From an uncultured Oscillospiraceae bacterium (lineage in GTDB: Bacteria > Bacillota > Clostridia > UMGS1883): a DNA stretch of 64,000 nucleotides. The translations under genes were made by a program, and so were the position numbers. The stretch is from the NCBI GenBank assembly GCA_964385605.1, contig CAYLPQ010000003.1:8203-72202 (forward strand), in the 5' to 3' direction. Shown one piece after another: positions 1-64,000 of the stretch (the stretch's first letter is position 1; every line of letters starts with the position of its first letter). The notes below the pieces were generated by a model that was given only the letters and a program-made list of their open reading frames with translations, made no database searches and was not told where the DNA came from.

Positions 1-154
1 TGATTTCCGATTCTGAACAGAAATCAATATGTTCAAGATAATTATAGCAGAAATCTTCACTTAATAAATCAAGTTTTTGAATTATACTGTCAAGTTGCGA
101 AATAGAATCTGTAAGAAAAAGCATTTTTTCTGCAAACATTTTGTTACCAGTCAT
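1..154 (-). CDS. hypothetical protein, N-terminal part only (runs off window start)
   Basis: ATG at 152-154 on the minus strand, preceded by a GGGG Shine-Dalgarno. 51 open codons (MTGNKMFAEKMLFLTDSISQLD...) run to the window edge. Divergent from the XRE gene. No family recognised. Confidence 0.3.
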   Translation of the reverse strand, partial: MTGNKMFAEKMLFLTDSISQLDSIIQKLDLLSEDFCYNYLEHIDFCSESEI

Positions 155-288
155 TACAACCGCCCCTTTTAGTAATAAAAATTTATTATGCAATAATAAT
201 TATTATTTATTTAGTAATATTTATTGCAATTATATCATATAGCTTTTCTTTTGTCAATAAGGTATAATGATTTTAAGGAGTGACAGTT

Positions 289-519
289 ATGAAAGATGAG
301 TTTTCACAAAATTACATAAAAATAGGGTTGAAAGTTTCTTATTATAGAAAACTTAAAGGACTCACACAAGAACAGCTTGCAAATATTATGAACGTCGGCA
401 CGAGTTTTATCGGTCAGATAGAGGCTCCGAATATTTATAAGCCAATAAGTCTTGATACACTGTTTAAAATAGCAAAGTATCTTGAAATTCCTCCACATAA
501 GTTTTTAGAATTTGATTAA
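289..519 (+). CDS. XRE-family helix-turn-helix transcriptional regulator
   Basis: HTH_3-like segment LKGLTQEQLANIMNVGTSFIGQIE. AAGGAG lies 8 nt upstream of ATG 289; the track ORF starts at the upstream GTG 280. Confidence 0.8.
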   Translation: MKDEFSQNYIKIGLKVSYYRKLKGLTQEQLANIMNVGTSFIGQIEAPNIYKPISLDTLFKIAKYLEIPPHKFLEFD

Positions 520-526
520 TTTTTTA

Positions 527-572
527 AGAAAACTGCGTACTTTGGGGACAGTCCCCAAAGTGCGCAGTTTTG
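527..572. terminator. bidirectional hairpin terminator between the XRE gene and clpC
   Basis: 19-bp stem aactgcgtactttggggac / gtccccaaagtgcgcagtt (531-549 / 551-569, one mismatch), flanked by an A-run and a T-run. Confidence 0.75.
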
Positions 573-575
573 CAT

Positions 576-2996
576 TTATTCTATTACAATTTCGCCGTCA
601 ACTTCTTTTACAACAACCTTGTCTCCGTCAACTACTTTTCCGTCAAGCATTTCTTCCGCAAAAAGGTCCTCGACTTTGCTTACGATAGCTCGTCTTAAAG
701 GTCTTGCTCCGTAAACGGGGTCAAAGCCCTCCTTCGCAAGAAGCTTAATCGCAGATTCATGGAATTCTGCCTCTATGCCGTTTTCCAGAAGACGTTTCTT
801 CAGATTTTCAAGCATTACAAGGGCGATTTTTCCGATTTCCTCCTCTGTAAGCTGCGAAAATACAATTATATCGTCAATACGGTTAAGAAATTCCGGTCTG
901 AACATCTTCTTAAGCTCATCCATAACATTGTTGCGGATGTTCTTATTGACGGTTGCGTGATCGTCTGCCTGTGATGCAAAACCAAGTGTTTTCGGCTCGG
1001 AAATATTTCTTGCACCTACGTTACTTGTCATAATGATAACACAGTTTTTAAAATCTACGCGTCTGCCCTGACTGTCGGTAAGCTGTCCGTCATCAAGTAT
1101 CTGCAGAAGAATGTTGAACACATCGGGGTGAGCCTTTTCTATTTCGTCGAAAAGAACTACACTGTAAGGCTTGCGTCGCACCTTTTCTGTAAGCTGTCCG
1201 CCCTCTTCAAAGCCTACATATCCGGGAGGCGAGCCGACAAGCTTTGACACCGAGTGCTTCTCCATAAATTCTGACATATCAACTCTGATAAGAGCATCCT
1301 CATCACCGAAGAGTGCCTCTGTAAGCGCTTTGCTTAATTCCGTCTTACCAACACCTGTTGGTCCCAGGAATATGAATGAACCGATAGGTCTCTTCGGTTC
1401 TTTAAGACCCACTCTGCCGCGGCGGATTGCTCTTGACACGGCACTCACAGCCTCGTTCTGACCGATAACGCGCTTATGAAGAACATCCTCAAGCTTACGA
1501 AGTCTTTCGCTTTCCTCCTCGGCAAGCTTTACTACAGGGATTCCTGTCCAGCCGGAGATAACGGCGGCAATTTCTTCCTCACCGATTTCCCCTGCGGACT
1601 GACTTGTCTGACCTTTCCATTCTTCTCTTAATTTTTCCAGATTTTCTTTGAGCTCTTTCTCTTTATCACGAAGAACAGCCGCTTTTTCAAAGTCCTGCGA
1701 ATTTATTGCTTCTTTCTTTTCTGCCGCAACCTCATCAAGCTCTTTTTCCATATCCTTAACGTCAGCAGGAGGAGTAAGCGCCCCAAGTCTTACACGGCTG
1801 CATGCCTCGTCAACAAGGTCAATTGCCTTGTCGGGAAGATAGCGGTCTGTAATATAGCGACTGCTCATCTTTGCGGCGGCAATTATTGCCTTGTCACTTA
1901 TTTTAACACCGTGATGAGCTTCGTACTTTTCGCGGATGCCCTTAAGAATTTCTATGGTTTCCTCAACAGACGGCTCGCCCACGGTCACAGGCTGAAAACG
2001 GCGCTCAAGAGCGGCATCCTTTTCCACATATTTTCTGTACTCATTAAGAGTGGTTGCACCGATAAGCTGCATTTCTCCTCTTGCAAGGGAGGGCTTCAGT
2101 ATATTCGCTGCATCAATGGCACCCTCTGCCGCACCTGCTCCGATAATTGTGTGTAACTCATCCACAAAAAGAATTACGTTGCCGGATTTCGTTATTTCTT
2201 CCATTGCTTTTTTAAGTCGTTCCTCAAATTCACCACGGTATTTTGCGCCTGCAAGCATTCCCGAAAGGTCAAGGGAGAACACCCTTTTATCCTTTAACAG
2301 CTCGGGGACATTTCCTGCGGCAATTTCCTGTGCAAGTCCCTCTGCAACTGCAGTTTTACCTACACCCGGCTCACCCAGAAGTACGGGGTTATTCTTCGTT
2401 CTTCTTGACAGAATCTGAATAACTCTGTCAATCTCTTTTTCTCTGCCGATTACAGGGTCAAATTTTCCTGCCTTTGCAAGAGCGGTAAGGTCTCTTCCGA
2501 ACTGATTAAGGGTTGGTGTATCGCCGCCTTTTTTATTTGAAGGCTTCTCACTTTCGGGGGTAGCCTCTGAAAGCTGTGCTGTTATATCCTCATACAGATT
2601 ATTGGGTGCGCCTAGCTCCATAAGTATTTTAAAAGCAACACTGTCGCGCTCTCTTGCAAGAGCAAGGAGTATATGCTCTGTTCCGATATATGCGCTCTGA
2701 TGTTTATGAGCCTCTGTCATACTGTTCTGCAGGCACCTTGAAGTTCTGGGGGTAAATCCTGCAAACTGCGCCTGGTCAGAGGATATTGATGCATTGTATT
2801 TTTCTATATACTGTTTTACAGCATGCTTTTCTATGTGCAGAGATGAAAGGTATTTTGCGGCAAATCCGCTGCCTTCCTCCATAAGACCGTACAAAAGATG
2901 CTCTGTGCCGATGTAGTTACATCCCGTCTCATGGGCGCACCCCTCGGAAAGAGCTATGGCGCGCTGGGCTTTTTGTGTGAATCTGTTTTCCATCAT
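576..2996 (-). CDS. clpC: ATP-dependent Clp protease ATP-binding subunit ClpC
   Basis: 806 aa with Clp_N repeats and two AAA+ modules (Walker A GEPGVGKT and GPTGVGKT). It is the last gene of the ctsR-mcsA-mcsB-clpC operon. Confidence 0.96.
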
Positions 2997-3011
2997 AAAT
3001 TATCATTCCTT

Positions 3012-4013
3012 TCACAGTGCATTCTGCAGAATTTCAGCGCGCTTTATATCGCGCATTCCCGCCGCTTCCTCGCCTGTTGCAAGAACAAGGGTTGCGGGCA
3101 TTGTGTCAAAGAGCGCCTTACGCAGTTTTGCACAGTCAATATTCTTTATTATTCCTGAATTTGCTCCCATACAAACATTGGAAACAAGATTCATTGCCTC
3201 ATTGCTTGAAATCATATAAGCATATTTGAGAAGTCCCAGACTGCGGAGACATTTGTCGGTCATTTCGGACTGTTTTTTCTCAAAAAGCTCTGCCGATATA
3301 CGTCGTTCCTCACTGATAAGACTGCACGCGGCGGCTGTAAATCTTGTTATAATATCCGTTTCTTCTGCACCAAGGGTTGTCTGATTTGACAGCTGATAAA
3401 GGTCACCGCTTGCCTTTGAGCCTTCGCCGTAAAGACCGCGCACCGTCATAGAAAGGTTCGCCGCCCATTTCAGAAGAGGGCTGAGGCTGTGGGTAAGACT
3501 GATTGCAGGCAGATGAAGCATCACTGACGCACGAAGCCCTGTTCCCGCATTGGTGGGACAGCTTGTAAGATAGCCGAATTCCTCGTCTACGTCAAAGGTA
3601 AGCTTCTCCGATAAAAGTGCTTCAAGCTTTTTGGCTGTATCGTAGGCTTTTTCCGCCTCGAGACCGCTTTCGAACACCTGCAGACGGATGTGATCCTCCT
3701 CATTTACCATAACGGAAATTTTTTCATCCTTACTTATTATTGCCACAGAAGGAACTCTTGAAGCACAAAGTTCGGGACTTATAAGATGTTTTTCTATGAG
3801 AGATTTTTTCTCGGTATCTGAAATATCGCTCATACGGTAGAGCTTGAGTTCATTTTTCAGGGGTGAATTATCAAATGCCGACCAGACCTCTTCCACAAGC
3901 TTCCGCGCATCGGCTACGGACATATTTGACGGGTAGGGGATTCCCTTGATATTACGGGCAAGACGTATTCTGGTGGTTACAGCAATATCGTTTTCGTTAC
4001 CTGTTGGTTTCAT
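3012..4013 (-). CDS. mcsB: protein arginine kinase McsB
   Basis: ATP:guanido phosphotransferase domain (CPTNAGTGLRASVMLHLP). Position between mcsA and clpC fits. Confidence 0.93.
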   Translation of the reverse strand: MKPTGNENDIAVTTRIRLARNIKGIPYPSNMSVADARKLVEEVWSAFDNSPLKNELKLYRMSDISDTEKKSLIEKHLISPELCASRVPSVAIISKDEKISVMVNEEDHIRLQVFESGLEAEKAYDTAKKLEALLSEKLTFDVDEEFGYLTSCPTNAGTGLRASVMLHLPAISLTHSLSPLLKWAANLSMTVRGLYGEGSKASGDLYQLSNQTTLGAEETDIITRFTAAACSLISEERRISAELFEKKQSEMTDKCLRSLGLLKYAYMISSNEAMNLVSNVCMGANSGIIKNIDCAKLRKALFDTMPATLVLATGEEAAGMRDIKRAEILQNAL

Positions 4014-4492
4014 TATTTATTATCCCCTTTCTGTGAATTTTCCGTTTCACGGATTTTATCGCGGAGAACTGCCGCCTGTTCAAAATTCTCCTCGGCTATA
4101 GCCCTGGTCAATTCTTCTCTTAATTTTTCAACAGGAGATTTTTGGGTTTCTTTCTTTGGCTCCTCTGCAGATTGAACGGGGGCAGTGACGTGCTTTGCAG
4201 TACCGTGAATTTTTTTAAGCATTGCACTCGCCTGGGGGCGGAATGTATTATAGCATTCTCCGCAACCCATTCTGCCGCGCCTTGAAAATTCTGCAAGAGT
4301 CATTCTGCAGACAGGGCAAACGGTGTTCTGCTTTGACGGACGTGTGCCGAAGCTTAAAATTGAGCCAAGATTATCAAATATAGACTCCTGGGACGCGCAG
4401 GCTGAACAAATATTCAGTGTTCTTTTCTGCCCGTTTACTATCTGTGTATACATTACAGTTGCGTTATTTTTACCGCATTTCTCACATAACAT
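4013..4492 (-). CDS. mcsA: McsA (UvrB/UvrC-motif, zinc-finger activator of McsB)
   Basis: Four CxxC pairs (CEKCGK, CSAC, CPVC, CGEC) plus a C-terminal UVR motif (FEQAAVLRDKI). Its stop overlaps the mcsB start by 1 nt. Confidence 0.9.
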   Translation of the reverse strand: MLCEKCGKNNATVMYTQIVNGQKRTLNICSACASQESIFDNLGSILSFGTRPSKQNTVCPVCRMTLAEFSRRGRMGCGECYNTFRPQASAMLKKIHGTAKHVTAPVQSAEEPKKETQKSPVEKLREELTRAIAEENFEQAAVLRDKIRETENSQKGDNK

Positions 4493-4508
4493 AAAAAATC
4501 ATTCCTTT

Positions 4509-4961
4509 CTAGCGCTTGAAGATACCTGTTATCATACTTTTGAATATTCTGGCGCGGAGGGCATCGCGGACACTACTCTCAATGGGTAGTGCTTTGTCAT
4601 TTATTGCTCCTAAAATAAGATGTGCCTCTCTGGGAGTTATACATTCATAATCAAGAAGATTCTGCACAAAAACTGTCGCCGTACGATAGGAAAGGGTATT
4701 TCCAACGGCATTTACAATATGCATTGGGTAGGTTGAAGGCTCGGTATTTACTGCACGGATTCTGACACCGCCGCCACCGCCCCTGCGGCTCTCTATAATA
4801 TATCCCCTCTCGGGAGTAAAACGCGTCTGTATAACATAATTAATCTGACTCGGCACGCACTTCAGCTCGCCTGCAAGGTTGTTTCGCTGAATTTCTACGT
4901 TGCCACCGGCTTCCTTAAGCATCTGGAGAAGCATTTTTTCAATTGCATCTGACATATTCAT
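4509..4961 (-). CDS. ctsR: class III stress-gene repressor CtsR
   Basis: CtsR-like sequence (MSDAIEKMLLQML..., glycine-rich RRGGGGG loop). Start set at ATG 4961, 9 nt after a GAGG Shine-Dalgarno; the track ORF starts at TTG 4985. Its own operator lies immediately upstream. Confidence 0.9.
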   Translation of the reverse strand: MNMSDAIEKMLLQMLKEAGGNVEIQRNNLAGELKCVPSQINYVIQTRFTPERGYIIESRRGGGGGVRIRAVNTEPSTYPMHIVNAVGNTLSYRTATVFVQNLLDYECITPREAHLILGAINDKALPIESSVRDALRARIFKSMITGIFKR

Positions 4962-4987
4962 ACATAATCGCCTCACTTTCTTCAAAA

Positions 4988-5011
4988 TTTGACTTTGACT
5001 TTCTTTGACTT
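4988..5011 (-). promoter_or_regulatory. CtsR operator (heptad direct repeats)
   Basis: Minus-strand reading is AGTCAAAGAAAGTCAAAGTCAAA. This matches the CtsR box RGTCAAA-NAN-RGTCAAA and carries a third abutting GTCAAA. Confidence 0.85.
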
Positions 5012-5012
5012 T

Positions 5013-5041
5013 AATATATCACCCTGTTTTTCATTTGTCAA
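5013..5041 (-). promoter_or_regulatory. sigmaA-type promoter of the ctsR operon
   Basis: Minus strand: TTGACA (5036-5041), 17-nt spacer, TATATT (5013-5018). The operator sits just downstream, over the expected transcription start site. Confidence 0.7.
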
Positions 5042-5111
5042 TACCTTTTTCAAAAAAAGTTTGACGTACCCTTTCTATGGCTATATAATAAGCATATAAG
5101 GAGAAATGTAT

Positions 5112-6002
5112 ATGAAAGAATATAACAAAATTTCCTCGCCGCCACTGATTGAGGCGGATTCAATTATATATATTGTAAACGACAAGCTTGCATCCTCGAT
5201 TGTTGAATATCCCGGCAGATACAGCTTCTGGCAGTTATACCTGGTCACCGAAGGGGAGGTGCGTATCAGCCGCGATAACGAGGATTTGTGCATAAAAGAG
5301 GGGAATATGTTTCTTCTTTCTCCTAAAGGCGACCTGCGCACAGCAAAAAAGGCAATTGATAAGGACGGCAGGTTTTTCGTAATTTCCTTTGAAAGCAAGT
5401 CCGATGCCTTGCAGGAAATGTGCGAAAGGGAAATTCCTCTTTCACCCGCAGAGCGCATACCTGTTGAGGAAATCTGCTCTACAGGAATAAAGGTGCTTCA
5501 GCCCATAAAGCACAACGAGGAAAAACAGGGATTAAGGGAGAAAAATACATCACATCCCGCAGTGCTTCAGTATATGAAGGTTTCTCTCGAACAATTTTTA
5601 CTCAAAATTTATTGCCGTGAAATGGACATCAGAAGTATGGGCAATGCAAAGGAAAAAGCCAACCGTCAGAACTACGAAAAAGGCATTGTCCGCCGGGCGG
5701 ATGAGTTTATGCATAAAAACGTGTGTGAGAAGCTTTCTATAAATGACATTGCACAAGCGCTTGCTGTAAATAAAACCACTCTGCGAATATCATACAAAAA
5801 AGAAACGGGTGTAAGCATTATAAAAGCATTTTCAAGGATGAAAGTTGCCGAGGCACAGCACCTTATAGCAGAAACGGATATGAACTTCACCCAGATTGGT
5901 GAGGAATTGGGATTTTTGTCGCTGTATCACTTTTCGCGGTTTTTTAAAGAAAATATGGGTATAACACTTTCGGAATATAGTAAGGAGATAGCAAAAAAAT
6001 AG
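5112..6002 (+). CDS. AraC-family transcriptional regulator (cupin sensor plus HTH)
   Basis: C-terminal AraC HTH (LSINDIAQALAVNKTTL...YHFSRFFKENMGITLSEY). AAGGAG lies 9 nt upstream of ATG 5112; the track ORF starts at 5106. Confidence 0.85.
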   Translation: MKEYNKISSPPLIEADSIIYIVNDKLASSIVEYPGRYSFWQLYLVTEGEVRISRDNEDLCIKEGNMFLLSPKGDLRTAKKAIDKDGRFFVISFESKSDALQEMCEREIPLSPAERIPVEEICSTGIKVLQPIKHNEEKQGLREKNTSHPAVLQYMKVSLEQFLLKIYCREMDIRSMGNAKEKANRQNYEKGIVRRADEFMHKNVCEKLSINDIAQALAVNKTTLRISYKKETGVSIIKAFSRMKVAEAQHLIAETDMNFTQIGEELGFLSLYHFSRFFKENMGITLSEYSKEIAKK

Positions 6003-6027
6003 CATTGGGTTTACCAATGCTATTTTT
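6001..6027 (+). terminator. rho-independent terminator of the AraC gene
   Basis: Stem agcattgg / ccaatgct followed by TATTTTT. Confidence 0.7.
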
Positions 6028-6062
6028 GCTATCAGTTTTTATTCATATAAATGCGTCATCTC

Positions 6063-6089
6063 AAAAATTCCCCAATTTGGGGAATTTTT
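6063..6089. terminator. palindromic hairpin (CCCCAA..TTGGGG family)
   Basis: aaaaattccccaa / ttggggaattttt. Lies between convergent genes. Shares the CCCCAA-TTGGGG core with the hairpins at 531-569 and 30179-30217. Confidence 0.65.
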
Positions 6090-6094
6090 TATAT

Positions 6095-7342
6095 CTACTT
6101 TTTGAAGTTTTCCGTGAATTCGGCTACATCAATAACTTTTCCTGTTTTTCTTGCTTCTTCTGCAGCGAATGCAATCATATGTGAATGAAGACATTCTCTG
6201 GCAGGAGATTTGTTTGCAGAGTTATCACCGTTTACGCACTGTGCAAATGCTCTTACAATTCCTTCATCACCGCCGCCATGCTTTGTGAAATCGCTTACGA
6301 TATGGAACTTCTCTGTTTCGTGAGCACCGAAAATCTTAAGCTCGATTTCGCCTGTATCAAGGTCACCGCCGAGTTCACCGTAAGTACCCATAATCTTAAT
6401 AGTTCTTGAATGGTCATATGTAAAAGCAGAAACGGTGAACACAACCGTAATATCATCCTCAAACTGCATTGAAACAACTTGATGGTCACACACGTTGTTG
6501 TCGCAACGGAACACACATTTACCCCAATCGCTTGTCTTAAGGTCCTGTGTTATGCTTTCCTCGTCCTCAACATAGCCGGGAACACGGAATTTTGCAATGT
6601 TCGGAGGGGGATTAATATTGAACTTCACTGGATTATAGGGGCAAGTGTCTGCAATCTTACAGTCAACAACACATCTTGTACCGCTGCCCTCAGGTGCGTT
6701 TTCTTCATTAAAGAAGCCTATGTTACCGAAAGAAGAAACCTTAAGACATTTTTTACCCGTAAGGAATGTAAGAATATCCATATCGTGACAGCACTTTGCA
6801 AGAATAAGGGGAGATGTTGTGTCTGTGCTTCTCCACTTTCCGCGCACAAAGTTGTTTGATGCAAACCAGTAAGCCATATTTTCGTTATGGTTGATTGACA
6901 TTATTTTACCAATTCTGCCACTGTCAATAAGCTCCTTAATTTTTACAAAGAAAGGTGTGTAGCGGAGAACGTGACAAATCATAAGGGTTTTGTCAAATGT
7001 TTCTGCAACTGTATCAATTTCCGCAACATCCTCGGGGAATGAAGAGATAGGCTTTTCAAGAAGAATATGATAGCCCTGCTTTGAACACATTCTGAAAGGC
7101 GCAACATGGTCACGGTCATTGGTACAAATCATCGCAATGTCCGCAAGCCTTCCAAGAGGCTCCATATCCGTAAAGCTTTCAAAGCACATATCGTCCGCCA
7201 CATCATAATGCTCCTGCACCCAGTCACGGTTTGACTTGATGGGGTCAGCAACGCCAATAAGCTTAATGTCGTTTTCTGCAAGGAAATCAAGATATGCAAG
7301 TCGTCCTCGGGGACCTGCACCGATTAAAATAGCAGTTTTCAT
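6095..7342 (-). CDS. Gfo/Idh/MocA-family oxidoreductase
   Basis: N-terminal Rossmann fold MKTAILIGAGPRGR and an EKP motif (LLEKPIS). 415 aa. Confidence 0.85.
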   Translation of the reverse strand: MKTAILIGAGPRGRLAYLDFLAENDIKLIGVADPIKSNRDWVQEHYDVADDMCFESFTDMEPLGRLADIAMICTNDRDHVAPFRMCSKQGYHILLEKPISSFPEDVAEIDTVAETFDKTLMICHVLRYTPFFVKIKELIDSGRIGKIMSINHNENMAYWFASNNFVRGKWRSTDTTSPLILAKCCHDMDILTFLTGKKCLKVSSFGNIGFFNEENAPEGSGTRCVVDCKIADTCPYNPVKFNINPPPNIAKFRVPGYVEDEESITQDLKTSDWGKCVFRCDNNVCDHQVVSMQFEDDITVVFTVSAFTYDHSRTIKIMGTYGELGGDLDTGEIELKIFGAHETEKFHIVSDFTKHGGGDEGIVRAFAQCVNGDNSANKSPARECLHSHMIAFAAEEARKTGKVIDVAEFTENFKK

Positions 7343-7510
7343 ACTAACACCTCGTTTTTTGATTTATACCTTGATTATAGTCTGTTTTTTCAGAAAAACA
7401 ATATCTTATACAGCACAAAATTTAACTAAAATGATATGATTGTCCGGCTATATTGACACAATTTTACTTTATATGTTATAATTAAAGAAAATTTTCACAG
7501 GAGGTTTTTT

Positions 7511-8980
7511 ATGAATACCAAAGCTAAAAAAATAGTGTGCATAATTCTGTTTTCCATTGTGCTTCAGATTATGTTAATCCCGTTTATTTATACATTTATT
7601 TTGAGTATGAAGGATTATAAACCCTTTGCGGGTTTGTTTGGCAGCGCCTTTGTGGGTATGAAAAACATCGCTACCGTATTAAGTTCGCCATATTTTTCAA
7701 GACTTTTAGGTAATACCTTCTCTATATCTGTTATTGGATTAATTGCAGGTGCCGTGTATGTCTTCCTTGCTTCTATGGCAATAGGCGGCATAGGTAACCG
7801 CTGGGTTAAATCACTGGTTGCAGTTTTCTTTGCAATCCCTGCACTTATTCCCGTAACCTTTGCGCGTTTCTTTTTCCCGACAGCAATGTTGACAGGTGAA
7901 ATCCCCGGCTATCAGCTGATAGCGGGAATTTTAGGCGGTTTAAGACTTGCAGGACTGGTATCCTTTGTTTCAATATTCACAAAGGATGATGTTCTGAAGC
8001 AGGGTCTTAAAACCACTCTTCTGTTTGTTGCTCTTAAGATGGTAACTTTCTTTTCTCCCGATGCTACCGTTAGCCTTGCTTCAATCAATCCGGCTATTTA
8101 CGAGGTTGCGGACACCCTTGCAACATATATGTACAGAGTAGGACTGATAGATACAAACTTTAGTTTTTCTGCCGCAGTTGGTATGATAAGAATGATTATG
8201 CAGCTCATTTTAGCTATTCCCATGATATTTGTTGTGAGATATATTATGCGTGAGGAAAAGGTTGTAAGACCACAGAATAAGCTGTTCAGCCTGTTCTCAA
8301 TTTCCGCAATTACACCACTTATTTTCCTTATACTGTCAATTGTTCTTTGCGGTTCGATTTTCTCCGTTTTTTCAGTTTCAGGTTATTTAGGAGATTTTGC
8401 CCCCTTTATGGCAAATGGATTTATAACATCTTTGTCCTCGGCTATACTAGTTGCGTTTATGGCTTATGCTGTAGCACTTTTGGGGCGCAACTCCGGAATG
8501 TTGGGAATTATCGGTATAACGTTGTTGTGCGCTATGACAGGCAACCTTATTTCCGAATATTTACTTATACGTCAGTTTGGTTTGCTTAACACATATCTGG
8601 CTGTAGCTGCAGGCAATCTTAAACTTGTTCCCATGATTTCACTTCTGTTCATGTTTGCCACAAAGAATAACCGCAGTGTGAAAAAGGATATGGCAGTAGT
8701 TATTGCAATGATACTTATGGTATTTGCATGGACCTGGGGTGACTTTTTCACTGACTCCATAGTCATCAGCGACCGTTCAAAACACACAGCTTCACTTCTT
8801 GCAAGACAAATCTGCACCCAAAATAATTCTGCTATGGTTACAGAAGGTACGGGCGCTGTTGGAGCCGTTCTTTCCAACGCAATTATGGCAATAACCAGAG
8901 TTATTCCGCTTACAATAGTGTTTGGCGGAAGTATATTGGTAGCACTGCTTAATAAAACAAATACACTTGAAATAAAGTAA
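7511..8980 (+). CDS. polytopic membrane protein: fused, truncated LplB-like plus LplC-like ABC permease halves
   Basis: The N-terminal half resembles MalF/LplB permeases (YKPFAGLFGSAFVGMKNI..., TYMYRVGLIDTNFSFSAAVGM). The C-terminal half resembles MalG/LplC (GNLISEYLLIRQFGLLNTYLAV..., WTWGDFFTDSIVISDRSKHTASLLARQI). I see no EAA-loop motif in either half. AGGAGG ribosome-binding site. Confidence 0.6.
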   Translation: MNTKAKKIVCIILFSIVLQIMLIPFIYTFILSMKDYKPFAGLFGSAFVGMKNIATVLSSPYFSRLLGNTFSISVIGLIAGAVYVFLASMAIGGIGNRWVKSLVAVFFAIPALIPVTFARFFFPTAMLTGEIPGYQLIAGILGGLRLAGLVSFVSIFTKDDVLKQGLKTTLLFVALKMVTFFSPDATVSLASINPAIYEVADTLATYMYRVGLIDTNFSFSAAVGMIRMIMQLILAIPMIFVVRYIMREEKVVRPQNKLFSLFSISAITPLIFLILSIVLCGSIFSVFSVSGYLGDFAPFMANGFITSLSSAILVAFMAYAVALLGRNSGMLGIIGITLLCAMTGNLISEYLLIRQFGLLNTYLAVAAGNLKLVPMISLLFMFATKNNRSVKKDMAVVIAMILMVFAWTWGDFFTDSIVISDRSKHTASLLARQICTQNNSAMVTEGTGAVGAVLSNAIMAITRVIPLTIVFGGSILVALLNKTNTLEIK

Positions 8981-8995
8981 ATATTATTAAACCCA

Positions 8996-9051
8996 AAAGA
9001 GGCTGTAGCAAAACGAATAAATATTTATTCGTTTTGCTACAGCCTCTTTTT
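8996..9051. terminator. perfect 56-nt palindrome / bidirectional terminator
   Basis: aaaagaggctgtagcaaaacgaataaat is followed by its exact reverse complement. Lies between convergent genes. Confidence 0.85.
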
Positions 9052-9054
9052 TGA

Positions 9055-11361
9055 TTATTCCAGTATTATTCCTTCATACGAAGTTCCGCCTGATGTCTGA
9101 TACATATTTTTAAAGCAGTATGTCACACCGCTTGATGTGATATTAAACGAAAGATACTGCATATTTTCGACTATACTTTTTACCGAGCCGCAATCCTTGG
9201 AATCGGCAACGGAAATATAACGGACTCCGTTTTTCAATTTCACGGCATTTTCATCACCGCAGTAAACTACAAATACATTTTTGTTCTTTGCGGCAGTTTG
9301 TATCATATTGTCAAAAGCGACACCGTCAATATATGCCTCAAATCCCGGCTCTGAATCAAAAAGCAAAATCAGATTCTTCTGTGCCGCGCCAGAGAGAACT
9401 GTATTAAGCTGTGACCACTGATTTCCGCGGCTGAATAAGCCTTTGTCAGACAAATCAACGGAAACAACCTTTGTATTCTCATAATTGTGCTCGCTCCAGG
9501 TTTGCGCCGTTATGGAAGAAATTCCGTCAGGGGTAAATTCGTTTATAAATTCACCGCCGACTATTGCCGAGGCACCGCCCTCGCGGAAAAGCTTCATTCC
9601 CTGTGCGTAAATAAGCCTATCAATAAGAGTTGTTGACGGGGTACTTGCGAGAACATTAAATGAAAATCCTCCGGACTCATTTTTGTACAATTCATCATTT
9701 GTCACTGCGTTAAGGATGGGGGCATCATACTCCCCGCAGGTGATTTTTATGCTGTTAAATGCGCTTCCGTAAGAAAAGGTGAGGTTTCCGCCGCCTTCAC
9801 GGAGAGCCTTTACACTATTTCCAGAAAGGGATATAAACGAGGAATCGTACACAGGATTAAGCAGTCCGAGGTTATTCACCGTTGCAGTATTTCCGTATTT
9901 ATCAAATACACAAACACCTTTTATCGTAGCACTTTCGCCTGTATTAAGAGTGAAAGCCGCAGGTGCTGTTATTCCGCACACATCGCTGATAACGGTAATC
10001 TCGCAGGAGTCGGTTACTTTTCCGTTATAGTAAAGCTCAAGCACTGTTTTTCCATCGCCCGACGCATAATAAATATCGTCCCTGACAGATCCGCTTCCCT
10101 CTGCCACTTTCCACTCATAAGGGTAAGGGGTTGAAACGGGTTTGTTGAAGTTCACATCGTAAGGGATAAGGTTAAGCTTCACACTGTCTCCGGAAAGAAC
10201 ATATTCACTTGCAGGACTTACATAAAATCCCACTGTCTCACCGCTTTGTGCTGTAGAAGTAACAGCAACTGCGTTTATTACCTTACGGTTTTCCGACGGG
10301 CTGTTAATATGGTGAAGCTCGCTGTTTGAAAGAGTTTTTGCAACCATCGCCGTAGAACCGCCGCCATCGAAATTCATGGCATTAACCATACCTGCTTCAA
10401 GGCATATGTCAGCAAGTGTTCCCAGAGTAACACCGCGGCTTATAGTCTGCCGTCCGTCAACAGTCAGAAGATATACAACTGTTCCGTCAGCATTTGTACC
10501 GATTGCCGTACGGGGGTTGTTGCCGGCAACATCGTGAGTTATTGTTGTTTTTACACCATCTTTAAGAAGAAGTGTACCTCCGCCAAAGGCGGTGTCAACA
10601 TCTTTTATAAGCTCTGCTTCACTCAAAGACACATTCACATTGTCACCTACATTGAAGTTATACTCCAGAAAAGGCGTCATATTATCATCAATTACAAGAA
10701 TATAGCCGTTTTCAGGAATCTGTATCGTTCCACCCTGACTTACACCCTTTGCCGTAACAATATCGTTTTCCACGGTAAGCGCCGTTATTCCCACAGGCAA
10801 AAACGGGGAAATGCCACCGTTAAATTCCGCAGTATACATAAGAACTGCACCGTAATAGTCTGTAGGCTTGTTAATATGCGCAAGGGCTGACGATGCACCA
10901 TTTGGCGCAGTTACGGTTCCTGTAAATTCAAGATAAGAAAACGCAAGGGAATTGTCACGGAAAAAGCCTGCCGCCATATCGGAATTAATATGGGACTGCA
11001 GAAGCTCCCCGTCCTTTACTTCAAGACCCAGGCTGAAGTTCTGATTGCCTTTATAAGCCGAAAAAAAGTCTGCATTTGTTGCCGCAACAACGTTTTGTCC
11101 GGCTTTTGCAAGGTTGATTACCGTATCAACCTTGTCACATCCTCCGGAATTTTTCAGAAGGTCCAGAGAAATATACTCGTTTTTTAAGTCAGCCGTAATA
11201 AGATTTATATTAAGGGAATAATCACCGTAAAATTTCTGTATGTTCGTACGGGTTACTCCGCCTGTTATAGTTTCTTGAGTAGTTTTTGTGTAAAGAGGCT
11301 GTGCAAATACACTTTGACAAAAAAGCATAAACACAGCAAAAAAAGAAATCAGCTTTTTCAC
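9055..11361 (-). CDS. secreted phosphodiester glycosidase (NAGPA/DUF2233) family protein with Ig-like repeats
   Basis: Signal peptide MKKLISFFAVFMLFCQSVFA and core motif AIGTNADGTVVYLLTVDGRQ...MNFDGGGSTAMV. GTG start 8 nt after AAGGAGG. Confidence 0.8.
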   Translation of the reverse strand: MKKLISFFAVFMLFCQSVFAQPLYTKTTQETITGGVTRTNIQKFYGDYSLNINLITADLKNEYISLDLLKNSGGCDKVDTVINLAKAGQNVVAATNADFFSAYKGNQNFSLGLEVKDGELLQSHINSDMAAGFFRDNSLAFSYLEFTGTVTAPNGASSALAHINKPTDYYGAVLMYTAEFNGGISPFLPVGITALTVENDIVTAKGVSQGGTIQIPENGYILVIDDNMTPFLEYNFNVGDNVNVSLSEAELIKDVDTAFGGGTLLLKDGVKTTITHDVAGNNPRTAIGTNADGTVVYLLTVDGRQTISRGVTLGTLADICLEAGMVNAMNFDGGGSTAMVAKTLSNSELHHINSPSENRKVINAVAVTSTAQSGETVGFYVSPASEYVLSGDSVKLNLIPYDVNFNKPVSTPYPYEWKVAEGSGSVRDDIYYASGDGKTVLELYYNGKVTDSCEITVISDVCGITAPAAFTLNTGESATIKGVCVFDKYGNTATVNNLGLLNPVYDSSFISLSGNSVKALREGGGNLTFSYGSAFNSIKITCGEYDAPILNAVTNDELYKNESGGFSFNVLASTPSTTLIDRLIYAQGMKLFREGGASAIVGGEFINEFTPDGISSITAQTWSEHNYENTKVVSVDLSDKGLFSRGNQWSQLNTVLSGAAQKNLILLFDSEPGFEAYIDGVAFDNMIQTAAKNKNVFVVYCGDENAVKLKNGVRYISVADSKDCGSVKSIVENMQYLSFNITSSGVTYCFKNMYQTSGGTSYEGIILE

Positions 11362-11366
11362 AAAAG

Positions 11367-12113
11367 TTACCTCCTTTTTGCTTTCTGAATGTTATACAGC
11401 ATCCTTACCGTAACGGATTCCGGCAAAATTTTTGACAGAATTCTGGTTGTTTTCATTGTTAATTCGGGAATAACGGTTTTCTTTCCTTTGAGCATACCGT
11501 TAACAGCTTTCCGAGCGGCATATTCTGCCGATATTGCCTTTTTCCCAAGATTTGACCCGGACACCTTACCAAACTCTGTCTCCACAGGTCCGGGGCAAAA
11601 AACAGTTATACTTACAGGGATTTTTTTATGCCGAAGCTCCTCATTGACAGCATTGCTTAATCGAAGAACATATGCCTTTGACGCATAGTATGACGATAAA
11701 AACGGACCCGAAAAAAATGCCGCAGATGATGCCACATTCAGGATTTTTCCACCGCGAGCGGACATTAAGGGAATATATTTTTTCATCAGGAAATGAAGGG
11801 CACGGATATTGACGTCCAGCATCTGACTTTCTCTGTCAAAATCCGAACTGCAAAATTCTCCATACACACCAAAGCCTGCGTTGTTCACAAGTATATCAAT
11901 GTCAGGATAGTTTTTCACAAGGGCTTCAAGCTCTGCCATATCCGAAAGGTCGGCTGTAACAATCTCACTCTTTGTTTTAATGGATTCTGCCACCGCCTGA
12001 AGGCGGTCTGTCCGCCTTGCAACAAGGATTGTTTCATATCCTTTTTCCGAAAGGACCTTTGCAATCTCTGCGCCTATTCCCGAGCTTGCCCCTGTTATAA
12101 GTGCCTTTGCCAT
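11367..12113 (-). CDS. SDR-family oxidoreductase
   Basis: TGASSGIG cofactor motif, NNAG, and YxxxK (YYASKAY). Confidence 0.9.
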   Translation of the reverse strand: MAKALITGASSGIGAEIAKVLSEKGYETILVARRTDRLQAVAESIKTKSEIVTADLSDMAELEALVKNYPDIDILVNNAGFGVYGEFCSSDFDRESQMLDVNIRALHFLMKKYIPLMSARGGKILNVASSAAFFSGPFLSSYYASKAYVLRLSNAVNEELRHKKIPVSITVFCPGPVETEFGKVSGSNLGKKAISAEYAARKAVNGMLKGKKTVIPELTMKTTRILSKILPESVTVRMLYNIQKAKRR

Positions 12114-12766
12114 TAATACCCGAGCTCCTCATTTACTAAAATTACATGAATTCTGTCCTTGTCGCGCTGGTAGCCTGTCACTACATAATTACAGCATATT
12201 CTGCCGTCACCGTGACATCCGTCTGCCATAGAGCCTTTTATCCCCGCACATATGCCCGTCTCGTGGCAGGGAGTTTCGCAGGAAAGTCGCTGACAGTTTG
12301 CAGGTGCACCATAGCATTTAACCTGTGCTACAGCTTCGTCAAGATCCTTTACAACCTTGTTTCTGCCGACAATAAGAACCACTTTGTCGGGTCCGTGGCA
12401 GATGCAGGCAACACGGTTTGAGTTACCATCTACGTTATAAAGCTCGCCTTTTTCCGTGATTGCATTTACGGAGCACATATAAAAATCCGCAGAAAAGCTC
12501 TGTCTGTAAAGAGCCTTTTTATCAGCTACTGCCTCACGGTCAAGATAGTTATATTTTCCACTACGGAGAACTGCCATCATACCGCACTCCTCAAGGGTCA
12601 TAGAGCCGCCGCTTGCAATTGTAGCCCCCTCTTTAATAATGGAGGTTGCAATCTCTACAGCCTCTTCCTTTGTCTGTGCTATATAGCCGTTCATATTGTT
12701 GTTTTTTAGACTTGATTTAACTCTTTCAAGCTGCTTTGTAATAGCAGTTCTTTTGTTATTATCCAT
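12113..12766 (-). CDS. LUD-domain (lactate-utilisation LutC/YkgG-like) protein with Cys-rich C-terminus
   Basis: DUF162/LUD-like fold (ATIASGGSMTLEECG...NSNRV). C-terminal cysteine cluster CETPCHETGICAGI...CHGDGRICCNY. Confidence 0.7.
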   Translation of the reverse strand: MDNNKRTAITKQLERVKSSLKNNNMNGYIAQTKEEAVEIATSIIKEGATIASGGSMTLEECGMMAVLRSGKYNYLDREAVADKKALYRQSFSADFYMCSVNAITEKGELYNVDGNSNRVACICHGPDKVVLIVGRNKVVKDLDEAVAQVKCYGAPANCQRLSCETPCHETGICAGIKGSMADGCHGDGRICCNYVVTGYQRDKDRIHVILVNEELGY

Positions 12767-12768
12767 AA

Positions 12769-13035
12769 TTAACCCTCCTGAACCTTGAAACTATCTTCAG
12801 GAAGAACTCTTATAGCAACACCCAACTCGTCGCCTACCTTTTCAAGCGCTACTGTAAGTTCATCCATGGAAAGAGTGCTGTTTTCCATATCAATCAGAGC
12901 TATCATAGTAAAAAGATTCTGCATAAGCTTCTGTGAAATGTCGAGAATGTTGATATTTTTCTCGTAAAAAAGTCCGCTGACTCTTGCTATGATACCTGTT
13001 TTGTCTTTTCCTACTACTGTTACTACTGCACGCAT
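12769..13035 (-). CDS. ACT-domain protein (UPF0237-like)
   Basis: 88 aa. MRAVVTVVGKDKTGIIARVSG is typical of stand-alone ACT proteins. Confidence 0.8.
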   Translation of the reverse strand: MRAVVTVVGKDKTGIIARVSGLFYEKNINILDISQKLMQNLFTMIALIDMENSTLSMDELTVALEKVGDELGVAIRVLPEDSFKVQEG

Positions 13036-13060
13036 AATTTAAACCTCCGTTTTTTTAAGT

Positions 13061-13095
13061 TTGAAATGTGAAATTCGAATTTCGCACTTCGCATT
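13061..13095 (-). repeat. tandem heptamer array (5 units)
   Basis: Plus-strand units: TTGAAAT GTGAAAT TCGAATT TCGCACT TCGCATT. Same family as 20884-20918, 20992-21019, 36373-36393 and 43235-43262. Confidence 0.7.
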
Positions 13096-13107
13096 TAATT
13101 TTTGCCT

Positions 13108-13139
13108 TTTTGCGCTCTGGAGCTTTTTAACATCTCCGT
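13108..13139 (-). repeat. stop-adjacent conserved box, copy A
   Basis: Minus-strand reading is TAA-AC-GGAGATGTTAAAAAGCTCCAGAGCGCAAAA, directly after the rlmB stop. 28/29 identical to 50183-50211. Confidence 0.8.
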
Positions 13140-13871
13140 TTATCTTCCTTGTCTTACTGCTTCATATATAAAAAGCGATGCCGCAATCGACGCATTAAGG
13201 GAATTTACATTGCCCCTCATTGGGATTTTAACCTTGAAATCGCATTTTTCCAGAACAAGACGGCTTATACCCTCACCCTCAGAGCCGATAACGATTGCCA
13301 CTGCACCCTTGAGGTCAGCATCAAACAATTCCTTGTCTCCCGATGCGTCTGCGCCCGTTACCCAGATGTTTTTCTTCTTTAAGTCATCAATTGTTTTTGC
13401 AAGGCTGGCAACTCTTGCCACGGGGGTATACTCCACTGCGCCTGCAGATGCCTTGGCACAGGTTGCCGTAAGGGACGCGGAATCGTGCTTCGATATTATA
13501 ATACCGTGAACTCCTGCGCAGTTTGCCGTTCTGATGATAGAGCCCAGATTACGGGGGTCGGCAATTTTGTCAAGGATTATGATGAAAGGGGGCTCTCCCT
13601 TTTCCTCTGCTATGCGGAGTATATCGTCAACAGTTTTATACTCTGCCGCCGCACAAACCGCAATAACACCCTGATGCGCCCCTGTCTCACTCATTTCGTC
13701 AAGCTTACGGGGGTCGGCTTCGCTTATTTGTATGCCCTTTTCCTTTGCCATACGGATTATGGGAATAATGCTTCCGTGCTTATCGCCCTTTTTTACATAA
13801 ATCTTGTCTATATTTCTCCCGCTTTTAAGGGCTTCTGTAACGGGATTTCTGCCCTCTATTTTATCTGTCAT
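13140..13871 (-). CDS. rlmB: 23S rRNA (guanosine-2'-O-)-methyltransferase RlmB (SpoU/TrmH family)
   Basis: SpoU_sub_bind N-terminus plus SpoU motifs (LDKIADPRNLGSIIRTA, AIVIGSEGEGIS, SLNASIAASL). Confidence 0.9.
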   Translation of the reverse strand: MTDKIEGRNPVTEALKSGRNIDKIYVKKGDKHGSIIPIIRMAKEKGIQISEADPRKLDEMSETGAHQGVIAVCAAAEYKTVDDILRIAEEKGEPPFIIILDKIADPRNLGSIIRTANCAGVHGIIISKHDSASLTATCAKASAGAVEYTPVARVASLAKTIDDLKKKNIWVTGADASGDKELFDADLKGAVAIVIGSEGEGISRLVLEKCDFKVKIPMRGNVNSLNASIAASLFIYEAVRQGR

Positions 13872-13989
13872 AATGGATTCCTCCTTTGTTGCAAATCTGA
13901 AAATTTCTGTTTTTCAACCTGATTACAAACAGTCAAAACTCTGTCAGTAAATCATTATATCATACTTTCGGAGAAATTTCACTGTTTTT

Positions 13990-16068
13990 TTAATATAAAT
14001 TTGCAGTTAATTCTTTTTCTTTTTTCAATATTTTACCGTTTGTTACATTTATGAGCTCTTTTTCTGTGTGAAAATCTGCTCCCGAAAGCTTCAGATAGTC
14101 GCAATCTATAGGGAGAGGAGACTTTTTCAGCTCCTCAATACCGCTATAGCCTATTGCCTGCATAAAGACAAAGGTTTTTCCCATATATTCTATTTCCACT
14201 ACTGCGTTTTCATTCCCGACGTGATTAAGACTGTAAAGCTTTATATATGCATTTTTGCACCAAAAGACCTCATTTTCCTGAAGATATATTATCTGCACTC
14301 CCTGTTTTTTAAAAGATTCTATCTTTTGTCTTTCGCTGTCGGTATTGAAAGCAAATTCAGGCACAATTACAGTTCCTGCAAAGCCATTGTCTGCAAGCCT
14401 TTGCAGATTTCCGATATACGATGTAGTAAAAATAATATAGTCATATTGCGATTTCCCGTGATTTTCTGCCATGCTGATTGCTGTGGAGGATTGGTGACAA
14501 TCTATAAGAACCGACTCCCCGTCAGGAAAAAATGCCGCCGTCATTTCCCTTGAGCCGTAATTGACAAAATACATATTGATACGGTTTTTACTCTGCATTT
14601 CTGCACTCGTTACGACAAAAAATACTATCATAAATACCGCTGTTATCCTAAAAAGTATGTCTGTATTTATGTTTTTTGCAAAAATCATTATCATAATAAA
14701 CAGCCACGCAATGACAATGCTCCATTTCAGACTGAACGAAATTATTGCAAAAGGCAGCTTCCCTACAATGTTGCACACAGCCACAATACCCGTCAGGCAA
14801 CATTTTTCAGCAATTGCTGCCACCGTACCCAACAAAGGAATTTTATCCACGATAACCAACACCATCCCTGCAACAATTGACAGATTTGCAAAGGGTGTTA
14901 CCAGAAGATTGGAAAGAACGGAATAAGGGGTCAGTATGCCAAAGTAATACAGCACGGGAATTGTAACCGTCAGCTGTGCACTTACGGTTACAGCTATAAC
15001 CTCTGCCACGAAGCCCGGCAGATAGCGGGATATTACAGAGGATACCTTTTTATTAAAAAGAAATATTCCAATCACCGCAGCCACCGACAACACAAAGCCT
15101 GCGTTAAAAACTATGTAGGGATTAAATAATGTCATCAGAAGAACCGATACGGAAAGGGAGGTCAACGGGTCATTTTCCCGCCGTAAAATACGCGCCAGGG
15201 AGTACATTATACACATTATGCAGGCACGCACAACAGATGCACCTGCGCCCGTAAGAAGTGTTATTGCAATAATTACAGGAATTGAAAAGGCACTGCCCCG
15301 CCTGCGCCTGCCGAAAAGCCTTCCAAGAAATATCATCACTGCTTCAACAACCACCGAAAGATGCATTCCGGATACCGCGGCAATATGATTAAGTCCTGCT
15401 TTCTGCAATTTGTCGGTGAGATTATCGTCCATAAGATGCTTGTCTCCAAATACTATTGAATTAAAAAGCGCCCGTGCTTCACCTGCAAACCGGGCTTCAC
15501 CAACATTGTTCATATATCTGCGGACACTGTAAACAACGCCCTTTATTCCCGACCTTTCCTGTCCGCAAATCTGCACGTCATTAACGTCACCGTAAAGATA
15601 TATTCTGCGACTTAAAAGGTATTCCGAAAAGCCCGATGGACTTACTTTGTCAGAATACGGTTCACTGAAAGATATTCGCGTTTTTATAATATCGCCGGGC
15701 TTAAGCTCTGTCGGTTCTTCCATATAAAAATAGACCTTGTGGATTTTCCCCTGGGAATTAAATTCCGCAACTGCATTTGCTCTCTCCGAAAATTCTGTAA
15801 CTGTCATAGTCTGAATTTGGTTTTTGCCGTCAAATTCTCTTAAAACATCATCTTTAGTTCTTTGCGCCATAGTTGTACGCAGGCATCCTGCAAGAAGAAA
15901 AATAAGGCACAGGAAAATAAACGGCATTTTATCACTTTTATAAAGAAATACCGCCACGGAAAATATGAACCCTGCGCCGCAAATCAGCAATACATCTATA
16001 TTGAAAATTGTAAGTAAAACTCCCGCAACAAAAAAGCAGGTTGCCGCAAGCAAGGGACGTTTACTCAT
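13990..16068 (-). CDS. comEC: ComEC/Rec2-family DNA internalisation protein
   Basis: 692 aa. Polytopic competence domain (AGLNHIAAVSGMHLSVV). The C-terminal lactamase-like region has no HxHxDH string. Confidence 0.85.
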   Translation of the reverse strand: MSKRPLLAATCFFVAGVLLTIFNIDVLLICGAGFIFSVAVFLYKSDKMPFIFLCLIFLLAGCLRTTMAQRTKDDVLREFDGKNQIQTMTVTEFSERANAVAEFNSQGKIHKVYFYMEEPTELKPGDIIKTRISFSEPYSDKVSPSGFSEYLLSRRIYLYGDVNDVQICGQERSGIKGVVYSVRRYMNNVGEARFAGEARALFNSIVFGDKHLMDDNLTDKLQKAGLNHIAAVSGMHLSVVVEAVMIFLGRLFGRRRRGSAFSIPVIIAITLLTGAGASVVRACIMCIMYSLARILRRENDPLTSLSVSVLLMTLFNPYIVFNAGFVLSVAAVIGIFLFNKKVSSVISRYLPGFVAEVIAVTVSAQLTVTIPVLYYFGILTPYSVLSNLLVTPFANLSIVAGMVLVIVDKIPLLGTVAAIAEKCCLTGIVAVCNIVGKLPFAIISFSLKWSIVIAWLFIMIMIFAKNINTDILFRITAVFMIVFFVVTSAEMQSKNRINMYFVNYGSREMTAAFFPDGESVLIDCHQSSTAISMAENHGKSQYDYIIFTTSYIGNLQRLADNGFAGTVIVPEFAFNTDSERQKIESFKKQGVQIIYLQENEVFWCKNAYIKLYSLNHVGNENAVVEIEYMGKTFVFMQAIGYSGIEELKKSPLPIDCDYLKLSGADFHTEKELINVTNGKILKKEKELTANLY

Positions 16069-16088
16069 AATATCTCCCCAAACAGAAA

Positions 16089-16113
16089 GGGATGTAAAAA
16101 GTTTTTACATCCC
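16089..16113 (-). terminator. rho-independent terminator after lysC
   Basis: gggatgtaaaaa / tttttacatccc stem, with a T-rich tract on the minus strand. The stem core is shared with the terminator at 57404-57445. Confidence 0.75.
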
Positions 16114-16162
16114 CTTTTTACCGTATAAGATTCTGCGCAAAATTAATCAGTGTGCAACCTGA

Positions 16163-17374
16163 TTAATCATGAAGGTTAAATTTGCTGTGGATTGCACGAA
16201 CAGCATTTTCAGCATCCTTCTGGTCGATGAGAACACTTACTCTGATTTCACTTGTGGAAATCATATGAATGTTAATGCCTGCATCATAAAGAGCCTCAAA
16301 CATTGTTGCGGCAACACCGGGGTTGGATGTCATACCTGCACCTACAACAGAAACCTTTGAAACTGTGTCATCGTGCAGAACCTTTTCACAACCGATGATA
16401 GCATTATTCTCGTTAATGATGTTGAGAGCCGCCTCAAGGTCACTCTGGCTTACGGTGAAGCTGATATCCTTGCTTCCGTCACGGCCGATAGACTGCAGGA
16501 TTACGTCTACATTGATTTTCTTCTTTGCAAGAATTGAGAAAATCTGGAATGCCTTGCCGGGCTTATCGTCTATATTTACAAGAGCAATTCTTGCGACGTC
16601 ATTGTCGCGGGCAATACCTCTGATTAACATTTTTTCCACTGTGTTTTCCTCCTTAACTATTGTTCCGGGCACTTTTTCAAAGCTCGAAAGCACTTCCATA
16701 TTGATATTAAATTTCTTTGCAAGCTCCACACTTCTGTTGTGGAGTACGTTTGCGCCTGCACTTGCCAGTTCAAGCATTTCGTCATAAGTAATTTCGTTAA
16801 GCTTGAATGCTTCAGGCACGATTCTGGGGTCAGCTGTGTAAACACCTGTTACATCGGTGAATATCTGACAAAGGTCCGCACCGAGAGCCGCCGCAATTGC
16901 AACAGCCGATGTATCAGAGCCGCCACGACCGAGAGTTGTAATATCATCATACTTATTAATACCCTGGAAGCCTGCCACGATAACGATTTTCTTTTTATCA
17001 AGCTCAAGCTGTATTCTTTCACCGACAACTCTTTTGATTCTTGCTTTTGAATAGTTACTGTCAGTATTCATTCCTGCCTGCCAGCCTGTAAGTGAAACAA
17101 CAGGTCTGCCCAGTTTTTCAATAGCCATTGCAAGAAGTGACATTGAAATCTGCTCACCTGCAGAAAGAAGAACATCCATCTCTCTTTTTGATGCGCCCTT
17201 GTTTATTTCAGCAGCTTTCGCAATAAGGTCATCTGTTGTGTCACCCTGTGCAGAAACTACTACAACCACGTCATTGCCCTGGTCATAGGTTTCTATAACA
17301 CGGTTTGCAACGTTAAATACCTTCTGTGCATCGGCAACACTGCTACCGCCGAATTTCTGTACTATTAAACCCAT
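16163..17374 (-). CDS. lysC: aspartate kinase
   Basis: MGLIVQKFGGSSV N-terminus, an amino-acid kinase domain, and two C-terminal ACT domains. Confidence 0.95.
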   Translation of the reverse strand: MGLIVQKFGGSSVADAQKVFNVANRVIETYDQGNDVVVVVSAQGDTTDDLIAKAAEINKGASKREMDVLLSAGEQISMSLLAMAIEKLGRPVVSLTGWQAGMNTDSNYSKARIKRVVGERIQLELDKKKIVIVAGFQGINKYDDITTLGRGGSDTSAVAIAAALGADLCQIFTDVTGVYTADPRIVPEAFKLNEITYDEMLELASAGANVLHNRSVELAKKFNINMEVLSSFEKVPGTIVKEENTVEKMLIRGIARDNDVARIALVNIDDKPGKAFQIFSILAKKKINVDVILQSIGRDGSKDISFTVSQSDLEAALNIINENNAIIGCEKVLHDDTVSKVSVVGAGMTSNPGVAATMFEALYDAGINIHMISTSEIRVSVLIDQKDAENAVRAIHSKFNLHD

Positions 17375-17389
17375 ATATATACCTCCTGT

Positions 17390-18610
17390 TTATCTGAACA
17401 ACCTCATTTTTGATACGACTTCTATGCCCGAGAGCTTATTTTCAAGCTCGCTTACTTTCATAAGGGGAGCTACAAAGCCGTAATCCGATACACCCTTTAT
17501 AATCTCTACATCGCCAAATGCTTCTTTAACCGCGTCTTTCTCACTTTCGTTTATGCGGACAAAGAACTTTGCCTCAACATCCTCATAGGGGATAACGGCA
17601 CTGTCGTCACCGTCAACCCATGTGAAGTAGGGATTATATTCAGGACTTCTCACTATATCTACAATGTCGCCAACAACTGCGCTTGCTGTGGGAAGCTTAC
17701 CTGCGCCTCTGCCGTAGAACATGAGATTATCTACCATATTACCCTTAACCAGAACACCGTTGAACACATCAACAACACTTGCAAGAGGACAGCTTTCGGG
17801 GATAAGCATAGGCTCAACGGACGCATTTGCCTTGCCGTCTTTCACATAGCCGTTACCGATAAGCTTGATTGTACAACCGATTGCCGCCGCGTAGGTCACA
17901 TCCTCCGCAGTGATATTTCTGATACCTACGGTATGAACATTTTCGGAATTGATTTTCTTTCCTGTAGCAAGTGACATAAGAATTGAAATTTTTCTTGATG
18001 CGTCAATACCGTCAACGTCTGCCGTGGGGTCTTTTTCCGCATAGCCAAGCTCCTGGGCGGTTTTAAGAGCCGCTTCAAAGCTGTCGTTTTCGCGGAACAT
18101 CTTTGTTAAAATGTAGTTTGTCGTTCCGTTAAGAATACCGGAAATCTCTACAACCTCATTAGCACTGACATCGTTTGCGAGAGGACGGATTATGGGAATA
18201 CCGCCGCCAACTGATGCCTCGTAAAGATAGCGGACATTGTTTTCCTGTGCAATACGGAAAAATTCGTCGCCGTGCGCTGCCACAAGCTCCTTATTACTTG
18301 TAACAACACTCTTTCCTGCTGAAAGCAGTGCTTTTGTATAGTCATAGGCGAACTTTATTCCGCCCATAGTCTCTACAACAATGCTGATTTCGGAATCGTT
18401 TAAAAGGTCGTTAAAGTCTTTTGTGAAAATACCGCTTTCCTCATGGTCGGAAAAATCACGGATATCAAGAACTTTCTTAATATCAATTTCCTCACCAGCT
18501 TTTTTGGTGAGAATCTGTTTATTTTTCCTGATAATTTCGTATACTCCCGAGCCTACAACTCCGAAGCCTATTATAGCAATTTTTTTCATCTGTATGCCTT
18601 CCTTTGTCAT
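17390..18610 (-). CDS. hom: homoserine dehydrogenase
   Basis: NAD-binding IAIIGFGVVGSG, a homoserine dehydrogenase catalytic domain, and a C-terminal ACT-like tail. Confidence 0.95.
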   Translation of the reverse strand: MTKEGIQMKKIAIIGFGVVGSGVYEIIRKNKQILTKKAGEEIDIKKVLDIRDFSDHEESGIFTKDFNDLLNDSEISIVVETMGGIKFAYDYTKALLSAGKSVVTSNKELVAAHGDEFFRIAQENNVRYLYEASVGGGIPIIRPLANDVSANEVVEISGILNGTTNYILTKMFRENDSFEAALKTAQELGYAEKDPTADVDGIDASRKISILMSLATGKKINSENVHTVGIRNITAEDVTYAAAIGCTIKLIGNGYVKDGKANASVEPMLIPESCPLASVVDVFNGVLVKGNMVDNLMFYGRGAGKLPTASAVVGDIVDIVRSPEYNPYFTWVDGDDSAVIPYEDVEAKFFVRINESEKDAVKEAFGDVEIIKGVSDYGFVAPLMKVSELENKLSGIEVVSKMRLFR

Positions 18611-18760
18611 AATAGAAATATTTTCGTCAGAAACTTTTCATTTTGGTGGGGATAGGAAAAATCTGCGAACGGACAAACAATTTATACAATGTAGGGCAGG
18701 GGCTCTTATGCCGAAAAGCGGAACGAGCAAGCCCGTTCCCTACAAACGCATTGCCTGTTC

Positions 18761-18781
18761 CGGGCAATTTTAACATCCGTC
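18761..18781 (-). repeat. stop-adjacent conserved box, copy D
   Basis: Minus-strand reading is TAA-GACGGATGTTAAAATTGCCCGG, directly after the ACT-gene stop. The 17 nt GATGTTAAAATTGCCCG are identical to copy B (21028-21047). Confidence 0.75.
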
Positions 18782-19216
18782 TTACTGTTTTGCAAGTATA
18801 TTTACCCGTCTTACACCACGGACTGTCTGTATTCCTGAAATAAGTCTGTCGGTGCTGACCTTCATATTCTCTGTCTGAACGGTTACGGTTATATTTGCAA
18901 CTCCGTTTACCGGAACGTTCTGATTAATTGTGAGAATGTTGCAGCCTACGTCGCTTATAAAGCTTAACATATCGCTGAGCACACCCTTCATATCCACAAC
19001 CGCTATAAGGAGTGTCAGTATTCCCTGCATCTGATTAAAAGGGAAAACATAATCCTTATATTTATAATACGCACTTCTTGAAACATCTGCTATCGCAGTA
19101 GCTTCATTAACTGTTTCTGCCTGACCTGATTCCAGTAATTCCTTAACGGTCAGAACCTTGTGGTAAACCGGCGGAAGCACTGACAGGTCGGCGATTACAA
19201 GTTTCCTTTCTACCAT
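18782..19216 (-). CDS. ACT-domain protein (UPF0735/PheB-like)
   Basis: The C-terminal ACT fold is recognisable (ILTLLIAVVDMKGVLSDMLSFISDVGCNILTINQ). Start set at ATG 19216 after a GGTGG Shine-Dalgarno; the track ORF starts at 19237. Confidence 0.75.
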   Translation of the reverse strand: MVERKLVIADLSVLPPVYHKVLTVKELLESGQAETVNEATAIADVSRSAYYKYKDYVFPFNQMQGILTLLIAVVDMKGVLSDMLSFISDVGCNILTINQNVPVNGVANITVTVQTENMKVSTDRLISGIQTVRGVRRVNILAKQ

Positions 19217-19289
19217 GTGTCCACCACCCGTGTACATTTGTCTTTGCTTGCTATGTTACCACTAATTTAGCCCTTTGTCAACAAATTTT

Positions 19290-20132
19290 TTAAAATTTAT
19301 ATTCGTTATATATATCTCTCTTGGAAACTCCTCTGTCTTTCGCCACGGCTTTGAGGGCATCTTTTTCGTCCATTCCCTGTGAAAGATACATCTCAACGTG
19401 CTCCGATACGGACATATTCTCCCACTCTTTACGGGATTCCTGGAGAATTTCTTCCTTATTTTTCCCCTCAATTACAAGAACAAATTCCCCACGTGGAGGA
19501 TTTTCTTCATAATGAGAAATTGCCTCTGAAAAAGTTGTACGGAAAAATTCCTCGTGAATTTTCGTAATTTCACGGCAGAGGCAGATTTTCCTCTCACCGA
19601 AGACCTTGTACATATCCCGAAGTGTAGCCATAAGCTTATGAGGTGCTTCGTAGAAAATCATCGTACGTTCCTCATTTTTAAGCGAGTCAAGCATTTCGTT
19701 TCTTCCTTTTTTATTAACGGTAAGAAATCCCTCAAAGGTAAATCTGCCCGTAGAAAGACCGCTCGAAATAAGAGCATTAATACCTGCAACGGCACCGGGT
19801 ACGGGAACAACCTGTACACCGTATTCTGCACACAGTGCCACAAGGTCCTCTCCGGGGTCACTGATAGCAGGAGTTCCGGCATCGCTTACAAGAGCTATAT
19901 TTTTTCCATTCTTCATTTCATTAATAAGCATTTCCCCTTTTTCACGGCGATTATGCTCAAAGTAGCTGGTCATTGGCTTTTCAATGCCCAGATGATTTAA
20001 AAGGCCGAGAGTATGCCGGGTATCCTCCGCCGCAATTAAATCCACACTTTTCAGAACTTCAACGCATCTGTATGTAATGTCCCCCAGATTTCCGATAGGG
20101 GTTGCACATAAATAAAGCTTTCCCTGTTCCAT
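19290..20132 (-). CDS. rsmI: 16S rRNA (cytidine1402-2'-O)-methyltransferase RsmI
   Basis: GKLYLCATPIGNLGDIT N-terminus (tetrapyrrole-methylase fold). Neighbourhood matches the conserved yabB-yabC arrangement. Confidence 0.93.
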   Translation of the reverse strand: MEQGKLYLCATPIGNLGDITYRCVEVLKSVDLIAAEDTRHTLGLLNHLGIEKPMTSYFEHNRREKGEMLINEMKNGKNIALVSDAGTPAISDPGEDLVALCAEYGVQVVPVPGAVAGINALISSGLSTGRFTFEGFLTVNKKGRNEMLDSLKNEERTMIFYEAPHKLMATLRDMYKVFGERKICLCREITKIHEEFFRTTFSEAISHYEENPPRGEFVLVIEGKNKEEILQESRKEWENMSVSEHVEMYLSQGMDEKDALKAVAKDRGVSKRDIYNEYKF

Positions 20133-20148
20133 AGTTATTTCCGTCCTT

Positions 20149-20862
20149 TTATTTCAAAGATTGAATATAATTACCATCTCTGTCATACATAAATACTGCT
20201 TCTTCCAATTTGAGCTGGGGTTTGCCGTCCTTTGCACCCTCGATAAGAATGAGAGAAGCCGCCCTGCCCTCACCGGGGTAGACTATTTTCAGCCTTTTCG
20301 GTTCAATTTTATACTTTCTGAAAGTAGTTATGACATCACACATTCTGTCAGCGCGGTGTACCATAAAAAGCTTACCGCAAGGCTTTAAGACATCCCTTGC
20401 CGCCTTTACCACGTCGTCAAGAGTGCACAGAATTTCGTGACGGGCAATTGCAAGGTTATCCTTGGGATTAACAAGCCCACCGCCCACGTTCATATAGGGC
20501 GGATTGCAGGTCACGGCATCAAAGCTGAGATGTCCGTATATATCAACAACGTCTTTCACATCGGCACATTTAACGCGGATTTTGTCCCCAATACCGTTCA
20601 GCTCCATTGTGCGCTGTGCCATAGAGGCAACCTCCGGCACAATATCCACCGCGTCAATGCTTTCAGGATTGCAAAGTCCCCACACAAGAACGGGAATAAT
20701 ACCCGTACCTGTACAGAGGTCAAGTACCCTTGCGCCCTTTTTCAGCTTCACAAATCGGGACAGAAGCACTGCATCACTGCCAAAGCAAAAGCCGTCTTTA
20801 TTCTGTATTACTTTTAAATCGTTTATACCAAGGTCTTCAACCTTTTCATAATCATATACCAT
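20149..20862 (-). CDS. tRNA (adenine37-N6)-methyltransferase-like SAM-dependent methyltransferase (YabB/TrmN6 type)
   Basis: SAM motif VLDLCTGTGIIP and catalytic NPPY (TCNPPYM). Confidence 0.85.
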   Translation of the reverse strand: MVYDYEKVEDLGINDLKVIQNKDGFCFGSDAVLLSRFVKLKKGARVLDLCTGTGIIPVLVWGLCNPESIDAVDIVPEVASMAQRTMELNGIGDKIRVKCADVKDVVDIYGHLSFDAVTCNPPYMNVGGGLVNPKDNLAIARHEILCTLDDVVKAARDVLKPCGKLFMVHRADRMCDVITTFRKYKIEPKRLKIVYPGEGRAASLILIEGAKDGKPQLKLEEAVFMYDRDGNYIQSLK

Positions 20863-20883
20863 ATTTACTCGTACCTCGTAAAT

Positions 20884-21047
20884 AGTTCGAAATGTAAAAT
20901 GCGAAGTGCGTAATGAATGTTGATTTTCGTTAAAACGAAAACCTTTGTTTTAATAAAAAGATTTTCTCCACAGAGAAAATCAACCATCATTTCGAATTTC
21001 GAACTTCGAATTTCGCATTAAAATCTTCGGGCAATTTTAACATCTCC
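20884..21047 (-). repeat. composite palindromic repeat: two inverted heptamer arrays, internal hairpins, and conserved box copy B
   Basis: 20884-20918 reads AGTTCGA AATGTAA AATGCGA AGTGCGT AATGAAT. 20992-21019 reads TCGAATT TCGAACT TCGAATT TCGCATT. Internal hairpins at 20924-20941 and 20961-20982. Box cgggcaattttaacatctcc at 21028-21047. Confidence 0.75.
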
Positions 21048-21061
21048 TAATAGAAGAAAGT

Positions 21062-21088
21062 AAAGGTCGCCAACAATAGGCGACCTTT
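21062..21088 (-). terminator. terminator after the ferredoxin gene
   Basis: aaaggtcgcc / ggcgaccttt stem with a 7-nt loop and a T-rich tail on the minus strand. Confidence 0.75.
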
Positions 21089-21104
21089 CTTTTTATGTTT
21101 GCTA

Positions 21105-21278
21105 TTATTCAGCAGGGTTGGGAGCTGCTACGGGGCAGATACCAGCACAAGCGCCACACTCTACGCAAGCATCAGCATCGATTTCGTACTTACCATCTGC
21201 TTCTTTAATGCATTCTACGGGGCATTCAGCTGCACAAGCGCCGCAACCGATGCACTCATCGTTGATAACGTATGCCAT
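21105..21278 (-). CDS. 2x[4Fe-4S] ferredoxin
   Basis: Two CxxCxxCxxxCP motifs (CIGCGACAAECP, CVECGACAGICP). Start taken at MAYVIND; the track ORF extends to 21299. Confidence 0.92.
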   Translation of the reverse strand: MAYVINDECIGCGACAAECPVECIKEADGKYEIDADACVECGACAGICPVAAPNPAE

Positions 21279-21437
21279 TGTCGTACACCTCTTTTTCATA
21301 AATTATACCTACATTGTAGCATATTTTTCTCAAATTTCAATAGTTTTTTTCGTATTTATAGTTTTTTTGGCTTGAATATGGGGTGTTTTTTATATATAAT
21401 GGTTAAAAATATAATTTTTTGTTAGGAGTAATGTGCC

Positions 21438-22505
21438 TTGAATACGTTTAAAAAAGTTCTTAACCACATATTTATTGACGGACTCAGCGCAATGGCGACA
21501 GGTCTGTTTGCCACACTGATTGTCGGAACAATCCTGTCACAGATAAGTACCTTTATCCCTGCGGGGAATGTGAGCACAGTTCTTTTTACTGCCGGTAAGG
21601 TTGCGTCACTTCTTACAGGTGCAGGCATTGGGTGTGCCGTGGCACACCGTTACAAGTCCTCACCCCTCGTAACGGTAAGTGCCGCAGTGTGCGGTATGGT
21701 AGGCGCTTATGCGTCACAGATTCTGGGCGGCGGCATTGTAAGCGGAAACTCCTTTTCAATAAATGCCCCCGGTGAGCCGCTCGGTGCATTCATCGCAGCT
21801 TACATAGGTATCCTTGTGGGAAGTCTTGTGAGCGGCAGAACAAAGGTAGATATTATCGTCACACCGATAGTTACTATTCTGGTGGGATGTGTGGCAGGTC
21901 TTTTTGTGGGACCGCCGATTTCTTCGTTTATGGCATACCTTGGCTCTCTTGTAAACTGGGGAACACAGCAACAGCCGTTTCTGATGGGTATTGTAGTAAG
22001 TGTTCTTATGGGAATTTTTCTGACACTTCCCATAAGCTCTGCGGCTATCGGTGTTTCACTGGGTCTTAACGGAATTGCTGCAGGTGCGGCAACGGTTGGA
22101 TGCTGTGCAAATATGGTTGGCTTTGCCGTTGCAAGTTACCGTGAAAATAAGGTTGGCGGACTTCTCAGCCAAGGACTTGGCACAAGTATGCTTCAGATGC
22201 CCAATATTGTGAGAAAGCCTATTATATGGGTTCCCGCCATTGTCACCAGCGCAATCCTCGGACCTGTTTCCACAATGGTGTTCAAGATGGAAAGCAATCC
22301 CGTGGGTTCAGGTATGGGAACGGCAGGTCTTGTGGGACCGATTATGTCATTCCAGACGATGAGCGCCAATATGTCCCCCACACTGGCGATGATTTACAAT
22401 CTTACAATGTACTTTGTTCTTCCTGCAATAATATCCCTTGCGGTTTCTGAATTTATGCGCAAGTGCAAGCTTATCTCCTATGGGGATATGTCTCTCAAAT
22501 CATGA
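21438..22505 (+). CDS. PTS EIIC-like integral membrane protein (orphan)
   Basis: 355 aa and polytopic. N-terminus FIDGLSAMATGLFATLIVGTIL is typical of proteins annotated as PTS transporter subunit IIC. TTG start 9 nt after AGGAG. No EIIA or EIIB gene nearby. Confidence 0.6.
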   Translation: MNTFKKVLNHIFIDGLSAMATGLFATLIVGTILSQISTFIPAGNVSTVLFTAGKVASLLTGAGIGCAVAHRYKSSPLVTVSAAVCGMVGAYASQILGGGIVSGNSFSINAPGEPLGAFIAAYIGILVGSLVSGRTKVDIIVTPIVTILVGCVAGLFVGPPISSFMAYLGSLVNWGTQQQPFLMGIVVSVLMGIFLTLPISSAAIGVSLGLNGIAAGAATVGCCANMVGFAVASYRENKVGGLLSQGLGTSMLQMPNIVRKPIIWVPAIVTSAILGPVSTMVFKMESNPVGSGMGTAGLVGPIMSFQTMSANMSPTLAMIYNLTMYFVLPAIISLAVSEFMRKCKLISYGDMSLKS

Positions 22506-23449
22506 TGAAAATAGGAAGCATTGAATTAAAAAGTAATGTGTTTCTTGCTCCTATGGCAGGTGTAACGGACCTTGCGTTCCGTATGATATGCGACCGCTTC
22601 GGAGCAGGGCTGTCCTATACAGAAATGGTCAGTGCCAAGGCTCTGTCCTTCTCCGATAAAAAGACGGCAGACCTTATGCGCACGGAAAATCTTCCCACTG
22701 CGGTACAGCTTTTCGGAAAGGAAGCTTCCGTTATGGCAGATGCCGTTAATGAAGCGGAAAAACACGGACTTTTTACAGATATAAACATGGGTTGTCCCGC
22801 TCCGAAAATTGCAGGTAACGGTGAGGGCGCCGCCCTTATGCGTGACCTTGATAAAGCTGAAAAAATTATTGGAGCAATCTGCGAAAAAGCCACAAAGCCT
22901 GTTACCGTAAAAATGCGTGCAGGCTGGGACGATAGTCATATAAATGCCGTAGAACTTGCCCGCATTGCCGAGAATTGCGGTGCGGAGGCAGTAACCGTTC
23001 ACGGCAGGACAAGGGAAATGTGCTACAGCGGAAAGGCTGACAGGAGTATTATAAAAAAGGTTGTGGGAAGTGTTTCTATTCCCGTAATTGCCAACGGAGA
23101 CATTTTCTCTGCGGAGGATGCCCGGGATATGCTGTCGGAAACTGGTGCGGCAGCGGTTATGATTGGCAGAGGTTCCCAGGGAAATCCGTGGATTTTCACA
23201 CAGATTAACGAGCTTTTTGATGGTGGCGCGGTTGAAACCGTACCCACTCCCGACGAAAAAATAAAAATCGCTATGGAGCATATCACTCTCCTTTGTGAAA
23301 TCAAAGGAGAATACAGAGGAATACGGGAAGCAAGAAAGCATGCCTCCTGGTATATAAAAGGACTTAATGGTGCGGCGGCACTCCGTGGAAAAATCAATGC
23401 GGCAACATCTTTGGAGGAAATGCAAAGCACTCTTCAAAAACTATTGTAA
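22502..23449 (+). CDS. dusB: tRNA dihydrouridine synthase DusB
   Basis: LAPMAGVTDLAFR, NMGCPAPK and VKMRAGWD motifs. The ATG at 22502 overlaps the upstream stop (ATGA). Confidence 0.93.
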   Translation: MMKIGSIELKSNVFLAPMAGVTDLAFRMICDRFGAGLSYTEMVSAKALSFSDKKTADLMRTENLPTAVQLFGKEASVMADAVNEAEKHGLFTDINMGCPAPKIAGNGEGAALMRDLDKAEKIIGAICEKATKPVTVKMRAGWDDSHINAVELARIAENCGAEAVTVHGRTREMCYSGKADRSIIKKVVGSVSIPVIANGDIFSAEDARDMLSETGAAAVMIGRGSQGNPWIFTQINELFDGGAVETVPTPDEKIKIAMEHITLLCEIKGEYRGIREARKHASWYIKGLNGAAALRGKINAATSLEEMQSTLQKLL

Positions 23450-23542
23450 ATGGAAATATTAAAAATATGGGATGAGGAATAAAGATTTTTGCCAAAGCAA
23501 AATCCACCAGAATTCTGAATTTTAAAACCGGAGGTTTTAATC

Positions 23543-24313
23543 ATGCGTATAGCAGTAAAAGTAGGAACTTCAACCCTGGCACATGCCACGGGACATCTTA
23601 ATATACGCCACGTTGAAAGCCTGTGCAAGGTATTAAGCGACCTGAAAAATGCAGGAAATGAAATTATTCTTGTAACGTCGGGCGCTATCGGTATGGGTGT
23701 GGGAAAGCTCTCCCTTAAGGAGCGCCCCTCTGATATGCCCACCAAGCAAGCGGCAGCGGCAGTAGGTCAGTGTGAGCTGATGTACACATATGACAAGCTG
23801 TTTTCGGAATATAACCACACGGTAGCACAGCTTCTTATAACGGCACCGGATATTGAGGACAGTGTAAGGGGCGGAAATTTCCGCAATACGGTATTAAGGC
23901 TTCTTGAAATGGGGGCGCTTCCTGTTATCAATGAAAACGATACCGTTGCGACGGAGGAAATTGCCGTTGGCGACAACGATACACTTTCTGCTCTTGTGGC
24001 AAAGAGCTGTAAGGCAGATTTACTGGTTCTGCTTTCAGATATTGACGGACTTTTCACCTCTGACCCCCGAACAGACAAAAACGCATCACTTATAGATGAG
24101 GTCAGTGAAATCACCCCCGAAATAATCGCCGTTGCAGGCGGAAAAGGCTCGGATTTGGGCACAGGCGGTATGGCTACAAAAATCCATGCGGCACAGATTT
24201 GCACGGAAGCCGGAATTGATATGATTATCGCAAACGGGGCAGAGCCTGATGTTCTCTACGATATAACCGACGGCAAAAAGGTCGGAACAAAGTTCATAGG
24301 AAGGAAAGCCTGA
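23543..24313 (+). CDS. proB: glutamate 5-kinase (short form, no PUA domain)
   Basis: RIAVKVGTSTL N-terminus and an amino-acid kinase fold. First gene of proB-proA-proC. Confidence 0.95.
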   Translation: MRIAVKVGTSTLAHATGHLNIRHVESLCKVLSDLKNAGNEIILVTSGAIGMGVGKLSLKERPSDMPTKQAAAAVGQCELMYTYDKLFSEYNHTVAQLLITAPDIEDSVRGGNFRNTVLRLLEMGALPVINENDTVATEEIAVGDNDTLSALVAKSCKADLLVLLSDIDGLFTSDPRTDKNASLIDEVSEITPEIIAVAGGKGSDLGTGGMATKIHAAQICTEAGIDMIIANGAEPDVLYDITDGKKVGTKFIGRKA

Positions 24314-24314
24314 T

Positions 24315-25571
24315 ATGACTACACAAGAGATACTTAAAAACGCAAAAGGTGCAAAGCTCGAGGCGATGCTTCTTGATACCAAAAAGAAAAATACCGCGCT
24401 TCTTTGTATGGCGGATAAACTGGTTGAAAATACCGAAAAGATCCTCGCCGCCAACGAAAAAGACGTTGAAAATGCAAGAGGAATTATTTCTGATGTTATG
24501 ATAGACCGACTTTCTCTTACGGAGGAAAGAATTGCGGCAATGGCTGACGGCATCCGTCAGGTAGCACTTCTACCAGACCCTGTCGGCAGGATTCTTGAGA
24601 AAACAGTACGTGAAGACGGTCTTGTAATAGAAAAAACCGCTGTTCCCATTGGTGTTACGGCAATTATTTACGAAAGCCGTCCCAATGTTACAAGCGATGC
24701 GGCGGCACTTTCTTTAAAAAGCGGTAACGTGTGCGTTCTCCGTGGCGGAAAAGAGGCATTTTTAAGCGCAAGCGCCATTGTCAAGGCACTGCGTCAGGGA
24801 TTAAAGGAAGCAGGATTATCCGAAAACCTTGTAAATCTTATAAAAGACACTACCCGACAGAGTGCATCGGACCTGATGCAGGCGGTAGGGTATGTGGATT
24901 TGCTTATTCCCCGCGGCGGAAAAGGGCTTATTACAGCTTGTCTTGAAAACGCAAAGGTTCCCTGCATACAGACAGGAACGGGAATTTGTCACATTTATGT
25001 GGATGAAAGCGCTGATTTCCAGATGGCGCTCAATATTATAAACAACGCAAAAACAAGCAGACCCTCTGTATGTAACGCGGCAGAGAGCCTGATAGTGCAT
25101 AAAAATATTGCAGAGGAATTTCTCCCCTTTGTAAAGAAGACCCTTTGCGACGACAGAGAAAAGAACGGTCTTATTCCCGTAGAACTGCGCTGCGACGAAA
25201 CCGCTTACGGAATTATCGGCGGAACACAGGCAGTGGCAGAGGATTTTGATACGGAGTTTCTTGATTATATTCTTGCCGTAAGTGTTAAAAACGACGTGAA
25301 AGAGGCAATTGACCATATTGCAAAGCATTCCACGGGCCATAGTGAGTGTATTATTTCAGAAAATGCTGAAAACATATCTCTTTTTACATCGGCGGTAGAC
25401 AGCTCTGCAGTGTATGTGAATGCTTCAACACGTTTCACCGACGGCGGCGAGTTCGGTCTCGGTTGCGAAATGGGTATTTCAACGCAGAAGCTTCACGCAA
25501 GAGGACCTATGGGACTTTGTGAATTAACGACTTATAAATACATTATTAAAGGTGCAGGACACATCAGATAA
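24315..25571 (+). CDS. proA: glutamate-5-semialdehyde dehydrogenase
   Basis: 418 aa aldehyde dehydrogenase fold with CNAAESLIVH around the catalytic Cys. Confidence 0.95.
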   Translation: MTTQEILKNAKGAKLEAMLLDTKKKNTALLCMADKLVENTEKILAANEKDVENARGIISDVMIDRLSLTEERIAAMADGIRQVALLPDPVGRILEKTVREDGLVIEKTAVPIGVTAIIYESRPNVTSDAAALSLKSGNVCVLRGGKEAFLSASAIVKALRQGLKEAGLSENLVNLIKDTTRQSASDLMQAVGYVDLLIPRGGKGLITACLENAKVPCIQTGTGICHIYVDESADFQMALNIINNAKTSRPSVCNAAESLIVHKNIAEEFLPFVKKTLCDDREKNGLIPVELRCDETAYGIIGGTQAVAEDFDTEFLDYILAVSVKNDVKEAIDHIAKHSTGHSECIISENAENISLFTSAVDSSAVYVNASTRFTDGGEFGLGCEMGISTQKLHARGPMGLCELTTYKYIIKGAGHIR

Positions 25572-25582
25572 GGAGGATTATA

Positions 25583-26383
25583 ATGAAAATCGGATTTATC
25601 GGTTGCGGCAATATGGGCAGTGCCCTTTGCAGCAGTGCTATAAAAGCAGTGGGAAACAAAGATATTTACGTTTCTGACTTTATTACAGAAAAGGCAAAGG
25701 AATTTTGCGATGCTACAGGTGCAACACTTTCTTCAAACGAGGAAATTTCAAAGAACTGTGACTATATTTTCCTTGGAGTAAAACCCCAGATAATGGACAA
25801 GACAATTGACGAAATCAATCATATTCTCAAGGAAAGAACAGACGATTTCACCATCGTTTCAATGGCGGCAGGATTAAGCATCGGCGCTATTGAAAAAATG
25901 ATTGGTGCATCCGTTCCCGTTATACGCATTATGCCCAATACCCCCTGTAAGGTTTCGGAGGGTGTCGTTCTCTACGCGCCTAACGACAAGGTCAGCGCCC
26001 TCAAGGCGGAGGCATTTGAAAAAATTCTTTCAAAATGCGGATCCGTTGACCGCATCCCCGAAAATCTTATTGATGCGGCAAGCGCAGTATCAGGTTGCGG
26101 ACCTGCGTTTGTGTATCTGTTTATCGAAGCACTGGCTGACGGCGGTGTATGTTGCGGTCTGCCCAGAGAAAAAGCACTCGCTTATGCGGCGCAGACCGTA
26201 AAGGGTGCGGCTGAAATGGTGCTTGAAACAGGCATGCACCCCGGTGAGCTGAAAGATGCAGTATGCTCACCGGGCGGCACAACTATTGAGGGTGTGAAAG
26301 CTCTTGAAGACGGTGCTTTCCGTGCAAATGCTATGGAGGCAGTAGTGGCTGCATATGAAAAAACTCTCAAATTAAAAGCCTGA
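25583..26383 (+). CDS. proC: pyrroline-5-carboxylate reductase
   Basis: IGFIGCGNMGSAL NAD motif and C-terminal SPGGTTIEG motif. Confidence 0.95.
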   Translation: MKIGFIGCGNMGSALCSSAIKAVGNKDIYVSDFITEKAKEFCDATGATLSSNEEISKNCDYIFLGVKPQIMDKTIDEINHILKERTDDFTIVSMAAGLSIGAIEKMIGASVPVIRIMPNTPCKVSEGVVLYAPNDKVSALKAEAFEKILSKCGSVDRIPENLIDAASAVSGCGPAFVYLFIEALADGGVCCGLPREKALAYAAQTVKGAAEMVLETGMHPGELKDAVCSPGGTTIEGVKALEDGAFRANAMEAVVAAYEKTLKLKA

Positions 26384-26451
26384 AAGCTTGATTAAATGGC
26401 GCAGAACGCATAAAGGAACTATATATACGACTTACTATCGTTTTGTGTAAC

Positions 26452-26484
26452 AAAAAAAGAACCGCCGCAGTGGTTCTTTTTTTA
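26452..26484. terminator. bidirectional terminator (proC / ABC binding-protein gene)
   Basis: A-run, agaaccgc / gtggttct stem, T-run. Confidence 0.7.
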
Positions 26485-26495
26485 TGTAGTTTTAA

Positions 26496-27281
26496 TTACT
26501 CAGCAACTGCGTACTTATCTGCAAGGTCTGCAATTGTGCCTTCTGCAAGCATCTTCCCGATAGAAGCATTGATCATATCAAGAAGCTCGGGGTTGCCCTT
26601 CTTAACTGCAATAGCATATTCTTCTGATGCGAAAGCTTCAGAATCTTCAACAATCTTAAGACCTTCGTTGTCATTTACATACTTTGTAGCTGTTGCAGAG
26701 TCGATAACTACAACATCAGCCTTGCCGTTTACAAGCTCAAGAACTGCGTCTGTACCCTTCTTGAAAGAAGTGTAGCTGTATCCCATGTCAACAACACAAG
26801 TTTCGCCTGTGTAACCCTGGATAACAGCGATTTTCTTGTCAGCCATATCGCTTGCCTTTGCAATTTCGGACTCTTCCTTAACAATCATAACCTGTGTTGC
26901 CTGATAGTAAGGAATTGAGAAATCAACCTTCTGCTGTCTTTCTTCTGTTACTGTCATACCTGCGATAACAGCATCTACCTGACCGTTGTCAAGAGCAATA
27001 AGAAGAGAGTCAAACTCCATGTTTGAAATCTTTGCTGTCTTGCCGTTGTCTGTAGCAATCTTATCAGCGATTGCCATGTCGATACCGTCAAATTCGCCGA
27101 TAACACCCTTTGCTGTTACAAACTCAAAGGGAGGAAATTCCGCATTTGTACCAAATACGATTTCTTCAACCTTGTTGTCTGCTACTTCTTCTTCGTTTCC
27201 GCCACAAGCTGTGAATGCAACCATAGCCATTACAAGTGACAGGATAAGTGCCAGAATTCTGATTTGTTTTTTCATGTTCAT
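26496..27281 (-). CDS. amino-acid ABC transporter substrate-binding lipoprotein
   Basis: Lipobox VAFTACGG and an SBP_bac_3-like sequence. Confidence 0.88.
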   Translation of the reverse strand: MNMKKQIRILALILSLVMAMVAFTACGGNEEEVADNKVEEIVFGTNAEFPPFEFVTAKGVIGEFDGIDMAIADKIATDNGKTAKISNMEFDSLLIALDNGQVDAVIAGMTVTEERQQKVDFSIPYYQATQVMIVKEESEIAKASDMADKKIAVIQGYTGETCVVDMGYSYTSFKKGTDAVLELVNGKADVVVIDSATATKYVNDNEGLKIVEDSEAFASEEYAIAVKKGNPELLDMINASIGKMLAEGTIADLADKYAVAE

Positions 27282-27329
27282 ACACTCCTATAAAAATATA
27301 TTTATCAAAGGTTTCCCTCAGATAATCAA

Positions 27330-28052
27330 TTAAAGTACCTTGCTGAGGAAGTTCTGCGTCCTCTCGTTTTTCGGGTTGGAGAAAATTTCCTCGGGAGAAC
27401 CCTGCTCCATAATTATACCCTGGTCCATAAACAGAACCCTTGTTCCGACCTCTCTTGCGAAGCCCATTTCGTGAGTAACAACAACCATTGTCATACCGGA
27501 ATCTGCAAGGTCCTTCATAACCTCCAGAACTTCGCCGACCATTTCAGGGTCAAGAGCGCTGGTAGGCTCGTCAAAAAGCATAATCTGCGGCTCCATCGCA
27601 AGAGCACGCGCGATGGCAACCCTCTGCTTCTGTCCGCCGGAAAGCTGTGCAGGATACGCATCCGCCTTTTCCGAGAGGCCTACTCTTTTAAGAAGCTCCT
27701 CGCCTTTCTTAACAGCTTCCTGTTTGGTCATTTTCTTAAGCTTGACCGGAGCGAGAGTTATATTTTCCATAATTGTGAGATGGGGGAACAGATTAAACTG
27801 CTGGAACACCATACCCATCTTCTGACGAAGCTTGTTAACGTCCGCCTTTTTAGAATTGATAAGCTCATCACCGATATATATTTCACCGTCGGTAGGAGTT
27901 TCCAAAAGATTGAGACATCTTAAAAACGTACTTTTTCCCGAACCCGACGGTCCGATTACAACTACAACCTCACCTTTGGAAATATGCTCGTCAATCCCCG
28001 TAAGAACTTCTATATCACCGAAGCTTTTGTGCAAATTTTTTACGGTAATCAT
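27330..28052 (-). CDS. amino-acid ABC transporter ATP-binding protein
   Basis: Walker [10 protein letters not shown], signature [15 protein letters not shown], Walker [12 protein letters not shown]. Confidence 0.95.
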
Positions 28053-28064
28053 ACGGGCACCTCC

Positions 28065-28763
28065 TTATCTTACATCTGACTTTCTGAGGGCGGCCTCTAT
28101 ACGGCCCATAATGAGAGTCAGAATCTTTATCAGTACAAAATAAATAATTGCCGTAGCTATAAGGGGCATAAATGCCTCAAAAGTCAGGCTCTTTATAAAG
28201 TCGCCTGCTTTCTGAATATCAACAAGACCAACATAGCCCACAATAGCTGTTTCCTTAATAAGCACAATAAATTCGTTGCACAGCGCAGGGAAAATATTTT
28301 TCACCGCCTGGGGAATAACGATGCTCATCATGGTCTGCGCACCGCTTAATCCAAGAGAACGACCAGCCTCCGTCTGACCTTTGTCAATGGACAGAATGCC
28401 GGCTCTTATAATTTCCGACACATATGCACCGGAATTGATACCAAACGCAATTGCCGCAATAACCCATTTTTCCCAGTTTACAGTTGCAAATACAACGAAA
28501 TAAATTATCATCAGCTGTGTTACTGACGGAGTTCCTCTGATAACGTCGGTATATATTTTACCAAAGAAATTAAGTCCCTTGTTCTTTGAAAGGTTGCAAA
28601 GGGCAATTACAAGACCGATAAGTATACCAATTATAACCGCAAGAATTGACACCTTTATAGTAACACCGATACCGTCAAGAAGAAGCTTATATCTGTCATC
28701 CTTTATAAAACAGGTGTGAAAAGTTTCCACAAGCTCTGTCTTCCACTGTACAAATCCGCTCAT
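28065..28763 (-). CDS. amino-acid ABC transporter permease (His/Glu/Gln/Arg family)
   Basis: EAA-type loop IDKGQTEAGRSLGLSGAQTMMSIVIPQA. Confidence 0.92.
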   Translation of the reverse strand: MSGFVQWKTELVETFHTCFIKDDRYKLLLDGIGVTIKVSILAVIIGILIGLVIALCNLSKNKGLNFFGKIYTDVIRGTPSVTQLMIIYFVVFATVNWEKWVIAAIAFGINSGAYVSEIIRAGILSIDKGQTEAGRSLGLSGAQTMMSIVIPQAVKNIFPALCNEFIVLIKETAIVGYVGLVDIQKAGDFIKSLTFEAFMPLIATAIIYFVLIKILTLIMGRIEAALRKSDVR

Positions 28764-28842
28764 TCCATATCTCCTTTATGTAAAAAATTACAAATAAGTA
28801 AGGTTATATTACCATACTTTCCTTCATAATGCAAGTTTTTTA

Positions 28843-30012
28843 TCAGTAACAGCTGTCGAAAATCTCCTTAACCTTTGCATAATCAAGGCTCATATATGTA
28901 GATATGCTCCTCTGCTTGCCGAAAGTACAAAGGTCTGCAAGTTTGTCCGTACAATCTCTGTCTAACCCAAATTCACGGAGGGTAAGGGGCATTTCTATAA
29001 ATTTAAAGAATTTTTCCATTTCTTCTATTCCCATAAGTGCGGCTTTTTCGTCGTCTGCCTCCGTTACATCCCACACGCGCCTTGCTACTTGGGCAAAACG
29101 GGGAATTGCTTCCTTATACACGTATCTCGCCCAGGCAGGGAACAGCACCGCAAGTCCTGCCCCGTGGGCAATAAAGGCAAATTCACCGCTTAATGCGTGC
29201 TCAAGCTGATGGACGGGAAGTGCGTTTTCGCGTCCGCATCCTGTAAGGTCATTGTGGGAAAGGCTTGATGCCCACATCATATTGGCACGTGCCTCATAAT
29301 CTTCGGGGTTTTTTATCAGGGATTTTCCTGCGGCTATCACTGACTTCAACACACTTTCCGCGATGCGGTCGGTAAGGTCGGTGGACGGTACAGGAATAAA
29401 ATATCTTTCCATAGTATGCGCCATAATATCCACTACTCCGCAGGCTGTCTGATACTTGCTTACAGTATATGTAAGGCAGGGGTTACATATAGCAAATTTC
29501 GGACGGTTAAACTCGCTGTTATAGTCGCGCTTCATATTAAGCTCCGTATTGGAAATAACGGCGGATGAGCTCATTTCACTGCCTGCTGCGGAAATTGTCA
29601 GCACACACCCTACGGGAAGCCCAGCCCGGGGAGCAGCTTTTCTTGTGGGGAAATCCCACACATCGCCGTCGTACATTGCGCCGGTGGCAGTATATTTTGA
29701 GGAATCAATGGCACTGCCTCCACCAACAGCGAGAATCATCTCCACCTGTTCCTTTTTTGCAATTTCAATAGCTTCTCTCACAAAGGAAAGCTTGGGATTA
29801 GGCTCTACTCCACCCATTTCAACAACTTCTATTCCTGCAGAATTAAGGGATGCCATTATTTCGTCATATAATCCGCTTTTTCTGATGCTTCCCTGACCGT
29901 ACTGCATCATAATTTTTTTATAACCGTAGGATTTTATAACCTCACCCACCTGTTTGTGGGTATCTTTTCCGAAAATCACTTTTGTCGGTGCGTAATATGT
30001 GAAATTTTGCAT
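28843..30012 (-). CDS. iron-containing (group III) alcohol dehydrogenase, butanol-dehydrogenase-like
   Basis: GGGSAIDS motif and a conserved His cluster (HNDLTGCG..HQLEHALSG..AHGAGLA). Confidence 0.9.
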   Translation of the reverse strand: MQNFTYYAPTKVIFGKDTHKQVGEVIKSYGYKKIMMQYGQGSIRKSGLYDEIMASLNSAGIEVVEMGGVEPNPKLSFVREAIEIAKKEQVEMILAVGGGSAIDSSKYTATGAMYDGDVWDFPTRKAAPRAGLPVGCVLTISAAGSEMSSSAVISNTELNMKRDYNSEFNRPKFAICNPCLTYTVSKYQTACGVVDIMAHTMERYFIPVPSTDLTDRIAESVLKSVIAAGKSLIKNPEDYEARANMMWASSLSHNDLTGCGRENALPVHQLEHALSGEFAFIAHGAGLAVLFPAWARYVYKEAIPRFAQVARRVWDVTEADDEKAALMGIEEMEKFFKFIEMPLTLREFGLDRDCTDKLADLCTFGKQRSISTYMSLDYAKVKEIFDSCY

Positions 30013-30041
30013 AATGATTCTCCTTTTTGAAGTATGTTTTA

Positions 30042-30070
30042 ATTATATACTCCGCCCATAAATATGTCAA
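30042..30070 (-). promoter_or_regulatory. sigmaA-type promoter of the alcohol dehydrogenase gene
   Basis: Minus strand: TTGACA (30065-30070), 17 nt, TATAAT (30042-30047). Confidence 0.7.
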
Positions 30071-30178
30071 GAAAACAAAATTGAAGCATGCCGCTTCAGC
30101 CACGTCGCGTTCCAATTAAATTTAAAACCAACAAATTGTTGCTCGCAATGAAAGTATACGATTTTCTATACAAACAAA

Positions 30179-30217
30179 ATTCCCCAATTTGGGGACAGTC
30201 CCCAAATTGAGGAATTT
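30179..30217. repeat. 19-bp-stem hairpin of the TTTGGGGACAGTCCCCAAA family
   Basis: aattccccaatttggggac a gtccccaaattgaggaatt. Its 17-nt core is identical to the one at 541-557. Confidence 0.8.
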
Positions 30218-30230
30218 TCATTTTGTATTC

Positions 30231-30250
30231 AGGAGCTTTTTAACATTTCC
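30231..30250 (-). repeat. stop-adjacent conserved box, copy E
   Basis: Minus-strand reading is TAG-GGAAATGTTAAAAAGCTCCTGA, directly after the ypeB stop. Confidence 0.7.
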
Positions 30251-31576
30251 CTACACTGCAAGTGTTCCGTTTTCCGACTCAAGCAGTATCTGCACATCCT
30301 CGGTATATCCCGTCTGGGTGTTCACATACATAAGGAAATGCTTTCCTGAAACGGTTCCTTTTATCTGATAGCAACAGGCTTCACTTCCGTTTTCAAGGGG
30401 GATTATCGCCATAGACACCCCATTTATTTCAAGGTTGCCGTTGATATTTCGGAGCGCCTGCTCTTTTGAGATTTTCGGCTGGGGAATAGTGCGGTAGGTG
30501 TGATTCATTACATATCCACGGCTTTCAAAGCCTATCACTTCGCCGTTATCAAGAGCTATTTTTATTTTTACAAGGTCCGGGTAAACAATGTAGCCATCCT
30601 GACTGTAGGCATAATTTATAACAATGCTTCCCTCCCGCTTTTCAAAATAGCTTTCCTGCATATTTCTGTAGCCGTTGTCACGCAGAAATAACTCCGCTTT
30701 CTGCCTAACCTCTTTTTCGGAAAGTTTTTCTTCTCCAATGTGTTTGTCCCGTAAAAGCATCAGCAGAAAACCGCCGTTTTTCGTAAATTCCGCCGTTGTG
30801 TTGTTTCCGTTTATTATATAGGATGGAAGTTTTCCGTCTATTTTTGTGACAGTCACGTCCTTGTCACCTGTAAATTTAACGGCACGGTCTTTTGCCTGTT
30901 TTTCGGTTATTTCGGACTGTTCCTTTAAAAGAGGGGATTCTTTAAGTTCAAGATGCTGTGAAAACGGTCCGTCATAAATCAGCGACGGATAGTTGTGAAA
31001 TTCCTCCTCCAGCAGGGCAAGACGGCTTGACATAGCGGTTTTTCCGCTTCCGTCAAAGGAGGGAAAGCCGGATTTATTTCCGTCGTAGTTTATTTTGCCT
31101 TCGTTGACGTCAACGAGCATTTTATCAAGCCCTGTCCGCAGTTTCCCTGCATATCCACCAAGGTCCTGCATAGTCTGTATTTCCTCTGCAGAAAGCGCCT
31201 CGCCCCGCAGCATTTTGTCAGACAGACAGATTGCATATTCTCCCACCTGGGACAGAAATTCCGAGGTTTTTTCAAGCTGTTTCCCCTCCAGCGGAAGAAG
31301 TGTAAGATTTGCCTTGGCGGCACTTGCCTGACCGTACAAATCAGAGCTGAGCCTCACCATCTGGTCGGGAGTTGACACGATCTGCCCCTTTAACAAAGTA
31401 ATTTCCATGTCGTCTACATACTGTGTAAGTTCAGAAAAAATTCTGTTGTATTCGTTCACGCGGATATATTCAAGGGATCGTGCCCTGGTATACTGCGAAA
31501 ACCCAAACATTACAAGCAAAAGTATAACCGTTGCCAGTAAAATGCCTTTTTTATGTTTTTTGAGAGCTTCTAGCAT
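30251..31576 (-). CDS. ypeB: germination protein YpeB (PepSY domains)
   Basis: N-terminal membrane anchor. Length (441 aa) and C-terminal PepSY repeats are typical of YpeB. Confidence 0.85.
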   Translation of the reverse strand: MLEALKKHKKGILLATVILLLVMFGFSQYTRARSLEYIRVNEYNRIFSELTQYVDDMEITLLKGQIVSTPDQMVRLSSDLYGQASAAKANLTLLPLEGKQLEKTSEFLSQVGEYAICLSDKMLRGEALSAEEIQTMQDLGGYAGKLRTGLDKMLVDVNEGKINYDGNKSGFPSFDGSGKTAMSSRLALLEEEFHNYPSLIYDGPFSQHLELKESPLLKEQSEITEKQAKDRAVKFTGDKDVTVTKIDGKLPSYIINGNNTTAEFTKNGGFLLMLLRDKHIGEEKLSEKEVRQKAELFLRDNGYRNMQESYFEKREGSIVINYAYSQDGYIVYPDLVKIKIALDNGEVIGFESRGYVMNHTYRTIPQPKISKEQALRNINGNLEINGVSMAIIPLENGSEACCYQIKGTVSGKHFLMYVNTQTGYTEDVQILLESENGTLAV

Positions 31577-31643
31577 CTTTTTACCACCTCGCTTATTAAT
31601 GTCCGCATTTTGCTAAAAATTATTCATTTTTTTACCTTGTGTC

Positions 31644-31672
31644 TTGAAAAACCTCATATTAATTGTTATAAT
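31644..31672 (+). promoter_or_regulatory. sigmaA-type promoter of the phosphoglycerate mutase gene
   Basis: TTGAAA (31644-31649), 17 nt, TATAAT (31667-31672). Confidence 0.65.
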
Positions 31673-31702
31673 GAAATCAAATTTTTGAAAGGTCCTGATT
31701 TT

Positions 31703-32905
31703 ATGAAACACGTTATAATACTTACAGACGGTTGTGCGGACCTTCCGGTAGCACAGCTTGACAATATGACACCTCTTGAAAAGAGCAACACTCCCAATAT
31801 GGATTATTTTGCGTCAAACGGTTCTCTTTACCTTGTGAAAACCGTTCCCGATTCTCTTAAGCCGGGCAGTGATGTGGCAAATCTTTCCGTAATGGGTTAC
31901 AATCCCCTTGACTGCTACACAGGCCGTTCTCCTCTTGAGGCGGCATCTATCGGGGTAAAGCTTGAGGATAATCAGACGGCATTCCGCGCAAACCTGGTTA
32001 CACTGTCAGATGAAGAAAACTATGCCGATAAAACTATGCTTGACTACTCCTCCGGAGAAATAACAACTGAAGAGAGCACTGCTCTTATGCTGGAAATTGA
32101 AAAGCAGCTTGGTGGCGGAGATATTCATTTTTATCCCGGTGTAAGCTATCGCCATCTTTTCGTATGGACAGATGCTCCAAAGGAATTTACTCTTACACCA
32201 CCCCACGATATTTCCGACCGTAAGATAGCAGATTATCTTCCCTCCGATGATAGAATTCTTGATTTAATGAAAAAGAGTGAGGAAATACTTAAAAATCATC
32301 CCGTAAACAAAAAGCGCATTGCAGATGGAAAAAATCCTGCAACCTCTATGTGGATTTGGGGTGAGGGGACGCGTCCGTCACTTGAAGCATTTGCTTCTCT
32401 TTATAATAAAAAGGGCGCTGTTGTAAGTGCGGTTGACCTGATAAAGGGAATTGCAATCCTTGCGGGGATGAACAGCATTGATGTTGACGGAGTTACAGGA
32501 AATATTCACACAAACTTTGAAGGCAAGGCAAAGGCGGCGGCAGATGCACTGCTTAAAGACGGCGCAGATCTTGTGTATGTTCACCTTGAAGCACCCGACG
32601 AATGCGGTCATCAGGGAGATGCCGTGGGTAAGACACGCAGTCTTGAAATTATTGATGAAAAGGTTATCGGCTACATAAAAGACCATCTTGACGAGGCGGG
32701 TGAGGATTATGCGTTCCTCGTAATGCCTGACCACCCCACTCCCATTGCCACAAAAACTCACAGCCGCGAAAGAGTTCCCTGTGTTATCTACAAAAAGGGA
32801 GATAACAACAACACCGGACACCGCTTCACCGAGGAGGATGCCGTTAAATATGGCGAAAAAATAGAGGTCGGCTACACTGTTATGAAAAAATTCCTTGAGT
32901 ATTAA
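31703..32905 (+). CDS. apgM: cofactor-independent phosphoglycerate mutase, ApgM-type metalloenzyme
   Basis: MKHVIILTDGCAD N-terminus and EAPDECGHQGD metal-site motif. Start taken at ATG 31703; the track ORF starts at 31610. Confidence 0.88.
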   Translation: MKHVIILTDGCADLPVAQLDNMTPLEKSNTPNMDYFASNGSLYLVKTVPDSLKPGSDVANLSVMGYNPLDCYTGRSPLEAASIGVKLEDNQTAFRANLVTLSDEENYADKTMLDYSSGEITTEESTALMLEIEKQLGGGDIHFYPGVSYRHLFVWTDAPKEFTLTPPHDISDRKIADYLPSDDRILDLMKKSEEILKNHPVNKKRIADGKNPATSMWIWGEGTRPSLEAFASLYNKKGAVVSAVDLIKGIAILAGMNSIDVDGVTGNIHTNFEGKAKAAADALLKDGADLVYVHLEAPDECGHQGDAVGKTRSLEIIDEKVIGYIKDHLDEAGEDYAFLVMPDHPTPIATKTHSRERVPCVIYKKGDNNNTGHRFTEEDAVKYGEKIEVGYTVMKKFLEY

Positions 32906-33016
32906 GTTTAAAAAAATATATTTGTGAATAAAATAGCAAGAGAGGTTTCTCTTGCTATTTTTTTGTGTCTGAAGTTTATGTTTGTACCGTGTATATCTAC
33001 CAAACAGGGGGTTTTT

Positions 33017-34066
33017 ATGAAATTAATTTCATTCCGTACATTACGTTCTATGTGTCTTGACCTGATAATTTTTCTTATACCGCTGTCGCTGATTATTATT
33101 TCTTTTCCGTACGTGTTACGGCTGTTGGCGCCGTTTATTGCAGGTCTGTTTCTATATTTTGCGGCAAATCCCCTGAACAGAATTCTGAAAACCCGCGAAA
33201 TTCCCCGTTCTTTTTGCGCGCTGATTTCGCTTTTTACAATAACTCTTATCGTGCTTGTAATTCTTCGTTTTGTGGGGGAAAAAATATTTATTGAGCTTTA
33301 TTCATTGACGGAAAATCCTCCGAAATTCTACACCTCCGCCATAGACGGTGTCGTCCGCGGAATAAAGACCGTTGCACATAAGTTCAACATAAAGGATGTG
33401 TCCGCTTTTGAATCATTTCTTCCAGGATTTTACTCGGCACTTCAGGAGCAGATTGGCGGAATAGTATCGGGAATCAGTCAGTTTCTCATAAACTTTGCAA
33501 AAGGAATCCCATCCCTTTTTATAGCATCCTTTGCCGCTGTTTTTACAGCATTTTTCCTGCTTCGCGATAACGATAAAATCGTGGATTTTTCCTGCAGATT
33601 TTTCGGAGAAAAATTCTGTAAAGGCTGCTTCCGACTGAAAGACACATTTTTTTCCGTAGCCGCTTCCTACCTTAAAGCACAGCTCATACTTGTGGGAATT
33701 GTTTTTGTTGTCCTGCTTTCGGGATTTTTGTTACTGAAAGTGAAATATGCATTTCTCCTTGCTATTCTTACTGCCTTGGTGGATGCCGTTCCTGTCTTCG
33801 GCACGGGGACAGTGCTTTTGCCGATGGCGCTGTTCAATTTTTTGTCGGGGAACAGCTCTCTCGGATGGGGAATCCTTGTTCTCTACGGAGTCACACTTAT
33901 TGTAAGACAATTCTGTGAACCGAAAATTCTTGGGAAATCTCTGGGAATCCATCCCCTTCTCACGGTGTTTTCTCTGTACGTGGGAATGAAGCTTTTTGGC
34001 ATTCCCGGACTCATTTTAGGACCGTTTTTTGCGATTTTTGCAAAAATCCTTATATTTCCTCAATAA
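33017..34066 (+). CDS. ytvI: sporulation integral membrane protein YtvI (AI-2E/PerM family)
   Basis: 8-TM AI-2E family pattern. The ATG at 33017 is preceded by AGGGGG; the track ORF starts at 32924. Confidence 0.8.
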   Translation: MKLISFRTLRSMCLDLIIFLIPLSLIIISFPYVLRLLAPFIAGLFLYFAANPLNRILKTREIPRSFCALISLFTITLIVLVILRFVGEKIFIELYSLTENPPKFYTSAIDGVVRGIKTVAHKFNIKDVSAFESFLPGFYSALQEQIGGIVSGISQFLINFAKGIPSLFIASFAAVFTAFFLLRDNDKIVDFSCRFFGEKFCKGCFRLKDTFFSVAASYLKAQLILVGIVFVVLLSGFLLLKVKYAFLLAILTALVDAVPVFGTGTVLLPMALFNFLSGNSSLGWGILVLYGVTLIVRQFCEPKILGKSLGIHPLLTVFSLYVGMKLFGIPGLILGPFFAIFAKILIFPQ

Positions 34067-34143
34067 AAATACGAACAAATGTTTGCATTTTTGAAAATAG
34101 TATGTTATAATAGCTTCACAAAGATACTTGGGGGTGTGATTTT

Positions 34144-35454
34144 GTGGAGTTATTAAAAAAGCTGGAAATACTTGCAGACAGCGCAAAATATGATGCATCC
34201 TGCTCTTCAAGCGGCAGCGAGAGAAGCTTCCACTACGGCGGAATAGGTGCACCCACTGCCGCAGGTTGCTGTCATGCTTTCAGCGCAGACGGCAGATGTA
34301 TTTCTCTTCTGAAAGTGCTTTTTACAAACTATTGTATAAATGACTGCAAGTACTGTCACAACCGTATTTCAAATGATATTCCACGTGCCACCTTCACTCC
34401 GGAGGAGCTTGCACAGCTGTGTATTGACTTTTACCGCAGAAACTATATCGAGGGACTTTTCCTCAGTAGCGGAATAATAAAAAGCCCCGACTATACGGCG
34501 GAGCTTATTCTTGAATGCCTTAAAATTTTGAGATACCGCTACAAATTCAACGGTTACATCCACGTCAAGGGAATTCCAGGCGCATCAGAGCTTCTTATCA
34601 GAGAAATCGGTTTTCTTGCCGACAGAATGAGTGTTAATATTGAACTTCCGTCAGAGTCGGGACTTAAGCTTCTTGCACCCCAGAAAACCAAGGAATCCCT
34701 CGTTAAACCAATGGAATTTATAAAAAACACCATTACGGAAGTAAAAGATGCGTCGCTTACAACGAAAAACAAACTGCACTTTGTTCCCGGCGGACAAAGC
34801 ACCCAGATGATAATCGGTGCTACCGGCGACAGCGATTATCAGATACTTAACCTTACACAGGCTCTTTACAAAAAATTTTCCCTGAAAAGGGTTTATTTTT
34901 CCGCATATATACCCGTCGGAAATCACCCTGTTCTTCCCAAGGACGTACCACCGCCTCTGCTCCGTGAGCATCGGCTCTATCAGGCTGACTGGCTTTTACG
35001 TTTTTACGGATTTCAGGCAAGCGAAATTCTTGAAAAGGGGGAGTCTCTTGACCCGCTTTTAGACCCCAAAAGTAACTGGGCAATGAAAAATCTGCATCAT
35101 TTCCCTGTGGAAATAAACACTGCACCTTACGAAATGCTTCTTCGGGTCCCGGGAATAGGTGTCACCTGCGCGAGACGCATTGTAGTGGCACGGCGCATTA
35201 CCCGTCTGTCCTTTGACGATTTAAAAAAGCTTCGGGTGGTGCTGAAAAGAGCGGCATACTTTATTACCTGCGACGGAAAGTATATGTACTCTGCTTTTAA
35301 AATGGATTACGGCTTTATTTATGAGGCACTTACCCATCAGAGTGCTATGCTTCCCGCTATACGGCAGGCACAGCAGTTATCATTTTTCAGCGGATATGAT
35401 GCGCTTCTGCCACCCGCCGAAGAAAAAATCATGGCAGTAAGCGGACAGTTTTAA
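34144..35454 (+). CDS. putative DNA modification/repair radical SAM protein (TIGR03916-like)
   Basis: CxxxCxxC cluster (CINDCKYC) and a C-terminal helix-hairpin-helix-like segment (LLRVPGIGVTCARRIV). GTG start after GGGGGTG. Confidence 0.8.
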   Translation: MELLKKLEILADSAKYDASCSSSGSERSFHYGGIGAPTAAGCCHAFSADGRCISLLKVLFTNYCINDCKYCHNRISNDIPRATFTPEELAQLCIDFYRRNYIEGLFLSSGIIKSPDYTAELILECLKILRYRYKFNGYIHVKGIPGASELLIREIGFLADRMSVNIELPSESGLKLLAPQKTKESLVKPMEFIKNTITEVKDASLTTKNKLHFVPGGQSTQMIIGATGDSDYQILNLTQALYKKFSLKRVYFSAYIPVGNHPVLPKDVPPPLLREHRLYQADWLLRFYGFQASEILEKGESLDPLLDPKSNWAMKNLHHFPVEINTAPYEMLLRVPGIGVTCARRIVVARRITRLSFDDLKKLRVVLKRAAYFITCDGKYMYSAFKMDYGFIYEALTHQSAMLPAIRQAQQLSFFSGYDALLPPAEEKIMAVSGQF

Positions 35455-35480
35455 ACTTTTTCACAGAAAGGGGAAAAACC

Positions 35481-36248
35481 ATGTCACATAACAGTTATGT
35501 AGACTCTTCGGAAATTTTTTATATATATGACGGCAGTTTTGAGGGGCTTCTCTCTGTTATTTTCACTGCTGTTTATTCACGGGTGCGCCCTTGCGGCATT
35601 TCTACCGACAGGACTCTGCAGTTTGCTTTTGCCACACGTTATGTGGAGGTAGAAACCAACCGCAACCATGCCCGCCGTGTTCACGATGCGATCTATAAGA
35701 AAATCGGAACTTTCGGTCTTAAACGGCTTTACTATGTTTTTCTCAGTGACCATCCCACCAAAGACCTTATTATATATAATTATATGATGTTAGGGTTTAA
35801 AAACGGACAGCTCACTAATTCTGCACTGTCAGACAATACCGTTTCCGCCGCATTTAAAATTGCAGAAAGTGTTTCACGTGAAACAGAGAAATTTCGTCAG
35901 TTTACAAGGTTCAACGTAATGCAATGGGGTGTTCAATACGCAAAAATTGCACCAATCAATAATATTCTGCCTATTCTCACCCCGTTTTTTGTGAACAGGC
36001 TCAAAATAATTCCTTTTGTTATACACGATGTAACTCACGATGTCTGCGCTATATATGATACAAAGGAATGGCGGATAGTATCATCTGACGGTTTAACTGC
36101 GCCGGAGCTTTCCGAGGACGAGGCAAAAGTCAAAACATTATGGGAAACTTTTTTCAATGCAATTACCATTGAACCCAGAAAAAACACCAAGCTTCAGAAG
36201 CAGAATATGCCGGCGAGGTACTTTAGAAATGTCTGGAGCATTAAATAA
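35481..36248 (+). CDS. TIGR03915-like 'probable DNA metabolism protein', partner of the radical SAM protein
   Basis: 255 aa. Family-typical N-terminus YIYDGSFEGLLSVIFTA and C-terminal NMPARYFRN. No fused uracil-DNA-glycosylase domain. Confidence 0.75.
   Translation: MSHNSYVDSSEIFYIYDGSFEGLLSVIFTAVYSRVRPCGISTDRTLQFAFATRYVEVETNRNHARRVHDAIYKKIGTFGLKRLYYVFLSDHPTKDLIIYNYMMLGFKNGQLTNSALSDNTVSAAFKIAESVSRETEKFRQFTRFNVMQWGVQYAKIAPINNILPILTPFFVNRLKIIPFVIHDVTHDVCAIYDTKEWRIVSSDGLTAPELSEDEAKVKTLWETFFNAITIEPRKNTKLQKQNMPARYFRNVWSIK
35870..35885. promoter_or_regulatory. parS site (inside a coding region)
   Basis: TGTTTCACGTGAAACA, a perfect match to the consensus TGTTNCACGTGAAACA. Confidence 0.85.
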
Positions 36249-36249
36249 T

Positions 36250-36270
36250 GGGTTGTTAAAATCGCCCAGA
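36250..36270 (+). repeat. stop-adjacent conserved box, copy F
   Basis: TAA-T-GGGTTGTTAAAATCGCCCAGA, directly after the stop at 36246-36248. Confidence 0.6.
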
Positions 36271-36337
36271 CCGTAAAGAGCTTATAGGATTAAATTTTCA
36301 AATCAATAAACCATACCGAAAAGAAATAAATTAAAAA

Positions 36338-36362
36338 GGGATTCATCTCCACAATGAACCCC
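36338..36362 (-). terminator. rho-independent terminator of serS
   Basis: Minus strand: GGGGTTCAT TGTGGAG ATGAATCCC TTTTT. Preceded by the heptamer-like block GAAATTCGAAATGAAGG. Confidence 0.8.
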
Positions 36363-36438
36363 TTCCTTCATTTCGAATTTCTAATTTAATTTTTCATTAT
36401 ACATTCAGAACTTTTATTACAATAATCAAACAAACCGC

Positions 36439-37710
36439 TTATTTAATAACAGTCTTTCCGCCCATATAAGGAACGAGTGCTTCGGGAATTGTTACACTGC
36501 CATCCTCATTCTGATAGTTTTCAAGGATTGCCGCAACAGTTCTGCCTACTGCAACACCACTACCGTTAAGAGTATGAACGAACTGTGCCTTGCTGCCCTG
36601 TCCGTCCTTATATTTTATATTAGCTCTTCTTGCCTGAAAATCCTCGAAGTTACTGCAGGATGAAATTTCAACATATCTGCCGTAAGAGGGCATCCAAACC
36701 TCTATATCGTACTTCTTTGCAGCTGTAAAGCCAAGGTCTCCGATGCAAATCTGAACAACTCTGTAAGGAAGACCAAGACCCTGAAGCACCTTTTCTGCAT
36801 CGTTTGTAAGCTTTTCAAGCTCTTCATAAGACTCTTCAGGCTTTGCAAATTTAACAAGCTCAACCTTGTTGAACTGATGCTGACGGATAAGACCTCTCGT
36901 ATCACGTCCTGCGCTGCCTGCTTCCGCACGGAAACAAGCTGTATAAGCAACGTGCTTAATGGGAAGTTCACTTCCGTCAAGAATCTCAGACCGGTACATA
37001 TTTGTGACAGGAACTTCTGCCGTGGGAACAAGGAAATATTCGGTGTTTGCAACCTTAAACGCATCCTCCTCAAACTTGGGAAGCTGACCTGTGCCAACCA
37101 TTGAATTTCTGTGCACCATAAAGGGAGGGAATACTTCTGTATAACCGTGCTTTTCTGTGTGCATATCAAGGAAATAGTTGATAACGGCTCTTTCAAGCCT
37201 TGCACCGATGTCCTTATAAACAGTAAATCTTGTACCTGTAATTTTTGCGGCTGTGTCAGGATCAAGAATTCCAAGGTCCTTACCTATGTCCCAGTGAGCC
37301 TTGGGTTCAAAGCCGAACTGCTTGGGCTCGGAGAACTTTCTGATTTCGATATTATCCTCATCTGTGTCGCCGTCGGGCACATCGTCACAAGGAATATTGG
37401 GGATTGTGAGCATCATGGTGTTAAGCTCTGCCTCAACCTCACGGGTCTGTGCATCAAGCTCCTTGATTTTCTCGGAAATTTCTTTCATTTCCGCAAATAC
37501 AGCAGTTGTATCCTTGCCTTCCTTTTTCATGGCAGGAATCTGCTTTGTAACCTCATTCTGTTTTGCTTTGAGAGCCTCAACCTCTACAAGAAGAGCACGT
37601 CTTTTGTCATCAATGGCAAGAACTGCGTCAACGTCAACGTTTTCCTTTCTTCTTCCGAGAGCTTTTTTAACTCTGTCGGTCTCGCTTCTTAAAAGCTTCA
37701 TATCCAGCAT
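36439..37710 (-). CDS. serS: serine--tRNA ligase
   Basis: N-terminal coiled-coil arm and class II motifs ([30 protein letters not shown]). Confidence 0.97.
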
Positions 37711-37767
37711 TCTAAAAACTTCCTTTCGCTTGTTTAATATGTATTATTTAAGCCTTTTGCGGCAATT

Positions 37768-38610
37768 TCAATCAAGTAAGTCAACAATTCTTGTAAGGTC
37801 TTTAACGGAATAGAACTCAATCTCTATTTTACCTTTACGGTTTCCTTTTATTCTGACCTTTGTCCCATATTTTTCGCTGAGAGTGCGTTCCACATCAGGA
37901 TAAACACTTTCTTTCTCTGTTTTTTTCTTTTTTTTCGGCGGTGTGTCCTCTTTAGCGAGAGCTTCTACAGCTCTTACTGTAAGCCCCTCATCAGCAATTT
38001 TCTTTGCTGCATCAATACGGGATGCGCCCTCCGGCAGAGACAACAGCGCTCTTGCGTGTCCCATAGAAAGCTTGTTTTCGGCAAGCATTGTCTTTATCTC
38101 ATCTTCCAGCGAAAGAAGACGGAGCATATTTGCCACATTACTGCGGCTTTTACCCACTCTTTCACTGACCTTATCCTGTGTCATAGAGAACTTGTCCATC
38201 AGAGTTTTATATCCAAGCGCCTCTTCAATAGGATTAAGGTCTTCACGTTGAAGATTTTCTATAAGAGCAACTTCCGCAATCTGTAACTCGTCATAATTTC
38301 TGACAATCGCGGGAATTTCTGAAAGATTGGCAATTTTCGCCGCTCTCCATCGACGTTCACCTGCAATTATACTGTAGTAACCGTTGTTTCCCTCGGTTAC
38401 GATTATTGGCTGAATAATGCCGTGTTCCGATATGGAATTTGCCAGTGCCTGCAGTTGTTCCCGGTCAAAATTCTTTCTGGGCTGGTCACGGCGCGGCTCA
38501 ACAAGGCTGGTTTTTAGCATTACAACATCGCCCTGCTCCGTTTTCTCCTCTGCGCCATGTTCTGTGCTTTCAAACAAAGCATCAAGCCCCTGTCCCAAAA
38601 CTCTTTTCAT
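37768..38610 (-). CDS. parB: chromosome partitioning protein ParB/Spo0J
   Basis: ParB box IIAGERRWRAA and an HTH (SQDKVSERVGKSRSNVANMLRLL). Overlaps parA by 4 nt. Confidence 0.95.
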   Translation of the reverse strand: MKRVLGQGLDALFESTEHGAEEKTEQGDVVMLKTSLVEPRRDQPRKNFDREQLQALANSISEHGIIQPIIVTEGNNGYYSIIAGERRWRAAKIANLSEIPAIVRNYDELQIAEVALIENLQREDLNPIEEALGYKTLMDKFSMTQDKVSERVGKSRSNVANMLRLLSLEDEIKTMLAENKLSMGHARALLSLPEGASRIDAAKKIADEGLTVRAVEALAKEDTPPKKKKKTEKESVYPDVERTLSEKYGTKVRIKGNRKGKIEIEFYSVKDLTRIVDLLD

Positions 38611-39401
38611 TCTACACCATCCTCCCCGTTATTTCCCGGCGGATTGCTTTCAGCAACCTCCGCGGCAAGCTCTGTATAAGCCTGCGCCCCTTTGGAAGAT
38701 TCATCATAATATACAACAGGTCTGCCGAATCCCGGCGCCTCACTGATTCTCACATTCCGCGGAATAATCGTGCGGTAAACTTTTCCCGGGAAAAACCGCT
38801 TAACCTCATCAACAACCTCAACCGCAAGATTTGTGCGGGCATCGTACATAGTCATCACAATACCCTCAATAAAAAGCGAAGGATTAAGCGCTTTTTTTAT
38901 TCTTTTTACCGTTTCAACCAGCTGACTTACACCCTCAAGAGCATAAAATTCGCACTGTATAGGTATCAGAACACTGTTTGCCGCAGTGAGTGTGTTTATC
39001 GTTATAAGTCCCAGTGACGGCGGAGTGTCTATAAGGATAAAATCGTATTCTTCCTTAACCCCTTCAAGACTCTGCTTCAATCTGTTTTCTCTGCCCATAA
39101 CACTGATTAACTCAACCTCTGCCCCTGATAATTCAAGGTTCGATGGACAAACAAAAAGATTTTCATATTGGGAGGGAATTGCCACGTTTTCCATTTTTTC
39201 TTCATTTATAAGACAGTCGTAGATAGTTTTTTCGACTCTTCTTTTATCTATTCCAAGTCCGCTTGTGGAATTTCCCTGAGGGTCTATATCAACAAGCAAA
39301 ACCTTTTTACCCATTTTTGCAAGACAAGCGGCAAGATTAACCGTTGTTGTGGTTTTTCCCACACCGCCTTTCTGGTTTGCGACAGCTATTATTCTGCTCA
39401 T
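38607..39401 (-). CDS. parA: chromosome partitioning ATPase ParA/Soj
   Basis: Deviant Walker A NQKGGVGKTTT. ATG 39401 lies after GGAGGG; the track ORF starts at 39443. Confidence 0.95.
   Translation of the reverse strand: MSRIIAVANQKGGVGKTTTTVNLAACLAKMGKKVLLVDIDPQGNSTSGLGIDKRRVEKTIYDCLINEEKMENVAIPSQYENLFVCPSNLELSGAEVELISVMGRENRLKQSLEGVKEEYDFILIDTPPSLGLITINTLTAANSVLIPIQCEFYALEGVSQLVETVKRIKKALNPSLFIEGIVMTMYDARTNLAVEVVDEVKRFFPGKVYRTIIPRNVRISEAPGFGRPVVYYDESSKGAQAYTELAAEVAESNPPGNNGEDGVE
38781..38794. promoter_or_regulatory. Noc-binding-site-like palindrome
   Basis: TTTTCCCGGGAAAA against the B. subtilis NBS consensus ATTTCCCGGGAAAT (12/14, perfect palindrome). Lies inside parA. Confidence 0.5.
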
Positions 39402-39446
39402 TTTTACCCTCCTTTTTCGTTGTTTTAATATAGTATAACACAAAAA

Positions 39447-39462
39447 TGTTTCACGTGAAACA
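39447..39462. promoter_or_regulatory. parS site (parA-noc intergenic)
   Basis: TGTTTCACGTGAAACA, a perfect consensus palindrome. Confidence 0.9.
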
Positions 39463-39569
39463 TTTTTTTATAAAAAATTTGTTTTTTTACAAAAATACAG
39501 CTATATCAGAGCTTTTACGATGTTAATTACATATAAAAGGCCGCATTTTTACAAAAAGCGGCCTTAACT

Positions 39570-40367
39570 TTATTTATATGCCTTAATAACAAACTCCGTA
39601 TATTCTTCATTCTCATTCTGCGAATATTCCACCCGTGCGCCATTACTTTTCAACAGTTCTATCGTTTTTTTGACAGTATTTATGTAGATAGGATCTCTCT
39701 TCAAAGCTTTTTCTTTGTTAATTTCAGATATGCGCCTTTTTTTCGGTTTTTGAGACATATTTATAAGATTTGAAGAAACGAGTTTTCTTATATCTTCGGG
39801 AGAAAGACGTTCCTCCTTTGCTTTTTTTATTATATCAAGCTGTTTTTCCTCATTATGAAGTCGTAGAAGCTCTTTTATGGCTGATTCTTCAATTTCTGCA
39901 TTTTCTATTTCTTTTCTTACACTTTCTCTTAAAGAAAGTATTCTGACCCTGTCATTAAGTATAAAAGGGCTTACAGACAGGCTTTTCTGCAATTTATCTT
40001 TTTTTATGCGGTGAAACATCATCAGATTATAAAACCCCTCCGCTTCCTCGAAAATCCCCAGATTTCTGCGGTGCAGGTTTTCTATCAGCGACAACTGGGC
40101 GCATTGAGCATCACCCGCACGCACAATTATTGCGGGAATTCGCTCCACAGATGCAAGAATTGCCGCTCTGACGCGTCTTTGACCACAAATCAGCTCATAT
40201 CCAAAGTTGCTTCTTCGTACAATTACCGGGCAGAGCATTCCCACCTCTTTTATTGATTCTGCAAGGCTTTCAATATCAGTCTGACAAAATTTTCTGCGTA
40301 TCTGGTAAGGGTTTGGGATTATTTCCTTGGGAGAAATCATTTTTATCTTTTGGGTGGTACTAATCAC
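39570..40367 (-). CDS. noc: ParB/Noc-family paralogue (nucleoid-occlusion-like)
   Basis: ParB N-terminal domain (IIPNPYQIRRKF, ICGQRRVRAA). Sits between parA and rsmG, as noc does in Bacilli. Start codon uncertain (GTG 40367 or ATG 40340). Confidence 0.75.
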   Translation of the reverse strand: MISTTQKIKMISPKEIIPNPYQIRRKFCQTDIESLAESIKEVGMLCPVIVRRSNFGYELICGQRRVRAAILASVERIPAIIVRAGDAQCAQLSLIENLHRRNLGIFEEAEGFYNLMMFHRIKKDKLQKSLSVSPFILNDRVRILSLRESVRKEIENAEIEESAIKELLRLHNEEKQLDIIKKAKEERLSPEDIRKLVSSNLINMSQKPKKRRISEINKEKALKRDPIYINTVKKTIELLKSNGARVEYSQNENEEYTEFVIKAYK

Positions 40368-40535
40368 CTTTAAACAGTCCTTTCAAAATATATTAACTAT
40401 ATTTTACCATTTAACCGCTATATATTGAACAAAAACTTTTCGCCTTATGCCAAGCAAATGCGACATTTTGCTATGTTTGAACCAACCAAGGAATAATAAA
40501 GTCCTTGTTATATTAAATTTTTCTCTTTTACTTCG

Positions 40536-40567
40536 TACGGTCTGCGCTTTTTATCAAGCCGTCCGTA
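40536..40567 (-). repeat. stop-adjacent box, degenerate copy H
   Basis: Minus-strand reading is TAA-TACGGACGGCTTGATAAAAAGCGCAGACCGTA, directly after the rsmG stop. Closed by TACGG/CCGTA. Confidence 0.45.
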
Positions 40568-41272
40568 TTAAACAATAGGCTCTTTCGATGGTTTTCCGGC
40601 TTTTCGTGGGTATTTTGATGGGGTTTGAGAGATTTTTCTTACAATTACAAGACAATGCTTTATTTCCGATGGTAAAACAACCTCTTTTACTTCCTCAATC
40701 TGTCCGCCCATTTCCTTTATAGCTTTTTTCGCATTGTTTATTTCTTCTTCCGGGTCATTTCCTTTCATAGCTACGAAATATCCGCCTACCTTTACAAAAG
40801 GAAGAGCATATTCTGAAAGAACTGCAAGGTCAGCAACGGCTCTTGCGGTAGCTACATCAAATTTTTCACGTAATTCCTTGTTTTTTCCGCCTTCTTCCGC
40901 TCTGAAATGCAATGCTTTTGCGTTTTTAAGACCTACTTTTTCAATTACATCATTTAAAAAGTTAATTCTTTTATTGAGAGAATCAAGCATTGTAAGGTTT
41001 ATGTCCTCTCTCACGACTTTTACGGGAACAGACGGAAAGCCTGCTCCTGCACCTATGTCTATAAGAGAGCAACCCTCTGTGAGTTTTCCGCTTGAAATAA
41101 GGGTTATTGAATCAAGAAAATGCTTTTCCTGAACCTCTTCATGGTCAGTTATAGCTGTAAGATTCATAAATTCGTTGTATTCAAGCATCATTTTCTCATA
41201 TTTTGAGAGATTTTCTTCCTGTAACGGTGTTATTTCAATATTAAATTTTGCAGCTTCTTTTATTAAATCCAT
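40568..41272 (-). CDS. rsmG: 16S rRNA (guanine527-N7)-methyltransferase RsmG
   Basis: GidB family with SAM motif LIDIGAGAGFPSVPVK. Confidence 0.95.
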   Translation of the reverse strand: MDLIKEAAKFNIEITPLQEENLSKYEKMMLEYNEFMNLTAITDHEEVQEKHFLDSITLISSGKLTEGCSLIDIGAGAGFPSVPVKVVREDINLTMLDSLNKRINFLNDVIEKVGLKNAKALHFRAEEGGKNKELREKFDVATARAVADLAVLSEYALPFVKVGGYFVAMKGNDPEEEINNAKKAIKEMGGQIEEVKEVVLPSEIKHCLVIVRKISQTPSKYPRKAGKPSKEPIV

Positions 41273-41274
41273 AC

Positions 41275-43140
41275 TTATTTTCCTTTCGATGCAAGATAAA
41301 TCAAAAGTACACCTATATCTGCAGGGCTTACTCCGCTGATTCTGCTTGCTCTGCCTATATTTTCCGGACGCATTTTTTCAAGCTTTTGTCTTGCTTCTAT
41401 TCTTAATCCGTAAACTTCTGAATAATCAATGTCTTCAGGTATCAGTTTTTTCTCATTTTTTTCAAAGCGCTCTACCTGTTCGCACTGTCTTTTTATATAT
41501 CCTTCATATTTTACTGCAATTTCCGCCTGCTGCCACACAGATTTTTCAAGCACCGGTCTCTCATTATCGTAGGGAGCAAGAGATTCGTAGCTTAATTCCG
41601 GTCTTCGTATGAGTTCTGCAAGTTTTATACCTGTTGAAAGAGTTTGACTTCCATTTTCTTCCAGATATGTATTGATTTCCTTACTTGGGGGGATATTTAC
41701 AGAGTTAATTCTTTCAATTTCTTTTTCTATATTTTCCTTTTTCTGTAAAAACTTATTATATCGTTCCTCTGAAATAAGACCAACCTCATATCCTGTAGGG
41801 GTAAGACGCAAATCTGCGTTATCCTGACGAAGAAGAAGTCTGTATTCAGCTCTTGAAGTAAGCATTCTGTAAGGCTCATTTGTTCCTTTTGTTACAAGAT
41901 CATCTATAAGTACGCCGATATATGCCTCATTTCTGCCGAAAACTACGGGTTCTTTTCCGTCGAGCTTTCTTACAGCATTAATTCCGGCAATAAGTCCCTG
42001 TGCTGCTGCTTCTTCATAGCCGCTAGTTCCGTTAAACTGTCCTGCACCGAAAAGTCCGGGAATTTCGCGCATTTCGAGGGAGGGTTTAAGCTGCAAAGGA
42101 TTACAGCAATCGTACTCAATTGCATACGCACTGCGCATTATTTCCACGTTTTCAAGACCTTTCATAGTCTTAAGCATTGCAAGCTGAACATCTTCGGGGA
42201 GACTTGAACTCATTCCCTGAAGATACATTTCCTCTGTAGTAAGTCCCATAGGTTCAATAAACACCTGATGTCGGTCCTTATCGGCAAATCTTACCACCTT
42301 ATCCTCAATTGAGGGACAATAACGGGGGCCTACGCCGTCAATAAGACCGTTGAAAAGGGGACTGCGGTGGAGATTTGCCTTGATTATATCATGAGTTTCC
42401 TTATTTGTGTAAGTAAGATAGCAGCATACCTTGTTTTCACCGGGGTCTTCCGTTTCAAAGGAGAAAGGAACTATTTCCTCGTCACCTTCCTGCTTTTCAA
42501 GAACAGAAAAATCCACACTTCTTGCATGAACTCGGGTAGGAGTACCTGTTTTAAAACGCATCATTTCAACACCCAGTTTTTGCAGGCTTTCACTGAGACC
42601 GTTAGAAGGGAAGAGGCCGTCGGGACCGCCACTGTAAGCAGTTTCACCAATGATAATTTTACCCTCCATATATGTTCCGGTGGAAAGAATAACGCATTTT
42701 GCATAGAATTTTGTTCCCGTATGTATTGTGAGAACGTATCCGTCGTCGTCTTTTTCCACTGTTTTAACTTCAGCCTGTCTTATAAAGAGATTTTCCTGCT
42801 TTTCGAGACGTCGTTTCATCTCAATCTGATACGCACGTCTGTCAGCCTGTGCACGGAGAGAATGTACTGCAGGGCCTTTTCTTAAATTAAGCATTCTTGT
42901 CTGAAGCTTCGTAAGATCAGCAACCTTTCCCATTTCGCCACCGAGAGCATCAATTTCTCTTACAAGATGACCTTTTGCCGTACCGCCAATGCTGGGATTA
43001 CATGGCATATTTGCAATAGAATCAAGATTTATGGTAAGAAGAAGAGTCTTTTTACCAAGTCTTGCCCCCGCAAAAGCCGCTTCACATCCTGCGTGACCAG
43101 CACCTATAACCGCAATGTCAAAATTAAATGTAGTATCCAT
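41275..43140 (-). CDS. mnmG: tRNA uridine-5-carboxymethylaminomethyl synthesis enzyme MnmG
   Basis: FAD motif [12 protein letters not shown]. 621 aa, GidA family. Confidence 0.97.
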
Positions 43141-43176
43141 AATAAAAATCCTTTCACAAAGGTTTTTTAAGTTCTA

Positions 43177-43262
43177 AATTATAAATTCGAAGTGATGATA
43201 GGTTTTCTTTTTTAAAGAAATCTTTTCCTTCATTTTGAATTTCGCACTTTACATTTCGCATT
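43177..43262 (-). repeat. inverted heptamer arrays filling the mnmE-mnmG spacer
   Basis: 43177-43197 reads AATTATA AATTCGA AGTGATG. 43235-43262 reads TTGAATT TCGCACT TTACATT TCGCATT. The right array abuts the mnmE stop codon. Confidence 0.7.
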
Positions 43263-44593
43263 TATTTTCCGAGACAGAATTTTTCGAAAATCCTATTTAC
43301 TGTTTCCTGATTTATACTAATTCCCTCGGCTTCACCTAAAAATGCAGTAGCCTGTTCAATATCAATGGCGCAAAGATCACTGAAAAATCCGTCATCAATA
43401 GTATTTTTGGCTTTTTTTATACATTCTGTTCCTCTTACAACTGCCTCAAACTGTCTTTCGTTGGCTATAAAAGCAGTGCTTTCGGAAGTTCCTATAATTT
43501 TTGAAATAGCTTTTTTAATTTCTTCTATTCCTTTTTCTCCTTTAGCGCTTACAGATAGGTATTTATCATCTTTATTATCTATTAAATCAGTCTTATTTGC
43601 AACAAAAATACAATCTTTTTCTTTTATTATTTCAAGAATTTCTTTTTCTTCGTCGGTCAATTCTTTTCCGGATTCCGTTACAAAGATACATATATCGGCA
43701 TTCTTTATATAATCATAGGATTTTTCAACACCTATGTTTTCTACAACATCTTCACTTTCTCTTATACCTGCAGTATCGCCGAATTTTACAGGTATTCCTT
43801 CAATATCAGCATACTCCTCAACAACATCGCGGGTTGTTCCCGCTATATCTGTTACAATAGCTTTGTTTTTTTCTGTCAGAGCATTTAACAAAGAGCTTTT
43901 TCCCGTGTTTGGAATACCGCATATTGCGCAGGTTATACCATTATTAAGAGCTTCACCCCGGCGGGCTGATTTTTTAAGGGATTCCAGTCTGTTTAATACA
44001 GAATCCAGCTTTTCCGAAAGCTCACCGCCGGCAAATGCATCAATATCCTCTTCCGGAAAATCACTCGAAACCTGGATTGCGGCAAGGAGGTCAAGAAGAT
44101 CCTCTCTGATTTTTATAATAGGCTTTGTAATTCCGCCCTCAAGTCTGTTTACAGCAGCATACAGCGCCTCATCTGTTTTTGAATTTATAACATCATTTAC
44201 CGCTTCAGCTTCAGTAAGGCTTAATTTACCGTTGAGAAATGCCCTTTTTGTAAATTCACCCTTACCTGCCATAGAAGCACCATTTTCTATAAGTGCATCT
44301 ATAATTCTTTCCACACTTACCATAGACCCGTGACAGCTTATTTCGCAGACATTTTCTCCTGTAAAGGAGTTAGGTGCACGAAATACACTGACGAGACATT
44401 CATCAATCACTCTGTTTTCAAAACAAGCCTTGCCATAAACTATGGTATATCCGTCAGCATCTGTTATCTTTTTATTCGATTTAATGACTTTTTCAGTTAT
44501 TGAGAGAGCATCATTTCCACTTATTCTTATAACTGCGATGCCACCTTTTCCACGGGGGGTAGAGAGGGCACAAATTGTAGTGTTATCAGTCAT
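43262..44593 (-). CDS. mnmE: tRNA modification GTPase MnmE
   Basis: TrmE N-domain, G-domain (GIPNTGKSSLLN, DTAGIR), and C-terminal FCLGK. Start at ATG 44593; the track ORF starts at 44641. Confidence 0.95.
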   Translation of the reverse strand: MTDNTTICALSTPRGKGGIAVIRISGNDALSITEKVIKSNKKITDADGYTIVYGKACFENRVIDECLVSVFRAPNSFTGENVCEISCHGSMVSVERIIDALIENGASMAGKGEFTKRAFLNGKLSLTEAEAVNDVINSKTDEALYAAVNRLEGGITKPIIKIREDLLDLLAAIQVSSDFPEEDIDAFAGGELSEKLDSVLNRLESLKKSARRGEALNNGITCAICGIPNTGKSSLLNALTEKNKAIVTDIAGTTRDVVEEYADIEGIPVKFGDTAGIRESEDVVENIGVEKSYDYIKNADICIFVTESGKELTDEEKEILEIIKEKDCIFVANKTDLIDNKDDKYLSVSAKGEKGIEEIKKAISKIIGTSESTAFIANERQFEAVVRGTECIKKAKNTIDDGFFSDLCAIDIEQATAFLGEAEGISINQETVNRIFEKFCLGK

Positions 44594-44736
44594 ATTTTCA
44601 CTTCCAATATTAAAAAATAAGAGGTAAAAGTATTTTCTCATAAGATATTATCTTACAAGAAAGACCTTTCACCTCTTTCTCACTTTATTAAAGTTATTTC
44701 CGAGCTCTTTTTGAGGCGCTCAAAAATGGTGTGGAA

Positions 44737-44805
44737 CTTACGAACTGAACCGAAGGGTTACCCGAAAGTGTACGTGGGTACACCGAGAGGTGAAGTTCGT
44801 GAGTA
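44737..44805 (-). repeat. structured ~70-nt element, copy 2 (homologue of 50238-50309)
   Basis: Minus-strand reading is ACTCACGAACT-[47 nt]-AGTTCGTAAGT. 11-bp closing stem, with interior about 70% identical to copy 1. Confidence 0.7.
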
Positions 44806-44942
44806 GAATTTGGATAAAATTTAAAATTCGTGTAACGAATTTTTTCTATAAACAATAAAACTCACTTTGTTTTATTGTTTTATAAAATCAAATAATCTAA
44901 TTTACTGTTTCCAAATGCGATCAATGCCGTTTTTCAGCCGAC

Positions 44943-45635
44943 TCAAACTCCCTCGAGTTCGTTTTCTTTACGATTATATCTGTACTTTGAAACATAATCG
45001 TCTCCATATTCCTTTTTCTTTGTTGTTATAACGATACAACGGTTAGGATCCTTACCTGTAGAATATGTTGTAATATTTCTGTACTCCTGAAGTGCTGAAT
45101 GAATAATTCTTCTTTCGTTAGGATTCATAGGCTCAAGAGTAACACTCTTTCTGCTTCTTGAAACAACTCCTGCCATTCTTTTTGCAAGCTTTATAAGAGT
45201 TTCTTCTCTCTTACCTCTGTAATTTTCAGTGTCGATTGTAACTCTTATATAATCTTCCTCATCCTTATTTACAACAAGTGATGTAAGATACTGAAGTGCA
45301 TCAAGTGTATCGCCGCGTCTGCCTATTACCTTACCCACAGCTTCGCTGTCACCAACGATTTCAATATTTACAGTTTCATCCTCATACGAAGACTTTATTT
45401 CTGTTTCAATACCGAAATTATCCATTACACTTTTAACGTATTTTTCGGCTTTCTGAAGGGGATTTTCCTCCATCTTAACTCTTACCACTGCATTTTCTGC
45501 ACCGAGACCGAGGATTCCTCTTTTACCTTCATTTACTACTTCTATTTCTACATTCTCTCTGTCAGTATTAAGCTCAAGAAGTGCTGCATTAACGGCTTCA
45601 TCAATTGTTTTACCGCTTTTTTCTATAATAATCAT
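44943..45635 (-). CDS. jag: RNA-binding protein Jag/KhpB (Jag_N, KH, R3H)
   Basis: 230 aa. N-terminal Jag domain and C-terminal R3H (ERRIIHSAL). Confidence 0.9.
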   Translation of the reverse strand: MIIIEKSGKTIDEAVNAALLELNTDRENVEIEVVNEGKRGILGLGAENAVVRVKMEENPLQKAEKYVKSVMDNFGIETEIKSSYEDETVNIEIVGDSEAVGKVIGRRGDTLDALQYLTSLVVNKDEEDYIRVTIDTENYRGKREETLIKLAKRMAGVVSRSRKSVTLEPMNPNERRIIHSALQEYRNITTYSTGKDPNRCIVITTKKKEYGDDYVSKYRYNRKENELEGV

Positions 45636-46498
45636 TATTTTACTTTCCTTTCAGCCATTATTTCTTCTTCAATTTTTTTATTTATCACCTTTGTCATAAA
45701 TGCCTGCTGTAACAGCTGGAATGCTGTTGAAATAAACCAGTAAAGAGACATACCTACAGGCATTGTAACTGTGAAAAATGCTGTCATAATAGGCATAAAC
45801 GTCATCATTGAGTTTGACATACTCTGTGCCTGGTCAGCTGCTTCATTAGTCCTTTTCTTATCTGTCTTCTTATTGTTTTCCATCTGTTTCTTTGTAACAT
45901 AAGAAGAAATATACGTAGCAATTACTGCTAGAGCAGGGAATATCCATGCTGTAATGCTTGTCCAGTGGTCCTTGGGAATCATGGTAAGATCTATTCCGAA
46001 GAAATCGAAGTCTATCATATCCTTACCTAATTTTGCAAGCTCTGCCGCAAAACCTTCTATTCCGCAAAGACTAACCTGATACACAGCACCCTCTACACCG
46101 AGAGCTGTTGTTATTGTATCAATCTGTTCTTTAGTGAGTCCGAGCATATAAGTAAGCGGGTCATAAACAACACGTATAAATCCAAAGAGTATAAACATCT
46201 GAAGAATAAGGGGGAGACATCCTCCCATAGGATTAACGTTGTTTTTCTTATAAAGCTCCTGCATCTTTATGCTCTGCATATTTTTATCGTTTTTGTATTT
46301 TTCCTGAATTTTCTGAAGTTCAGGCTGAATAAGCTGTGTTCTGGCAGTGCTCTTCTGCGACATAATTGAAAACGGAATAGTTATAATCTTAATCAAAAGA
46401 GTTACTACAATAAGAGTGAGACCGTAATCACCAATCCACTCATAAATGGGCCTTATTATAAAGGCCAGAGGCTCCGCCAATGCATATAAAAATTTCAT
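45635..46498 (-). CDS. yidC: membrane protein insertase YidC/SpoIIIJ
   Basis: 60-kDa inner-membrane protein family signature (NPMGGCLPLILQMFILFGF). Confidence 0.93.
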   Translation of the reverse strand: MKFLYALAEPLAFIIRPIYEWIGDYGLTLIVVTLLIKIITIPFSIMSQKSTARTQLIQPELQKIQEKYKNDKNMQSIKMQELYKKNNVNPMGGCLPLILQMFILFGFIRVVYDPLTYMLGLTKEQIDTITTALGVEGAVYQVSLCGIEGFAAELAKLGKDMIDFDFFGIDLTMIPKDHWTSITAWIFPALAVIATYISSYVTKKQMENNKKTDKKRTNEAADQAQSMSNSMMTFMPIMTAFFTVTMPVGMSLYWFISTAFQLLQQAFMTKVINKKIEEEIMAERKVK

Positions 46499-46534
46499 TT
46501 TTATTCTCCTTATAAAGACCGATATGTAAACCGG

Positions 46535-46753
46535 TTACGGAACAGGGTCATACCCACCCTTACATAAGGGGTGGCATCTTAAAATTCTTTTTACAGACAA
46601 ATAAAGCCCCTTTATCACTCCGTACTTTTCAAATGCTTCTAAAGCATACTCTGAACAAGTGGGTGTAAAGCGGCAACAAGGTTTTTTCATAGGAGATATA
46701 TACTTCCTGTAAAATCTGATAATACCGATAAAAATTTTTTTAATCAGTCTCAT
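46535..46753 (-). CDS. yidD: membrane protein insertion efficiency factor YidD
   Basis: YRKYISP...[11 protein letters not shown]...RCHP motif. 72 aa. Confidence 0.93.
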
Positions 46754-47084
46754 TCCCTTTTAAAAGCCCGCCTTCACAAAGCGCACTTTCCAAATCTTTT
46801 TTAAAATCGTAAAAGGTCGATTTAACCGACCTTCTCCTGGCTACAATCACAATATCGTACCCTTGAGACAAACCTTTTAAAAGTCTGTAATTTTCCTTAA
46901 TAGTCCGTCTTATTCTGTTTCTTGTAACGGCATTTCCCACCTTCGGGGAAACTGTCAGACCAAGTCTGTTGTAAGAAAAAGCGTTCCTTCTGTAATAAAG
47001 GGCAATACTACCCCTCACCACAGACTTACCCCTGTAATAGAGTCTTTTAAAATCACTGTTTTCTTTTATGGAAATTACTTTCAT
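46740..47084 (-). CDS. rnpA: ribonuclease P protein component
   Basis: RNase P protein motif ([19 protein letters not shown]). Start at ATG 47084. Overlaps yidD by 14 nt. Confidence 0.9.
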
Positions 47085-47098
47085 ACTACACACAGAGT

Positions 47099-47130
47099 GT
47101 GTTCTTTCTGCTCTTATGCAGAAAGAACAC
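47099..47130 (-). promoter_or_regulatory. perfect 13-bp hairpin spanning the rpmH stop codon
   Basis: gtgttctttctgc (47099-47111) pairs with gcagaaagaacac (47118-47130). No U-tract follows. Lies between rpmH and rnpA. Confidence 0.6.
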
Positions 47131-47248
47131 GTCTACCTCTCTGACGGCGTCTTCTGAGTACCTTTCTGCCGTTAGCAGTACTCATTCTCTTTCTGAAACC
47201 GTGGTCCTTTTTTCTTTTTCTTACGTTAGGCTGATAAGTTCTAAGCAT
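47114..47248 (-). CDS. rpmH: 50S ribosomal protein L34
   Basis: Not in the ORF track (44 aa). Minus-strand translation is [44 protein letters not shown], a canonical L34. Confidence 0.95.
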
Positions 47249-47584
47249 TTATCTGCACCTCCTTAAATATAAAAGCCCATAAAGGCTATTTTCGCTAAAT
47301 TTACCATAACGATACCAACATAGTATACCGAAAATTATTTTTTTTGTCAATAATTATTTTATTTTTTTTATTTTTAAGTTGAATTTCACCCATTAATCTG
47401 TTATAATTAATTAGATTAATAAATAAAGAGATGTGTAAGTTATTAACAGTTTTTTTTGTAAATATTTGAGTTATTAACATAATTTTTCTCTATTTTGCCC
47501 TGTTTGATGGGGTTTTTAACAGGTTTTATTAACAGGACTGTTTATAACTTTTAAAGAATTTTTTATTGTGAGGGAAATATATTT
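47249..47584. promoter_or_regulatory. oriC part 1: DnaA-box cluster and AT-rich tract upstream of dnaA
   Basis: Identical 9-mers TTATTAACA at 47440-47448, 47471-47479 and 47526-47534. Related sites are TTTTTAACA (47514) and TTATCTGCA (47249). AT-rich tract at 47331-47380. Gene-strand switch occurs here. Confidence 0.75.
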
Positions 47585-48889
47585 ATGTCATCTGATTTAA
47601 TTAAACTCTGGACCGAATGTCTTATGCTTCTTGAAGAAGAGGTTACTCCCGTAGGTTTCAACACCTGGATTAAGGACATAAGACCTATAAAGTTATCAAG
47701 TGATACCTTTACTCTTTCCGTAGGAAGTAACATTATCAAAAATATGGTTGAGATGCGTTACTATGACCTTATTAAAAATACTCTTTGTGAAATAACAGGC
47801 AAAATTTATGAAATTGAGTTTGTTGTGGGAGATTTGGCTGCATCTTCACAAAGAAGAAACGAAAATTCAAGTGTTTATGAAAAATACACATTCGATAATT
47901 TCGTAGTAGGCAATTCAAACCGTTTTGCACAGTGTGCATCACTTGCCGTTGCGGAGGCTCCCGCATATGCGTACAATCCCCTTTTCCTTTACGGCGGTGT
48001 AGGTCTCGGAAAAACTCATCTTATGCATGCTATAGGCAATTACATAAAGGATAACAATCCTAATGCTAAAATTGAATTTTTAAGTGCCGAAACATTTACG
48101 AATGAGCTTATTAATTCAATCAAGGATAATAAAAATCAGGAATTCAGAGATAAATACAGAAATATAGACGTTCTTCTTGTTGACGATATACAATTCATTG
48201 CAGGAAAAACTACTACCGAGGAAGAGTTTTTCCACACATTTAACACCCTGCATGAGGCTAACAGGCAGATTGTACTTACAAGTGACCGTCCTCCCAATGA
48301 AATAAAAACTCTTGAAGAAAGACTACGTTCAAGATTTGGCTGGGGATTAATGTGCGAAATACAGCCACCGGACTATGAAACAAGAATGGCTATTCTTCGC
48401 AAAAAAGCACAAACTGATAATGTAATAATAAGCGATGAAATTATTGAGTTTATTGCGCAGAAAATAAAGTCAAATATCCGTGAGCTTGAAGGAGTTTTTA
48501 ACAGGGTTGTTGCTTACCGCGGACTTATTAACAAGGAAATAACAATTGATGTTGCTATGGAAGCTCTTAAGGATTATGGAGAAAGTAATGAGAAAAAGAT
48601 TACTCCAGACCTTATAATTGATGCCTGTGCAAAATTCTACAACGTTAAAAAAGAAGATATTTACTCAAGAAAGAAAACAAAGGAAATTGCCTTTGCAAGG
48701 CAGGTTGCCATATATCTTATGAGAGAGGTTATTGATTATTCTTTCCCGAAGATTGGTTCTGTTTTTGAAAAAGACCATGCTACTGCTATTTACGGACATA
48801 AGCAGATTTCAAAATTGATGGAAGAGGACATCAGCGTAAAAATAAATATTGAAGGTCTTATAAATGATATAAAAGGTTCAGGTAATTAA
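47585..48889 (+). CDS. dnaA: chromosomal replication initiator DnaA
   Basis: AAA+ motif YGGVGLGKTHLMHA and a C-terminal DNA-binding domain (DHATAIYGHKQI). Confidence 0.98.
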   Translation: MSSDLIKLWTECLMLLEEEVTPVGFNTWIKDIRPIKLSSDTFTLSVGSNIIKNMVEMRYYDLIKNTLCEITGKIYEIEFVVGDLAASSQRRNENSSVYEKYTFDNFVVGNSNRFAQCASLAVAEAPAYAYNPLFLYGGVGLGKTHLMHAIGNYIKDNNPNAKIEFLSAETFTNELINSIKDNKNQEFRDKYRNIDVLLVDDIQFIAGKTTTEEEFFHTFNTLHEANRQIVLTSDRPPNEIKTLEERLRSRFGWGLMCEIQPPDYETRMAILRKKAQTDNVIISDEIIEFIAQKIKSNIRELEGVFNRVVAYRGLINKEITIDVAMEALKDYGESNEKKITPDLIIDACAKFYNVKKEDIYSRKKTKEIAFARQVAIYLMREVIDYSFPKIGSVFEKDHATAIYGHKQISKLMEEDISVKINIEGLINDIKGSGN

Positions 48890-49080
48890 CACTTTTCCTG
48901 TTAATTAACAAAATGCCTCAAAATCTTTCATTTTTTTACAAACTGTTTATTAACAGATGTAAAATGTGTTTTTATCCTTTATAAAGGCTTTTAAGAGAGT
49001 TATTCACATTATAAACCTTACTACTTATACTTTTAATTAATATATATTATTATATATTACGGAAAGGAAGAAATTTAAAA
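48890..49080. promoter_or_regulatory. oriC part 2: DnaA boxes, possible DnaA-trios and unwinding element between dnaA and dnaN
   Basis: TTATTAACA at 48947-48955 and TTATTCACA at 49000-49008 (8/9 to TTATCCACA). Then CTACTTATACTT (trio-like, about 49018-49032) and a pure A/T run, ttttaattaatatatattattatatatta, at about 49031-49059. Confidence 0.7.
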
Positions 49081-50181
49081 ATGAAATTTTTCTGCGATAC
49101 AAAAAATCTTTCGGAAGCTATTAATATTGTTTCCAAGGCTGTTGCCGTTAAATCACCCATTCCTCATCTTGAGGGAATTCTTCTTACAGCACAGGGCGGT
49201 ACTGTAACATTACTTGGTAACAATCTTGAAATTTCAATTAAAACAACTATAAGTGCAAATATTCAGGAAGAGGGAAGTATTGTTCTTAATTCAAAGATGT
49301 TTTCAGACATTGTAAGAAAGCTCCCCCAGGATGTTTGTGAAATAACAACTAATGAAAAAAATAATGTTTCTATTGTTTGTCAGAATTCAGATTATAAAAT
49401 TGTAGGTCTTAATGCTGATGAATTTCCCCAGCCTCCCCAGATTGCAAAGAAAAGCACTATTGTTTTAAAGAGTGAAAAACTCCGTGAAATAATAGGAAAA
49501 ACGTTGTTTGCTGTTTCTATGGATAATGCAAGAAAAATCCTTACAGGCTCCCTTTATGAAATTGAGAACAATAATCTTACAGTTGTTGCAGTTGACGGAT
49601 ACCGCCTTGCCCTTACAAAGATGGAGCTTGAAGGAGACCATGCAGATGCTAAATTTATTATTCCCGGTAAAACGCAGAGCGAAATTTCAAAAATTATAAG
49701 CGGAAGTGAAGATTCCGATATAGTTATTTCCTTTAGCGATAACTATGCTCTTATAGAGGGTGAGGGAATTATTATTACATCACGTCTTATAGAGGGTGAG
49801 TTCTTCTCTTACAGAAATACAATTCCTTCAGAATCAAAATATATTATTAAAACAGACTGTTATTCTTTCGGTAAAGCTATTGAAAGAGTTGAGCCTATTA
49901 TTGATGAAGTAAGTAAAAACTGCGTAAGATTTAAATTTGGTAACGGAAAAATAAACATAAGCTGTGAAACAGTTCTCGGTAAAGTAAATGACATTGTTGA
50001 ATGTGAATATTTCGGTGAAGATATAGAGATAGGATTTAACTATAAATACCTTCATGATGCTGTTTCTAGATGTGACAGCGATGAAATTGAGCTTAAGATG
50101 AATTCTCCATTCAATCCTCTTATTATAAATTCTCCGGAGGATGACAGTTATCTGTATATGGTATTACCTGTAAGAATATGA
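49081..50181 (+). CDS. dnaN: DNA polymerase III beta sliding clamp
   Basis: 366 aa, three-domain beta clamp. Canonical position after dnaA. Confidence 0.97.
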   Translation: MKFFCDTKNLSEAINIVSKAVAVKSPIPHLEGILLTAQGGTVTLLGNNLEISIKTTISANIQEEGSIVLNSKMFSDIVRKLPQDVCEITTNEKNNVSIVCQNSDYKIVGLNADEFPQPPQIAKKSTIVLKSEKLREIIGKTLFAVSMDNARKILTGSLYEIENNNLTVVAVDGYRLALTKMELEGDHADAKFIIPGKTQSEISKIISGSEDSDIVISFSDNYALIEGEGIIITSRLIEGEFFSYRNTIPSESKYIIKTDCYSFGKAIERVEPIIDEVSKNCVRFKFGNGKINISCETVLGKVNDIVECEYFGEDIEIGFNYKYLHDAVSRCDSDEIELKMNSPFNPLIINSPEDDSYLYMVLPVRI

Positions 50182-50182
50182 C

Positions 50183-50211
50183 GAGATGTTAAAAAGCTCC
50201 AGATCGCAAAA
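50183..50211 (+). repeat. stop-adjacent conserved box, copy C
   Basis: TGA-C-GAGATGTTAAAAAGCTCCAGATCGCAAAA. 28/29 identical to the reverse complement of 13108-13136. Confidence 0.8.
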
Positions 50212-50236
50212 CGAATTTCGGATTGATTCGTTTTGC
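50206..50236 (+). repeat. hairpin GCAAAACGAAT...ATTCGTTTTGC
   Basis: 11-bp stem. The arm sequences plus the following TAC are shared with the 56-nt palindrome at 8996-9051. A related hairpin lies at 59653-59676. Confidence 0.65.
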
Positions 50237-50237
50237 T

Positions 50238-50309
50238 ACGCACAAACGTCACCTCGACGTACCCACCACGTATGCCTTCGGTTCCGCCCTTCGGGATTCG
50301 TTTGTACGT
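50238..50309 (+). repeat. structured ~70-nt element, copy 1
   Basis: ACGCACAAACG-[50 nt containing TCACCTC, TACCCAC and CCCTTCGGG]-CGTTTGTACGT. Its 11-bp stem covaries with copy 2 at 44737-44805. Confidence 0.7.
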
Positions 50310-50375
50310 TCTGAAACTTTTTTCCTGTCTCTTTGGAAGTTTTAAAAATATAATTTTTAAAAAATAGGTGTAGTT

Positions 50376-50579
50376 ATGATTATAGAAATAAACACAGAAT
50401 ATATAAAGCTTGATTCTGCTTTGAAGTTTGCAGGAATTGCGGAAAATGGTGCTCACGCAAAGGAGCTTATTCTTGACGGACTTATAAAGGTAAACGGTGA
50501 GGTTGAGTTGAGAAGGGGAAAAAAGCTTTATAAAGGAGACAAATTCAGAATAGAAGACGAGGAATTTGAAATAGGATGA
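50376..50579 (+). CDS. yaaA: S4-domain RNA-binding protein YaaA
   Basis: 67 aa with an S4 fold (IKLDSALKFAGIAENGAHAKELI..VNGEVE.RRGKKL). Conserved dnaN-yaaA-recF order. Confidence 0.88.
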   Translation: MIIEINTEYIKLDSALKFAGIAENGAHAKELILDGLIKVNGEVELRRGKKLYKGDKFRIEDEEFEIG

Positions 50580-51652
50580 GAGCTTCAGGATTAGAACTCT
50601 ATAATTTCAGAAATTACGAAAATGAAAAAATTTCTTTCGGGGATGAGGTTAATATAATTTACGGCGATAACGGTATGGGTAAAACAAATATACTTGAAGC
50701 TGTTTATTATTTCTCCTATGGAAGAAGCTTTCGCACAGGCGGACGTGAAATAATAAAAGACGGTGAGAAAGAAGGAAGAATAGCACTTTCATTCTTAAAT
50801 AATGAGAGAAATTATGAAGGTGAAATTAAATTTTTAAGCGGAAAAAGAAAAGAAATTTATCTTAATGAGATTGAGCTTAAAAAAACAAGTCAGCTTCTGG
50901 GTAATTTTATATGTGTTCTTTTCACACCTGATGAAATGTCCATTATAAAAGGAATGCCTGATTCAAGAAGAAGATTTTGTGACAGTTCTATAATGCCTCT
51001 TCGTCCCCAGTTTATAAAGGAGCTTATTAATTACAGAAATATTATTAACCAGAAAACGGCTCTTTTAAAATCAAAAAGATACGAAACCCTTGACATATGG
51101 AATGAAAAGCTTGCAGAATGCGGAAGTAAAATAATGGTGATGCGCTCAAGCTATATTAAAAGAATAGAGGAAAAAGCCGCTCTTTTACAAAAGGATATTT
51201 CTCTTAAAAAGGAAAATCTCACGGTAAGATATAATCCGTCTGTAAAAATGGGAGAAAGCCTTGATGAAATAAAAGAAAATTTTCTTACAAAGCTTGAAGA
51301 ATACAAAGAAAAAGAAAAGGAAAATTTCTTCTGTATGGCAGGTATTCACCGTGACGAAATAGATTTTGAAATAAACGGAAAGCCTGCAAAAACTTACGCA
51401 AGTCAAGGACAGATAAGGACTGCTGTTTTATGTCTTAAATCGGCACAGATGGAAATAATCAAAGAAGAAACGGGTTCGTACCCTGTTATGCTTTTAGACG
51501 ATATTTTAAGTGAACTCGACAAAAAAAGACGTGATTTTCTAATATCCAGGATAAAGGGAAAACAGATTATAATAACCTGCACAGACCTTGAAAATTCTTT
51601 TATGAATAAAAACACAAATATTATAAATATAAAAGAGGGAAAGGTAATTTAA
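50576..51652 (+). CDS. recF: DNA replication/repair protein RecF
   Basis: Walker A GDNGMGKTNILEA and an SMC-like signature (ASQGQIRT). ATGA overlap with yaaA. Confidence 0.95.
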   Translation: MRASGLELYNFRNYENEKISFGDEVNIIYGDNGMGKTNILEAVYYFSYGRSFRTGGREIIKDGEKEGRIALSFLNNERNYEGEIKFLSGKRKEIYLNEIELKKTSQLLGNFICVLFTPDEMSIIKGMPDSRRRFCDSSIMPLRPQFIKELINYRNIINQKTALLKSKRYETLDIWNEKLAECGSKIMVMRSSYIKRIEEKAALLQKDISLKKENLTVRYNPSVKMGESLDEIKENFLTKLEEYKEKEKENFFCMAGIHRDEIDFEINGKPAKTYASQGQIRTAVLCLKSAQMEIIKEETGSYPVMLLDDILSELDKKRRDFLISRIKGKQIIITCTDLENSFMNKNTNIINIKEGKVI

Positions 51653-51658
51653 AAGAAT

Positions 51659-51931
51659 ATGTTTTTACATATAGGTGACAGAAAAATAATAAGTAAAAAA
51701 GAAATAATAGGGATTTTTAACCTTGAAACCACGTCTGTAAGTAAAAAAACACGGGAATTTCTCCGTATGAATGATAAAAAAGGAAATATTGAATATATTT
51801 CGGAGGATATTCCAAAAACATATATAATTTGCAGCTCTGAAAAGAAAAAGAAAGTATATGTGTCGCAGATTTCATCCCAGACACTTTACAAAAGAGCAGA
51901 AAGGATTGACTCAATTGGAACAGAAAATTAA
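51659..51931 (+). CDS. remB: DUF370 protein (YaaB/RemB-like)
   Basis: [20 protein letters not shown] is typical of DUF370. Conserved position between recF and gyrB. Confidence 0.85.
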
Positions 51932-53852
51932 TACTGCCTATGACGAAAATCAAATACAGGTACTGGAAGGACTTGAAGCTGTACGGAAAAGACCGGGTAT
52001 GTACATCGGCTCAACATCGGCAAGGGGTCTGCATCATCTTGTGTATGAAATAGTGGACAACAGTATTGACGAAGCATTGGCGGGATACTGTACACAGATA
52101 GATGTAACTCTGAACAGTGACGGCAGTGTATCTGTAAAGGATAACGGCCGTGGTATGCCTCACGGTATTCACCCGAAAATGGGTATATCCACAATCGACG
52201 TTATTTTTACAGTGCTTCACGCAGGCGGTAAATTCGGCGGCGGAGGATACAAGGTTTCCGGTGGTCTTCACGGTGTTGGTGCGTCTGTTGTTAATGCTCT
52301 TTCAACAAAGCTTGAGGTAGAAGTTCACGACGGAGAAAACATATGGTTCCAGAGCTATAAGCGCGGTGTTCCCGACGGTGAGGTTCACAAAACAGGTACT
52401 ACAGACAGGACAGGTACACAGGTAACCTTCTGGGCTGACGGTGAAATATTCGATGAAACTGTTTATGATTATGAAGTTCTTTTAAAGAGACTTCGTGAGC
52501 AGGCATTCCTTAACGGTGGTATTAAAATAATATTCAAGGATGACAGAGAAGAAAAGAGAGAAGAAGTTTTGCAGTATGAGGGCGGTATTAAAAACTTCGT
52601 TTCTTATCTTTTTAACGATAAAAAGCAGAGAAAAGATACTCTTGAGGAAGTTCACAGTGAAGTAATTTACGTAAGCGGTGAAAAAAAGGGTAGTATGGCA
52701 GAGGTTGCTCTCCAGTGGAATACCGGATATGACGAGGTCATTGAGTCATTTGCCAACAATATTTCCACAACAGAGGGCGGTATGCATGAAACAGGCTTTA
52801 AATCTGCTCTTACAAAGGTACTTTTCGAATACGGAAGAAAATATAAGCTTATTAAAGATAATGAGGAATTAACCGGCGAAGATGCGCGAGAGGGTCTTAT
52901 AGCTGTTATTTCGGTTAAGCTTGAAGAACCCCAGTTTGAGGGTCAGACAAAGACAAAGCTCGGAAATTCCGAAATGCGTACTCTTGTAGAAAGTATGGTT
53001 AAGGAAAAGCTTGCAGATTTTCTTGAGGAAAATCCCGATGTTGGTAAGGCTATTATTGAAAAGGCTCTTATGGCATCTCGTGCAAGACTTGCTGCAAGAA
53101 GAGCAAGAGAAGCTACAAGAAAAACTCCTCTCGGTTCAAGCACTCTTCCCGGTAAATTAACAGATTGTATCGTAAAAGACCCCACAAAGACGGAAATTTA
53201 CATCGTCGAGGGTGATAGTGCGGGCGGTAGCGCAAAGAACGGAAGAGACAGTAAATATCAGGCAATACTTCCTCTCTGGGGTAAGATGCTTAACGTAGAA
53301 AAAGCAAGAGAGGATAAAGTTTACGGCAATGACAAGCTTACTCCCGTAATTCAGGCACTGGGAACAGGAATAGGTGGAGAATTTAATCTTGAAAAGCTTC
53401 GTTATGACAAAGTAATTATTATGGCCGATGCCGACGTTGACGGTGCGCATATTCAGACACTTCTTCTGACATTCTTCTTCAGATTTATGCGTGAGCTTAT
53501 AGAAACAGGTCATATTTATCTTGCAAAGCCTCCGCTGTACAAGTTATCAAGAGGTAAGAAAACACAGGTTGCTTTCAGTGATGAAGAAAGAGATCAGATA
53601 AGTGAAGAAATGAAAAACGGCGATGTAAATGCAAAGGTTGATATAAGCCGTTACAAAGGTCTTGGTGAAATGAATCCCGAAGAACTCTGGGAAACAACTA
53701 TGGACCCCAAGAACAGAATACTTCTTAAGGTAACTCTTGAGGATGCTGCAAAAGCAGACGAGATATTCAGTATTCTTATGGGTGACGAGGTAGAGCCCAG
53801 ACGTGTATTTATTGAAGAAAATGCACAGTATGTAACTAACTTGGATGTGTAA
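51915..53852 (+). CDS. gyrB: DNA gyrase subunit B
   Basis: [24 protein letters not shown], Toprim [10 protein letters not shown], and [12 protein letters not shown]. Likely TTG start at 51915, 9 nt after GAAAGGA; the track ATG at 51858 would overlap remB by 74 nt. Confidence 0.93.
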
Positions 53853-53975
53853 GCAGACTGTGCCTGCACCCATGTCGCGCACTTGATAATTAAAACACAG
53901 TTCACGCGACAAAGAAGGTACGGTGAATAAGGTGTACCTTCATATCTTTCAGTAAAAGAAAGGAACTAATAAAAA

Positions 53976-56495
53976 ATGGCTAAACATAAGAATTACGAAG
54001 ATTCTCATTTTGAAGAATACTTCGACACACAAACCATTGTAGATATAGACATCGAAAAACGTATGAAAGAGGCTTTCATTGACTATGCAATGAGTGTTAT
54101 TGTAAGCCGTGCGCTTCCGGATGTCCGTGACGGTCTTAAGCCTGTTCACAGAAGAATACTTTATTCAATGTACGAGGAAAATCTTACATCGGATAAGCCT
54201 TTCTTCAAATCTGCTACAACCGTAGGTAACGTTATAGGTAGATACCATCCCCACGGTGACGCATCCGTTTACGATGCAATGGTAAGACTTGCCCAGGATT
54301 TCTCTATGCGTTACCCGCTGATTGACGGTCACGGTAACTTTGGTAGTGTCGACGGTGACCCGCCGGCTGCTTACCGTTATACCGAGGCAAGAATGAGTAA
54401 GCTTTCAAACGTTCTTCTCGAAAATATTGAGAAAAATACTGTTGATTTTGCTCCCAACTTCGACGAAAAGAGAAAAGAGCCCACAATCCTTCCTACAAGA
54501 ATCCCCACACTGCTTGTAAACGGTAGTAGCGGTATTGCTGTAGGTATGGCTACAAATATACCTCCTCACAACCTGACCGAGGTACTTAACGGAGCAATTG
54601 CACAGATTGATAACCCCGATATTACCGTGGAGGAGTTGATGGAGTATATTCAGGGTCCTGACTTCCCCACAAGTGCCACAATTATGGGAAGAAGCGGTAT
54701 CAGAAGTGCATATAGCACAGGACGCGGTAAAATCGTTATCCGTGCAAAAGCTACTATTGAGGAGCATAAGGATGGTACTTCTTCAATTATCGTTACAGAG
54801 CTTCCCTATCAGGTTAATAAGAAGATGCTCGTGGAATCTATTGCTAACCTTGTTAAGGAAAAGAAAATTGAGGGACTTTCCGACATTGATGACCATTCAT
54901 CAGACCGTGTAGGTATCCGTCTTGAAATATTCCTCAAGCGCGATGCAAACCCCTATGTTGTACTTAATCAGCTTTATAAATATACACGTCTTCAGGACAG
55001 CTTTTCTGTAAATCTTCTTGCAATTCACGACGGAAAGCCCAAAACAATGGGTCTTAAAGAGGTGCTCGCTCACTTTATCACATTCCAGGAGGAGATAGTT
55101 ACCCGCCGTACACAGTATGACCTGGAAAAAGCAGAAGCGAGAATGCATATACTCGAAGGTTTACGTATTGCTCTTGCAAATATTGATGAAATTATAGACG
55201 TTATAAGAAACTCCTACGATGATGCAAAGGAAAATCTTATGGCGCGCTTCGGACTTTCTGAAATTCAGGCGCAGAGTGTACTTGATATGCGTCTTGCACA
55301 GCTGCAGAGACTGAATGGCGAGAAAATTGAGGAAGAATATCAGGAGCTTACTCTCCGTGTTGAGGGATATAAGGCACTTCTTGCTGATAAGAATCTCCTT
55401 AACGAAAAAATTAAGGAGGAGCTTTCTGAAATCCGCGATAAATTCGGCGATGAAAGAAAGACAAATATCGAAAATGTAATGACTGAAATTGACATAGAAG
55501 ACCTTATTGAAGAGGAGGAAAGTGTGTATACACTTACTCATTTCGGTTATCTTAAACGTATACCTGCCGCAACATATCAGAGTCAGCACAGAGGCGGTAA
55601 GGGAATAAAAGGTCTTTCCACAAGGGATGAGGATTTCGTTGAAAATATCATCGTTGCTTCAACCCATACAAATATGCTTTTCTTTACAAACAAGGGCAGA
55701 ATGTACAGAATTAAAGGCTATCAGATTCCCGAAGCAGGCAGACAGGCAAAGGGAAGCGCTATTGTAAATCTTCTCCCCATTGAAAAAGAGGAGAAGGTTA
55801 CGGCTGTTATTTCTGTGCCCAAATTTGAAGAAGATAAGTATCTTCTTATGTGTACAAGAAATGGTATTATCAAGAAAACTGCCGTTACAGATTACGACAC
55901 ATCCCGTAAGGGCGGTATTATCGGTATCGTTCTTGACGAGGGTGATGAGCTTATAAAGGTTGAACTTACAGACGGCGAAAACGACGTTATTGTAGGTACA
56001 AACAGCGGTATGGCTATCCGCTTCAACGAAAAGGATGTCCGCTCTATGGGCAGAGTAACACGCGGTGTTAAGTCTATTAATCTCCGCGGTGAGGATTATG
56101 TTGTTGGTATGTGCCTTGCAATAGAGGGTACGGAGCTTCTTACAGTAACGGAAAACGGCTACGGTAAGAGAACGGATATTTCCGAATACCGCGTTCAGTC
56201 AAGAGCAGGTGTAGGTATAAAGAACTACAAGTGCAGTGATGTGACAGGTAATGTTGTAGGTCTCCGAACTGTTTCCGATGATGAGGATATTTTGCTTATA
56301 ACAAGTGAGGGTATTATTATAAGAATTGCCGCAAACGGTATCAGCTCCATCGGCAGAAGCACCAAGGGTGTAAGACTTATGCGCCTTAATGAGGGGGTAA
56401 GTGTTGTATCAATGGGTGTGACAGAGCACGAAGAGCCAGAAGAAGAAACAACAGAAGAAAGCAGTGAAAATTCTTCGGAAGAAGTAACAGAATAA
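53976..56495 (+). CDS. gyrA: DNA gyrase subunit A
   Basis: Active-site region [10 protein letters not shown], a QRDR-like [17 protein letters not shown], a C-terminal beta-pinwheel, and an acidic tail. Confidence 0.98.
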
Positions 56496-56560
56496 CAATT
56501 TGCCGACTGCCTTAAAAAGGTGGTCGGCAAATAATGTATTAATGGAAAGGGTGGTATAAA

Positions 56561-57388
56561 ATGGATGAAAAAAGATTAGAAGATAATGAAAAAACTGCCG
56601 TGTTTAATCCTATAAAAGATCAGCCTGCCAGGGAGAAAACTCCGGAAGAAAATCCTGATTCTGCAGAAAAATATCCATTTCAGCCGGAGGAGTCCATCGG
56701 TTTTAATGAGGATTTTGAAGATGAAGATAATGATGACGAATACGATGAAGAGGATGACGATGATGAAAGTGAAGACAGCGACAAGTTAAACATAGTTCTC
56801 ATAGTCGTTACGGCACTTGCCACAATTATTTTTGTTGTAACATGCATATGGGGAATATCCACATTTATGAATTCAAGAAAAGAAAAAGCAGAAATTGTGG
56901 AAAATGAAAAAATTATTGAAGAAATACCGGAAAAAATTGAAGAGGTACCCGAAAAGCCCGTAGAAGAAGAAAAGAATACTGTTTATAGCATCGCATTCAT
57001 GCCTGATTCAGTAGAAAAAGAGGGCGATACCTATACAGTCCGTGTAACTCTCTACAATAAATCTATGACCACAGAGGGTGAGAAGAGAGTTGTTCTTAAC
57101 AGCTCCACTGAAATAGTGGAAGACGGCGAGGAGCTTTCTCTTGTAAGCTTTATTTCCGTAATTGAAAGTATCGGTGACGAGGAAATCATTTTTAAAGGAA
57201 AAATAAACGAAAAAACAAGGGAAGTAATAAATATTTCCTATAACAGTTCAATTTTGGAGGTTCTTCAGGAACCTGACCTCCAGCCGGAGATTGAAAGAGA
57301 AGTAACGAAGGAAAATCAAACCGAAGAGGAAGAAGTTCCTGAAGTTTCTCCCGAAGAACCTGAAAATGAAGGGGAAACTCTCGAATAA
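56561..57388 (+). CDS. hypothetical single-pass membrane protein with poly-acidic N-terminal region
   Basis: Acidic run FEDEDNDDEYDEEDDDDESEDSD, one TM helix (NIVLIVVTALATIIFVVTCIWGI), a ~150-aa C-terminal domain, and an E-rich tail. No family recognised. Confidence 0.55.
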   Translation: MDEKRLEDNEKTAVFNPIKDQPAREKTPEENPDSAEKYPFQPEESIGFNEDFEDEDNDDEYDEEDDDDESEDSDKLNIVLIVVTALATIIFVVTCIWGISTFMNSRKEKAEIVENEKIIEEIPEKIEEVPEKPVEEEKNTVYSIAFMPDSVEKEGDTYTVRVTLYNKSMTTEGEKRVVLNSSTEIVEDGEELSLVSFISVIESIGDEEIIFKGKINEKTREVINISYNSSILEVLQEPDLQPEIEREVTKENQTEEEEVPEVSPEEPENEGETLE

Positions 57389-57403
57389 TACTGTTTGTAT
57401 AAA

Positions 57404-57445
57404 CAAAAAAAGGATGTAAAAAAACTGATTTTTTACATCCTTTTT
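57404..57445. terminator. bidirectional terminator
   Basis: aaaaaaaggatgtaaaaaa ... ttttttacatccttttt. Lies between convergent genes. Confidence 0.85.
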
Positions 57446-57531
57446 AATCGTATAGGAAATTGCTCGAATTAACACGCGTGAAACAATGTTTGTGCTTTGT
57501 GAGTGCGCGACAAGGGTGAAGCGGCACTCTT

Positions 57532-58413
57532 CTATTCATCTGTACGGCTTAAAACAAGAACAGAGCCTAAAATAAGGACAATTCCTATTGCAGAAAAAAC
57601 AGAAAGCTTTTCATCAAAAAGAATAATACTGAAAATAGTTGCTGACAAGGGTTCAATAATTCCCATAGCAGATGCTACACCGGCAGGAAGATTTTTCAGT
57701 GAAATTGTGTAAAGGAAATATGGCAGAACAAAAGTTACAACCGCGTGAGAAATGGCAAGGGGTATTGCTTTTGCCGCGTTGTTTGCAACAAGTGTCTGAA
57801 TCTGCGGAAAATCGCAGGCTATCAGAGAAATCACCGCTGCAAAAAGAAAACTGTACAGTGTTGCAGTTATAGGATTACACCCACGGCGCATTTCTATCTT
57901 TGTCAGAATGTTATAAATACCGTAAGACACACCTGACAGAAGTCCCATTACGATGCCCATCGCATTAAATTTCATACCGCCGACAATGCCTGACACCAGC
58001 GCGCATCCGATAAGTACGCAAAGAACACTGATGCCTTTTTTGAGAGTGAGCTTTTCTCCGAAAAATGCTACAGACCAACCAAGAACAAGCACCGGAGCCA
58101 TATACATAAGGATAACTGCCGTTGCAATTGATGTCTGCTTCATTGAGGAATAGTAGCACGCGGCAGTTGCAAACAATGTTATACCGCTTCCTATGTAAAG
58201 GGGAATGTCCCTCAATCTTAAGGAGAGTGCACCCCTGTTGAAACAGAGTGTGTAAATCAAAAAGCACGGAAATGAAAGCATTGTTCTGATAGCGGTTATC
58301 TGAAGGGGTGCAAGTCCCATCTTGCTCCAGGTGTTGACAAATATTCCCGAAGTTCCCCACAGAATACCGGCAAGAACTATAAACAGTAGTGATTTTTTCT
58401 TCATTTGAAACAA
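57532..58413 (-). CDS. EamA/DMT-family transporter
   Basis: 10-TM protein with two EamA repeats. 293 aa. Confidence 0.85.
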   Translation of the reverse strand: MFQMKKKSLLFIVLAGILWGTSGIFVNTWSKMGLAPLQITAIRTMLSFPCFLIYTLCFNRGALSLRLRDIPLYIGSGITLFATAACYYSSMKQTSIATAVILMYMAPVLVLGWSVAFFGEKLTLKKGISVLCVLIGCALVSGIVGGMKFNAMGIVMGLLSGVSYGIYNILTKIEMRRGCNPITATLYSFLFAAVISLIACDFPQIQTLVANNAAKAIPLAISHAVVTFVLPYFLYTISLKNLPAGVASAMGIIEPLSATIFSIILFDEKLSVFSAIGIVLILGSVLVLSRTDE

Positions 58414-58526
58414 CCTTTCGTTACTAAAACACTAACTATACAATTATATCACAAATATTTTTGTAAATCTACAAAAAAATAAACAAAAAATGTAATTAAA
58501 CAGATATTTGTAAAAGAGGTGAGAAA

Positions 58527-58911
58527 ATGAGACGTTATAATATTACTTATGTAAAAGAAACTGTCACAGAGGAGATATGGAATAAGATAATGCCTCTAAA
58601 AATAGATATTTCCCCCTGCGAGGAGTATCCCTGTCCATATAAAACACAGGTGCGGCTTGCATATGACGAAGAAAAGCTGTATGTTTATTTCAAAACGGAC
58701 GAAACAAAGCTTCGTGCAGTGAACTCACAAAGAAATTCCCTTTTCCTTTATAAAAGAGCATTTTAACGATATATCAAAGATAATGCATGCCAATTTTTAT
58801 AAATGCGGAGAAAAAACAGAACCTGAACACTATGGATGCTGGAGTAATATTCCTGAATATCCGTATGATTTTCATACTCCTGAATACTTCGGTGAACTGG
58901 CTTTTAATTAA
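58527..58911 (+). pseudogene. carbohydrate-binding family 9-like protein, internally deleted and frameshifted
   Basis: N-terminal fragment (..VRLAYDEEKLYVYFKTDETKLRAVNSQRNS) stops at 58766. The C-terminal end (HANFYKCGEKTEPEHYGCWSNIPEYPYDFHTPEYFGELAFN*) continues in another frame to 58911. Confidence 0.65.
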
Positions 58912-58991
58912 ACGAAGAAGGGTGAGGACTAACCTAATAATAACAGGAAGAATCAGAAATCTTTCTGTAAAATTCAATTAACGGAAATTCT

Positions 58992-59334
58992 TTAAGGCAA
59001 ATTTAAAAAATCGTCATTAAGTGACCACAAAAGGTATCCGTCAATCCTGGCTCCGTCATCACTTGCCTTTTCAAGCTTATGCAGATAACGTTCAAGAAAG
59101 TCAATTCTGTTGGGGTCATGCCCTTTTCCGTCAAGAGATACAACATCGTGGGCAGACATTCCGTTTTCAGTTATAAAAATCGGAAGTTTAAGTCCGGGGA
59201 ACATGTATGCCCAGTTGATAACTCTGACCGATAAAGCATTGCGGCTCGTTGAAGGTTATAAAATATTTTGCCTTATCTGAATAAAGCTCTGCTATTGCTG
59301 CAGTAAGTGCAGTTGATTCAGCATTGTTCTCCAT
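58992..59334 (-). pseudogene. GH1 beta-glucosidase remnant
   Basis: The acid/base motif segment KYFITFNEPQCFIGQSYQLGIHVP (about 59205-59334) is joined out of frame directly to the nucleophile segment PIFITENGMS (ORF 58992-59204). About 190 aa are missing between them, and both protein ends are absent. Confidence 0.75.
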
Positions 59335-59518
59335 ATGAACGCAAACAGTCTGATTTTTCTTGACGTATAAATTTTTATAAGAAACCCTCCCAATAGTATT
59401 ATTTTTATAATATCACAGCCGGGAGAGTAGTTAAATTTCAACTTTATTGGATTTTATTTAACTGTTTTTGGGAAAGGTGTCAGAAAGAACTCTTTTTCAG
59501 AAGAAATCAAAACATAAG

Positions 59519-59556
59519 AAAAAAACCGCCTAACCCTATTGGTTAAGCGGTTTTTT
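59519..59556. terminator. strong bidirectional terminator
   Basis: A-run, aaccgcctaacc / ggttaagcggtt stem, T-run. Confidence 0.85.
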
Positions 59557-59558
59557 AT

Positions 59559-59577
59559 AGCGTGCTTGGAGGGACGA
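59559..59577 (-). repeat. duplicated tRNA-Arg 3' end (T-stem 3' strand plus acceptor strand)
   Basis: tatagcgtgcttggaggga against tatggcgtgcttggaggga at 59761-59779: 18/19 identical, with CCA changed to CTA. Confidence 0.8.
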
Positions 59578-59724
59578 TGTTGCTGCGCACCATCCCTGCT
59601 AGTCCACCCAAATGCTGACGCATTTGGGTACCGGACGTCGCACCACCGTGCTAAAAACGATTATCAATCGTTTTTTAACGCACGTTGCCCTCACAGGGTT
59701 CGAATCCCTTTTTAATTAAAGCAC

Positions 59725-59758
59725 AAAAAAGGACATCCACGAATGTAGATGTCTTTTC
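59725..59758 (-). terminator. terminator immediately after tRNA-Arg
   Basis: Minus strand: AAAAGACATC TACATTCGTG GATGTCCTTTTTT. Confidence 0.7.
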
Positions 59759-59762
59759 TTTA

Positions 59763-59839
59763 TGGCGTGCTTGGAGGGATTCGAACCCCCGACCCTTTGG
59801 TTCGTAGCCAAATACTCTATCCAACTGAGCTACAAGCAC
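59763..59839 (-). tRNA. tRNA-Arg (anticodon ACG), CCA encoded
   Basis: Minus-strand cloverleaf: GTGCTTG TA GCTC AGTTGGATA GAGT A TTTGG CTACGAA CCAAA GGGTC GGGGG TTCGAAT CCCTC CAAGCAC G CCA. Confidence 0.93.
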
Positions 59840-59930
59840 ACTTCAAACGCAAGTTATATGATAACATACAATTGATAAAAAAGCAAGTATTATTTTTGGA
59901 AAATTTCGTTTTTTTAAATTTTTAAAAAAA

Positions 59931-59981
59931 GGATGTGTCTCAACACAACAAGCTTTGTAATTTGAGGACACATCCTTTTTT
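59931..59981 (-). terminator. terminator after the membrane AraC-type regulator gene
   Basis: ggatgtgtc / gacacatcc stem with a 27-nt loop, flanked by an A-run and a T-run. Confidence 0.65.
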
Positions 59982-59982
59982 G

Positions 59983-62244
59983 TTAATTGTTTTGGTTTGT
60001 AAGAGAAACCTTATATTCTTTTGGTGTCATACCCATATAAGCTTTAAACGCGCGTCTGAAAGAGACATCGCTGTTATAGCCTACCTGTTGTGAGATTTTT
60101 TCAATAGTTATATTTGAGCCGGACAAAAGATTGCAGGCAGCTTCCATACGTACTTTCGTAACATATTCGCTGAACTGATAACCCGTATATTCCTTAAAGA
60201 ATCGCGATGTGTATGCCTCGGAAATATGAAAATGACTTGAAAATGTCTGACGGGAAAGCAACGGGTCGCTGTAATGAGTATCAATATACTGCATCATGAT
60301 AACCGCCATATTTTCCGAAGAGCTGTCGTTTGAAAAGCTGTGTATTTTTGTCAATTGGGACTTTACAAGGTCAAAAAATCCCGGCAGTGTCAGGTCAAAG
60401 CCTTCTGAAAAAGCGGCTTCAGCCTCGGTAATAATTTCCGGGGGAAGATTTAAGTTGTACAGAATTTTAAATACCGTACATCTTATGTTGGAATAAAGGT
60501 GCTTGATTGCCTGTGCTGACAGAACCTTTTTTTCATGATTTTCCTTGAGGACAGTGTCCAGTGTCTCAAAAACTATATCTATGTTTTTGTGCTGGAAGGA
60601 GTAAATAATACGTTTTTCCACATCGGTAGGGTAAAAGTAACCCGTATTTCCCGAAAGTCCCTTCGTGCACCAGACAGCATTGTTATACGTGGTCTGAATA
60701 CCGTATTCCATAATGTTTTTTACATCGCAGTATTTATAGAATGTGTCAAAAAACGAAGTGAAAGGCTCACTGATAGCAAATTTGAGCTTAATGTCAAATT
60801 CTTTGTTGGATTCTTCTGCCAGCTTATTAAGGGTATCCTCGAGAATAAGCACCGTGTCATCTTTATCGTCAACACCTAAAAGAAAAACTGTTTGCTCGTC
60901 ATTAATATAGGTATGGATACACGAATACTGTGACGATAGCTTTTCAGAAAGTGTTGCTTTCAATGAAGTTACTTTTGTCGGAGAGTTACCTCTGCCGGGA
61001 GAAGACATCAGAATGGAAATAATACATATAATGTAATGGCTGGAATCAAGTGAAAGATTAAATTGATTCATGTTCTGCATTATTTCGTCCCTGTCCAAGA
61101 GGTCGCCCGAAAGAATCGAATGCAGGAAGTTAGAACGTAGTATAGGCATACTTTCTTCCAGGATTTTTGTTGAATGCTGGCTTGTGCTTATAAGATTATC
61201 AACCGATTCAGAAATAATGTTCAGTTCGTTGTTTTTGTCGTTTGAAGCCTCCGAATAGGGGCGAAGTGTATTTAATATCCGCTCTATGGGGCGTGTATTG
61301 CGCTTGGTAAAGTAAAGCGCGAGAAATCCGCACACTATAAAGCTGATGAAGAGAGCAAATATTATAATGAAGCGCACCATATTTATGTCGGAAGAAACTA
61401 TACTTGACGGAATTGCCAGAGCATAGTTGTAGGAGTTTGATTCTGTTGTCTGATAGACCGTGTATTCTATCCCATCAATAACTTCGGTGGTTCTTTTCTC
61501 GCTACCGAGGCTTATGTTAGGGGAATTATAGCTCTGTGCAATCGGATTTTTAGAATTATCAAAGAAATAGAAACAACTGTTGGCAGGGAGGTCGTTTTCA
61601 ATTGCTTTAAACAGCTTTTCAGAATCAACACTTATAAGAATCGTTCCTGTAATGTTTTCGGCTTCCTGCACAGGAACGGTTGTAATGAAGTAAAAGCAGT
61701 TTTTATGCGTGCCCTTGGAAATAAAGTCCGTCTGATAGTATAGTCTGTTGTATCCATAGTAAGAAAGAACAGTTGCTTTCAGGGTGTGATAATCCATATC
61801 GCCGATTTTCAGGAAATCGCCGTAACTTGAAGAGGGAATAGCTGTTGTAGTCGAAAGAAAATAATCTCCCGGGTGGGAGTATAGGTAAATATCATCAATA
61901 AGTGGGTTTGAGGATGTGTATGAATTCAGATGTGAAATTATATTGAGCTGTATTGATGGTTGATATGTACTGCTTCCTTTATTAAGTACGTTTGTTGTTA
62001 AAAACGAAGCTGATTCTCTGTTTGACAGAATCTGTGCAGGGATATTGCTGATTCCTTCAAGGTATTGGTTAACAATTTGCTGGGATTGGGAGAGTGCGCT
62101 GTAATACTTCTCCTCGTTGTTGCGGTTAAGGGTCTGAAGCAGATTTGCGTAAAGTATTCCACAGGTAATAATAGGAATAAGCATAATCACCAGATATGTT
62201 AAAATAAAGAATTTAAAAGTAGATAGTTTTACATTTGTTTTCAA
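59983..62244 (-). CDS. membrane-anchored sensor/AraC-family transcriptional regulator
   Basis: 753 aa. Two TM segments flank an extracytoplasmic (Cache-like) domain. C-terminal AraC HTH (ITIEKISQQVGYNSDVSFRRAFKAYMGMTPKEY). Confidence 0.8.
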   Translation of the reverse strand: MKTNVKLSTFKFFILTYLVIMLIPIITCGILYANLLQTLNRNNEEKYYSALSQSQQIVNQYLEGISNIPAQILSNRESASFLTTNVLNKGSSTYQPSIQLNIISHLNSYTSSNPLIDDIYLYSHPGDYFLSTTTAIPSSSYGDFLKIGDMDYHTLKATVLSYYGYNRLYYQTDFISKGTHKNCFYFITTVPVQEAENITGTILISVDSEKLFKAIENDLPANSCFYFFDNSKNPIAQSYNSPNISLGSEKRTTEVIDGIEYTVYQTTESNSYNYALAIPSSIVSSDINMVRFIIIFALFISFIVCGFLALYFTKRNTRPIERILNTLRPYSEASNDKNNELNIISESVDNLISTSQHSTKILEESMPILRSNFLHSILSGDLLDRDEIMQNMNQFNLSLDSSHYIICIISILMSSPGRGNSPTKVTSLKATLSEKLSSQYSCIHTYINDEQTVFLLGVDDKDDTVLILEDTLNKLAEESNKEFDIKLKFAISEPFTSFFDTFYKYCDVKNIMEYGIQTTYNNAVWCTKGLSGNTGYFYPTDVEKRIIYSFQHKNIDIVFETLDTVLKENHEKKVLSAQAIKHLYSNIRCTVFKILYNLNLPPEIITEAEAAFSEGFDLTLPGFFDLVKSQLTKIHSFSNDSSSENMAVIMMQYIDTHYSDPLLSRQTFSSHFHISEAYTSRFFKEYTGYQFSEYVTKVRMEAACNLLSGSNITIEKISQQVGYNSDVSFRRAFKAYMGMTPKEYKVSLTNQNN

Positions 62245-62484
62245 TTAAACAGCCCCTTGCTTTGTTTATAAAATGTTTGTATGCGAAAAATCCCATACTG
62301 TTAGTTTAAAGCATCAAAAAAGCCTTGTCAAGGCGAAGAAAACAAAAATAACATACAAAATGAAACAACATTAAGTATCTAAAATGTATGTTGTTTAGGG
62401 AAAGCCAAATGCGAATAAAATTCCAAAAAAGTTCTGTTTTTGCAAAATTGGTTTCAAACTGAATGTTTTCCATTATTTTGTGTG

Positions 62485-62514
62485 TTTACAACAAATAGAA
62501 CGGCAAGGTATAAT
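62485..62514 (+). promoter_or_regulatory. sigmaA-type promoter of the sugar-binding lipoprotein gene
   Basis: TTTACA (62485-62490), 18 nt, TATAAT (62509-62514). Confidence 0.6.
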
Positions 62515-62556
62515 TAAGCTGTGCAAAAGTCTAACTCCACGAAAGGATGAAGCATT

Positions 62557-64000
62557 GTGAAAAAAGTGTGTGCAATACTGTGTATCGTGACAATTCTATT
62601 TACAGCAGTAGGCTGCGAAGAAAAAACTGAAAAAAGAGATGTTGTGACTTTGTCATGGTGGGTTCCGATGCTTCAGCATGTTGGGAAAACCAGCTCGAAT
62701 TTTGCTGAAAATGAAATGTATAAGGAACTTATGAAACGAACAGGAACCAACATTGAGTTTATACATCCCAAAGGAGGAGAAACCTTTGATGTGCTTTTGA
62801 TGTCAAATGATTTGCCTGACATAATAGAGCATAGCTTTTTCAGCTTCAAGGGAGGTCCCCAGGCAGCCCTTGATGAAAATTTCATTATCAGTCTTGATTC
62901 TTTTCTTGAAAAATACTCGCCCAATTATGCGCGGGTTCTCAAAGAAAACCCGTCATGGGACAGTGAGGTAACCACGGAAAACGGTTCTCATTACACCTAT
63001 GCGTGGTTAAGAGGCGACGAAAGTCTTCTGTACTGGAAAGGCTTGCAGGTAAGAACTGATTTATTGAAGCAGGCAGAACTTCCCGTTCCGGAAACTGTAG
63101 CAGAATGGGATACTGCACTGCGAAAATTTAAGGAGATGGGTATAAAGTACCCCCTTACATACAGATGGTCTTTTGGTACCTCCGACCCGTTTGTCAGCGC
63201 TTATAACTCTTTAAGCGGATATTATGAAGTTGACGGTGTTGTTAAATTTTCTCCCTTTGATGAGGGGTACAGAAAATACATTGAGCTGATGCATACCTGG
63301 TACAGAGACGGAATCCTTGACCCTGATGTTTTTACCCAGAGCGATGAGCTTTTTGAAAGCAAGCTGATGAGCGGACAGGTAGGAGCATATATGGGAACAC
63401 TTGGAGGAAATATGGGAAACTGTCTGCCTGAATTGCAGAAAAAAGGTGCCGGAATCGTAGCCGCGCCAACTCCTGTGATGAACCGCGGAGATGAAGTTTT
63501 TCAAAGCCAGCGGGACAGTTTTTATCAGCCCAGTACAAGTGTTTCAATAAGTCGTGACTGTGAAAATATAGAAGCTGCGGCAAGATTACTTGATTACGGG
63601 TACAGCGAAGAGGGACATCTTTTATACAATTTCGGAATAGAGGGTGTTTCGTATAAAATGGTGGACGGCTATCCAAAATATCTTCCCGAAATAACAAACA
63701 ATCCCGACGGACTTTCCATGCAGCACGCAATGAGTAAGTATATGGCATCGGCTTACGGCGGACCGTTTATTCAGGATAAAAGAGAATATGAGCAGTATCT
63801 CAGGTATCCCGAACAGAAGTATGCTGTCGAGCTGTGGAGTAAAGAAACCCAGGATCACAGATTGCCTCAACATATAATGCTTCCGGCAGAGCTTGAAAGT
63901 AAGGACAGTCAGATAAGAGCTTATTGCAGCAATATGCTCGTTAAATTTATAACCGGCGAGGTTCCGTTAACTGAATACGACAGATTTACGAATGATTTAA
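62557..64000 (+). CDS. extracellular solute-binding lipoprotein (LplA-type sugar ABC SBP), 3' end beyond the window
   Basis: Not in the ORF track (GTG start, no stop within the window). AAAGGA lies 9 nt upstream. Lipobox LFTAVGC. 481 open codons (..TLSWWVPMLQHVGKTSSNFAENEMYKELMKRTGTNIEFIHP..), typical of a family 1 SBP. Confidence 0.8.
   Translation, partial: MKKVCAILCIVTILFTAVGCEEKTEKRDVVTLSWWVPMLQHVGKTSSNFAENEMYKELMKRTGTNIEFIHPKGGETFDVLLMSNDLPDIIEHSFFSFKGGPQAALDENFIISLDSFLEKYSPNYARVLKENPSWDSEVTTENGSHYTYAWLRGDESLLYWKGLQVRTDLLKQAELPVPETVAEWDTALRKFKEMGIKYPLTYRWSFGTSDPFVSAYNSLSGYYEVDGVVKFSPFDEGYRKYIELMHTWYRDGILDPDVFTQSDELFESKLMSGQVGAYMGTLGGNMGNCLPELQKKGAGIVAAPTPVMNRGDEVFQSQRDSFYQPSTSVSISRDCENIEAAARLLDYGYSEEGHLLYNFGIEGVSYKMVDGYPKYLPEITNNPDGLSMQHAMSKYMASAYGGPFIQDKREYEQYLRYPEQKYAVELWSKETQDHRLPQHIMLPAELESKDSQIRAYCSNMLVKFITGEVPLTEYDRFTNDL

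Follow-up and report, generated by a model that had tools for sequence, protein, structure and literature searches.

Directly behind a tRNA-Arg(ACG) gene of an uncultured Oscillospiraceae bacterium, within a window of 64,000 nucleotides that represents the whole stretch of DNA analysed, lies a hairpin-rich segment bounded on its far side by a second copy of the tRNA 3' end (Table 1). The last nucleotides of the tRNA form the 19-mer TATGGCGTGCTTGGAGGGA (59761-59779), which recurs ~200 bp downstream of the tRNA end with a single mismatch (18/19) that changes CCA to CTA; ~185 bp are enclosed, and 0.01 matches of this kind are expected by chance from shuffled sequences. The distal copy consists of the T-stem 3' strand, the acceptor 3' strand, the discriminator, CUA for CCA, and two flanking nucleotides. 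The T-arm of the same tRNA, GGGTTCGAATCCC on the minus strand at 59776-59788, is also present in the segment as an exact match on the plus strand (chance expectation 0.05 in shuffles). tRNA-Arg(ACG) is the source of both the copied T-arm and the copied 3' end. The whole stretch folds much better than its shuffles on both strands (z of -7.5 and -8.2), and no promoter-like site was found within the element.

Table 1. Features at the tRNA-Arg(ACG) locus, in window coordinates and in the order of transcription of the tRNA
Feature	Position	Strand	Basis
tRNA-Arg(ACG), CCA encoded	59763-59839	minus	ARAGORN; Rfam tRNA 67.3 bits
Terminator T1: 9-bp hairpin (59732-59753) and U-tract	59725-59758	minus	terminator scan
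A/T-rich spacer containing GTGCTTT (59718-59724)	59709-59724	minus	sequence reading, comparison with other copies
Inverted T-arm, exact reverse complement of the tRNA's GGGTTCGAATCCC	59696-59708	minus	
Closing helix P1: 5' part of inverted T-arm pairs with start of distal repeat		minus	
Hairpin P2 (CCCU-GUG-AGGG)	59688-59698	minus	RNAalifold, pairs 13-16 with 21-24
Arm P3-P4	59643-59687	minus	helices 1-3; outer helix covaries
P3-P4 tip: near-invariant hairpin AAAAACGATT-GAT-AATCGTTTTT	59653-59676	minus	
Arm P5-P7: UGC/GCA, GUCC/GGAC, then hairpin ACCCAAAUGC-GUCA-GCAUUUGGGU	59597-59642	minus	helices 4-6
Hairpin P8, immediately 5' of distal repeat	59575-59596	minus	helix 7, 5/5 pairs covary
Distal direct copy of tRNA 3' end	59556-59574	minus	
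Terminator T2, 16-bp stem, CCGCTTAACCAATAGGGTTAGGCGG	59520-59556	minus	terminator scan and BLAST
~50 nt after T2, common to the tRNA-Arg loci of relatives G014 and G023	59472-59519	minus	BLAST

An earlier note on this DNA had described the direct repeat, the inverted T-arm copy, a terminator at either end and two internal hairpins, and all of these are present. The distal copy lies three nucleotides to the left of where it had been placed (59559-59577), and the 9-bp hairpin CCCAAATGC-TGAC-GCATTTGGG, whose minus-strand loop is GTCA, occupies 59607-59628 instead of 59606-59627. A resemblance to the dnaN-yaaA element, also suggested there, was not supported: 59500-59765, used as a BLAST query on the whole assembly, matched nowhere else in the window.

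T1, a constant component of the unit, stands between tRNA-Arg and the element. The spacer behind it is probably a decayed extension of the inverted copy into the acceptor strand: GTGCTT or GCTTG is retained at this position in other tRNA-Arg copies, and the copies L018, L023 and L034 carry a complete inverted 3' end (TGGTG...) there. P2 draws on two sources, the last part of the inverted T-arm and a T-stem 5' strand copied in direct orientation. The invariant hairpin of the family carries AAACGATTGATAATCGTTT, and in distant copies the P3-P4 tip is swapped for other stems of the form A-tract/hairpin/T-tract. The P8 loop is C(GCA)G here, and a C(GNA)G triloop was counted in 17/25 aligned copies. 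T2 and its flank match the two relatives at 86-87% identity over 83-87 nt; the ~50 nt behind T2, judged by this sharing, may be the remnant of an island arm, and no integrase follows them at this locus.

Several other identities of the segment were considered and rejected. A 58-aa ORF (59539-59715) is not accepted as coding, since its indels are not multiples of three and its changes are pairwise compensatory. A tmRNA or pseudo-tRNA was ruled out by ARAGORN and Rfam, which find the genuine tRNA-Arg only, and in Rfam searches at E<=10 of the region and of units of a related family (type B, below) the tRNA alone scored. A weak match to the trpB motif (32.9 bits against 59) amounts to no more than the two hairpins and the terminator.

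A family of folded repeats behind tRNA and tmRNA genes

The enclosed segment belongs to a family of protein-less, folded repeats of ~155 nt, here called type A. At least three copies are present in this genome, behind tRNA-Arg, tRNA-Leu(CAA) and tRNA-Gln(CUG), the last cut by a contig end; their identity to each other is only 81-89%. A decayed unit of a second type follows tRNA-Ser. Matches were found in 29 of 41 relatives, with 1-9 in each, and a same-strand tRNA (Arg, Ser, Gln, Lys, Leu, Pro, Met or Ala) lies just upstream in 26 of the 32 copies extracted from them. An exact 23-mer related to the P3-P4 tip occurs in more than 112 Clostridia MAG contigs, and among the 71 MAG copies with sufficient upstream sequence 46 follow a tRNA, with 22 anticodon types represented, and a tmRNA precedes two others; the remainder are mostly later units of tandem arrays or stand behind a tRNA- or tmRNA-like 3' end. 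Type A is thus spread over several families of Clostridia from gut and rumen. A phage origin was rejected, the 2.9 million viral contigs of IMG/VR having yielded one match, at a contig end.

The order of parts is T1, the reverse-complemented T-arm of the unit's own tRNA, a multi-helix body, and the last 17-19 nt of the same tRNA. The unit usually starts some 40-60 nt from the same-strand tRNA (~55 nt here). Of the 70 copies that have a tRNA upstream, 69 show a T-run of at least four after the gene, and in all 70 the folding energy of the first 55 nt past the gene is -10.8 kcal/mol or lower (median -21.7).

Both ends of the unit are fitted to the neighbouring gene. The 3' copy is identical at 17/17 positions in 28 of 46 MAG copies and has one mismatch in four more (0-1 mismatch in 32/46), and in most cases among the relatives it equals the last 17 nt of the neighbouring tRNA. 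The inverted T-arm has at most two mismatches in 13 nt in 33/46 MAG copies and follows its neighbour from GGGAGTCGAACCC behind tRNA-Leu to AGGACTTGAACCT behind tRNA-Pro and GGGGATCGAACCCC behind tRNA-Ala. For each of three tRNA-Arg alleles (...CTCCAAGCACG, ...CTTCAAGCACG and ...CTTCAAGCACA) there is a matching distal copy. The complement of the T-loop, which is unpaired, also tracks the neighbouring tRNA (TTGAA vs TCGAA), and this tracking is left unexplained by an RNA function alone. The repeat starts 1-2 nt inside the T-loop, and on folding of the strand the inverted and direct copies restore the 3'-end duplex of the tRNA gene (columns 3-7 with 163-170).

The body is under strong structural constraint. 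RNAalifold predicts 43 consensus pairs, and compensatory changes occur in 26. When only the body is counted, 96.8% of cells are paired, compared with 85% in shuffles and 33-45% with slid partners, and 20/34 body pairs covary, a number equalled by 0/500 shuffles. Individual helices illustrate the pattern, with UA:20, CG:4 and AU:1 in P2 and, within P5-P7, UA:10, AU:9 and GC:3 at pair 83/129 and GC:16 and CG:9 at pair 85/127. G·U (G·T) combinations outnumber A·C by 31 to 3 in the body helices, and therefore the tRNA-sense strand is the folding strand; these 31 are found among 845 cells, 14 of them at a single pair. Most of the hairpins are capped by triloops, typically C(GNA)G. Triloops of this type are exceptionally stable in DNA and are unusual as the dominant loop of structured RNAs, which counts against action as RNA. 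So does the scarcity of G·U, which suits a folded DNA strand no less than an RNA.

The tRNA-Arg site itself varies among the relatives, so that empty-site variants, for which the earlier note had recommended a search, were indeed found alongside filled and stacked ones. The site is empty in six relatives (G009, G001, G011, G016, G003 and G006) and filled in this genome and in G023, G021, G005 and G007, with a different body in G013, where the inserted unit carries its own T1; tandem units are seen in G014, G007 and G012. The flank after the distal copy is the flank that follows the tRNA in empty sites ("CCA|ccgaaaacc..."). In G009, G001 and G011 tRNA-Arg is separated directly by a T2-type terminator from a convergent integrase-like sequence, the integrase ORF being confirmed by Pfam as a tyrosine integrase in G009 only and the T2 copy of G011 being more diverged. 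From this arrangement, the distal repeat may be an old junction of tRNA and island. T2 is a recurrent module, and in G017 it also stands behind a tRNA-Lys unit that has no integrase in its vicinity.

Bodies have also changed between tRNA isotypes. On the body tree (a short alignment of 109 columns, with many forks unresolved) 40 changes of tRNA label are required vs a minimum of 12, and supported clades mix isotypes, namely Leu with Arg at 99, and Lys, Asp, Pro and Ser at 100. One tRNA per body lineage, as would fit a classical integrase, was accordingly rejected, the tree arguing against it within these limits. Two copies, L016 and L034, are chimeric. In three genomes the body of the related type B is placed exactly in the T-loop of a pseudo-tRNA-Arg, and pseudo-tRNA-Arg copies stand upstream of tRNA-Arg in G012, G020 and G014.

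Comparison with known repeats and attachment sites

Knowledge of the tRNA-linked repeats (TLRs) of E. coli K-12 goes back to 1978, and the majority are still without known function or origin (PMC8144298, which cites Egan & Landy 1978, Rudd 1999 and Bösl & Kersten 1991). All 22 of them close with 18-19 bp that repeat the 3' end of the preceding tRNA or rRNA exactly (PMC8144298). They include RtT/RttR behind tyrT-tyrV (RF00391) and RrA, RrB and RrF behind 5S rRNA. The latter three lie between two terminators T1 and T2, are produced by read-through of T1 and are apparently processed at the repeat (PMC8144298). They bind CsrA and Hfq in vitro. Type A resembles TLRs in being non-coding, ~100-180 nt long, encoded on the same strand behind a tRNA or rRNA gene, and present at several loci, sometimes in tandem. 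The unit described here likewise lies immediately behind its gene on the same strand and matches its 3' end at 18/19 positions, and the position of type A units between two terminators is that of RrA/B/F. Resemblance to RtT extends further. In the RtT unit of E. coli, GGGGAAGGAT, the tRNA-Tyr end inverted, stands at the start and AATCCTTCCCCCACCACCA at the finish, and these form a 10-bp closing helix. RtT thus shares with type A an opening inverted copy, taken in RtT from T-stem and acceptor strand, and the closing helix that results, and it too has C(GCA)G hairpins immediately ahead of the repeat.

There are also differences. A terminator separates the tRNA from the type A unit, whereas none is present between tyrV and RtT, and the inverted copy in type A, unlike that of RtT, spans the entire T-arm including the T-loop. 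Compared with TLRs in general, type A has a different body and a Clostridia host and is known here from DNA alone. The RtT model (RF00391) had no match at E<=10 in 58500-60500 or in the type B unit, and none at E<=1 in the whole assembly, with a positive E. coli control. The likeness between type A and TLRs is one of layout, and homology is not demonstrated. A full-text literature search turned up no report of comparable elements beyond the TLRs of E. coli.

Integrase attachment sites are direct repeats of tRNA or tmRNA 3' ends that flank prophages and islands. Type A shares with them a directly repeated tRNA 3' end whose start lies within the T-loop, an intact tRNA gene, the use of tmRNA as a further target, and tyrosine-integrase islands at the same tRNA-Arg in relatives. 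In contrast to them, the repeats of type A enclose ~185 bp of structured, non-coding, multi-copy sequence with no integrase in or beside the unit, one body is fitted to many tRNAs, and an extra inverted T-arm copy is present; the 185 bp hold no conserved ORF, and the integrases of the relatives lie outside the unit. With REP/BIME/REPIN sequences and MITEs type A has in common that it is protein-less, hairpin-rich, intergenic, multi-copy, complementary in inverted form at its termini, and mosaic or stacked. It differs from REP sequences and MITEs in being confined, in a single orientation, to sites behind tRNA or tmRNA genes, in copying its ends from the neighbour gene, so that the termini are not fixed repeats but vary with the neighbouring tRNA, in the limited likeness of copies within a genome, where near-identity would be expected, and in its covarying multi-helix body.

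Possible origin and action of the units

We consider it somewhat more likely than not that the segment belongs to what would be the Clostridial equivalent of the E. coli TLRs (RtT/RttR, RrA/B/F), a module that is set behind a tRNA or tmRNA gene, in the orientation of that gene and between two intrinsic terminators. The presence of T1 in 69/70 copies and of nothing promoter-like inside the element supports it. The second origin raised in the earlier note, a tRNA-derived small RNA, would agree with the TLR/RtT RNAs of E. coli, the closest known relatives. Just as has been demonstrated for E. coli RtT and RrB, part of the transcripts from the tRNA promoter would read through T1, the duplicated tRNA 3' end would serve as a second 3'-processing signal, and processing would free a stable folded RNA of ~150-190 nt with a tRNA-like end. 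The RNA of the unit may be rare because a strong terminator precedes the units and a terminator-like A-tract/hairpin/U-tract lies inside them. At the level of DNA, the direct repeats of tRNA end and terminator would promote loss, tandem duplication and exchange of units, and a templated process, for instance gene conversion or template switching at the palindromes of T-arm and terminator, would hold the ends identical to the tRNA.

A possible though somewhat doubtful alternative is that the units are mobile or recombining cassettes acting as DNA, which fold in the single-stranded sense strand and enter and leave tRNA and tmRNA genes at the T-arm hairpin with the help of an enzyme supplied in trans, be it a tyrosine recombinase that acts on folded DNA (as for integron attC sites and CTX phage) or a hairpin-nicking HUH enzyme; their ends would be copied anew from the target, and any RNA would be a by-product. 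This would account for orthologous sites that are empty, filled or stacked with boundaries precisely at the tRNA-end repeat, and for a terminator in every unit. The change of bodies between isotypes with re-tailoring of both ends, and the chimeric copies, point the same way, although exchange of bodies between loci is equally explicable by gene conversion. The rebuilding of the tRNA gene's 3'-end duplex by the folded strand, the common C(GNA)G triloops with scarce G·T pairs, and the type B bodies set exactly in the T-loop of a pseudo-tRNA-Arg are also as expected of a folded DNA substrate, as is the start of the repeat 1-2 nt inside the T-loop, which Williams in 2002 is said to have described as the place of crossover for one class of integrases. 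A crossover in the T-loop, however, would bring the acceptor strand of the previous host into the new tRNA, which is not seen. Nor was a candidate enzyme found; the modest likeness of copies within the genome speaks against a recent burst of the MITE or IS kind, the viral contigs contributed a single match, and the long-term covariation across families suggests selective retention.

It is improbable that the copies of the tRNA end are the attL and attR of an integrase-borne island that was deleted down to 185 bp, the origin considered in the earlier note as an integration scar. Part of that suggestion has survived, in that the tRNA-Arg site of relatives is empty, filled or stacked, T2 and ~50 nt come after the distal copy, tRNA-Arg and integrase-like sequence are separated by a T2-type hairpin in the three relatives named above, and T2 adjoins an integrase on contig C118 of this genome. 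A lone scar, on the other hand, misfits a conserved, covarying, multi-copy module that stands behind many tRNAs and the tmRNA with each copy fitted to its own gene, and in that form the reading is wrong. The same body occurs behind at least 22 kinds of tRNA and the tmRNA with matched ends and structural selection, the T2 behind the tRNA-Lys unit has no integrase nearby, and island and unit are separable, as G009 has the island without the unit and G023 the unit with T2. The earlier note had also proposed a search of the genome for the matching integrase or attP, and none could be assigned: the candidate on C118, the only one near a T2 hairpin, has just 25% identity to the integrase at tRNA-Arg in G009 and was rejected as the partner, T2 also occurring without an integrase. 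The attL/attR reading of the enclosed segment is thus largely refuted. A neutral remnant, that is, a tandem tRNA-Arg duplicate decaying in place as a pseudo-tRNA, has in its favour the derivation of the 3' end from the tRNA, the likeness of the GTGCTTT after T1 to a tRNA 5' end, and the pseudo-tRNA-Arg genes upstream of tRNA-Arg in three relatives, but it is extremely unlikely and already contradicted by covariation and family distribution, as ARAGORN and the Rfam tRNA model detect no tRNA in the segment, its body is common to unrelated tRNAs, and 20/34 covarying pairs are not a product of neutral decay.

Returning to the view of type A as a counterpart of the TLRs, the latter have so far been regarded as an enterobacterial curiosity, and what is new is the same unusual layout in distant, uncultured Clostridia of gut and rumen, with strong covariation and fitted ends. 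This suggests that the TLR layout is a general, selected solution and not an accident. A consensus structure, natural empty and filled alleles of one site, exchange between isotypes, and chimeric copies are now defined, and action as RNA or as folded DNA consequently becomes a testable choice. On the practical side, type A units cause MAG assemblies to break at tRNA genes, look like att scars when islands are predicted, and are absent from Rfam. It is a further, rather unlikely possibility that type A, type B and E. coli RtT form one pan-bacterial class of protein-less, self-tailoring T-arm cassettes that are moved or copied between tRNA genes; their single-strand fold may rebuild the 3' end of the gene from inverted and direct segments, with the ends templated anew on each host gene. 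If true, this would amount either to a mobile element of a new, structure-guided and self-tailoring kind or to a new RNA system coupled to tRNAs, and it would explain a class of repeats that has been puzzling since 1978.

Layout of the unit and fit to its tRNA

Behind the tRNA-Arg(ACG) gene lies a unit made up of a terminator (T1), an inverted T-arm, a hairpin-rich body and a copy of the tRNA 3' end, followed by a second terminator, T2 (table). The earlier note had described a duplicated tRNA-Arg 3' end enclosing ~185 bp, either an integration scar or a small RNA; the duplication is borne out, shifted leftward by 3 nt from the position claimed, as is the inverted T-arm copy inside the segment, with shuffled sequences giving 0.01 expected matches for the 19-mer repeat and 0.05 for the inverted T-arm. 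No support emerged for the supposed resemblance of the segment to the dnaN-yaaA element. Should the origin lie near dnaA (dnaA, gyrB and gyrA are at ~47-56 kb), transcription of the tRNA-Arg and its unit is head-on to replication, and the folding strand of the unit would be the leading-strand template at this locus.

Features of the tRNA-Arg locus (window positions) and of pseudo-tRNA-Arg genes in relatives (locus positions)
Feature	Location	Strand	Remark
tRNA-Arg(ACG)	59763-59839	minus	
Terminator T1	59732-59753 + U-tract	minus	
A/T-rich spacer	59709-59724	minus	
Inverted T-arm	59696-59708	minus	exact reverse complement of tRNA-Arg's own
Small hairpin P2	59688-59698	minus	
Long arm	59643-59687	minus	tip AAAAACGAUU-GAU-AAUCGUUUUU
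Second long arm	59597-59642	minus	tip ACCCAAAUGC-GUCA-GCAUUUGGGU
Short hairpin P8	59575-59596	minus	
tRNA-Arg 3'-end copy	59556-59574	minus	18/19, CCA changed to CUA
Second terminator T2	59520-59556	minus	
Pseudo-tRNA-Arg, G012	L056, rc 1290-1500		
Pseudo-tRNA-Arg, G020	L058, rc 1310-1500		
Pseudo-tRNA-Arg, G014	L063, rc 1300-1500		

The enclosed segment is a member of a multi-copy family (type A, ~155 nt) and not a private scar. Within the same assembly, further copies of the core (~59597-59716) occur behind tRNA-Leu(CAA) (81% identity) and, cut by a contig end, behind tRNA-Gln(CUG) (89%), and tRNA-Ser(GGA) is followed by a decayed unit whose body differs. As this MAG is 84% complete, with only 24 tRNAs assembled and some contigs ending inside units, the copy count is a minimum; since the copies are 81-89% alike, there was no recent burst. 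Type A was matched one to nine times each in 29 of 41 relatives from three families of the order, and a same-strand tRNA (Arg, Ser, Gln, Lys, Leu, Pro, Met or Ala) ends just upstream of 26 of the 32 copies extracted from them. Uncultured Clostridia carry an exact copy of a 23-mer of the first arm on more than 112 contigs; among the matches listed these are labelled Oscillospiraceae, Acutalibacteraceae, Christensenella and Eubacteriales, and many stem from the guts of goats, sheep, yaks, buffalo and deer. Among the same listed matches, 46 of the 71 copies with enough upstream sequence follow a tRNA (22 anticodon types), the other 25 being mostly second units of tandem arrays or located behind tRNA-like or tmRNA-like 3' ends, and two copies clearly follow tmRNA (ssrA; L093 768-1330 and L138 3603-4150), their inverted and 3' copies matching the tmRNA T-arm and end. 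IMG/VR yielded a single match, at a contig end, and no Rfam family matches type A or a second family, type B.

The ends of the units are tailored to the neighbouring gene. Among the matches listed, the 3' end agrees with the last 17 nt of the adjacent tRNA without mismatch in 28 of 46 copies and with one mismatch in four more, and the same holds for nearly all relatives; the repeat always starts 1-2 nt ahead of the T-stem 3' strand. At the 5' end stands the adjacent T-arm in reverse complement, which tracks even unpaired T-loop variants, reading GGGATTCGAACCC in Arg and Ser units, GGGAGTCGAACCC in Leu(CAA) units, AGGACTTGAACCT in Pro and Leu(CAG) units, GGGGATCGAACCCC in Ala units and GGGAGTTGAACCC in tmRNA units; in some units (L018, L023, L034) it runs on through the acceptor strand to TGG. 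Three tRNA-Arg alleles from different species are each matched by their own distal copy, and therefore the ends evolve in concert with the tRNA. Two chimeras were also observed: in L016 (G001:C176) tRNA-Arg and an inverted T-arm of Arg type stand upstream but the 3' end is that of tRNA-Leu, and L034 (G004:C23) combines a full inverted tRNA-Lys 3' end on the 5' side with a 3' end from tRNA-Arg on the 3' side; they look like recombination products of units from different loci. Elsewhere in the genome, the 3' end of a tRNA-Met without encoded CCA (C75:355-432) recurs as an exact 15-nt copy that lies 252 nt downstream, without a clear inverted T-arm, and may be another kind of tRNA-end repeat.

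Structure and folding strand of the body

The consensus structure from an alignment of 25 copies has 43 pairs, comprising two long arms, P8, P1 (5' GGGAU paired with AUCCC at the start of the 3' repeat) and P2 (the remainder of the inverted T-arm paired with a directly copied T-stem 5' strand). Because P1 and P2 are tRNA-derived and covary trivially, they were left out of the covariation test, and 34 body pairs remain. In these, 96.8% of cells are paired, as against 85% in shuffles and 33-45% with partners slid by 1-3 columns, and 20 pairs have double changes, as against 8.7 and 4-9; none of 500 shuffles reached the observed value of either measure. Transitions off Watson-Crick pairs produced G·T in 31 cells versus A·C in 3, and as G·T is tolerated and A·C hardly ever, the strand that folds is that of the tRNA. 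The structure of the body, on the tRNA-sense strand, is under selection.

This strand argument applies to RNA and single-stranded DNA alike. Triloops, chiefly C(GNA)G, prevail among the loops; d(GCGAAGC)-type loops form extraordinarily stable DNA mini-hairpins, and structured RNAs prefer GNRA and UNCG tetraloops. The rarity of G·U pairs and the predominance of such triloops tilt toward DNA, and would fit a unit that acts as folded single-stranded DNA recombining at the T-arm hairpin, the main rival explanation, which is compatible with an RNA product and which we hold to be possible, though less likely than not.

The hairpin AAACGATTGATAATCGTTTTTAG (window 59653-59676; also C50:14705-14723 in this genome) is an invariant exact 23-mer, while the other helices covary. 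It was seen in the more than 112 MAG contigs (L069-L148) across many Clostridia, and is common to other short body types (for example L069, L096, L120 and L143, starting with TGGTGCGGGAAATGTCGC; also L080 and L114). Its invariance suggests sequence-specific recognition, possibly by a protein.

Gain, loss and exchange at tRNA sites

Orthologous tRNA-Arg sites can be compared because the promoter region of this tRNA is conserved across the genus. In three relatives (G016, G003, G006) tRNA-Arg is followed by a single terminator and a metY-like gene, and in G013 the same site has a T1', body B and tRNA 3' end inserted before the original terminator. Three others (G009, G001, G011) have, directly behind tRNA-Arg, a T2-type terminator and then integrase-like sequence that reads as a convergent gene, confirmed by Pfam as a tyrosine integrase in G009. 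The present genome and G023 have T1, body A and the tRNA 3' end between tRNA-Arg and T2, with the junction CCA/ccgaaaacc kept after the distal copy, and two tandem units, the repeat including the terminator, are found in G014, G007 and G012. A hairpin and T-run separate tRNA and body in 69 of 70 units. Sites are thus empty, filled or stacked, which makes the unit a discrete insertion/deletion allele that has the tRNA-end repeat as its boundary and brings its own terminator. On a tree of 71 bodies with tRNA-derived ends removed, a short alignment in which only starred clades are trustworthy, isotype labels change at least 40 times versus a minimum of 12, and several clades with SH-aLRT ≥98 mix isotypes; therefore bodies have been exchanged between loci of different tRNAs, which could have occurred by either transposition or gene conversion.

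Type B units likewise trail tRNAs and have the same frame (T1, inverted T-arm, body, GGGTAGAATCCC, acceptor and CCA), with a body that differs from type A (L041, L042, L046, L050, L054, L056, L058; in this genome L007, C26:28640-28800). In three relatives a pseudo-tRNA-Arg was observed upstream of the true tRNA-Arg, right after the tRNA promoter; the 5' two-thirds of the tRNA are kept, the acceptor 3' strand is absent, the D-loop is altered (CCCCAT, CCCCT or CTCCCT in the three genomes), and the T-loop is swapped for a ~150-nt type B body (GGGGG/AACCGAGCC...GGGTAG/AATCCC), so that this body, placed exactly in the T-loop, is found in leader position as well.

For the outer repeat, the integration-scar idea of the earlier note may hold, as a former tRNA/island junction. 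The 89 nt past the distal copy (T2 and ~50 nt) are 86-87% identical to tRNA-Arg trailers in G014 (second locus) and G023, and T2 itself matches, at 94% identity, the hairpin that separates tRNA-Arg from the integrase in G009 and G001; by this similarity the distal repeat may be a former junction of that kind. A tyrosine integrase of 373 aa (Pfam Phage_integrase) is encoded in this genome (C118:1-1584, L004), its gene ending beside a terminator of T2 type where a short contig begins, with its integration site outside the assembly. As this enzyme is only 25% identical to that of G009, and T2 also occurs behind a tRNA-Lys unit with no integrase nearby, no partner integrase is assignable to the tRNA-Arg unit; T2 behaves as a promiscuous module. 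A plain att scar is at odds with the family data and is quite improbable, and a neutral pseudo-tRNA, which conflicts with the same data, is more improbable still.

Relation to E. coli tRNA-linked repeats

The Clostridial unit has the layout of the tRNA-linked repeats (TLRs) of E. coli, 22 of which occur in ten loci, all ending in 18-19 bp equal to the 3' end of the upstream tRNA or rRNA (PMC8144298). In E. coli MG1655 each RtT unit behind tyrT and tyrV opens with GGGGAAGGAT, an inverted copy of the T-stem and acceptor of tRNA-Tyr, and ends in AATCCTTCCCCCACCACCA; it has C(GCA)G hairpins inside and folds with a 10-bp closing helix from these two ends. No function of TLRs is known, save for in-vitro binding of Hfq and CsrA by RrA/B/F; the latter are flanked by terminators T1 and T2 and arise from T1 read-through, the repeat has been proposed as a processing signal, and an early claim for RtT in the stringent response was later withdrawn (PMC8144298). 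The unit does not belong to the Rfam RtT family, whose model gave no match. At the level of short words (TCGAGC, GAGCG, GAAGCG, GCGCAG), type B shows a possible likeness to RtT.

The tRNA-Arg segment is thus a TLR-like, structured, multi-copy unit that is fitted to its tRNA, has the sense strand as its folding strand and is polymorphic between orthologous sites. We lean slightly toward its expression as an RNA: transcription from the tRNA would read through T1, as in E. coli, and the transcript would be trimmed at the duplicated tRNA end to a stable folded RNA, while the direct repeats would drive the loss and stacking of units and a templated DNA process would keep their ends matched to the tRNA.
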